32,000 nt of DNA. It comes from Trichodesmium erythraeum IMS101 (lineage in GTDB: Bacteria; Cyanobacteriota; Cyanobacteriia; Cyanobacteriales; Microcoleaceae). Shown here piece after piece: positions 1 through 32,000 of this stretch. The stretch is from assembly GCF_000014265.1 (NCBI RefSeq), contig NC_008312.1, positions 6,690,001 to 6,722,000 on the forward strand, read 5' to 3'. The position numbers and the translations under genes are program-made. The notes under the pieces are model-generated. The model did no database searches and was not told where the DNA came from. It was given only the letters and a program-made list of their open reading frames with translations. How positions within the stretch are numbered: the first letter of the stretch is position 1; every line of letters starts with the position of its first letter.

Positions 1-226
1 AAATGATGGGGATACCTGCTTTGATGCTTTGGGTAATTTGCTTGAGTAAGGTGGCTTCTATTTCCCTCCATTCTCCTTGGATGGTTTCGTTGCCATAGAG
101 TTTGGAGCGTATTGTGTCTGTAGAAATGATGGTATAATCTCCTAATGTTGACAGTTTGGTGGCAAAGGTTGATTTCCCTGATCCTGGGGGACCGATGAGG
201 AAGTGACATATTAAAGGTTTGTTCAT
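1..226 (-). CDS. P-loop NTPase / AAA-type ATP-binding protein, N-terminal 75 codons (gene runs off the left edge)
   Basis: Reverse-strand ATG at 226..224. Translation MNKPLICHFLIGPPGSGKSTFATKLSTLGDYTIISTDTIRSKLYGNETIQGEWREIEATLLKQITQSIKAGIPII has a Walker A motif (GPPGSGKST). Absent from the ORF track because it is truncated by the window edge. Confidence 0.7.
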   Translation of the reverse strand, partial: MNKPLICHFLIGPPGSGKSTFATKLSTLGDYTIISTDTIRSKLYGNETIQGEWREIEATLLKQITQSIKAGIPII

Positions 227-369
227 TTGTGGTAGCGGTGTTAAAAATATCAAGTTTTACACTATTAAACTTTTGTTTGAAAGAGTCTGAAGACATAGAC
301 TCACCCCTAATTTTTTCCCTTGAGGGAGACTTTGTTTGGAATGTCCTTAAAACATTTATACAATTAATA

Positions 370-1065
370 CTCTTTTAGCCTGCTAATTATCAAGAAAAGC
401 TATCGGCTAGTGTTAATTGCTTAATTATTGAAGTTTTACCTAGATTTAAAAAATTTTTTTTATTTTTGGTATAACTAATTCTTTGGCAATGGGCATAATT
501 TTTACAGAAAAATAGATAGTTGTCACTCGCATAATTTTACATAATAATGATTGCGGTTGTCAAAAAAAATATGCTATTTTAAAAATGTCAAAAAAATTAA
601 GCAAATTATCAAATATGTAATCTAAGAATAGAAACTTTTCACTCGCATATATTGTCAATTCCTTAATTATTGAGGTTTTAGCTAGATTTAATTTTTTTTT
701 ATTTTTGGTATAACTAATTCTTTGGAAATGGACGTAATTTTTACAGAAAAATAGATAGTTATAACTCGCATAATGATACATAAAAATGGTTGCGGTTGTA
801 AAAAAAGTATGGTATTTTAAAAATGTAAAAAAAGTCAAGCAAATTATCAAATATATGATCTAAGAACATAAACTTATCACTCGTATAACTTTACATAATA
901 ATGATTGCATTTATTAAAAAATGATGCTGCTTTCAGAATATTGAGAAAAAAATTAGCAAATTATCAACGACATTATCTAAGAATAAAAAACTTGTCTCCC
1001 GCATAAAATTATATAAGAAGAATTGTGATTCTCAAAAATGATGCTATTTTCAGAATATTGATAGT
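370..1065. repeat. Noncoding tandem-repeat array, ~118-bp period, two alternating unit types (~240-bp higher-order repeat)
   Basis: Anchor motif (C/A)ACTCGCATA / CACTCGTATA / TCCCGCATA recurs at 524, 640, 763, 878 and 997 (spacing 115-123 bp). Type A units are 421-523 and 663-762 (TTAATTATTGARGTTTTASCTAGATTTAA...GGTATAACTAATTCTTTGG...). Type B units are 524-639, 763-877, 878-996 and truncated 997-1065 (...TTACATAATAATGATTGCGGTTGTCAAAAAAAATATGCTATTTTAAAAATGTC...AGCAAATTATCAA...). 370-420 looks like a decayed unit end. Confidence 0.85.
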
Positions 1066-1452
1066 TTAGTTCGGGGTTTATACAATTTATTTGGGATAGA
1101 AACTCTGAGCAATGAACAGTTTCATCAGGCTCTAAAAGAGGGTCGAGGAGATTTTATAAAAACTTGATTAATTAACCCTAATTTAGCGAAGAAAAATTTA
1201 GATGGTATTAACCTAAGTGGAGTTAATTTAAATAAGGTTAATCTTAGGGAAGCGTCTTTAATTAAAGCGCAGTTACATAGGACTAAAATGGTAGGAGCTA
1301 ATTTAGATTCGGCTAATCTCAAAGGAGCTCATCTTAGCCGAGCTAATTTAAAAGATGCTCAAGCATCTTGGGCAGATTTAAGAAATACAAATATGAGCAA
1401 TACTGTACTTCATAATGCTAATTTAACCGGTGCAGATCTGGATAAGTCATAA
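1042..1452 (+). pseudogene. Pentapeptide-repeat protein, apparently disrupted (internal TGA, no usable start)
   Basis: Frame from 1168 reads LINPNLAKKNLDGINLSGVNLNKVNLREASLIKAQLHRTKMVGANLDSANLKGAHLSRANLKDAQASWADLRNTNMSNTVLHNANLTGADLDKS*, with clear pentapeptide periodicity. There is no ATG/GTG/TTG before codon 41 (ATG at 1288). The same frame upstream (1042-1164, ...LSNEQFHQALKEGRGDFIKT) ends at TGA 1165-1167, has no start codon, and begins inside the repeat array. Confidence 0.6.
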
Positions 1453-1458
1453 TCAATT

Positions 1459-1836
1459 TTGGAAGCTAAAACAATGTTTGCCAGAGAAACAATATTTAAG
1501 GATTATAAAAGCGCTGCTTATAACCTAGAAGCATCTAAGGCTATTGAAAACAGACTGAAGAATCTAATTTTATTAATAGCTATTTCTTATGCAATTAGTT
1601 CATTTCAAGGAAAAAAAATTAAAAATAAAGGGCTTCAAGAATATATATCAAGAACTAATGAAAGAGGTAGAAAAGAAAGAAGACATAATAGTTTTTTTGT
1701 GGGATTATCTAGGATTTATTGGGCAATAAATGATAATTTTATCTGGGAATTAGTAGAACATTTAATGAGTCTTAATCCTCATAAATTTCTCTATTATCGT
1801 AGGGAAATAAAAGCGATGAATACAGTGGTTAATTAG
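1459..1836 (+). CDS. Hypothetical protein (125 aa, TTG start; alternative ATG at 1474)
   Basis: ORF track only. It starts 7 nt after the pentapeptide ORF stop. The product is Lys/Arg-rich with one hydrophobic segment (LILLIAISYAISSF). No family recognised. Confidence 0.3.
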   Translation: MEAKTMFARETIFKDYKSAAYNLEASKAIENRLKNLILLIAISYAISSFQGKKIKNKGLQEYISRTNERGRKERRHNSFFVGLSRIYWAINDNFIWELVEHLMSLNPHKFLYYRREIKAMNTVVN

Positions 1837-1929
1837 ACTGTAATTTTTGATTAACTATCAATTAATAAAAGTGATTTTTTTCATAATATTATTCTCTAGT
1901 ATAACTTGAATAATGATTCAACAATTTTA

Positions 1930-1970
1930 GGGGGTGCAGTGCGAGCACTCTGCCCTGGCACTGCACCCCT
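1930..1970 (+). terminator. GC-rich perfect hairpin downstream of the 1459-1836 ORF
   Basis: GGGGGTGCAGTGC (1930-1942) pairs with GCACTGCACCCC (1958-1969) and is followed by TTTCCC. The U-tract is weak, so it may be a stabilising or repeat hairpin rather than an intrinsic terminator. Confidence 0.3.
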
Positions 1971-2390
1971 TTCCCAGTCCAATAAGGATTTTCTTTTAGT
2001 TGAAGTATTCCTCAGTTCCTGAACGCAAATTCATTTCTATATATAGCCTTCAACTAGCTTGTCACCCCATGAGGGAATTTTCACTTAGTTTTTTCTAACC
2101 AGCTTTCCCTGAAGCGAAACTAATGGAAACTTTATCGTTATCACACATTTATATCTGCTTATTCCTTGAATAGCGATCGCTCTTGGGAAGCCAAAACTTA
2201 AAAGTCACCCATTCAAAAGTCAGACTTGAAAAAAATTAAAATTTTGACGCGCTCAATAGCTTTAAATAATTATAGCTAACTTCAAAAAAATAATACACAA
2301 AGTAAATATTAAAAATCACATAGTTTGGGTACATTGTGTAGGTACATTGCCGCCGTGAGCATCTCGCCCCCGTGGGTGTACCTCTCTTTT

Positions 2391-2939
2391 CTACCTAGTT
2401 TTAATAAAAAGCTGATTGAAATAATACATTCCTTGAGAATTTTGAGCAATACCAATAGCAGTTAAATTATAGTCCCCCACTATATTTTTATGATGACCAG
2501 GACTTTTGATCCAACCCTTCACTGCTGCTTCTGCAGGGTCACTATAACCTTGGTTAGAAGCTATATTTTCAGCAGCACCCTTGTAAGGAATTTTTTGACT
2601 AATTATTTCTACTCTTTTTTTAAAACCATCATGGCTAAAAGTTGTTTTTCCACTAGCCATTTGTTGAGCATGAATTCTTGATTGTTGAACAATATCATTA
2701 TTCCACTGTAATGCCGGTAAATTTTTAGATTGTCGATATTGATTTATCAGGGTAAATGTGTTTTTTTCTAACTCTTTAATATTTTGTGATGCTGCTAGAT
2801 TTGTACTGGAAATATAATTTTTTTTTGGGTATAAATTGTCTTGCATTTCTGAAAAACTTTGGATTGATTTTTGATAATTACAACTACTCAAAAATATTAC
2901 CATAATCCAGACAAATTGTTGTAAATATTTATGATTCAT
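2391..2939 (-). CDS. CAP/SCP/PR-1 domain protein, probable lipoprotein
   Basis: 182-aa ORF. The N-terminus MVIFLSSC is lipobox-like. CAP-domain hallmarks: FTLINQYRQSKNLPALQWNNDIVQQSRIHAQQMA...HDGF...AENIA...GWIKSPGHHKNI. Confidence 0.85.
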   Translation of the reverse strand: MNHKYLQQFVWIMVIFLSSCNYQKSIQSFSEMQDNLYPKKNYISSTNLAASQNIKELEKNTFTLINQYRQSKNLPALQWNNDIVQQSRIHAQQMASGKTTFSHDGFKKRVEIISQKIPYKGAAENIASNQGYSDPAEAAVKGWIKSPGHHKNIVGDYNLTAIGIAQNSQGMYYFNQLFIKTR

Positions 2940-3567
2940 GATTTTAACCTATTCCATACCATTACTAATCTTTTTAAGTCTCTCTGCTTTTTGAAGCTAT
3001 CCATTTCAGGAACTCCTCAAACCCTTTTCTGATAGAAATATGAGTTAATAGAAGCGCCAAATTATCCCATTTCTCAAAAACTTTCTACAAAGTAATTTGA
3101 GTAGGAGTAGGAAAATTGCATACAACATCTATACAACAGAAACAACCTAATTATCAATATTATAACTCAACATAATTATACTAATTTAATTAACTTAGGC
3201 TACACTTCATAACTATTAACAGCAAATGTCAAATAAATGTCAAATAACTTACTTAAACAACTGAAGCCGTCAAAGTTTAAATTTTAAAAATTTGACTTTT
3301 GAGGATAAATAAAAATCGGAATTGAATGGAGGATAAATACATAAATAAATAACTTCATTAAAACGGTATTAAGAGCATCTATATAATCTCAAAACTAAAG
3401 ACTTTTAATAATTAATATTTATCACATAAAATTTCCTAGCCCTACTTGACTAACACAGCTAAAATAGTGCATTAACGCTTTTAGTATTATGGCAAAGCTT
3501 GACCATTTTTTTTCTAATGCAACAGTTAAATTTAAACCGTGTCAGTCAACCACCTAAACTTTTACAC

Positions 3568-4863
3568 CTACTTAGGTCGAAAAACTGCTACTCCATAAGC
3601 ATCAACAGATAAATACTTCAACGCTGCTTGTTGAATATCTGATGACTCAAATGCCTGAATATTCTGGGGATAGTTAATAGCAGATCCTAAGTCTCCGACC
3701 ATTGACTGATAATAACTATATAAACTCGCGCGATCGCTTGGTGTCTCATTAGCAAAAATAAATCTCTTCGCCACCAACGTGCGAATACGTTGCATTTCTG
3801 CATCTGTTACCGACTCCTGTTGAATAGTATAAATATGATGAGCGATCGCTGCTTCCACTTCAGCTAAATTTTCCTCTGGCAGTCTTGCAGAAACATAAAA
3901 AAGACCTTGATAACGATGACTTACATTACTGATACCAATAGAATAAACTAAACCTCGTTCTTCCCGTAAGTCACGCACCAGGTGAGATGTTTTCCCCCCA
4001 CCCAAAATAGTTGCTAACACATCCAACGCATAAGTTTCATATAACTCGGTTAACCCAGGTACCCGCCAAAACATAATTAACCTTGGTTGCTGAAGAGCTT
4101 CATCAACCACTTCATGGCGAACTATTTTTGTAAAAGGTGACTCTGGTGTAAAATTGATATTCGGTGGCAATAAAGTTTCTGAAGTACTTTTACCATTATT
4201 CGCTTCCGTAAACGAGTCTGTAACAATATCAATTAATTCTTCCACCGGCAAATTTCCGACAACAGTAGCAGTCATAGAACTCGGTTTATACAAACTCTGG
4301 TGAAAATCTCGCATTTGTTGAGTTTGTAGTTGAGAGATAATTTCTGGCGGACCCAATACTGGGCGACGATAAGGTAATTTTTCAAAAGCAGTTTCAATGA
4401 CTTTTTGGTAACAACGACGGCTAGGGCTATCATCTGAACGCCGAATTTCTTCAAGTACAACAAGCCGCTCTTGTTCAAAAGCATCATCAGCAATACTCGG
4501 GTTGAGGAGTATCTCCCATTGCAAAGGTGCTAACTTAGCAAAGTCTTTGGGAGCGGTGGTAATGTAAAAGTAAGTGTAGTCTTGACTGGTGGCAGCATTC
4601 ATTAAGCCTCCTTTTTGTTCTACTAAACGTTCAAATTCTCCACTAGGAAGCTTGGGGGTACCTTTGAAAACCATATGTTCCAGAAAATGGGCCATTCCGT
4701 TGATAGATTCAGATTCTAAAGCGGAACCAACATTAAGCCATATATTGAGGTTCACAGCTTCAACTGCCAGGTGTTCGGCGATGATGGTTAGTCCATTTGG
4801 TAATTGACGAACAGTGGGGGTATTAAGATAGGAGAGGGTCGGTGGGACTAAAGTTGAAGTCAT
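3568..4863 (-). CDS. M16 family (pitrilysin/insulinase-type) zinc peptidase
   Basis: 431-aa ORF with the inverted zinc motif HxxEH (GMAHFLEHMVFKG) and typical M16 N- and C-terminal halves. Confidence 0.9.
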   Translation of the reverse strand: MTSTLVPPTLSYLNTPTVRQLPNGLTIIAEHLAVEAVNLNIWLNVGSALESESINGMAHFLEHMVFKGTPKLPSGEFERLVEQKGGLMNAATSQDYTYFYITTAPKDFAKLAPLQWEILLNPSIADDAFEQERLVVLEEIRRSDDSPSRRCYQKVIETAFEKLPYRRPVLGPPEIISQLQTQQMRDFHQSLYKPSSMTATVVGNLPVEELIDIVTDSFTEANNGKSTSETLLPPNINFTPESPFTKIVRHEVVDEALQQPRLIMFWRVPGLTELYETYALDVLATILGGGKTSHLVRDLREERGLVYSIGISNVSHRYQGLFYVSARLPEENLAEVEAAIAHHIYTIQQESVTDAEMQRIRTLVAKRFIFANETPSDRASLYSYYQSMVGDLGSAINYPQNIQAFESSDIQQAALKYLSVDAYGVAVFRPK

Positions 4864-5989
4864 TTTTAGTTTTATCTTTGGTTAGTCTTTAACTATATAT
4901 AACAAAAGATAGAAAAAAGCGGAAAATGAGTAATAGTATGGGAGGTGAGCAGATAGAGAGTTTACTGGGGGAAAATAGGAGTTAGGAGAAAAGTAGGAGG
5001 GGTAATTATTTTTATGAGTTGTATCAGTAATACTACTATTTTGAAGCCTCACTCTCACAGTAGAGTAAACCCTAATTATCCTAAAAAAGCTCTATTCTAA
5101 TGGTGTATTGAAAAACTTTCAAAATCAGTTTAATTATGCTTGAGTCTATAATTTTTTATAGCTATTTTTATCAAGTTATAGTCTTTTTTATAAGTGTTAA
5201 TACGGAGTACCTTATTTCTGGTTAGTCAGAATATTTCTAATAATACTTAAGAATAGATGTAAATTTTTAAAATTAACTAATTAGCTATACTTTTAATCTG
5301 AAATATTTTCAATATAAAGTATGTAAAATATACTTTTTATGTTACTAAAAGTATAGAATATTTATACATATACTTTTTTTGATTAAACATTTAAGTTTTT
5401 TTTCAGTTATCTTCAGATATTGTAGTTCATCAAATTATCAAACATTCTGGAGAAATATTTAACTATAAGCTGTTGTATTTTTTTTAAAAAAATCAGGATT
5501 ATAAATGCTAGTACCTAACCACTTCACTAAAAATTTAATGGATAGTCATTTGGGGAAAGGTTGAAGCCTCTAAAAAATAACGAATAATCGCAATTATTAT
5601 TGATAATAACAATTTTCATAAAATCCAACATATTCCTCAACAAATCGAAGGATAAATACTAAATAATCGACAAGAATACTTACTAGAATACAATTCAGAT
5701 TCTAACTTAATAGAATTACTAGGCTACTTAGCAAAAAAATAGATTACTAAACATTATAGTTACATCAATTGAATAATTATAAGATTTCCTCAAAAGATTG
5801 TTAAATGAAAAACACTAATTATTATAAACAAAAATAGCCCTATTTATTAAATCTAAATGCATAACGCCTTAGAAACAATAGAAATCCATTACAATTATGC
5901 GATCGCCAAGCTTTGTGGCCCTTTCCTTGCCAACTACCATCGGGACAGATTATATTAATATTTAGTTAAAAAATGTTAACAATGATCCT

Positions 5990-7543
5990 ATGTCCTCTAA
6001 AAATACTAGACAAAAATCTAAAGTTGTGGTATGTGGTGCAGGTATTGGTGGCCTCACAACAGCAGCTTTACTGGCCCATAGAGGCTACGAAGTCCAAATA
6101 TTTGACCAAGCTATTATTCCCGGTGGCTGTGCCTCAACTTTCAAACGGCGGGGTTTTACCTTCGATGTCGGTGCAACTCAAGTCGCAGGCTTAGAACCCG
6201 GTGGCATCCATCACCGCATTTTCTCGGAATTGGAAATAGACATCCCGAACGCCACCAATTGCGATCCTGCCTGTGCCGTATTTCTCCCCGGAGAAACAGA
6301 ACCCATAAATGTTTGGCGAGACCCTGAAAAATGGCAAGAAGAAAGACAACGACAATTTCCAGGCAGCGAACCCCTTTGGCAATTAATGACAAAACTGTTT
6401 GAGGCAAGTTGGAAATTTCAAGGTCGCGACCCAGTTTTGCCTCCCCGAAATATTTGGGATCTCTGGCAGTTAGTCAAAGCAGTACGCCCAGATACTCTAA
6501 TTACAGTACCATTTACTTTAATGACAGTAGCAGATGCGTTACAATTATGTGGTTTAAATGATAACCTAAGGTTAAAAACTTTCCTAGATTTACAATTGAA
6601 ACTTTATTCTCAAGTTGGTACAGAAGAAACAGCTTTACTTTATGCTGCCACTGCTTTAGCTGTTTCTCAAGCTCCTCAAGGCTTGTACCATCTTGAGGGA
6701 AGTATGCAGGAATTGAGCGATCGCCTAGTTGCAGCCCTAAAAAGAGACGGAGCCAAATTGTTCATGGGTCATACTGTTGAAAACATACATGTAGATAATG
6801 GCAAAGCTAACGCTGTCAGGATCAGAAATCAGAAAACTGGGGAAACTTGGGTAGAAACTGCCGACCATGTTGTGGCAAACGTGACTGTACAAAACTTAGT
6901 AAAATTAGTAGCCAACGAAAATCAACCACACACTTTAGACTCAATGGCTGGTTACAAACGGCGAGTTGATAAACTGCCATCTCCCTGGGGTGCATTTATA
7001 GTGTATTTAGGGGTCGATGAAAGCGCTATTCCCACAAACTGCCCGCCTCACTTGCAATTTTTCTATAATTATGATGGTCCTATAGGGGAAAATAATTCTT
7101 TGTTTGTATCAGTGAGTCATCCTGGAGATGGTCGCGCTCCCACTGGTAAAGCAACAATTACTGCTTCAAGCTTTACTGATACTCAGATATGGCGACATAG
7201 CCAAAATTATCAGGAGTTGAAACAGAAATATATGGAGGAAGCGATCGCTCATTTAAGTGGATATTTTGACTTAAGGCCAGAAACAATAGTTTATCAGGAA
7301 GCTGCAACACCTCGTACTTTCGTGAAGTTTACAGCACGGGATGAAGGTATTGTTGGTGGTGTCGGTCAGCGTCTGGCAAACTTCGGACCTTTTGGAATTG
7401 CTAATAGGACTCCCATCCAGGACTTGTGGTTAGTAGGAGACTCAACTCATCCGGGAGAGGGTACAGCGGGAGTTTCTTATTCAGCATTGACTGTAGTGCG
7501 ACAGATTGACGCAGAGGAAGGGTTTACAGGGTTTTTCAGTTGA
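5990..7543 (+). CDS. crtD: FAD-dependent phytoene-desaturase-family oxidoreductase, closest in appearance to cyanobacterial C-3',4' desaturase CrtD
   Basis: 517-aa ORF. It has an N-terminal Rossmann motif (VVVCGAGIGGLTTAALLA) and the block GGCASTFKRRGFTFDVGATQVAGLEPGGIHHRIF that I associate with CrtD (slr1293-type) homologues. The family call is solid; the exact orthology is from memory. Confidence 0.75.
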   Translation: MSSKNTRQKSKVVVCGAGIGGLTTAALLAHRGYEVQIFDQAIIPGGCASTFKRRGFTFDVGATQVAGLEPGGIHHRIFSELEIDIPNATNCDPACAVFLPGETEPINVWRDPEKWQEERQRQFPGSEPLWQLMTKLFEASWKFQGRDPVLPPRNIWDLWQLVKAVRPDTLITVPFTLMTVADALQLCGLNDNLRLKTFLDLQLKLYSQVGTEETALLYAATALAVSQAPQGLYHLEGSMQELSDRLVAALKRDGAKLFMGHTVENIHVDNGKANAVRIRNQKTGETWVETADHVVANVTVQNLVKLVANENQPHTLDSMAGYKRRVDKLPSPWGAFIVYLGVDESAIPTNCPPHLQFFYNYDGPIGENNSLFVSVSHPGDGRAPTGKATITASSFTDTQIWRHSQNYQELKQKYMEEAIAHLSGYFDLRPETIVYQEAATPRTFVKFTARDEGIVGGVGQRLANFGPFGIANRTPIQDLWLVGDSTHPGEGTAGVSYSALTVVRQIDAEEGFTGFFS

Positions 7544-7554
7544 TTATATTCAAA

Positions 7555-7580
7555 TAGGGACATTCTTATAAATGTCCCTA
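7555..7580. terminator. Perfect 9-bp hairpin between the convergent crtD-like and PEP-CTERM genes
   Basis: TAGGGACAT (7555-7563), an 8-nt loop, then ATGTCCCTA (7572-7580), 12 nt after the crtD-like stop. The T-run is only on the minus-strand side (TTTGAATAT). Confidence 0.35.
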
Positions 7581-7708
7581 AAACAGTGGTAATTTTGACT
7601 TTGTGGTTTATATAGAAGTAACTAAAAAAGCCTTTCCTATCAATAATTGTCAATAATTTCAGTGACTTCAAACCTTTATTCCAAATAATTCCTCTGTGCT
7701 GTTGAAAG

Positions 7709-7926
7709 CGATCGCTATCTAATATCCTCAGTCGAAGAAATTAGTTATTAAACTTTGTAGACTTTCTTGAAAAAGAAACTGCCCAAACTAGTTACTCATA
7801 AACCGATCATTGTGGCTCGATCGCTATCTAATATCCTCAGTGGAAGAAATTAGTTATTAAACTTTGTAGACTTTTTTGAAAAAGAAACTGCCCAAACTAG
7901 TTACTAATAAACCGATCATTGCGGAA
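7709..7926. repeat. 109-bp tandem duplication covering the 3' end and downstream flank of the PEP-CTERM gene
   Basis: 7709-7817 and 7818-7926 align with about 5 mismatches and both begin CGATCGCTATCTAATATCCTCAG. Copy 2 holds the real C-terminus (AMIGLLVTSLGSFFFKKVYKV*). Copy 1 reads TMIGL*VTSLGSFFFKKVYKV* and is therefore a dead copy. Confidence 0.9.
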
Positions 7927-8822
7927 GGCTCAGGAACATGCTTTGTTAGTTTATTTGTTGGTTGATCAGAAAAAGTATTTTCCGGAATAAACACGGCAGG
8001 ATCAGCGGAAGGCTCAGGAACATACTTTGTTGTTTGAGTAGAAAAAGTCTTTCCCTGAATAAACACGGCAGAATCAAGAGAAGAATCTCCTCCATCAGCT
8101 ATCGCTAGTTTGATATTATGAACACCAGGATCTAGTCCAAACGCTTGGGCAGTAAAGACATCAGTGAACCCATCAAATGATATATTGAACCTTTCTCCAT
8201 CATTATTATTGAAAAACTCAGGGTTACTCCCATTAGTTCCAAAAGGGTTGCCTCCGTTTACTGTGCTAATTGCAACTGGAGTAGATGTATTAGGAATGAG
8301 AGCAATATTTTTTCCGTTTAAAAAGAAGCCGAAGACATCGTTGAAGGCACTGCCAACATATTGGTTATATTCTTCCGAGGCAAACACATAATTAAAGAAA
8401 ATATTGCCTCCTGCTGTTTTAAACTGAAACTCTAGAATAGTAGCATCACTAGTTGAAACCCCAGGCATCAAGGCACCCAAATCAGGATCGCCAGAGAGCC
8501 CATTCACAGTACTTCGTTTACTTAAGTTATTCGGACCTACTGCATGTTCTGCTAAACCTGTACTTAGAATAATACCTTCATCAATACCTATTCCTGATTT
8601 AATTCCATTTTGGAAAAATCCTGAAGCACCAGTAGCACCAATATAATTAACAGAACCTGGCATTAGTGTAATTCCACTTCCGAGAATCTTCGATGCTAAA
8701 TCTTGTTCATTATTCCTAGGGGCTATAGAAATTGCCTCAGCTACAGTTGTTCCTGTTATGGAAAAAAAACTTGTTCCAGCGACGATAACTGAAAGTTTCT
8801 TCAGTAATTTTGACATATCCAT
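7857..8822 (-). CDS. Secreted choice-of-anchor-L domain protein with C-terminal PEP-CTERM sorting signal
   Basis: The domain body (ILGSGITL...GIDEGIILSTG...GDPDL...ILEFQFKTAGGNIFFNYVFASEEYNQYVGSAFNDVFGFFLNGKNIALIP...FDGFTDVFTAQA...IKLAIADGGDSSLDSAVFI) is followed by VPEPSAMIGLLVTSLGSFFFKK. I prefer the ATG at 8822 (MDMSKLLKKLSVIVAGTSFFSITGTTVAEA signal peptide, GGAG about 10 nt upstream) over the track start at 8879. Confidence 0.8.
   Translation of the reverse strand: MDMSKLLKKLSVIVAGTSFFSITGTTVAEAISIAPRNNEQDLASKILGSGITLMPGSVNYIGATGASGFFQNGIKSGIGIDEGIILSTGLAEHAVGPNNLSKRSTVNGLSGDPDLGALMPGVSTSDATILEFQFKTAGGNIFFNYVFASEEYNQYVGSAFNDVFGFFLNGKNIALIPNTSTPVAISTVNGGNPFGTNGSNPEFFNNNDGERFNISFDGFTDVFTAQAFGLDPGVHNIKLAIADGGDSSLDSAVFIQGKTFSTQTTKYVPEPSADPAVFIPENTFSDQPTNKLTKHVPEPSAMIGLLVTSLGSFFFKKVYKV
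7921..8076. repeat. In-frame 84/72-bp tandem repeat inside the PEP-CTERM gene
   Basis: Both units begin GCGGAAGGCTCAGGAACAT (7921 and 8005). They encode DSAVFIQGKTFSTQTTKYVPEPSA and DPAVFIPENTFSDQPTNKLTKHVPEPSA, so the VPEPSA sorting motif occurs twice. Confidence 0.85.
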
Positions 8823-9592
8823 TACCTTATTACTCCAATTAAATAAAGTATACCATATTATTATATCAAACAACATCAAAATTTGGGCGTTTGTGAATTA
8901 AGGTATCATTTGAGTTTATAAGGATCGCTTATCAACTCTATTAAACAAGTAGGAAAACTATTACCACGTTCTTAACTCTTCTCAAGAAACTCCTCAAGTA
9001 GGAGAGCTAGAAGAATTACAGACATAATTAAGCTCAAAAAAAAACCAAATTTGGCTGTAAACCGCAGTAAATCATTTTAAACAAGGAATTTTAGAATTGG
9101 TTATTGGAAGTCATAGTGGAAAAATCTTTTATTCTTTATGGGAACCAGTTAAAAAATGGGAATGTTGTTTTTATTTTACAGATGGATGGAAAGTATATGC
9201 CAAGACCTATTAATGATGGGGATAAAATTATCAGCAAAACCTTTATGACCAGAGTAGAAGGAGAAAACACTAGACTTCGGCACTATCTTGCCAGATGACA
9301 TCGAAGGACTCTTTGCTACTCAAAATCTCACGAGAAGTTAAAGCATTCAATTCCCTTACTGATCCATTAAATATCAATTTTGGAATGTTCCAGTTCTTTA
9401 TAGATATTCACAGTGATCGCTATCACCTCAAACCATATCCTAAGTCACCAATGCCAAAATTTGTATTATTTGTATATTTTTTGCAAATATTTTTTGCTAC
9501 CTTAATCAAATATTTGACAAATAAATCACAACTCTATATTTATTCAGCAAACCATGTAGAAGTAATTTAGAAGCAGTTCTCTAGAGAAAAAT

Positions 9593-10990
9593 TCAATTAT
9601 TTAATAAATTTCTTGGAGGTATTTCTCGTCCTTGATAAAACTGTTTTTCTAATTTACTTAACAGTAACCAAAAAACAACTCCAACAGGCAAACTTAAAAT
9701 CAAAAAAGTCATCAAAGTCATATTAAAATCATCTAATATTAACAGCATAAAAAAAATACTTGCCCAGATAAATGAAGTCACAAGCACGACTCCAACCTTT
9801 ATTCGTTGTAAATTTTTTAAAGCTCTGCGACAACTACTACATTTTTTAGTATGAGAATGATACCTATCTAACAATATTTCTGAGTTCAGAGCAGAACTTA
9901 AAGTTGCATTAGGAAATAATTGAGCATTATATTTATTCACCCAAGAACGCAATTCAAATACAAATAAATCTGCTTTTGTAGGTAAATAAAAAGCCTTAGA
10001 AAAATTAGCACTACCACCCTTTGCTTCTAAATATCGTTCTTGATAATGTAAAAATATTTGGTCATCTTCCAATACTCCATTTTGCCCAATATGAGAATAC
10101 CAACGGGGGCTTAACTGAATAAAAAATTTCGGTAAGGGAGAAGAAAACTTAAAAGGGAAACGGGCAAATAAACGACATTCTCCTTTACGAATAGGTGTTG
10201 CATATACAACTGTTAATGTACGACCAAATTGTTTAGAAGTAAGGTCATGCCACATCATTCCAGGAGCAATAAAAGTAGTCTCTTGTCTTCCTAAAGTTCC
10301 TTTTCTTGGACCTTCTTCCCAGACCCCTTTAAAACCCCATTTTCCAGATTCTAAAACTTCTAATTCTACAGGAGCAACATTAGCGCGGTTTCCCACAGTA
10401 CGATGATGAGTATAAGGAATATGACTAGCATCTAAGACATTTTCCATTAATGTTAAACCATCATAAGGTACATCTCGAAAAGTATTTAAACAAATCCATT
10501 CATTAGAATTTTCATCTAAAACATCAACTTTAGGAATAGGTGTTTGAGCAGCATTTTCGATTTTTCCTGCATAGACAAATAAAAGACCTTGACAAACTTT
10601 TGTAGGTAGAGATTTAACTTTTGCTCTTGATGATTTTTCTGCCTTTCCTCCTGCAATTTGTTGAGGAATAATTTCACAATTTCCTCCCCCTGAAAATGCC
10701 CAACCATGATAGGGGCATTCTAAGCATCCAGCCTCATTAATTCTACCTTGAGAAAGGGGTGCTAAACGATGGGGACATTGATCTTCAAATACCCGCCATT
10801 GATTGTTTTTTTCTTCCCACCAAATCACAAGATCTTGTTCTAATAATGTAAATGTTGTAGGTTTATTTTTCTCTAAGTCTTCTATATAATAAATTGGATA
10901 CCAAACTTCTTGCCAATCAAAATATTCTGGGTCTGTTCCACCTGCACTTACAGGAATATTGTCGGATTTTTTGATGGTATTAGCAATCAT
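9593..10990 (-). CDS. Rieske [2Fe-2S] non-haem iron oxygenase of the PAO/Tic55/PTC52 family
   Basis: 465-aa ORF. It has the Rieske motif CPHRLAPLSQG...CPYHGWAF, a mononuclear iron region (DASHIPYTHH), a C-terminal CxxC (HTKKCSSCRRAL) and two C-terminal TM helices, as in pheophorbide a oxygenase-like proteins. Confidence 0.9.
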   Translation of the reverse strand: MIANTIKKSDNIPVSAGGTDPEYFDWQEVWYPIYYIEDLEKNKPTTFTLLEQDLVIWWEEKNNQWRVFEDQCPHRLAPLSQGRINEAGCLECPYHGWAFSGGGNCEIIPQQIAGGKAEKSSRAKVKSLPTKVCQGLLFVYAGKIENAAQTPIPKVDVLDENSNEWICLNTFRDVPYDGLTLMENVLDASHIPYTHHRTVGNRANVAPVELEVLESGKWGFKGVWEEGPRKGTLGRQETTFIAPGMMWHDLTSKQFGRTLTVVYATPIRKGECRLFARFPFKFSSPLPKFFIQLSPRWYSHIGQNGVLEDDQIFLHYQERYLEAKGGSANFSKAFYLPTKADLFVFELRSWVNKYNAQLFPNATLSSALNSEILLDRYHSHTKKCSSCRRALKNLQRIKVGVVLVTSFIWASIFFMLLILDDFNMTLMTFLILSLPVGVVFWLLLSKLEKQFYQGREIPPRNLLNN

Positions 10991-11494
10991 TAGAATATCA
11001 GTTATTTTACTTAAGCTACTTAATACAATATAGCTTTATGTGGGAAGAAAATTCTTAGTTTAGTATTTTGATGGGTCTTCGTATTATTAATCAATATCAT
11101 TTCAGTTATTAGTTATTACTACAGACCGCTGCAGGTTTATATATCTATTTATTTCAAATTTATTAAATGACAAATTGTATTATAGTAGTTTTGATTTCAG
11201 TCAACTACAGTATAAACGTTTCAGAAAAGCCCCTAAATAATTTTATAAATGTGACGCGAAGTTATCAATTTTAACATCTCTGCCAGTCAATTTTTTAGTT
11301 AGCATTCAGCTAATTTTAAAAAAATGATTTATGGCTGTATTTGGTAAAAATTATGTAGTGCCCCCACCTGACTCCCGTAGGCATGTTTCATTAACCTGAA
11401 AGATGCTGTATATAAATTCAAGATGAGATAAGCTTATCACCTATCCCATCTTTTTGACTATTAGATTACAATTTAGTCTGGTAAACAAAGATCA

Positions 11495-11531
11495 AAAAAT
11501 TAAGTTTCCTACAAACCGATACTTAATTTTT
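11495..11531 (-). terminator. A/T-rich hairpin plus T-run overlapping the petN stop codon
   Basis: On the minus strand, AAAAATTAAGT, a loop, then ACTTAATTTTT followed by TGATC. The arms lie at 11521-11531 and 11495-11505. Confidence 0.45.
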
Positions 11532-11619
11532 AGAACCCGTTACGACCCCAAACTACCATCGAAATAGAGAAACCGAACAGAACTAAAATGGAAACCCAAC
11601 CTAATGACAAAATATCCAT
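11530..11619 (-). CDS. petN: Cytochrome b6f complex subunit VIII (PetN), 29 aa
   Basis: Reverse-strand ATG at 11619..11617 and TAA at 11532..11530. Translation [29 protein letters not shown] matches the conserved PetN pattern (MDI..LGWV....[10 protein letters not shown]). It is below the ORF-track length cutoff. Confidence 0.85.
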
Positions 11620-12575
11620 AATTGCTTTCAAAAAAAATAAAAATTTACTCCAAATTCTATAATATTTTATTTATGGTATTTTGACTACGAGATAATCACA
11701 TAGAACAAAATATTCATAGGGTAGTCAGCAAAACAGAGTAATTCTGTTAATATAGATTCTAGTTATATAGTATATCTCTATGCTACATTTTGTAATGTAA
11801 AATATAGATCAATATAGCACATATCACTTTTCAAATAAATATCAAATCATATACCATAACTCAGTATAATACTCCCCATACCTAACAGCGGGGCAAGATA
11901 TAAAACTGATTTTTCCTATTTATCACTATCTAGTTGCTAGAGGCAAAACCCAGCTTGTATGGTTAATTCCTAATCAAATTTTACCTTCACAGAAAGAATT
12001 GAATTTCTCAACGCAGAAATTCTTGTTGGTATTTTACTATTTTTGGCTTTCGGGGCGATCGCTTACGGCTACAGTTATCAGGCAAAAACAATTCTTTCAG
12101 AAAGCTAATTAATCTTCAAATAACAACTTATTTGGTCAAAAAAGCCACGACTCATAAAACTTGCAATGTTATTGAAAATTTAACAGATATTAGAAATAAA
12201 ACTTATCCAATACATTGTTGTAGAATAAAACGAAGACTATCTAATAATTAGGCATTTTATTCAGTATCCCATAGATAATTAGGGAATAGGTTAACTATTT
12301 CTTAACTCAAGTCAGTAAAGAAGTATTCAATAGTTTAGACCACTTTCAAAGGAAAAAAATATGGCGTTTATCTTCTAAAAAACATTCAAATAAGTCCGCT
12401 ACTAGGGAAAAGAAAAGACCTAGTTTAACTAATCTTTGATTTGAAGAAAAACAAACATTAACTTGCACAAAACACTAAACTCTGATTAATTAAGTTTATG
12501 GTTAAACTAATTTGTTAACAATAATGACTTTTTATTCAACAAAATAAAAAATTTATAGTTCTTTGCCTCCTTAAC

Positions 12576-12854
12576 ATGAATAACCCCAAAATCACGATTA
12601 CTTTAAAACTATTTGCAGTCTACCAAGAAGCTTACAAAGTTCCCGAAGTCCAACTCAGCATTTCCCATGGAACAACAGTATCTCAACTTCTAGAAAGGGT
12701 CATTAGCCAATACCCCGAACTAGAAAAGTGGCAAGATGTCACAAAATTTGGCATTAACCTCAATTTTGTCCCTCCAGAAACCATTCTTCAAAACGGCGAC
12801 GAAGTTGTCCTCATTCCTCCAGTCAGTGGTGGCCTTCATGATTTTAGAATTTAG
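12576..12854 (+). CDS. MoaD-type ubiquitin-fold sulfur-carrier protein with a 6-residue extension after Gly-Gly
   Basis: 92 aa. ...NGDEVVLIPPVSGG matches the MoaD C-terminus (E. coli ...DGDEVAFFPPVTGG), but the ORF continues LHDFRI* (12837-12854). Confidence 0.75.
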   Translation: MNNPKITITLKLFAVYQEAYKVPEVQLSISHGTTVSQLLERVISQYPELEKWQDVTKFGINLNFVPPETILQNGDEVVLIPPVSGGLHDFRI

Positions 12855-13025
12855 AGATTTTTTTTTAGAAAATATAATTTACTCCCTATCTAGTCATAGA
12901 TTATAGACTTAAACAAAATTAAAGTTCATAAAATGATACATTTACTATAACAAAAAGTAATATAAATAAACTAAAATTAACTATTTATCTGTAGCATCAA
13001 ATTAATGAAAAAATGCTCAAAAATT

Positions 13026-13081
13026 ATACCCGACTGTTTTTGTCGGGTATGGTTGACGGTAACTTTGACCCATGCTAGTAT
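13026..13081 (+). promoter_or_regulatory. Hairpin abutting a sigma70-like promoter upstream of the ThrC-like gene
   Basis: Perfect inverted repeat ATACCCGAC (13026-13034) / GTCGGGTAT (13042-13050). It is followed by TTGACG (13053-13058), a 17-nt spacer and TAGTAT (13076-13081), 47 nt before the ATG. A GGGAG Shine-Dalgarno sequence precedes the start. Confidence 0.4.
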
Positions 13082-13128
13082 CTGAAAAATCTAAATAGTT
13101 CTGAGAAATGAAGTAGGGAGTAAAGACT

Positions 13129-14442
13129 ATGACCCATGCCACAAAAACTCATAACCAAATCGAAACGACAAACACAGCCGTAGAAAACCTTAGATGCAAA
13201 GAATGTGGAGAAGAATACCCCTTAGAAGCAAAACACATATGTGAAGACGTGTGCTTTGGCCCTTTAGAAGTTAAATATAATTACGAAAAGCTCTCTCAAA
13301 TAGTAAGTAGGGCCACAATAGAAGCAGGCCCTAAGTCTATCTGGCGTTATCGACATTTCCTACCAGTGGTAACAGACAACTTTATAGATGTAGGAACAGG
13401 TATGACTCCCCTCGTAAAATCAGAACGTTTAGCACGTCGCCTGGGTCTAAAAAATCTCTATATTAAAAATGATGCAGTAAATATGCCTACCCTTAGTTTC
13501 AAAGATAGGGTAGTATCAGTGGCCTTAAGTCGCGCTAGAGAATTAGGTTTCTCTACAGTATCTTGTGCAAGTACAGGTAACCTAGCTAACTCTACCGCAG
13601 CGATCGCGGCCAAAGCTGGATTAGAATGTTGTGTATTTATTCCTGCTGACTTAGAAGCAGGAAAAGTTCTTGGTACCTTAATTTACAACCCAACACTCAT
13701 GGCAGTTAAAGGGAACTATGACCAAGTAAACCGCCTTTGTTGCGAAGTAGCAAATAGCTACGGTTGGGGCTTTGTAAATATTAATCTCCGCCCATATTAT
13801 TCAGAAGGTTCAAAAACTCTTGGTTTTGAAGTTGCTGAACAACTAGGATGGCAACTACCAGATCATGTGGTTGCTCCTATTGCTTCTGGTTCCCTTTACA
13901 CCAAAATTTACAAAGGGTTCCAAGAGTTTATCAAAGTAGGTTTAGTGGAAGATAAGGCAGTTCGTTTTAGTGGAGCCCAAGCTGAAGGTTGTTCACCAGT
14001 AGCTCAAGCATTTAAGGAGGAGCGTGATTTTATATCACCAGTTAAACCTAATACTATTGCTAAGTCAATTGCTATTGGCAACCCGGCAGATGGTGTCTAC
14101 GCACTAGAGTTAGCTCGTAAAACAAATGGTAACATTGAATCTGTGAATGATACTGAGATTATTGAAGGTATAAAATTATTAGCAGAAACAGAAGGTATAT
14201 TTACAGAAACAGCGGGTGGTACAACTATTGCTGTATTGAAAAAGTTAGTAGAGGCAGGTAAAATTGACCCTGAAGAGACTACTGTTGTTTACATTACAGG
14301 CAATGGCTTAAAGACTCAAGAAGCAGTACAAGGTTATGTCGGCGAACCTTTAACAATAGAAGCAAAGCTGGATAGTTTTGAAAGAGCATGGGAACGCGCT
14401 CAAACATTAGAACGTCTTGACTGGCAACAAGTTTTGGTTTAA
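13129..14442 (+). CDS. thrC: Threonine synthase-family PLP enzyme with N-terminal zinc ribbon
   Basis: 437 aa. Cys-rich N-terminus LRCKECGEEYPLEAKHICEDVCFGPLEV. PLP-lysine motif PTLSFKDR. Fold-type II PLP blocks (CASTGNLANS, GSLYTKIYKG, TGNGLK). Whether it is a true ThrC or a ThrC-like sulfur-transfer enzyme cannot be decided from sequence by eye. Confidence 0.85.
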   Translation: MTHATKTHNQIETTNTAVENLRCKECGEEYPLEAKHICEDVCFGPLEVKYNYEKLSQIVSRATIEAGPKSIWRYRHFLPVVTDNFIDVGTGMTPLVKSERLARRLGLKNLYIKNDAVNMPTLSFKDRVVSVALSRARELGFSTVSCASTGNLANSTAAIAAKAGLECCVFIPADLEAGKVLGTLIYNPTLMAVKGNYDQVNRLCCEVANSYGWGFVNINLRPYYSEGSKTLGFEVAEQLGWQLPDHVVAPIASGSLYTKIYKGFQEFIKVGLVEDKAVRFSGAQAEGCSPVAQAFKEERDFISPVKPNTIAKSIAIGNPADGVYALELARKTNGNIESVNDTEIIEGIKLLAETEGIFTETAGGTTIAVLKKLVEAGKIDPEETTVVYITGNGLKTQEAVQGYVGEPLTIEAKLDSFERAWERAQTLERLDWQQVLV

Positions 14443-14497
14443 TTTTTCGTTATCCTATGGGATTTTTATGATAAATTCCTAGGAAACTTAAGGTTAT

Positions 14498-14623
14498 ATA
14501 TAGTAATCCTATTTTTATGTGGTCTAAAATATTACCATTTTTTGGCAATATGTAATGAGTAATAGTTTTGGAGTTTATTTCTAGTTTTTGAATTTTTGCA
14601 ATAGTTTGATAGGATTACTATAT
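14498..14623. mobile_element. MITE-like element, copy 1 (126 bp, perfect 15-bp terminal inverted repeats)
   Basis: ATATAGTAATCCTAT (14498-14512) and ATAGGATTACTATAT (14609-14623). The core GGAGTTTATTTCTAGTTTTTGAATTTTT is shared with the element at 16711-16848. No coding capacity. Confidence 0.6.
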
Positions 14624-14734
14624 TAGTTTTGGAAAAATAATTTTTTTGTGAAAAAGATAACTATATTATTGAATTAACCATAATAATAAGTATCTACAAA
14701 TTAAGCGTTATTTATACGAGTTAATTAACAAGTT

Positions 14735-15010
14735 ATGGCAATCAAAGTTTTAATTCCTACTGCATTGCAAAAGTTTACTAACAATGAATCACAAATTGAA
14801 TGTAGTGCTGGTAATATTTTAGATTTAATTGAATCTCTAGAAGCTAAATATCCTGGTATAAAAAAAAGTCTTTGTGATGATAAAGGAGAACCAAGAAGAT
14901 TTTTAAATTTCTATGTTAATAGTGAAGATATTAGATTCTTAGAAGGAACAAAAACATCTATAAAAGATGGGGATGAAGTTAGTATTGTTCCTGCTGTTGC
15001 TGGTGGTTGA
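14735..15010 (+). CDS. CysO-like MoaD/ThiS-family sulfur-carrier protein ending in Gly-Gly
   Basis: 91 aa. [14 protein letters not shown]...[21 protein letters not shown]...[37 protein letters not shown] parallels M. tuberculosis CysO as I recall it (...VNIYVNDEDVRF...DGDSVTILPAVAGG). Confidence 0.8.
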
Positions 15011-15408
15011 GTTAGTTGGGATAAAAAGTGTTGGAAAACCTACCCCATGGGATATCCTATGAAAGAAATTGGCGATCGCTTTTAACTTAATACATTACTT
15101 CCCTCTAAGGGTATATATCATGGCTTTTGAGCATTATACCTAGGTAATTTTTATTGTAATAGTAGTGTATTGTAGTTATTTTTGTGAAGAGACAAGGTAG
15201 TGGGAGCAAAGTGCTCCCGTACTATTCTATTTACCATTACTATATAAAGAATACTAAAATTTATAATACAAGAGTGTGACTATTCATACCTTAGTACTTT
15301 ATTACTGCTTTTCAAATTTGCGTTTCAAAAATGTCCCATACTTTGGTCTAGCCCAAGAGATGGTATATCATAGCTGCTGATTACTATTTCCTATTATGTA
15401 AAGCTAAT

Positions 15409-16437
15409 ATGGAACTTAAAGATTTTCTCGGAACAGACCTTAAATACGACGTAAAAGCCCTCGCTGATGATGAATACTTAACTTGCGAGATTCAGGCCAT
15501 ACTAATTGACTTAAATATGCTTAACCCTCCAATAGATGGCATATTTGGCCCATTGACTACGGCAGCACTTCATCGGTTTCAAGTAGAGCAAAAAAGTGGT
15601 GAAGCGGGATATTTAGGAGAAAAAACTATCAAAAAATTGTGGGATGCAAAAGAAGCAAATATTTTTGCAGCTCCAATTATATTAAGAACTACAAAAGAAA
15701 CTATTCTGAAGTTAAGACCTCTTCTATCTTCTCAATTATCTGATTCAGAAAAGCATCAAATGTCTGCTCATCAAGAATTTGAACTTTTAGCTTACACTCC
15801 AGTTAGAAATCATTTTCGGGTTGCTTTTCGTAATTATAAATATAATGGTTTAGGGGTTTGGTATGTTGATGAAAAAAAGGTTGAAATTTATGAAAATAAT
15901 CAAGTTGTACATCCTAAGCTGAAGCCAGAAAGTATTAAAATAAAAGTTCCTTACAAAACAAAATTAGATGATTTGTATAATCCTACAGGTTTATGTAATA
16001 TTACTTCAATAGCTTCATGTTTAGAATTTTTAGAAGTAAATCGTAAGTCGAATTATGGTGAGTTTGAAGATGAACTTTATGAGTATGCTTTAAGTCAAGG
16101 TTACAGTCGTCATCATCCATATCATTTAGTTAAAATTATAAGGGATTATGGATGTAAAGATACTTTTAAAACTCATGCTACTATTCAAGAGGTTCAAGAC
16201 TCTCTAATAGCAGGAAACCCTGTGGCTATACACAGTTATTTTACTTCTTTTGGTCATCTAATTGTTGGTGTTGGTTTTGATAATAAAGGATTATTTATCC
16301 ATGACCCATATGGGGAATGGTCTTCTACTAAATATCGGACTGACCTAAGTGGTGCTTGTCTACATTGTTCTTATGAGTTAATTCGTAATGTTTGTATGCC
16401 AGATGGTAATTTCTGGGTACATTTTATTTCAAAGTAG
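15409..16437 (+). CDS. Peptidoglycan-binding-domain protein with C-terminal C39-like (papain-fold) cysteine peptidase domain
   Basis: 342 aa. PG_binding_1-like segment LNPPIDGIFGPLTTAALHRFQ...GYLGEKTIKKL. The C-terminal half has a Cys block (YNPTGLCNITSIASCLEF) and a His block (FGHLIVGVGFD...IHDPYGEW) typical of Peptidase_C39_2-type proteins. No obvious signal peptide. Confidence 0.65.
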   Translation: MELKDFLGTDLKYDVKALADDEYLTCEIQAILIDLNMLNPPIDGIFGPLTTAALHRFQVEQKSGEAGYLGEKTIKKLWDAKEANIFAAPIILRTTKETILKLRPLLSSQLSDSEKHQMSAHQEFELLAYTPVRNHFRVAFRNYKYNGLGVWYVDEKKVEIYENNQVVHPKLKPESIKIKVPYKTKLDDLYNPTGLCNITSIASCLEFLEVNRKSNYGEFEDELYEYALSQGYSRHHPYHLVKIIRDYGCKDTFKTHATIQEVQDSLIAGNPVAIHSYFTSFGHLIVGVGFDNKGLFIHDPYGEWSSTKYRTDLSGACLHCSYELIRNVCMPDGNFWVHFISK

Positions 16438-16710
16438 AAGCGATCGCGATACATAGACTATTAATAGTTATTATTAATAATAGAGGCTGAAATAAACTCT
16501 TTCTTCAAATAATATCATCTCTTCCGGTACAAAACACCTCAGGTAGTCTCTCTAGTCTCACTACTTCAATAGTGTTTTGTGCTTGAGCGGCTTGCAAGGC
16601 TGAGAACAATTCTATTCTTAACTGAGTGGTAATAACGCTCAGGAATAATTTGCCAGAATAAAGTTTAGTGTTTATGGCGGCAAGCGATCGCTAAACCAGA
16701 AAAGGATAGA

Positions 16711-16848
16711 TATGGCAATTCTATTTTATTTATGTTGAAAATCCTGCCACTTTTTGAGAATAGGTAATGGTGTAATGGTCAATAGGGAAGAGTTTTAGAG
16801 TTTATTTCTAGTTTTTAAATTGTCACAACTTACGAGGGAATTGCTATA
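16711..16848. mobile_element. MITE-like element, copy 2 (diverged, same orientation as copy 1)
   Basis: The ends TATGGCAATTCTAT (16711-16724) and GAATTGCTATA (to 16848) are imperfect inverted repeats. The core AGAGTTTATTTCTAGTTTTTAAATTGT matches copy 1. Overall identity is roughly 70% by eye. Confidence 0.5.
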
Positions 16849-17434
16849 CAATTTGATACATTGTTTATAGCTACTGAAAAGCTAGCACAATTTTATTTTG
16901 TATTCATTAGCAGCATGTTCATTTCTGAGCTTAACTCACTCTTTTTCTAGCTTTTCGATACGAGATTCCAGAGAAGCACCACTAGCATTAGTGGTAGAGT
17001 TGATAGCTTATTCAAGTCTAGTAAAAAACATAATTAGATATCTCCTGTCAATAATTAATAACTAACAATTAATAATTTATAAGCAAAGTTATGATATTTG
17101 ATTGGTTAACAAATATAGCCATAGTCAAAGCAGAAAAGCTTAGACATAGCCTAGCTAAATGGAATAATTATTATTCAGATTTATTATCATTATAAGGTAG
17201 TTTTTTTTATTTGACAAGATATCTTATATTTGACTTTTTTATGGGAATAATTATTGTTTGAAAAGCAAAATTTATTGGTTAATAAAAAGGAATAACATTT
17301 GATAAATTGAGGAATACTAAAATCACAAAAAAGAATAATATTTAATCTGGATTTTGTCTTATAGTTTGTGTCTAATTCTATTCGTTGAATTTTATATTAC
17401 AAATATATTACATTGATTTGAAAAAATTTTTCGA

Positions 17435-17449
17435 CTCGCCAGAGGCGAG
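17435..17449 (-). terminator. Short GC hairpin downstream of the kinase gene
   Basis: CTCGCC-AGA-GGCGAG, about 60 nt past the stop. On the minus strand it is followed by TCGAAAAATTTTTTC. Confidence 0.35.
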
Positions 17450-17506
17450 ACTCATGAGAGAAAAAAAAACACAGAGTAAAGGGCAAAAGAGGAAAAGAAT
17501 AAAGGG

Positions 17507-20155
17507 TTAAAGAGTTCTCCCGCCATCGCAGACAAGACGAAAACCAGTATCGTAGTTGAGGTCGACGCGCCTATAAAAGTAGTTGCGAACCGCAGAACGG
17601 CAATTAATAGGAAGGTTGAGCCAAGAACCGCCCCGCAGCGGTGATCGTTCTTTATTTCCATTTAGCCAAACACTGCCATCTGTAGGCGCACCAGCATAGT
17701 TATTATGCCATTCATCCGCACACCACTCCCACACATTTCCATGCATGTCATACAAACCAAAAGCATTAGCAGGAAATTGACCTACAGGAGTTGTTTGTTC
17801 TCTATATTTTCCTTTTGGTCCATTGCCGTAAGTGTAGTTACCATCATAGTTAACTAATTCAGTTGTTATAGTCTCTCCAAAGTAGAAAGGTGTAGTAGTT
17901 CCTGCGCGACAAGCATATTCCCACTCTGCTTCACTCGGTAGTCTATAGTCTCTTCCTGTTTTCTTAGAGAGCTTTTGACAAAACTCTGTAGCGTTATTCC
18001 AACTTACACATTCCACAGGGCGATTTTTTCCTTTAAATTCCGAAGGATCATTTCCCATTATTGCTTGCCACTGTTGTTGAGTAACGACATACTTTCCCAT
18101 CCAAAATTCTGGCACATCTACATAATGTTGCGGACCTTCCTTGTCAAGTCTTTCTGCTTCCGTATCTGGAGACCCCATTAGAAACCTACCTCCAGGAATT
18201 TTCACCATTTCTAAAGACACTCCATTACCCAAATCTTCAATTATCTGTCTAGCGCTTTCTTGCCTACGGTTAACAATACTTCCAGAAGCATTAACCCTTA
18301 CAACTTCAAAAGTAAATAATTTTCCTTTTTCTGGTTGAGATGTTTGTGGCTGAGATATTTGTGGTGGAGAAATATGCTGAGTTTTCCCGCCATCGCAGAC
18401 AAGACGAAAACCAGTAATGAAGAAGTGGTCGTCGCGCCTAACAGAGTAGGTGTCGCGAACCGCAGAACGGCAATAATTAGGAAGGTCGTACCAAGAACCG
18501 CCCCGCAGCGGTGATCGTTCTTTATTTCCATTTAGCCAAACACTGCCATCTGTAGGCGCACCAGCATAGTTATTATGCCATTCATCCGCACACCACTCCC
18601 ACACATTTCCATGCATGTCATACAAACCAAAAGCATTAGCAGGAAATTGACCTACAGGAGTTGTTTGTTCTCTATATTTTCCTTTTGGTTCATTGCCGTA
18701 AGTGTACTTGCCATCATAGTTGACTAATTCAGTTGTTATAGTCTCTCCAAAGTAGAAAGGTGTAGTTGTCCCAGCACGACAAGCATATTCCCACTCTGCT
18801 TCACTCGGTAGTCTATAGTCTCTTCCTGTTTTCTTAGAGAGCTTTTGACAAAACTCTGTAGCGTTATTCCAACTTACACATTCCACAGGGCGATTTTTTC
18901 CTTTAAATTTCGAAGGATCATTTCCCATTATTGCTTGCCACTGTTGTTGAGTAACGACATACTTTCCCATCCAAAATTCTGGCACATCTACATAATGTTG
19001 CGGACCTTCATTACTATGTCTTTTTGCTTCCGTATTTGGAGACCCCATTAGAAACCTACCTCCAGGAATTTTTACCATTTCTAAAGACACTCCATTACCC
19101 AAATCTTCAATTATCTGTCTAGCGCTTTCTTGCCTACGGTTAACAATACTTCCAGAAGCATTAACCCTTACAACTTCAAAAGTAAATAATTTTCCTTTTT
19201 CTGGTTGAGCTCTTTGTGGCTGAGATATTTGTGGTGGAGAAATATGCTGAGTTTTCCTTTGAGAAGTCGGTTGAATAACAGACAAAATTTCTCCTACATT
19301 TTGAAACCTTTTCTTAGTTGCTCCCACAATCATTTTATCCAATATTTCCCCACATTCATTACTCACATTTGATTGTAAATAATCCCGCCATACCCAATCA
19401 TTTTCACTCACATCAAATAAGTCAAAAGGTTCTATTTGAGTTAATAAATGAATACAAGTTACACCTAGACTATAAATATCACTTACAAAACTTGCTTTTC
19501 CTACTGACTGTTCTGGTGCCACATATCCCGCAGAACCTATAACCGTTCCCGTTCTTCCTAAAGCTGTCATTGTCGCATATTTAGCTGCTCCACAATCTAC
19601 TAATACTAATTGATTATCTTTTCTTCTCCTAATAATATTTTCTGGTTTAATATCTCTGTGAATAATTTGTTGGGAATGAATAAATTCTAAAACTGGTAAT
19701 AAACTTTTTAATAATTCTAATATTTGATTTTCACTAAAAGCACCTGACTCTTCTAGTTCCTGCTTTAAATTTTGCCCATCAATAAATTCTTGCACTAAAT
19801 ATTGCCGATTATTCTGAGTAAAATATGCTAAAAGTTCTGGTATTTGTGAATGCCTACCTAAACCATCTAAACGTTCTGCTTCTTGAGCAAATAATTTCGC
19901 AGCTTTTTCCAAATTTTTAGTTCCTTGTGCTTGAGGAAAAAATTGTTTAATTACACAAAAAGGCTTTGAAGGTTTATCTTCATCTACAGCTTGAAAAGTT
20001 CTACCAAAACCTCCTTCTCCGATTATTTTCAGAGGGCGATAACGTTCTCTTAATACTAATTTTTCACCACAGCTAGTACAGAATTTTGTTTGTGCTTGGT
20101 TAACTTCTAAACAGTCAGGGTTTAAACATTGAGTCGTTTCAATTTTTAGAGTCAT
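17507..20155 (-). CDS. Ser/Thr protein kinase with N-terminal zinc ribbon and two tandem FGE-sulfatase / C-type-lectin-fold domains
   Basis: 882 aa. Zinc ribbon CLNPDC...CTSCGE. Hanks kinase motifs GEGGFGRTF, VIKQ, HRDIKPEN, DCG, GSAGYVAPE. These are followed by two ~290-aa copies of an FGE-type domain (MVKIPGGRFLMGSP...PVECVSWNNATEFC...YRLPSEAEWEYACRAG...GNVWEWC...RGGSW...GFRLVC). Confidence 0.9.
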   Translation of the reverse strand: MTLKIETTQCLNPDCLEVNQAQTKFCTSCGEKLVLRERYRPLKIIGEGGFGRTFQAVDEDKPSKPFCVIKQFFPQAQGTKNLEKAAKLFAQEAERLDGLGRHSQIPELLAYFTQNNRQYLVQEFIDGQNLKQELEESGAFSENQILELLKSLLPVLEFIHSQQIIHRDIKPENIIRRRKDNQLVLVDCGAAKYATMTALGRTGTVIGSAGYVAPEQSVGKASFVSDIYSLGVTCIHLLTQIEPFDLFDVSENDWVWRDYLQSNVSNECGEILDKMIVGATKKRFQNVGEILSVIQPTSQRKTQHISPPQISQPQRAQPEKGKLFTFEVVRVNASGSIVNRRQESARQIIEDLGNGVSLEMVKIPGGRFLMGSPNTEAKRHSNEGPQHYVDVPEFWMGKYVVTQQQWQAIMGNDPSKFKGKNRPVECVSWNNATEFCQKLSKKTGRDYRLPSEAEWEYACRAGTTTPFYFGETITTELVNYDGKYTYGNEPKGKYREQTTPVGQFPANAFGLYDMHGNVWEWCADEWHNNYAGAPTDGSVWLNGNKERSPLRGGSWYDLPNYCRSAVRDTYSVRRDDHFFITGFRLVCDGGKTQHISPPQISQPQTSQPEKGKLFTFEVVRVNASGSIVNRRQESARQIIEDLGNGVSLEMVKIPGGRFLMGSPDTEAERLDKEGPQHYVDVPEFWMGKYVVTQQQWQAIMGNDPSEFKGKNRPVECVSWNNATEFCQKLSKKTGRDYRLPSEAEWEYACRAGTTTPFYFGETITTELVNYDGNYTYGNGPKGKYREQTTPVGQFPANAFGLYDMHGNVWEWCADEWHNNYAGAPTDGSVWLNGNKERSPLRGGSWLNLPINCRSAVRNYFYRRVDLNYDTGFRLVCDGGRTL
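17549..17620 (-). other. Hypervariable patch B (DGR variable-region-like) at the C-terminus of the kinase
   Basis: Encodes W-LN-LP-IN-CRSAVR-NYFYRRVDLNYD-TGFRLV. See the first finding for the codon-position analysis. Confidence 0.45.
18416..18490 (-). other. Hypervariable patch A (DGR variable-region-like), internal copy
   Basis: Encodes W-YD-LP-NY-CRSAVR-DTYSVRRDDHFFI-TGFRLV. It is one codon longer than patch B. Confidence 0.45.
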
Positions 20156-20253
20156 TTTAATTTTTAGTTATAAAATTATGCAGATAAATTATATAAAGCT
20201 ATAATTATAGCAATGCTATTTTATTTGTGGCAAAAATCTTACTGCTTTTTAGG

Positions 20254-20281
20254 TAACAAGCAACAGGCAACAGCCAACAGG
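20254..20281. repeat. STRR-like heptamer run
   Basis: TAACAAG CAACAGG CAACAGC CAACAGG in register. It resembles the short tandemly repeated heptamers (CAACAGT type) known from heterocystous cyanobacteria. Confidence 0.7.
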
Positions 20282-20539
20282 TAAGAGACTCAACTTTTTG
20301 ATCTACTTTTTGATTTGCCGGAACCTATGGGCGGATGGCTATATCTATTCTCATCATTTTCACACAGCCCTACTCTAAGAACTCTTAAAACTGCTGGGAC
20401 CATAGAAACCGGGTTTCTTCTTTCGAGTCTCTTGTTGTTACCTTTATAGCTGTTGTGAGATTCTCCCACTGCGACCATAAGGACCTTGTATACAACATCC
20501 TCAACATTAATTCATATTTTTTACCTAGAAATGAAACAC

Positions 20540-21412
20540 TTATGAAACCGCTTTTGTTATTTTCATACTTAAATCTAACCAAGTTGACCGAGTAATAGGA
20601 GCACTAGTCGAAATATAATCAACTCCGGTTTCCGCAACATTTCTAATAGTTTCCAGGGTAATATTTCCCGAGGCTTCAATTTTAATCCGACTATTATTTT
20701 GCCGAATCATTTTAACCGCTTGCTCCATCACTTCAACAGACATATTATCAAGCATAATAATATCCGCTTGATGCTCCAAAGCCCTCTCAACCTCCACCAA
20801 TGTTTCCGTCTCCACCTCAATAGTCAAAGGATAAGGTATCCTTTCTCTCACCTTAGCGATCGCTTCCCCAATACCTCCAGCAGCAGCAATATGATTATCT
20901 TTAATCATCACCCCATCATCCAAACCCATCCGATGATTTTTCGCCCCACCAACTTGAGTAGCATACTTTTCCAAAATTCTCAGACCAGGGGTTGTTTTCC
21001 GAGTATCAACCAACTGTACTGGCAGACCAGCAATTTTCTCCACATATTTACGAGTCATAGTTGCTATCCCACTCAGACGCATCCCCAAATTTAAAGCCAC
21101 CCTTTCCCCAGTCAGTAAACTATCTAAAGACCCATCCAACTTAGCAACTACAGTTCCCTTCTCACACCATTCTCCCTCAGCAACAGTAGGTAAAAAGTTT
21201 ACCTGCTGGTCTAGAAGTTCAAATACCCTAGCGGCTATAGGCAAACCTGCAATAACCCCAGGCTCCTTTATTAACCAATGGCCTGTTCCTACAATTACCT
21301 CATCTTCTAGTAAAAGGCCAGAAGTTGTGCGATCGCCGCGACCAATATCTTCTAGCAACCAATCTTTTAATAAATTATCTAATATTATTTTTGGAGGTAT
21401 GACCCCTTTCAT
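20540..21412 (-). CDS. nadC: Nicotinate-nucleotide pyrophosphorylase (carboxylating) / quinolinate phosphoribosyltransferase
   Basis: 290 aa. Typical NadC blocks: WLLEDIGRGDRTT, ERVALNLGMRLSGIAT, DTRKTTPGLR, GGAKNHRMGLDDGVMIKDNH, IEVE, IMLDNM, EASGNITLETI. Confidence 0.9.
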   Translation of the reverse strand: MKGVIPPKIILDNLLKDWLLEDIGRGDRTTSGLLLEDEVIVGTGHWLIKEPGVIAGLPIAARVFELLDQQVNFLPTVAEGEWCEKGTVVAKLDGSLDSLLTGERVALNLGMRLSGIATMTRKYVEKIAGLPVQLVDTRKTTPGLRILEKYATQVGGAKNHRMGLDDGVMIKDNHIAAAGGIGEAIAKVRERIPYPLTIEVETETLVEVERALEHQADIIMLDNMSVEVMEQAVKMIRQNNSRIKIEASGNITLETIRNVAETGVDYISTSAPITRSTWLDLSMKITKAVS

Positions 21413-22075
21413 AGTTTTCCCTATTTGCGAAAATCAAACAAAAAATTTTTTTCCAGTACAATCAATAATAACCATCTTGTACATTCCCCATATCTCTACT
21501 ACTTTAAGATTAAAATACAGGGTCGATCAAAATATCCATGCTGAACTGAAAAAGCATTAAATCCACCCTTTCATTTTCAGTTAATTGTAGTTAACCTTAT
21601 ATATTTGCTGATATGCTCCAATAATTGATAATACCACCTGATTCAGAAAATTAATGATTAACTCAGCAATTCATTTGTCCAGTACTAAAACCTCCATCAA
21701 CTCTAGCAATAGTTAAAGTAGATAGCCATAGTTCAGATTAGCAATTTTAGCCAGCACTGGAGCAACCATATTCATCTTTTCCCATCCCATTAAAAATATA
21801 GGAAACTCAAATTTTTTTTTTCAGACAAACTCTTCATCATTATTAGTAACTAGATGAACTTAGGGATAACTCATTTTGTAAGCTCGTTTAACTTCAAAAT
21901 TAATTTTTCAAAGTTACTTAATCATTTTTGAGGGTCAATGTCCCTTTGTCTTAACCCTTGTCCACTCCCGGCCAAGTTTGATCAACAGACATCTGGGCCA
22001 AAATAAAATATTTTAATTAGCCTGATTACTAATTATTATTAGGCCAGGAATTTTGCTAAATTCCATTAAACTAAC

Positions 22076-22120
22076 CAAAAAAAAACAAAGGTCCTTTTGT
22101 ATCGTTAAAAGGACCTTTGT
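22076..22120 (-). terminator. Strong intrinsic terminator after the 5S rRNA gene
   Basis: Perfect 14-bp stem ACAAAGGTCCTTTT (22085-22098) / AAAAGGACCTTTGT (22107-22120) with an 8-nt loop. On the minus strand it is followed by nine T residues (plus-strand A-run 22076-22084). Confidence 0.8.
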
Positions 22121-22130
22121 TTATATTTAA

Positions 22131-22246
22131 CCTGGCATCGTGCTATTTTACCGGGCAGCTACCCACCGAGTATCTTCACCACTGCAGCGTTTCACTTCCG
22201 AGTTCGAGATGGATCGGAGTGGTTCCACTGCGTCATAGACACCAGG
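22131..22246 (-). rRNA. rrf: 5S ribosomal RNA (116 nt)
   Basis: The reverse complement reads CCTGGTGTCTATGACGCAGTGGAACCACTCCGATCCATCTCGAACTCGGAAGTGAAACGCTGCAGTGGTGAAGATACTCGGTGGGTAGCTGCCCGGTAAAATAGCACGATGCCAGG. The terminal helix I is CCUGGUGUC/GAUGCCAGG. The loop C/E boxes (CGAACUCGGAAGUGAAACG, GGGUAGC) match bacterial 5S. Confidence 0.9.
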
Positions 22247-22331
22247 AAAAGCTAGTTAACTATAATCTTTTTTGTTATAATTACCTTTGACTGTTCAGGT
22301 CGCCGGTTGCTTTCTTTTCCTTACATTTACT

Positions 22332-22360
22332 ACTATAAATACCTTTTCCATAAATGTCAA
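22332..22360 (-). promoter_or_regulatory. Near-consensus sigma70 promoter upstream of the 5S gene
   Basis: Minus strand: TTGACA (22360-22355), a 17-nt spacer, TATAGT (22337-22332). The predicted start is about 80 nt upstream of the mature 5S 5' end. Confidence 0.5.
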
Positions 22361-22498
22361 CCCCCTAAGCAAAATTTTTTTTTCACCCCCAACTTTTCCC
22401 TAAAATCGGCCATTTTTCCTAAAATCAGGCACCCAAAAACTGTCATCTAGGGGCCATCTGTATATTTGTGGCCCAAATTAAGCTCTAACCTTTCTTCT

Positions 22499-22870
22499 TT
22501 ACTGAATTTTCCCTTTTTTCTCAAACCATTTAACAACTTGTTGGACAGTTAAATCCTGAAGTGCTACAGCAGATTCTTGAGCAACTTGTTTTAAAGGGGA
22601 CAAGGAGGCCATCACCAATCTAGTAAAGAAGCTCTCAAAACTAGGGTCTGAATCTAAATTTTGCTTCAGACTTTTGTCCTTTTGCATCCAAGCCTTCACC
22701 TGTTCAGCAGGTATTTCCTCTAGAGTCAAACCTGTTTCCCTTGCTATTTGCCTTAAACACCTTAAAGAATAAATGGCCAAACGCGTTGAAAACTTATCTT
22801 TTGAAGTTAAGAGAGCTGCATCAACTTGAGCCGACTCCTCGGAAGTTAAAAAATTTAGAGATGATTCCAT
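22499..22870 (-). CDS. Hypothetical protein with two internal ~40-aa repeats
   Basis: I prefer the ATG at 22870 (MESSLNFLTSEESAQVDAALL...) over the TTG at 22924. The repeats TRLAIYSLRCLRQIARETGLTLEEIPAEQVKAWMQK and TRLVMASLSPLKQVAQESAVALQDLTVQQVVKWFEK align without gaps. No family recognised. Confidence 0.55.
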   Translation of the reverse strand: MESSLNFLTSEESAQVDAALLTSKDKFSTRLAIYSLRCLRQIARETGLTLEEIPAEQVKAWMQKDKSLKQNLDSDPSFESFFTRLVMASLSPLKQVAQESAVALQDLTVQQVVKWFEKKGKIQ

Positions 22871-23060
22871 ATTAACTTTATGATTTGATATTTTTTGACT
22901 GACGGGAAAGGGGCATTCTAACAAAAGTTAAAAGTCAAAGGTCAAAAAGAGGAGGTTAAATTCTCAGTACCCACTGTATTGTATTTAGGAATTTGAGAAT
23001 ATTCTCACAAAAATGGCCACTGCTGCGATATGTCACTTTGAGTAATCTCTTTTTAAAATT

Positions 23061-23747
23061 TTATTTTTTAGTAATTAAATAACCACAGCGATGTTCTCCA
23101 TTAACAATTGAGTGGGTTCTTTCCACAGTACAATCAGGCAGTACAGCACCAAACATCTCTAATTCATGGCCACAAACAATGGGAAAAGATTCGGCCACAT
23201 TAGATATGGCACAATTATGTTCTATTAATATATAGCCTTCAACTTCCTCTAAACTTGAATCACTTTTGAATTGTGAGTTTTGAGTTTTGACCTGTTCATT
23301 AGGGTACAATTCTGCCATGTAGCCCTCAGCTTTGCGAATTTCTACTAATTGGGCCATCCGCTCCTGTACTGAGCCTGTCCCCAATAGTTGGCGATAGTGC
23401 ATTGCTTTGCGTTGCCATTGTTCGTGCAGCACTTGGCTGAGTTGCTCATGTCCCATAGTTTCGGCAAAGGTATCGAGGAAAGAAACAGCGAATTTATCGT
23501 AGCTGTGGGGAAAGCGATCGCGTCCCTGGGTTGTCAGTTCATAAATATGTTGTGGCCTTCCCGTTCCTGTTCCTACTGATTTGTATGTAATTAGTCCTTC
23601 TCGTTCCAGATCCTTCAAATGACGACGTATAGCTTGGGGACTAATTTCTAGGGACTTAGCTAATTCTAAGGCAGTAGCTTGAGTTTGCTTCATCAAATGT
23701 TGCAGAATTTCTTGTTTGGTTGAATTTTGTTGAGTCGTTTCCATCAT
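23061..23747 (-). CDS. sufR: Fe-S cluster biogenesis transcriptional repressor SufR
   Basis: 228 aa. N-terminal winged-HTH region (ILQHLMKQTQATALELAKSLEISPQAIRRHLKDLEREGLI). C-terminal Cys ligand pattern (HNCAISNVAESFPIVCGHE...CGYL). Divergent from sufBCDS, as in other cyanobacteria. Confidence 0.9.
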   Translation of the reverse strand: MMETTQQNSTKQEILQHLMKQTQATALELAKSLEISPQAIRRHLKDLEREGLITYKSVGTGTGRPQHIYELTTQGRDRFPHSYDKFAVSFLDTFAETMGHEQLSQVLHEQWQRKAMHYRQLLGTGSVQERMAQLVEIRKAEGYMAELYPNEQVKTQNSQFKSDSSLEEVEGYILIEHNCAISNVAESFPIVCGHELEMFGAVLPDCTVERTHSIVNGEHRCGYLITKK

Positions 23748-23749
23748 TT

Positions 23750-23770
23750 CAGTTATCAGTTATCAGTTAT
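23750..23770. repeat. Three tandem heptamers directly upstream of the sufR start
   Basis: Plus strand CAGTTAT x3 (23750-56, 57-63, 64-70). On the sufR strand this reads ATAACTG ATAACTG ATAACTG AA ATG. Confidence 0.85.
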
Positions 23771-23896
23771 TAATACCGACCCCCTTCAGCCAGGGACTTA
23801 AATACTTATGACAAAAAATCTTTGTCGTCCCCTATCCCAGGGCGGGAGACCTAATTTTTTGGTTTTTTGGTAAAAAAAAAATATTTTTACTAGACT

Positions 23897-23957
23897 TTGA
23901 CAATATTAGTATTGTTAATGTAACATAAAAGAGAATTAAACAACAAATAAGTTGTTT
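23897..23957 (+). promoter_or_regulatory. sufB promoter region with two SufR-operator-like palindromes
   Basis: TTGACA (23897-23902), an 18-nt spacer, TAACAT (23921-23926). Palindromes: ACAAT-ATTAGT-ATTGT (23900-23915) and AAACAAC-AAATAA-GTTGTTT (23938-23957). The latter is the CAAC-N6-GTTG form reported for SufR sites. Confidence 0.55.
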
Positions 23958-23997
23958 AAGTATCCACCAAGTAAATATAACGAGGAAATTAAGTATA

Positions 23998-25434
23998 ATG
24001 ACTGCTAAAGTAACAAGTTTAGTCAATCAACCTTATAAATATGGTTTTGTCACTGATATTGAGTCAGACACAATTCCTCGTGGACTAAGCGAAGACATAG
24101 TTCGTCTGATATCTGCTAAAAAGAATGAACCAGAGTTCATGCTCAACTTTCGTCTCAAAGCATACAAGAAGTGGCTGCAAATGAAAGAACCACTTTGGGC
24201 ACATGTTGACTATCCAAAAATAGACTATCAGAATATTATTTACTATTCAGCACCAAAATTGCAAGACAAGAAGAAAAGTCTAGAGGAAGTAGACCCTACT
24301 TTGTTAGAAACTTTTGAGAAACTTGGCATTCCCCTCTCAGAGCAGAAACGTCTAAGCAACGTTGCGGTTGATGCTGTGTTTGATAGTGTTTCTGTTGCTA
24401 CTACTTTTAAAGAAAAGCTGGCTGAGGAAGGGGTAATTTTTGGCTCTATATCTGAAGCAGTACAGGAACATCCAGAGTTAGTAGAAAAATATCTGGGTAG
24501 TGTTGTACCAGTGGGGGATAATTTTTTTGCGGCTCTTAATTCTGCTGTGTTTAGTGATGGGTCTTTTGTGTTTATTCCTAAAGGTGTAAAGTGTCCGATG
24601 GATCTATCGACATACTTTAGAATTAATAATGGTGAGTCTGGTCAGTTTGAGCGGACTTTAATTGTGGCAGAGGAGGGTAGTTCAGTAACATATTTGGAAG
24701 GTTGCACTGCTCCAATGTTCGATACTAACCAACTTCACGCTGCGGTAGTTGAGCTGGTTACCCTTGACAATGCTGAAATTAAATATTCAACTGTGCAAAA
24801 TTGGTTTGCTGGGGATGAAAATGGTAAAGGTGGTATTTATAATTTTGTGACTAAGCGCGGTTTGTGTAAAGGAGTAAATTCTAAAATTTCTTGGACTCAG
24901 GTAGAGACTGGTTCAGCTATTACCTGGAAATATCCTAGTTGTGTTTTGGTGGGTGATAACTCAGTGGGAGAATTTTATTCTGTTGCTCTAACTAATAATA
25001 AACAACAAGCAGATACAGGCACAAAAATGGTACATGTTGGCAAAAATACTCGCAGTACAATTATTTCTAAAGGTATTTCTGCTGGGAACTCCGCTAATAG
25101 TTACCGTGGTTTAGTAAAAATGGGGCCTGGTGCTAAGGGATCACGGAACTATTCTCAATGTGACTCAATGTTAATAGGCGATCGCGCACAAGCAAATACT
25201 TTTCCTTATATTCAAGTAGATAATAATACTGCTAAGGTTGAACATGAAGCTTCTACTTCTAAAATTGGAGTTGACCAACTTTTCTATTTTGCTCAAAGAG
25301 GTATTTCTCCTGAGGATGCGGTTTCTATGATTATTAGTGGTTTTTGTAAGGATGTATTTAATGAATTACCAATGGAGTTTGCTGCGGAAGCTGATAAGTT
25401 ATTGAGTCTGAAATTAGAAGGTACAGTAGGTTAA
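23998..25434 (+). CDS. sufB: Fe-S cluster assembly scaffold protein SufB
   Basis: 478 aa. A canonical SufB sequence throughout (YKYGF...[13 protein letters not shown]...TYFRIN...[12 protein letters not shown]...YLEGCTAP...ISKGIS...YRGLV...CDSMLIGD...[10 protein letters not shown]). Confidence 0.95.
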
Positions 25435-26013
25435 ATAAGGGAGTAGGGGAGAAGGCTAAAAAATATTCATGTTTGTAATTATACCATATCAAATTAAAGT
25501 TTGTTGTAATAATTAATAATGAATGAGTTTTCTGCCAGTTACTACTTCATGTTACTAAAAAACTTTCTAACTCTTTTTTTTGCAACTTTAGTTTGGGTTT
25601 TGCACTGCAACATGATTAAATGGCAAGGCAACCCAATAAAAGTTTATATCTATAGTTTTCAGCACATCGCGTATCAGCGAAAGTAAAAACTATAGTAAAA
25701 ACTATTGGTTGTCGATGATAAGTTTTATTAATTTCCTAACACTTTGGGACTAGTTATATATGATTCTAGTAGATAAAACGTCATTTTCAAATAATTAAAA
25801 TCAGAGTAAGGCTTACGTACCGACCTGGTGCTCATACAAAATTTCCAGATTTGAAAAACAGTAATCAGGGTAATAAACCAGGTTTCCTCTTTGGGTGAGT
25901 AAGTCCTGAAGATAATTACAATTTACACCCCACTTAAACTTAGCAGTAATTATTAATTATTAATTAATTACTAAAGTACTTACTTCTTAGAGAAATCAAG
26001 GGTAAATTACTTA

Positions 26014-26829
26014 ATGAAAATCATTCATAACTCTTCTTATGTAAATATGATTAAAGAAAATAGCGAAGTAATTTTATCTGTTAAAAACTTAACAGCGAAT
26101 GTAGAGGGAAAAGAGATTCTCAAAGGTTTTAATCTGGAAATAAAAGCGGGAGAAATCCATGCTATTATGGGGCCAAATGGTTCTGGAAAAAGCACATTTT
26201 CTAAAGTCTTGGCTGGTCATCCGGCCTACGAAGTTACAGGTGGAGAAGTAACATTTTTAGGTAAAAATTTATTCGACATGGAACCAGAGGAACGATCATT
26301 AAATGGTGTTTTTTTGGCATTTCAATATCCTCTAGAAATTCCTGGAGTTAGTAACTTAGATTTTTTACGAGTTGCTTATAATACGAAACAAAAATATCAA
26401 GGATTAGAAGAATTAGATGCTTTTGATTTTGATGATTTGGTACAGGATAAATTAGATGTTGTGAAAATGAAACCAGAGTTTTTAGACCGGAGTGTAAATG
26501 AAGGTTTTTCTGGAGGGGAAAAGAAGCGAAATGAAATATTACAAATGGCATTGTTAGAGCCAAAATTAGCAATTTTAGATGAGACAGACTCCGGGTTAGA
26601 TATTGATGCTTTGAGGATAGTGGCAAATGGAGTAAATAAATTAGCAAATGAATCAAATTCTTTGTTAATAATTACTCACTATCAACGTTTATTAAACTAC
26701 ATTGTTCCGGATTTTGTTCATGTAACAGAAAGTGGTAGAATTATTAAAACTGGTACAAAAGAATTAGCATTAGAATTAGAAGAAAAAGGTTACGATGATG
26801 TGACTGAAGTAGCAAAAGTTGGGGTTTAA
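26014..26829 (+). CDS. sufC: Fe-S cluster assembly ATPase SufC
   Basis: Walker [13 protein letters not shown] signature [13 protein letters not shown], Walker [13 protein letters not shown] and an H-loop (ITHY). The true start may be the ATG at 26047 ([15 protein letters not shown]). Confidence 0.95.
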
Positions 26830-26834
26830 AAAGT

Positions 26835-28196
26835 ATGCAAATATCCGTCAAACCAGAGATATTTTATTTAGACAAATTACTTGAAGAATCTTGTAAAAAA
26901 GTTTCCCCAGCTATAGCGTCAGACTTTTCTCTAGATGTAAAGATGGCAGCTTGGTTACAACAAGTACGCGATCGCGCAGCTGCCTGGGTGCGTGAGTTGA
27001 GTATTCCTACTAAAAAAGATGAGGAATGGCGCTTTACTAATTTGTCTTCAATGATGAAGCTAAGTTTCCAAGCACCGACCCTAGTAGACTTGGATGCTTT
27101 GAATATCGCTCCATTTATTTTGCCGGAAGTAGCAGACAGTCGGTTGGTGTTTGTCAATGGGGTATTTGCTCCTCAGTTATCAGAGGTGAAAGGTATAGAA
27201 AATCAGGTATTTGTGGGCAATTTGGGGCAGTTGCCTGAGGAATATCAAAAGCGCGTTGGCAATTATTTGGCACAACAACCAGGGAGTGAAGAAGTATTTA
27301 CTTGCTTAAATACTGCTGGTTTAACTGATGCAGCAGTAGTATGGTTGCCCAAAAATCAGGTGCTAGAAAAACCAATACATCTATTGTTTATTGCGACTGA
27401 GACGGAAATTCCTATATTGACTCAGCGCCGTTGTTTAGTAGTAGCAGAAAGCAATAGTAGTGGGAAAATAATTGAGCATTGTGTGACAGCAGAAGTAATT
27501 TGTCCAGAAGCACCAAATTCTCATCCCTATCTGACAAATACTGTTACAGAAATATGGGTAGAGGAAAATGCAGAAATTGATCATACTAGAGTGCAACGAG
27601 ATGCAGGGGCAGCGTTTCATATTGGCAAAACAGCGATCGCTCAAGCTAAAAATAGTCGTTATACTTGTAATGCTATTAATTTGGGAGGAAGGTTATCTCG
27701 TCATAATTTAGAAGTTGTTCAAATGGGTGAGGGAACAGAAACAAATCTTTATGGTTTGGCATTTCTTAGGAATGAGCAAGAAATAGATACTCACAGCAGC
27801 ATTACTTTGAATTATCCCAATAGTGTGACTGACCAACTTTATAAGTGCATTGTTGATGACAAAGCACATTCTATATTTAATGGCAAAATATATGTTTCTC
27901 AAACTGCTCAGTTGACAAATGCTGCTCAATTAAATCGTAATTTGTTGCTTTCTTCTGGAGGGAGAGTTGATACAAAGCCACAGTTAGAAATTATTGCTGA
28001 TAATGTTCAATGTTCTCATGGGGCAACTGTTAGTCAGTTAGATGATGATGAGGTATTTTATTTACAAAGTCGAGGCTTGAGCCAAGAGGCAAGTCGCAAT
28101 TTGTTAATTGATGCTTTTGCTGCAGAAATTCTTAACAAGTTACCTTTACCTTCTTTGCAGCGTATTTTAAAACAATGTGTCGCTTGTAAAATTTAA
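26835..28196 (+). CDS. sufD: Fe-S cluster assembly protein SufD
   Basis: 453 aa, starting 6 nt after the sufC stop. It has the SufB/D-family C-terminal beta-helix region (QLYKCIVDDKAHSIFNGKIYV...TNAAQLNRNLLLS...VDTKPQLEIIADNVQCSHGATVSQLDDDEVFYLQSRGL). Confidence 0.9.
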   Translation: MQISVKPEIFYLDKLLEESCKKVSPAIASDFSLDVKMAAWLQQVRDRAAAWVRELSIPTKKDEEWRFTNLSSMMKLSFQAPTLVDLDALNIAPFILPEVADSRLVFVNGVFAPQLSEVKGIENQVFVGNLGQLPEEYQKRVGNYLAQQPGSEEVFTCLNTAGLTDAAVVWLPKNQVLEKPIHLLFIATETEIPILTQRRCLVVAESNSSGKIIEHCVTAEVICPEAPNSHPYLTNTVTEIWVEENAEIDHTRVQRDAGAAFHIGKTAIAQAKNSRYTCNAINLGGRLSRHNLEVVQMGEGTETNLYGLAFLRNEQEIDTHSSITLNYPNSVTDQLYKCIVDDKAHSIFNGKIYVSQTAQLTNAAQLNRNLLLSSGGRVDTKPQLEIIADNVQCSHGATVSQLDDDEVFYLQSRGLSQEASRNLLIDAFAAEILNKLPLPSLQRILKQCVACKI

Positions 28197-28582
28197 CATA
28201 AGAAAGGATAAATAAAGTGAGTTAATAAGTTTATTTAGATCTAGAGCTAACTCAAACTTAAAAGACTAATGTTAAATAATACCTTTGTCATGTTGGCATC
28301 TTGCCTGCTATACTTAATAGCTCAAAAGAAATAAGGCCTCAAGCAACTTTATTCAAGGGGATAAAAGAGGAAATTGCAGACTTTCTGACTTCGGTATTAT
28401 TGGAGGTATTGTTTTATCACCTAAAATGAACAATACAGTTCCTCCTCCAGGAGGCTAACTGATAACTAATTTTCTGGCCTCCTTATTACTGGAGCACTGT
28501 TTAACTACCCAACATGAAAAAAGCAGTTTCTCTTCTAGGAGGCTAATTTATAACTGACCATTGATAACTGATAATTAAAAAG

Positions 28583-29845
28583 ATGACTATTATTCAAGAA
28601 AGAACTTTGGCAGAAAAATTACGTGCAGATTTTCCAATTTTAAATCAGGAAATAAATGGTGAACCACTTATTTATTTAGATAATGCTGCTACTTCCCAAA
28701 AACCATTAGCAGTTATCAACGCTTGGCAAGAATATTACCTCAAATATAATTCTAATGTGCATCGGGGTATTCATACTTTAAGCTCGAAGGCAACAGATGC
28801 TTATGAAGGGGCAAGAGATAAAGTGGCTGCTTTGATTAATGCGGCATCTCGGAATGAAATTATTTATACTCGAAATGCTAGCGAAGCAGTTAATTTGGTT
28901 GCTTATTCTTGGGGTTTAAATAATCTTAAATCAGGAGATGAAATAATTGTCTCTGTGATGGAACATCATAGTAATTTTGTTCCCTGGCAAATGGTTGCTC
29001 AAAAAACTGGATCAGTTTTAAAATTTGTTGAGTTGAATGAAACTGAAGAACTTAATTTAGAACAATATAAAGCTCTAATTTCAGACAAAACAAAGTTAGT
29101 TGCATTAGCTCATGTTTCTAATGTTTTAGGTTGTATTAATCCAATTCAAGAAATTTGTTCAATTGCTCATAAAAATGGAGCTAAAGTATTAATAGATGCT
29201 TGCCAAAGTGTACCTCATTGTGTGGTAGATGTGCAGTCAATAGATTGTGATTGGTTAGTAGCTTCCGGCCATAAAATGTGCGCTCCTACTGGTATTGGTT
29301 TTTTGTATGGTAAGTTGGAATTACTAAAAGAAATGCCACCATTTTTAGGAGGGGGTGAAATGATTTCTGAGGTGTTTCTTGATCATTATACTTATGCAGA
29401 ATTACCTCATAAATTTGAAGCAGGAACCCCAGCGATAGGAGAGGCGATCGCTCTTGGTGCAGCAGTAGATTATCTCACAAATATAGGTATGGAAAAAATT
29501 CATAATTATGAAGTAGAATTAACTACCTATTTATTTAATAAATTACGTCAAATTCCTCAAATTACTATTTACGGACCTCAACCAAATACCTATGGAGAAG
29601 GTAGAGGGACATTAGTATCTTTTACAGTAGAAAATATTCATCCTAACGATTTATCAACAATGTTAGATGAAGCAGGGATAGCAATTCGTTCTGGTCATCA
29701 TTGTGCTCAACCTTTGCATCAATATTTAAAGGTTTCATCCACAGCAAGAGCAAGTTTATCTTTTTATAATACTCGTGATGATATTGATATTTTTGTTGAT
29801 GCTTTGAAAGATACAATCAATTTTTTTGCTGATATTATGGGTTGA
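28583..29845 (+). CDS. sufS: Cysteine desulfurase SufS (group II)
   Basis: 420 aa. [12 protein letters not shown], the PLP-lysine block [17 protein letters not shown], and the catalytic Cys loop RSGHHCAQP. Confidence 0.95.
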
Positions 29846-30750
29846 AAAAATAATTGATCAAATAATTAGTAATGAAGCCTTTGGTTGGGTTTAGCTATTG
29901 CTAAACTCAACGGAAATATTTGAGTTCTACTAAATTGGCAATAATTTATAGATTAATTTGAATTTTAACTATTTTTAGCCACTTAAATAAATGAAATTTC
30001 TGTGGTTTTCTCTACTCGTTACAGCAGTTTTTTGGCACCCTAGACAACAGTAGGAAGTTTACATACAACATCCCTATATGCAAGTCTCGACAAGGTTTTA
30101 GTTATGGCAATGTCGTTCATTAATTTGCATTAATTTGAAAAGCGCTGTTAATCAAAAATTATAACGGGAGCTTCTGAAACGAGGATAACTATACCCAAGT
30201 CTCAGAAGTTTCTGACTTTAGGGGCTGACTAAGGTCTAAGCTTTGTATAGCTATACAAAATGAGACCCACCTCCCTTCATATTTTATTTAATATGTTTCG
30301 TGTTCCATTCTCGTGTCTATCTAATACTTTTCTAAATTTATGACTATTGGGAGTTCTGAGTGATAGATATGAGTAATAAATTTTTAGGTACTTTGCTATT
30401 AGAATTGCTACAATAAGTGTGAAGTATTATGAAGATTTACTGTAAAAAAGGTGTTGCTGAACTAAGGGATGAGTCTTTGCAGAGTTTGCAGAAAAGGTAA
30501 ATTCTATCTTTGACTTCCTATTTCTCTAAAACTGTAATTCATCCTGTAAATATGAAACGCTTTTAAAAATGACAGGCATATTTTGCTCCTACTGCTGGAA
30601 GTTTTATAAATTACTTGGAAAAGCTATATTATATATGTTGGGTTAATAGTGGGGATGAGCTTTCCTGCGGAATGGTGTGCCTAGGCTAATGCACCACCCA
30701 ACCGCGACTAAAATTCCTAAATTTTTTTTCAATTAATAGAGGCGATAAGT

Positions 30751-31128
30751 ATGAGAGAATGGAATCTAAATAAACTTATAGTTATTAACTTAATTGTTCT
30801 GAATGTTGCGATTATTTTATTAGCAATAGTATTGATTTTTTTTCCCTATCAAACTTTAGCAACTTCTACCCCTAAACCTCAAGGAAAAACAGAGTCAAAA
30901 ACTGAATTTGTAAATTCAGAAAAGTTAAGTCAGGGTAGGAAGAGACGATATGAGTATAAGGTTGAATATCAATTTGGTTTTCCTCAAAGTGAGCAAGAAA
31001 GAGACAATTATACAAAAGCTTTAAATGAAGCTGGAAAAGATGGGTGGGAATTAAGTCAAACTAATGTTGTTTTTAATCCTACTAATGGACAGGGTTTATA
31101 TATTTTGATTTTTAAAAGAGAGAAATAA
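30751..31128 (+). CDS. Membrane-anchored small protein with DUF4177-like C-terminal domain
   Basis: 125 aa. N-terminal TM helix (LIVINLIVLNVAIILLAIVLIFF). The C-terminal YEYKVEY...LNEAGKDGWEL...LYILIFKRE pattern resembles DUF4177. The family assignment is from memory. Confidence 0.5.
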   Translation: MREWNLNKLIVINLIVLNVAIILLAIVLIFFPYQTLATSTPKPQGKTESKTEFVNSEKLSQGRKRRYEYKVEYQFGFPQSEQERDNYTKALNEAGKDGWELSQTNVVFNPTNGQGLYILIFKREK

Positions 31129-31500
31129 ACTTTGATTTTTATCTTGATATTTAATCAGGCTGCATAAAGTTAATTTAACTCTGGTTAGAATCTGCTATTC
31201 GGGTACAGTTTATATTGTTTTTTATAGTAATACTAATTCCCAGATATTAATACTAACTATTTGTAAGAATTCATAAATTTAAGTAATGAAGATAAAGGGA
31301 ATAATTTTTTTTACGATTAACGCTATTGAATTGAGTTAATGTTATAAATCATGTACAGATGTTGTATGCAAAGTCTCTAATGTCATAATTTTTTATACAA
31401 TATCTCTACAATTATTCCCATCTTCTGGAATTATTTCAAGTTAGGTGTTCTACTCAAAGTGGAAGGTTGAATTTTTTTTAATAAATAGTATTAGTTAGTC

Positions 31501-31986
31501 CTATTTTTGTGCTACAACTTCAATTATTTCTGTATCCATAATCATCTGGTTATTACTAACTAAATTTTCGTGTTTATTGGTATTCAGACTAACAGTTATT
31601 TTATTCTTACCTGGCTCTAAATTTCCGAGATAATACCAATTGCTATAAATTCTAGTTATTTTTTTGTCGTTGATGTAAAGATGAGCATGACCTTCATTAA
31701 TGTTGCTATTTTGATTAACTGTTTCTGGGGAAAATTGAAAGTTAGTTAACTTGATATGTAAATTCCATCCTTTCATGGTATCTTGATAAACAAATAAATC
31801 TACTTTAGGAACTGGTTTTTCTGATGGAATTTCTATGTTTTTATGGCTATGATTTATGTGATTGTGAGACTTATCAGCAACTAAATGATTATTAGCATAA
31901 TTTACTTTGATAGCAACTCCTAATCCAGTAGCTAAAATTAGTATTGTAGATACAATCTTGAGTATTTTGTTCATCTTTTTTTTCAT
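31501..31986 (-). CDS. Secreted or anchored His-rich protein (possible metal-binding; GHAHLYI motif)
   Basis: 161 aa. Signal/anchor MKKKMNKILKIVSTILILATGLGVAI, a His cluster KSHNHINHSHK, then a beta-rich domain with EGHAHLYINDKK...LEPGKNKITVSL. This is reminiscent of DUF4399-type proteins (uncertain). Confidence 0.5.
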   Translation of the reverse strand: MKKKMNKILKIVSTILILATGLGVAIKVNYANNHLVADKSHNHINHSHKNIEIPSEKPVPKVDLFVYQDTMKGWNLHIKLTNFQFSPETVNQNSNINEGHAHLYINDKKITRIYSNWYYLGNLEPGKNKITVSLNTNKHENLVSNNQMIMDTEIIEVVAQK

Positions 31987-32000
31987 TATTTATGATTAGT

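Follow-up and report, generated by a model that had tools for sequence, protein, structure and literature searches.

The ThrC-like gene at positions 13129-14442 and the small carrier gene at 14735-15010 of the window (the whole 32 kb stretch of Trichodesmium DNA that was analysed) probably form a cyanobacterial pair of the metM/metO type, which would make homocysteine from O-phosphohomoserine. Linkage of the enzyme to its carrier, its placement among related enzymes and replacements in its substrate loops are together the reason that the locus fits a MetM/MetO homocysteine pathway. In Streptomyces albulus, MetM is a ThrC homologue that converts O-phosphohomoserine and MetO-thiocarboxylate to homocysteine (Hasebe et al., 2024, Appl Environ Microbiol 90:e01247-24, in the summary given by GapMind 2026, bioRxiv 10.1101/2024.10.14.618325), and MetM often carries a threonine synthase label by mistake (bioRxiv 10.1101/2024.10.14.618325). 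The "threonine synthase" label on the gene studied here most likely marks a mislabelled gene of this known kind, and not a new system. The pathway and its cyanobacterial homologues have already been published, and the present work is a confirmation and extension of them and not a discovery.

The ThrC-Like Enzyme

Three co-directional open reading frames lie on the forward strand at exactly the coordinates given in a preliminary description of this DNA, namely a MoaD-like gene (12576-12854, 92 aa), the ThrC-like gene (437 aa) and the downstream carrier gene (91 aa). Pfam and NCBIfam profiles bear out the families proposed there, with a ThiS fold for both small proteins and PALP/thrC for the large one. 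The enzyme matches PALP (PF00291, E = 2e-74) and exceeds the cut-off of the curated NCBIfam thrC equivalog (TIGR00260, 347.7 bits against 167.1), and it also has a weak match to cysteate synthase (TIGR03844, 88 bits). Its best solved relatives are threonine synthases, and with the canonical members of that group (Aquifex, 2zsj; B. subtilis, 6cgq; T. thermophilus, 1uim; M. tuberculosis, 2d1f) it has in common the overall fold, the SFKDR motif with its catalytic Schiff-base lysine (K125, 13501-13503) and, presumably, the substrate. The profile score, the lysine and the fold all favour the principal alternative, that the gene encodes a genuine threonine synthase, possibly a bifunctional synthase/deaminase as in Microcystis, with the carrier merely linked to it and serving another pathway. 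This alternative is considered unlikely, on grounds that begin with the enzyme itself.

An obligate carrier neighbour and an extra N-terminal four-Cys ribbon of ∼70 residues set the window enzyme apart from the canonical threonine synthases. The ribbon (C23, C26, C38 and C42; codons 23-42, 13195-13254) had previously been described as a zinc ribbon; the conserved four-Cys motif is indeed present and is common to the wider family, and it is predicted to bind metal. The enzyme is 83–98% identical between cyanobacterial genera and 50–60% identical to non-cyanobacterial homologues, against 35–38% for the four solved threonine synthases, and MetM and B. subtilis ThrC share only 33% identity. In a neighbor-joining tree without support values, the window enzyme falls within a clade linked to SAM riboswitches and carriers, apart from the solved Aquifex, Bacillus, Thermus and Mycobacterium ThrCs; published identities, carrier adjacency and the SAM riboswitch stand in for the S. 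albulus MetM sequence as proxies in assigning this clade to MetM.

The motifs around the active site differ as well, with KDRVVS and STGNLANS in the window enzyme in place of the KDRGMT and STGNTSAS of ThrC. Eleven alignment positions are fixed differently between the solved ThrCs and the clade of this enzyme, and from the alignment these lie in or near the ThrC substrate loops. They include, in Thermus numbering, G64V and M65V beside the catalytic Lys61, T88L and A90N in the STGNT loop, and S155N, N157R, R160Y and N191L. The discriminating ThrC residues are taken here to have roles in phosphate and carboxylate binding, as in the Thermus structures. Residues of the substrate loops that are invariant in the solved ThrCs (KDRGM, STGNT, S155, R160 and N191) are thus not kept by the window enzyme, and the replacements (KDRVV, STGNL, N, Y and L) are found both in it and in 15–16 of the 16 clade members compared, which argues against a genuine threonine synthase.

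The Downstream Carrier and Its Linkage to the Enzyme

The downstream carrier is a ThiS-fold protein (PF02597, E = 2e-17) that is 60–95% identical across cyanobacteria. As had been noted before, it ends in AVAGG, with the stop codon immediately after this motif (PAVAGG in full), and so has a free C-terminal Gly-Gly. Its best solved relatives are CysO of Amycolatopsis orientalis (4n6e_B, 75 bits) and CysO of M. tuberculosis (3dwg_C, 70 bits), to which it aligns end to end, the C-terminal PAVAGG included. It is closer to these than to MoaD or ThiS, with chains named MoaD reaching at most 40 bits and the thiS model 20.6 bits, which is under its cut-off. By analogy with such systems, it is proposed to be the thiocarboxylate sulfur donor for the ThrC-like enzyme.

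The preliminary description suggested examining whether the neighborhood is conserved in other cyanobacteria, and for the carrier the answer is clear. A CysO-like gene lies directly downstream of the enzyme gene, on the same strand, in 75/75 informative species loci (cyanobacterial species loci with enough flanking sequence), with a median gap of 127 bp. Outside the phylum, a carrier follows the enzyme in four of the five clade members examined, and the carriers of the non-cyanobacterial loci are 40–46% identical to that of the window. Without functional coupling, such adjacency to a CysO-family carrier, present also in other phyla, would be difficult to account for, and it hence counts against a threonine synthase with an incidentally linked neighbor. 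The earlier suggestion that the ThrC-like gene depends on a carrier thiocarboxylate, in the manner of MetM/MetO, held up in each of the indirect tests applied, this linkage and the placement of the enzyme among them; of the observations named as able to overturn it, two were looked for, and the enzyme was found not to cluster tightly with proven threonine synthases, nor were carriers lacking from the conserved neighborhood.

Within 8 kb of the enzyme in 81 loci, the only conserved neighbors beyond the two carriers are an unannotated protein of ∼188 aa, found in 24 loci, and genes confined to particular lineages.

Promoter, Candidate Operator and Riboswitches

A consensus scan places a promoter-like site ahead of the ThrC-like gene on the forward strand (13053-13081), with a −35 box TTGACG (13053-13058), a 17-nt spacer and a TG-extended −10 box TAGTAT (13076-13081). 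Abutting the −35 box is a 25-bp palindrome (13026-13050), ATACCCGAC-N7-GTCGGGTAT, whose arms are near-invariant and whose 7-nt spacer is variable. When at most 2 mismatches are allowed in its 12-base core, the palindrome is found in 79/79 species loci, ≤200 nt ahead of where the ThrC-like gene starts. Its match at this site is the sole one in the 32-kb window, where 0 would be expected, and each of the fetched loci contains it a single time. The promoter is conserved along with it: in 78/80 loci the distance between TTGAC and the palindrome is constant, and the −10 box follows the pattern GTGnTAnTAT. When only the exact core was sought in the window and 95 loci, a single match upstream of the ThrC-like gene was found in 37 loci, and nowhere else.

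The palindrome is a candidate operator for a DNA-binding regulator. Matches to the palindrome in metagenomes are dominated by GC-rich chance occurrences, and among the matches listed the full layout of operator and promoter was present in only four, all preceding ThrC-like genes. No further members of a regulon carrying the palindrome were found in the window, in the 95 loci or among the metagenome matches listed, and a literature search for it returned only unrelated primers. The occurrence of this palindrome at the enzyme promoter across 79/79 loci is new here, and the conserved operator provides a direct handle for finding the regulator.

In S. albulus, a SAM riboswitch has been reported for metM in the published summary of the system. 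Around the window genes, a search with Rfam gave no hit of any kind, SAM riboswitch included, at the gathering score or at E values up to 10, and six other cyanobacterial loci gave none either. In three of the five non-cyanobacterial clade members, however, a SAM-I riboswitch (RF00162) lies immediately upstream of the enzyme gene, scoring 64–77 bits where the gathering score is 44.4. The element described for metM is thus carried by homologues, actinobacterial and other, with 50–55% identity to the window enzyme. That homologues stand under SAM riboswitches is a further point against a threonine synthase. The cyanobacterial loci differ from S. albulus in having the conserved palindrome at the promoter in place of the riboswitch, which is a regulatory and not an enzyme-defining feature. 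In the proposed reading, expression would run from a strong promoter, and the palindrome at its −35 box probably binds a methionine- or SAM-responsive regulator, which would take the part played in other phyla by the SAM riboswitch.

Comparison With Microcystis

The "ThrC" of Microcystis aeruginosa PCC 7806 appears by architecture and synteny to be an orthologue of the window enzyme, with an extra N-terminal segment (T9-T57), an adjoining metO-like gene and no SAM riboswitch (PMC12172450). It is 51.6% identical to MetM, and the product of the neighboring gene is 47% identical to MetO (PMC12172450). The arrangement had been thought uncharacterised in cyanobacteria, and this does not hold, as the Microcystis thrC/metO-like pair was the subject of that study, which also cites Hasebe 2024 for cyanobacterial MetM homologues. 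In the present analysis the Microcystis locus was reached via its carrier, on a contig that begins just upstream of the carrier gene.

In vitro, the Microcystis orthologue showed both threonine synthase and threonine deaminase activity, and with Na2S it gave no clear homocysteine, in an assay where the carrier thiocarboxylate was not the donor used (PMC12172450). These activities count in favor of a threonine synthase, and the enzyme was read in 2025 as a moonlighting threonine synthase/deaminase (PMC12172450). The deaminase activity, however, is not function-defining, because canonical ThrCs also show it as a side activity (PMC12172450). Threonine induces the pair and methionine reverses this, and threonine toxicity is likewise relieved by methionine (PMC12172450); this behavior fits a methionine-starvation response. 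A second annotated thrC, moreover, is present in Microcystis (ThrC2; PMC12172450) and in the model cyanobacterium Synechocystis (sll1172 and sll1688), which weighs against the threonine synthase reading. The evidence presented here favors MetM for the Microcystis enzyme too.

If the MetM/MetO reading is correct, most cyanobacterial genomes, including that of Trichodesmium, a globally important nitrogen fixer, would bear a wrong label on one of their two annotated "threonine synthases". The induction described in 2025 in connection with threonine toxicity in Microcystis would then be a response to methionine starvation and not the work of a moonlighting deaminase. Cyanobacteria would incorporate the sulfur of methionine via a protein thiocarboxylate and O-phosphohomoserine, the branch-point metabolite that plants use.

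Proposed Pathway and Its Product

All three steps of the proposed pathway are modelled on CysO/CysM/Mec and on the S. albulus system described in GapMind 2026. In the first, the Gly-Gly end of the carrier would be adenylated and converted to a thiocarboxylate by a rhodanese-domain E1 of the MoeB/MoeZ type, whose gene would lie elsewhere. In the second, the ThrC-fold PLP enzyme would bind O-phosphohomoserine and eliminate phosphate, and the carrier thiocarboxylate would add at C-gamma, whereas a threonine synthase adds water at C-beta. In the third, a Mec-like JAMM hydrolase, also encoded elsewhere, would cleave the adduct of carrier and homocysteine, releasing homocysteine and regenerating the carrier.

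Neither a ThiF/MoeB-type E1 nor a JAMM protease is encoded in the window, in agreement with the preliminary description, as judged from Pfam searches of most ORFs of at least 80 aa and from precomputed Pfam annotations of an identical contig for the remaining genes called there. Likewise, no E1 or JAMM hydrolase recurs within 8 kb of the enzyme in 81 loci. The window thus resembles S. albulus in pairing a ThrC-homologous PLP enzyme with a CysO-like Gly-Gly carrier, as far as the published summary of that system goes, but the Mec and MoeZ partners were not found in the window or within 8 kb in the 81 loci, and homocysteine formation by the cyanobacterial pair is predicted. The CysO/CysM/Mec system of Mycobacterium tuberculosis is similar in its logic, with a protein thiocarboxylate supplying sulfur to a fold-type II PLP enzyme, and in that the window carrier is a close homologue of CysO over its full length. 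It differs in that the window enzyme is a ThrC-family and not a CysM/OASS-family protein, that its expected substrate is O-phosphohomoserine and not O-phosphoserine, and that no mec gene is adjacent.

The closeness of the carrier to CysO proteins, which serve cysteine and 2-thiosugar synthesis, raises the possibility that the enzyme depends on a carrier thiocarboxylate but makes another product, either cysteine from O-phosphoserine, by CysM-like chemistry on a ThrC fold, or a different sulfur compound. The weak match to cysteate synthase points the same way, cysteate synthase being a ThrC-family enzyme that uses O-phosphoserine, and S-box riboswitches control some cysteine and sulfur genes too. 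Such a product is nevertheless judged improbable, somewhat more so than a genuine threonine synthase, since the characterised member of the clade, S. albulus MetM, forms homocysteine from O-phosphohomoserine in the account given by GapMind 2026, and since it is methionine that reverses induction and toxicity in Microcystis (PMC12172450).

The Upstream MoaD-Like Gene

The product of the upstream gene also has the ThiS/MoaD sulfur-carrier fold (PF02597, E = 1e-16), and it scores 59.9 bits against the curated moaD model (TIGR01682), below the cut-off of 66.15. In most cyanobacteria its orthologues are 86 aa long and end in PPVSGG, with a free Gly-Gly, and several of these are named molybdopterin synthase sulfur carrier or molybdopterin converting factor subunit 1 in the source records. 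The gene appears to be the cyanobacterial MoaD orthologue, and it probably encodes the small subunit of molybdopterin synthase and stands outside the core pair.

The preliminary description had suggested that two carriers around one enzyme form a functional unit, and this part of it was not supported. The MoaD gene adjoins the ThrC-like gene in only 26/69 loci and is not at that position in 62%, and it lies upstream of the operator and promoter conserved ahead of the enzyme gene, outside that unit; the arrangement is therefore probably loose synteny. In Trichormus, the ThrC-like gene is located elsewhere, and the MoaD gene keeps a divergent Rieske/PaO gene as its neighbor. A true three-gene module, with both carriers feeding the enzyme or acting in relay, is accordingly very improbable: the genes are co-directional and adjacent in those 26 loci, across several cyanobacterial orders, but to the points above are added the PPVSGG end and the orthologue names, which indicate MoaD, and a Gly-Gly that in Trichodesmium is masked by a tail. 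The upstream MoaD would instead be a neighbor that probably shares the same E1, and not a second donor for the enzyme.

In the window, the protein ends in PPVSGG-LHDFRI, so that the Gly-Gly (codons 85-86, 12828-12833) is followed by a 6-residue tail (12834-12851), a feature absent from the preliminary description. Tails after the Gly-Gly of MoaD occur only in the group of Trichodesmium, Okeania and Dapis, and are new here. A tailed Trichodesmium MoaD would need proteolytic trimming to function. Carriers whose Gly-Gly is masked by C-terminal residues, which a JAMM protease removes, belong to the HcyS/HcyD/HcyF/MetY system of Wolinella succinogenes and the QbsE/QbsD system of Pseudomonas. The MoaD tails resemble the masked ends of HcyS and QbsE, as do the extensions of MetO homologues implied by the gene ends in two loci (L090 and L093). 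Those systems differ from the present one in having another PLP enzyme (MetY) or none, and the MetO-like carrier of the window has a free Gly-Gly.

A wider proposal can be put forward, tentatively and with less conviction than that for the pair itself: that the phylum Cyanobacteria might make homocysteine mainly via the MetM/MetO pair, under a dedicated DNA-binding regulator acting at ATACCCGAC-N7-GTCGGGTAT rather than a riboswitch, and that the Gly-Gly-specific hydrolase releasing homocysteine might also mature the tailed MoaD pro-protein in Trichodesmium, Okeania and Dapis.

The Spacer Between Enzyme and Carrier

Between the enzyme and carrier genes lies an inverted-repeat element (14498-14623), previously described as a MITE-like insertion. 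Its arms are real (14498-14512 and 14609-14623; 15 nt, 100% complementary, 96 nt apart), and the stretch that bears them is a lineage-specific insertion, being missing in a relative from the Microcoleaceae whose spacer measures 131 bp. The MITE label, however, is unproven, as neither the window nor metagenome contigs, scanned for exact copies of both arms, yielded a second copy of the inverted repeat. Dapis and Okeania carry different inserts in the same spacer, and in another Trichodesmium MAG the spacer contains a nested extra insert.

Conservation of the Locus

Three co-directional genes were found at exactly the positions given in the preliminary description, encoding a MoaD-like carrier of 92 aa (12576–12854, +; ThiS/MoaD fold, PF02597, E = 1e-16), a ThrC-like fold-type II PLP enzyme of 437 aa (13129–14442, +; PF00291, E = 2e-74), and a CysO-like carrier of 91 aa (14735–15010, +; ThiS/MoaD fold, PF02597, E = 2e-17). 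The AVAGG end also described there is free in the downstream carrier, which needs no C-terminal trimming. Pfam scans of most window ORFs of ≥80 aa, together with the Pfam annotation of an identical contig, found neither an E1 nor a JAMM protein in the 32-kb window. The enzyme and its downstream carrier are probably a homocysteine synthase system of the metM/metO type, which best explains the sequence evidence; the function of the pair in cyanobacteria is putative.

A one-genome-per-species scan returned 80 cyanobacterial loci with an enzyme 82–95% identical to that of the window. The CysO-like carrier lies directly downstream on the same strand in all loci with ≥700 bp of flank (75/75; median gap 127 bp), whereas the MoaD-like gene is upstream of the enzyme in only 26 of the 69 with ≥2.5 kb. 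The conserved unit is therefore read as the enzyme and downstream carrier, and the neighbourhood proposed earlier is conserved for these two genes but only in part for the third. The closest solved relatives of this carrier are the CysO proteins of Amycolatopsis (4n6e_B, 75 bits) and M. tuberculosis (3dwg_C, 70 bits), both of which align with it over the full length, the terminal PAVAGG included. It is 91 aa long in nearly all cyanobacteria, with 60–95% identity across the scanned loci, and non-cyanobacterial homologues are 40–46% identical to the window carrier. In two non-cyanobacterial loci (L090, 9432–9758; L093, 3531–4062) the called gene ends imply ~17 and ~5 residues, respectively, past the last position aligned to the window carrier.

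The spacer between the two genes (14443–14734) is a hotspot of small lineage-specific insertions, with different inserts in Trichodesmium, another Trichodesmium MAG (a nested extra insert), Dapis and Okeania; its final ~110 bp, leading up to the carrier gene, are conserved. The inverted repeat noted previously in this spacer has perfect 15-nt arms (14498–14512 and 14609–14623). In 24 of 81 loci, the majority of them from Nostocales (L046, 11894–12457, and 23 others), the carrier gene is followed on its own strand by a gene for a ~188-aa protein whose N-terminus is of low complexity and rich in Ala/Pro; this protein is absent from the window.

Relationship of the Enzyme to Threonine Synthases

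With 347.7 bits, the enzyme clears the cut-off of the NCBIfam thrC model (167.1). Among solved structures it is closest to the short canonical threonine synthases from Aquifex, Bacillus, Thermus and Mycobacterium (166–203 bits). These align only from residue ~61–71 onward, leaving ~70 residues at the N-terminus without a counterpart in any solved threonine synthase; four Cys in this stretch (C23, C26, C38 and C42) are conserved throughout a broad family. Full-length relatives of 36–62% identity came from a search of 1.84 billion cluster representatives. In a neighbour-joining tree (no bootstrap) of such relatives, cyanobacterial orthologues and the four solved enzymes, the window protein, together with five more cyanobacterial orthologues, falls among relatives of 50–62% identity, and the solved enzymes group by themselves, so that the tight clustering with proven threonine synthases considered previously is not seen. 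Identity is 50–60% to relatives in this clade vs. 35–38% to the solved enzymes.

The pathway itself has been known since 2024. MetM of Streptomyces albulus, a ThrC homologue whose gene is reported to follow a SAM riboswitch, forms homocysteine from O-phosphohomoserine with MetO-thiocarboxylate and the partners Mec and MoeZ (GapMind 2026; PMC12172450); GapMind 2026 describes it as "often misannotated", under the name threonine synthase. The same signature, in full or in part, occurs in the five non-cyanobacterial clade members examined, with a carrier directly downstream and a SAM-I riboswitch (RF00162) upstream in L090 and L094, the carrier without the riboswitch in L093 and L095, and the riboswitch without the carrier in L089 (Micromonosporaceae). 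The riboswitches score 64–77 bits (gathering score 44.4). In L093, a NIL-domain gene directly follows the carrier.

Eleven alignment positions separate the groups: 15–16 of the 16 clade members share one state, and at least five of the six canonical sequences share another. Numbered as in Thermus, with the numbering checked at Lys61, these are G64V, M65V, T88L, A90N, A113E, F134Y, L138N, S155N, N157R, R160Y and N191L. Thermus T88, S155 and R160 presumably help to hold the substrate/product phosphate, which in threonine synthase steers water to C-beta. If these roles hold, their replacement suggests that the site deciding "water at C-beta" has been rebuilt in the clade, and N157R would keep an arginine nearby for the same phosphorylated substrate.

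Cyanobacterial homologues have been noticed before, and the published reading differs from ours. The apparent Microcystis orthologue is 51.6% identical to MetM, is extended by a further N-terminal segment, and is encoded next to a metO-like gene (product 47% identical to MetO) without a SAM riboswitch; a second Microcystis gene, thrC2, falls with the canonical enzymes (PMC12172450). Threonine induces the enzyme and metO-like genes 10.5-fold and 6.8-fold, and methionine reverses both the induction and the toxicity (PMC12172450). The recombinant enzyme was active both as a threonine synthase and as a deaminase and, with Na2S rather than a carrier-thiocarboxylate as sulfur source, gave only an unidentified peak; the authors concluded that it is a moonlighting synthase/deaminase (PMC12172450). 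We would reinterpret the expression data as suiting methionine starvation at least as well as moonlighting; threonine in excess would close the shared aspartate pathway, and derepression of the met genes would follow. Two Synechocystis genes, sll1172 and sll1688, are likewise annotated as thrC.

A true or bifunctional threonine synthase, the main alternative, agrees with the thrC model score and the Microcystis activities, but the invariable adjacency of the carrier, the SAM riboswitches ahead of homologous genes and the substitutions listed above make it rather unlikely. That the pair makes a different thiocarboxylate-dependent product is somewhat less likely again. The earlier proposal of a sulfur-incorporating enzyme labelled as threonine synthase is favoured in its MetM/MetO form, though not with the two-carrier arrangement.

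A Conserved Palindrome and Putative Promoter

When the 220 nt 5′ of the enzyme gene were aligned for 30 species, a near-invariant block emerged, consisting of ATACCCGAC, an A/T-rich variable N7 and GTCGGGTAT (a palindrome at 13026–13050), then 2 nt and TTGACG (−35 box, 13053–13058), and 17 nt on, a TG-extended −10 TAnTAT (13076–13081), with positions given for the window, where consensus scans also list these sites separately. Allowing ≤2 mismatches, the palindrome core stands 64–172 nt ahead of the start codon in every one of 79 cyanobacterial species loci (79/79), and TTGAC is at a fixed offset from it in 78 of 80. The window has a single match to the core (0 expected by chance), and its exact form occurs in 37 of 95 fetched loci, once each and always 5′ of the ThrC-like gene. 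In a metagenome-wide scan, the full architecture was solely ahead of ThrC-like genes among the matches listed.

As the arms are conserved, the spacer is not, and the site is upstream of the −35 box, the palindrome looks like a candidate protein operator rather than an RNA hairpin. No known riboswitch was present in the window or six other cyanobacterial loci, and we infer that a DNA-binding regulator may replace the SAM riboswitch in cyanobacteria. No description of the palindrome was found in the searchable literature; against the accessible literature, the phylum-wide enzyme–carrier linkage counts, the operator–promoter architecture and the MoaD tails described below appear to be new.

The Upstream Carrier

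Several source records give the name molybdopterin synthase sulfur carrier to orthologues of the upstream carrier, which in most cyanobacteria are 86 aa long and end in PPVSGG. The Trichormus variabilis gene is away from the ThrC-like gene but still divergent from a Rieske/PaO oxygenase gene, as it is in the window (PaO gene at 9593–10990, −). These ends and names, the adjacency count and the PaO neighbour kept in Trichormus lead us to read the gene as the cyanobacterial MoaD, a frequent but dispensable neighbour of the pair. A Rieske/PaO-type gene is also its divergent neighbour in distant cyanobacteria (L085–L087, L046, L064), even without a ThrC-like gene nearby, and in Trichodesmium petN lies between the two (window 9593–12854). 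Since the palindrome sits between MoaD and the enzyme gene, MoaD falls outside the enzyme's regulatory unit; this and the adjacency in only a minority of loci make the two-carriers-one-enzyme module suggested previously very improbable.

The window MoaD ends in PPVSGG-LHDFRI, with six residues past the Gly-Gly that the preliminary description did not mention. Tails of 2–21 residues and variable sequence (LHDFRI, QYNEY, LNSFRI, VGDSTINN...) occur in orthologues of the Trichodesmium/Okeania/Dapis/Microcoleaceae group (window 12828–12854; L005, L007–L011, L067, L073), whereas most other cyanobacterial orthologues stop exactly at GG. Such tails imply either C-terminal processing or a disabled carrier.

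Other Features of the Window

A suf-type Fe-S cluster assembly cluster adjoined by a winged-helix regulator (23061–29845) lies ~8 kb downstream of the carrier genes and ends in a class-V aminotransferase, likely a cysteine desulfurase (28583–29845). It probably serves general Fe-S metabolism rather than supplying sulfur specifically to the carriers. Searches of the window for 23S and 16S rRNA at the gathering threshold gave no match, and a full-length 5S rRNA gene (22130–22246, −; 70 bits) looks like an orphan copy. An 882-aa protein (17507–20155, −) begins with a Cys-rich, zinc-ribbon-like stretch, as read from the sequence, and its C-terminal part is an FGE-sulfatase domain in the annotation of an identical contig. 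It contains two nearly identical segments, each opening with a near-identical stretch of ~60 residues, which looks like a recent internal duplication.

Follow-up and report, generated by a model that had tools for sequence, protein, structure and literature searches.

Tery_4351 of Trichodesmium erythraeum IMS101, a kinase with two FGE/C-type-lectin modules, as a probable remote and orphaned DGR target of a third template lineage

The gene Tery_4351 (ABG53343.1 / WP_011613669.1) of Trichodesmium erythraeum IMS101 was found within a 32-kb window (the whole stretch of DNA analysed, 32,000 nucleotides). We consider that it is probably a remote DGR target of a third template lineage, orphaned and frozen in IMS101, and that each of its two modules ends in a variable region (VR) of a Trichodesmium family herein called family A. 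The protein is composed of a zinc-ribbon N-terminus, followed by a Ser/Thr kinase and two tandem FGE/C-type-lectin (CLec) modules, Pfam indicating Pkinase and two FGE-sulfatase stretches (PF03781 found twice, E = 6e-115). The two-DUF323 make-up was tabulated as early as 2007 (PMC2176072). Each VR sits at the C-terminus of its C-type-lectin/FGE-fold domain, as in DGR targets of the CLec-FGE class, and module 2 matched TvpA (PDB 2Y3C), a DGR variable protein, in sequence across the VR (E = 2.8e-21). The positions of all features are listed in Table 1.

Table 1. Features of Tery_4351 and its 3' flank, in positions of the 32-kb window
Feature	Position	Strand	Evidence or remark
Tery_4351, 882 aa	17507..20155	(-)	ORF; Pfam; 100% match to IMS101 protein
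Protein kinase domain, aa 39-284	19304..20041	(-)	Pfam PF00069, E = 1.5e-37
FGE/CLec module 1, aa 301-590, internal copy, 870 nt	18386..19255	(-)	Alignment and Pfam
FGE/CLec module 2, aa 591-882 and stop, C-terminal copy	17507..18385	(-)	Alignment and Pfam
VR-I, internal variable region, 27 codons: W YD L P NY CRSAVR DTYSV RR DDH FFI T	18413..18493	(-)	
VR-C, C-terminal variable region, 26 codons: W LN L P IN CRSAVR NYFY RR VDL NYD T	17546..17623	(-)	
3' segment after VR-I, kept only up to GGCGGGAAAACTC	18376..18412	(-)	One G-to-A change
Invariant 39-nt 3' segment of VR-C, GGTTTTCGTCTTGTCTGCGATGGCGGGAGAACTCTTTAA	17507..17545	(-)	Same or almost the same sequence at other family-A loci
Pyrimidine-rich 3'UTR stretch	17453..17506	(-)	Kept at L100 and L105 (orthologous) and at L097 and L011 (non-orthologous family-A targets)
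GC-rich hairpin CTCGCC-TCT-GGCGAG, then A/T run	17435..17449	(-)	z = -3.3

The two modules were compared by global alignment. Outside one patch, 19 differences were observed among 787 aligned sites (5, 4, and 10 at codon positions 1, 2, and 3, respectively), in agreement with the ~19 of ~750 nt that an earlier sequence-only reading had counted. Inside the patch, 16 substitutions in 12 codons and one 3-nt indel were detected, 6 at position 1, 10 at position 2, and none at position 3. The numbers of substitutions, codons, and indels had been the same in that reading, and its patch coordinates were off by one or two bases at most from the variable sites, located at 17550-17620 and 18417-18490. 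Every varied codon retained C or T at the third position, as had also been claimed. The density of substitutions was markedly higher in the patch than in the rest of the modules (Fisher p = 6e-9), and the split between positions 1/2 and position 3 differed between inside and outside (p = 5.5e-4). No difference was found within 199 nt immediately upstream of the patch, and 31 nt downstream were identical. The zero count at third positions inside the patch is weak evidence by itself, because the background rate would yield only ~1 such change in 25 codons. The signal rests on the clustering and the codon pattern, and not on the missing third-position changes. In addition, 8 substitutions formed another small cluster at module positions 220-246, which has changes at third positions as well and does not resemble a DGR pattern.

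For family A, a total of 50 distinct tails were gathered with the common scaffold RGGSW-xxxPxx-CRSAxR-xxxx-RR-xxxxxxx-GFR[LV]VCDGGRTL. All 12 columns differing between the two Tery_4351 VRs were found to lie among the 18 hypervariable columns out of 39 (hypergeometric p = 4.7e-6). The variable columns contained the residue sets that mutagenesis at the adenines of AAY, TAT, GAC, CAC, AGG, and ATT codons would be expected to give. At the AAY columns, 595 of 600 residues (99%) fell within the 15 amino acids reachable from AAY, and K, E, Q, M, and W, together 21% of the background, were essentially missing; for the six columns with a single adenine, the predicted sets of four residues covered 279 of 300 residues (93%). 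When the DNAs of six family-A VRs were aligned by codon, nearly all changes were found at the first two codon positions, in register with adenines of the homologous TR2, one of the two published IMS101 templates, while the scaffold codons between the variable ones were invariant across loci, at synonymous sites as well. Such a pattern, in which the scaffold is invariant and the first two positions of codons with adenine (mostly AAY) vary, is that of a DGR VR.

Variation of the same kind was observed between strains. The locus L100 of Trichodesmium sp. MAG_R02 is a true orthologue: the genes downstream are the same and the flanks are 95% identical. Module 2 of Tery_4351, which is the orthologue of the one module in other Trichodesmium lineages, differed from L100 at 23 sites within the 80-nt VR window, as opposed to 34 sites in the 799 nt outside it (Fisher p = 2.5e-11). 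The differences were located at codon position 1 or 2 in 16/16 cases between paralogues, and in 22/23 (L100) and 17/18 between orthologues, indicating that single-module orthologues in two other Trichodesmium lineages vary from IMS101 at the same sites and in the same way. The second orthologue, L105, bears a further VR allele. The orthologue comparison that had been suggested as a check thus gave different VR alleles within conserved flanks, and the VR of the orthologous locus, with VR-C, VR-I, L100, and L105 as its four alleles, is hypervariable between strains. Together with the family-A variation, the orthologue variation supports the earlier proposal of DGR-type variable regions in this kinase-CLec fusion. 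The orthologues carry one module each, and the tandem duplication is specific to the IMS101 lineage. The single module of L100 might be a collapsed assembly, but complete single-module proteins (P0010 and P0011) and the loci L099 and L105 speak against it. Shuffling of modules at this locus was also observed, a C-terminal half-domain of TR2 type being present in the syntenic orthologue L099/P0007 (GCA_022448615.1).

This half-domain could be taken in favour of a process without any retroelement, in which a ligand-binding loop under strong diversifying selection is shuffled among CLec paralogues by short-tract gene conversion; the 8-substitution cluster with its third-position changes, and the lack of significance of the missing third-position changes in the VR when taken alone, point in the same direction. 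We consider this process highly improbable. Selection fails to explain the residue sets reachable from one adenine (93% and 99% compliance), the near-absence of K, E, Q, M, and W, and the scaffold codons invariant at synonymous sites. With the flanking 199 nt and 31 nt being 100% identical between the modules, a conversion tract would need to coincide with the VR, and DGRs with homologous templates are documented in the same genome and genus.

Four apparent sister strains (P0001, L002, L102, and L001) were rejected as independent alleles, because they are assembly artefacts of IMS101-like cultures, in which each in-gene difference exchanges module-1 and module-2 variants. For L102, the flanks were measured and found to be 100% identical to IMS101, and its two modules are 100% identical chimeras. 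As the public short-read assemblies of the locus are chimeric (L001, L002, and L102/P0001), the two differing VRs might likewise be ascribed to mis-assembly of a tandem repeat. This is hardly conceivable, since the window exactly matches the protein of the finished IMS101 chromosome, both VRs are unchanged in an independent MAG (L001), and both sequences obey the family rules.

For IMS101, DGRs with 12-18 remote targets have been published (PMC4143802, PMC7517822, PMC8867640), and a remote kinase-FGE target is therefore expected in this genome rather than strange. The DGR reverse transcriptases (RTs), located at 1.62 and 2.63 Mb and with TR1 and TR2 as templates, are the intact Tery_1035 and the pseudogene Tery_1728/1729, which carries a stop codon at position 39 (PMC4143802, PMC8867640). 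Both TR1 and TR2 are more than 4 Mb distant from Tery_4351. We then compared the VRs with the TR1 and TR2 sequences taken from Paul et al. 2022 (PMC8867640); no Trichodesmium TR sequence was contained in the DiGReF or Wu 2018 supplements. VR-C was 68% identical to TR2, with 13 of the 32 mismatches at TR adenines and 19 at non-adenines, and the two 3' ends part after CTTGT, whereas a TR2 or TR1 target would be expected to keep roughly 35-bp 3' homology and to mismatch mainly at TR adenines. Adenines accounted for 17 of 36 mismatches between VR-I and TR2 and for 15 of 35 between VR-C and TR1, and VR-I gave only a 42-nt local alignment with TR1. With about 68% identity and most mismatches at non-adenines, TR1 and TR2 were both rejected as templates of Tery_4351.

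In accordance with this mismatch, Tery_4351 does not belong to the targets published for TR2 or TR1 in IMS101. It is absent from the 18 remote targets (Table S2, PMC8867640) and from every other published target list, and ABG53343.1 was classed as a plain VP paralogue, a CLec protein without qualifying TR homology (PMC7517822). Because neither TR1 nor TR2 is cognate, Tery_4351 is probably orphaned and frozen in IMS101, and this reading, which relies on four published RT-anchored surveys, gains weight from the absence of the gene from all those lists. The fixation of variants after DGR decay has been discussed (Vallota-Eastman 2020, PMC7517822). As the cognate template, we infer a third sequence, TR-A, distinct from TR1 and TR2 and reconstructed as GGCGGTTCTTGGAACAACAATCCTAATAATTGCCGTTCTGCGATTCGCAACAACTATAATAGGCGCGACGACCACAACAACAATACTGGTTTTCGTCTTGTCTGCGATGGCGGGAGAACTCTTTAACCCTTT. 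The reconstructed TR-A is 79% identical to TR2 (73/92 nt), and most adenines of the two are in register. By analogy with characterised DGRs, the RNA template repeat TR-A would be reverse-transcribed with random misincorporation opposite adenines, and the mutated cDNA would replace the VR under guidance of the invariant 3' segment, so that only positions 1 and 2 of the six kinds of codon named above would be rewritten. Such a third template lineage is, or was, presumably active in the genus Trichodesmium.

The template and its enzyme were searched for. The sequence-only reading had noticed no RT, Avd-like gene, or template repeat in the 32 kb, and this was confirmed: neither low-stringency blastn nor a repeat scan detected a third copy of the patch in the window, and no RT or Avd-like gene was found by Pfam in the window or in the gene tables of syntenic contigs. 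No TR-like copy was detected in the window or in ~100 other loci examined. On the contigs examined, no DGR-type RT was found beside the family-A relatives, all of which are remote targets. The RT of L093 was rejected as a DGR enzyme, being a group II intron RT, and a second VR-like match in L097/L098 was rejected as merely a neighbouring DUF323 paralogue. An exact pattern gave no match in the genome-contig collection, which excludes IMS101, nor did the TR-specific pattern in metagenome contigs; a permissive pattern yielded two unrelated cyanobacterial VRs in metagenome contigs and none in viral contigs. When the Asn-rich peptide translated from the putative TR-A was compared with the protein database, no Trichodesmium family-A TR miscalled as a gene was found, and the matches were only to TR-derived ORFs of other taxa (P0245-P0252). 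Among the explanations offered earlier for the missing template, a remote or orphaned target fits, while a different diversifying mechanism is not needed.

An unlikely alternative to the orphaned state is that Tery_4351 is a live trans target, for which an unannotated RT-less TR-A in IMS101 is served by the DGR1 enzyme Tery_1035, or was formerly served by Tery_1728/1729 before its pseudogenisation. At least VR-C would then remain diversifiable in the wild, and it is indeed complete in the family architecture, with the standard length, 3' segment, 3'UTR, and hairpin; moreover, conspecific or near-conspecific lineages differ in allele at this locus. To our knowledge, however, a DGR RT working on a foreign template is not an established norm, and a TR-like copy is absent from the window and the ~100 loci. 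A stand-alone template could be missed by surveys that sought templates beside RT genes (PMC7517822), and the non-coding transcribed space of IMS101 is unusually large (PMC4143802), but the TR/VR homology search of IMS101 by Paul et al. gave 18 loci without Tery_4351 (PMC8867640), and no VR change was found in the cultured strain resequenced by Pfreundt et al. (PMC4143802).

The two VRs of the probably orphaned gene differ in length and surroundings. The length of VR-C is the family standard, seen in 55 of 59 matched family-A tails, and VR-I exceeds it by one AAC-type codon (27 vs 26). The earlier point that the 3-nt difference argues against one common template is fair. This length difference is not a product of canonical homing. 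The invariant 39-nt segment downstream of VR-C is a candidate homing (IMH-like) region; past GGCGGGAAAACTC, the 3' segment of VR-I passes into the linker of module 2. The GC-rich hairpin, of which the stem sequence varies among other loci at the same position, may serve as a terminator, as a DGR target hairpin, or as both. The stretch after VR-I (z = -0.6) contains nothing like this hairpin, and VR-I is devoid of both the 3'UTR and the hairpin. As these elements are lost and an extra codon is present, VR-I is most likely a fossil copy. We propose that tandem duplication of a one-module ancestor in the IMS101 lineage would have been followed by rewriting of one copy, or that two alleles may have been joined by unequal recombination.

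Remote kinase-DUF323 targets of TR2 are encoded by the same genome (Tery_0460-0463, 0247, 2829, and others; PMC4143802, PMC8867640). As in Tery_4351, they combine a Ser/Thr kinase and FGE/CLec with a C-terminal VR, the RT is megabases distant, and the VR core follows the same 25-codon layout. The TR2 targets carry one module instead of two, and both the scaffold and the 3' end are different, the latter being ...GFRLVSFPP... for TR2 and ...GFRLVCDGGRTL plus stop for Tery_4351. The presence of two VRs, one of them internal, had been regarded as unusual; both are present, but several and internal VRs are known in Thiohalocapsa PB-PSB1, where the DGR4/5 targets contain several CLec domains per protein, each with a VR and some internal (Dore et al. 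2024, PMC10907252). VRs within one PB-PSB1 target are diversified unequally (PMC10907252). These targets, unlike Tery_4351, adjoin RT and TR, carry vWA/VMAP conflict-system domains, and have VRs that fit one TR, whereas Tery_4351 is a kinase fusion of two modules with VR-I one codon longer and devoid of the 3'UTR and hairpin. TvpA (Treponema denticola variable protein 1) is the prototype FGE-type CLec DGR variable protein; it has the FGE-subtype CLec fold and the C-terminal VR in common with Tery_4351, with sequence homology including this VR, but is a single-domain lipoprotein without kinase, encoded beside its DGR. For the cyanobacterial 'VP paralogues' or degenerate targets, the class to which ABG53343.1 was assigned, the same report makes no mention of the clean adenine-mutagenesis signature in the Tery_4351 modules and orthologues, from another template lineage (PMC7517822).

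Among bacterial DGRs that act on numerous targets in trans, that of T. erythraeum IMS101 is the reference case, and population studies draw again on its target lists. To these, Tery_4351 would be an addition, missed or called a plain paralogue in three surveys. While the mechanism and biology were already known, the gain is a fuller target catalogue, a testable TR-A sequence, and a gene well suited to the question of whether internal VRs stay addressable. Matching of candidates to resident TRs under-counts DGR-shaped genes, and VR families with a lost or unannotated template stay recognisable from paralogue and orthologue comparison alone. With respect to target evolution, the locus suggests module duplication, exchange of the C-terminal half-domain between template families at one syntenic position, and probable freezing of an internal VR. 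We tentatively suggest, as a broader possibility, that a TR-A lineage as yet undescribed for IMS101 exists in Trichodesmium with numerous targets highly diversified in the wild, and that IMS101 retains only fossil targets or carries an RT-less TR-A mobilised in trans by a resident DGR RT. If either is true, the IMS101-specific module duplication has kept two versions of one VR side by side in the gene, an internal one that is frozen and another that was rewritten.

The product of Tery_4351 is 100% identical to ABG53343.1/WP_011613669.1 of T. erythraeum IMS101 by protein comparison, and was entered as 'DUF323(2)' in a 2007 kinase survey (PMC2176072). The window has 34% G+C and carries HIP1 palindromes, both in keeping with a cyanobacterium. 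The sufBCDS cassette inside the window was mapped to 6.7128-6.7200 Mb by Pfreundt et al. (PMC4143802), and therefore Tery_4351 is located near 6.71 Mb. The gene is bracketed by two copies of a MITE-like repeat: the downstream copy lies within the 1-kb ORF-free stretch and the upstream copy just before the start codon. Neither a 16S nor a 23S rRNA gene was found in the window beside the lone 5S rRNA gene.

Features of the Tery_4351 region (window coordinates)
Feature	Position	Strand	Description
Tery_4351 ORF	17507-20155	minus	882 aa; Ser/Thr kinase, then two FGE-sulfatase (C-type-lectin fold) domains (Pfam)
Module 1	18386-19255		internal
Module 2	17507-18385		C-terminal
VR-I	18413-18493		internal variable region; variable sites span 18417-18490
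VR-C	17546-17623		C-terminal variable region; variable sites span 17550-17620
Second substitution cluster, module 1	19010-19036		NTEAKRHSNE
Second substitution cluster, module 2	18140-18166		DTEAERLDKE
Lone 5S rRNA gene	22130-22246	minus	Rfam RF00001, 70 bits; between nadC and 141-aa ORF
MITE-like intergenic repeat, 3 copies	~14494-14625, ~16706-16850, ~20201-20330	plus	~140 nt; ~14-nt terminal inverted repeats
117-nt repeats (AT-rich intergenic region) and 107-109-nt tandem repeats, together	451-921 and 7709-8065		
ORF	7857-8879		Choice_anch_L in syntenic contigs; 107-109-nt tandem repeats at its end and within it

By global alignment of the two 870-nt modules, 97.6% identity was observed outside the VR, with 19 differences among 787 aligned sites (10 at third codon positions) and none in the 199 nt preceding a variable patch. 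Within this patch, 16 substitutions over 12 codons and one 3-nt indel were detected, and the 31 nt directly after it were identical. Substitutions were significantly clustered in the patch (Fisher p = 6e-9), and their bias in codon position was also significant when compared with the remainder of the module (p = 5.5e-4). All 16 substitutions fell at codon position 1 or 2, the lack of third-position changes being not significant by itself (about one expected). The sequence-only description of the patch holds, and the DGR signature in Tery_4351 is real. The second cluster comprises 8 substitutions within 27 nt (module positions 220-246), third-position changes among them, and orthologues vary there too. 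This cluster lacks DGR character and could be either a conversion tract or another surface loop on which selection acts.

The same pattern was observed between orthologues. In locus L100 of Trichodesmium sp. MAG_R02, the kinase tail is followed by a single FGE module and a stop, with the same downstream genes (Peptidase_C39/ThiS/ThrC) as in the window; identity to the window is 95% overall, falling to 70% across the VR. Module 2 differs from L100 at 23 sites within an 80-nt VR window, 22 of them at codon position 1 or 2, and at 34 sites over 799 nt outside the VR, 15 of them at third positions (Fisher p = 2.5e-11). Locus L105, from an ENA marine metagenome, shares the 3' flank at 90% identity and carries one module with another VR allele. 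In this comparison, which the sequence-only reading had suggested, both loci differ from module 2 at the VR in a DGR-like manner. P0001, L001, L002 and L102 were discarded as sister-strain alleles, being chimeric assemblies of IMS101-identical DNA: the two modules are swapped or homogenised in public MAG GCA_018457135.1 and ENA LEEM17-1 short-read assemblies (L001, L002, L102), and in protein P0001 both modules are chimeric and identical to each other. Allele comparisons would be misled by chimeric records of this kind at this locus.

IMS101 is a classic DGR genome (PMC4143802, PMC8867640). Pfreundt et al. (2014) described an abundant 265-nt TR RNA adjoining the reverse transcriptase Tery_1728/1729, which is broken by a stop codon, together with 12 trans targets, mostly kinase-DUF323 proteins, and VRs unchanged on resequencing of cultured IMS101 (PMC4143802). 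Kinase-CLec fusions were already known as cyanobacterial DGR targets, as the sequence-only reading had noted. Both template repeats, TR1 and TR2, and 18 remote loci, 11 of which are hypervariable in Tara metagenomes, were given by Paul et al. (2022), and Tery_4351 is missing from these 18 (PMC8867640). In Vallota-Eastman et al., ABG53343.1 was found only among unflagged paralogues (PMC7517822). The published TR2 has 26 adenines spread over 17 codons, in agreement with the description by Pfreundt et al., indicating that their 12 targets are TR2 targets.

VR-C is 68% identical to TR2 over 100 nt, with 13 of 32 mismatches at TR adenines; for VR-I the corresponding number is 17 of 36, and TR1 is no better a match to either. 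The VRs and the published TRs part directly after ...CGTCTTGT, the encoded ends being ...GFRLVSFPP for TR2, ...GFRVISSSPVVS for TR1 and ...GFRLVCDGG(R/K)T for both VRs. TR1 and TR2 were ruled out as templates by the non-adenine mismatches and these divergent 3' ends. Because neither published TR fits its VRs, Tery_4351 stayed unflagged in TR-homology screens.

Many Trichodesmium FGE tails found by protein searches share the scaffold of the Tery_4351 VRs (family A). Among 50 distinct variants of standard length (39 columns), the scaffold columns RGGSW, P, CRSA, R, R, GFR and VCD were invariant and 18 columns were hypervariable, including all 12 columns at which VR-C and VR-I differ (hypergeometric p = 4.7e-6). 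The spectra of single-adenine columns were I/L/V/F (ATT), Y/S/C/F (TAT), R/G/W (AGG), D/A/G/V (GAC, twice) and H/P/R/L (CAC), and 279 of 300 residues at these columns belonged to the sets predicted by adenine mutagenesis. Of the 600 residues at the twelve columns of AAY type, 595 belonged to the 15 amino acids that mutation of AAY can yield; K/E/Q/M/W constitute 21% of the overall composition of family-A proteins. As judged from sequence, these spectra agree with those that adenine mutagenesis would produce from fixed codons. When six family-A VR DNAs, representing at least four loci, were aligned by codon, variation was nearly confined to first and second codon positions and was in register with the TR2 adenines. 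A putative third template, TR-A, with 79% identity to TR2, was reconstructed from this alignment. No match to TR-A was found in metagenome or viral contig collections, in the protein database (as translated peptide) or in about 100 fetched loci. Short Asn-rich 'proteins' (P0245-P0252), some annotated as FGE-family enzymes, resemble DGR template repeats miscalled as genes, and such ORFs may offer a route to mine TRs from protein databases.

Neither a reverse transcriptase nor an Avd-like gene was found in the window (Pfam) or in the gene tables of syntenic contigs, and no third copy of the patch was detected in the window by repeat scan or low-stringency blastn, in line with what had been read from the 32 kb by eye. 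The two DGRs of IMS101, located at 1.62 and 2.63 Mb, are separated from Tery_4351 by over 4 Mb. The earlier proposal of a remote or orphaned target is consistent with these results: on sequence evidence Tery_4351 is a remote DGR target, of a putative third template lineage, and in IMS101 it is probably orphaned.

A single module is present in every orthologue (P0007/L099, syntenic with nadC and suf; P0009, P0010, P0011, L100 and L105), indicating that the tandem duplication is specific to the IMS101 lineage. VR-C has 26 codons, the family-A standard, and an invariant 39-nt 3' segment that includes the stop codon; next comes a pyrimidine-rich 3'UTR, conserved even at the non-orthologous family-A loci L097 and L011, and beyond it a GC hairpin with a stem sequence varying by locus. 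VR-I has 27 codons, and among the other family-A tails collected a 26-residue variable stretch like that of VR-I was found only in P0150. The 3' segment of VR-I carries one substitution and runs into the linker of the next module, without UTR or hairpin, and VR-I thus appears to be a frozen copy. The difference between VR-C and VR-I would have arisen by rewriting of one VR after duplication or, alternatively, by unequal recombination joining two alleles; the data are compatible with both routes. The presence of two VRs in one protein, first read as unusual, has precedent: DGRs as a kind are well known, multi-VR targets included (PMC10907252). The novelty lies in Tery_4351 itself, in the family of its template and in the fact that published catalogues lack it.

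The syntenic orthologue P0007 in L099 carries a TR2-type (family B) C-terminal half-domain, indicating that template families have swapped half-domains, together with their VRs, at a single locus. In the sister lineage represented by L099 (12443-21660; Trichodesmium MAG GCA_022448615.1), genes encoding EAD7-CHAT, EAD7-VMAP-C and MoxR-like AAA ATPase proteins and an 889-aa FGE protein come after the orthologous kinase gene; this VMAP-type conflict-system neighbourhood is absent from IMS101, where synteny ends right after the kinase. In L097 and L098 (MAGs GCA_028982685.1 and GCA_028982335.1), the family-A kinase-FGE gene P0013 lies upstream of a DUF323 gene nearly identical to that of IMS101 protein P0211. 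Should the counterpart in IMS101 be one of the published TR2-type kinase targets, this would be a second locus at which the template family differs between lineages.
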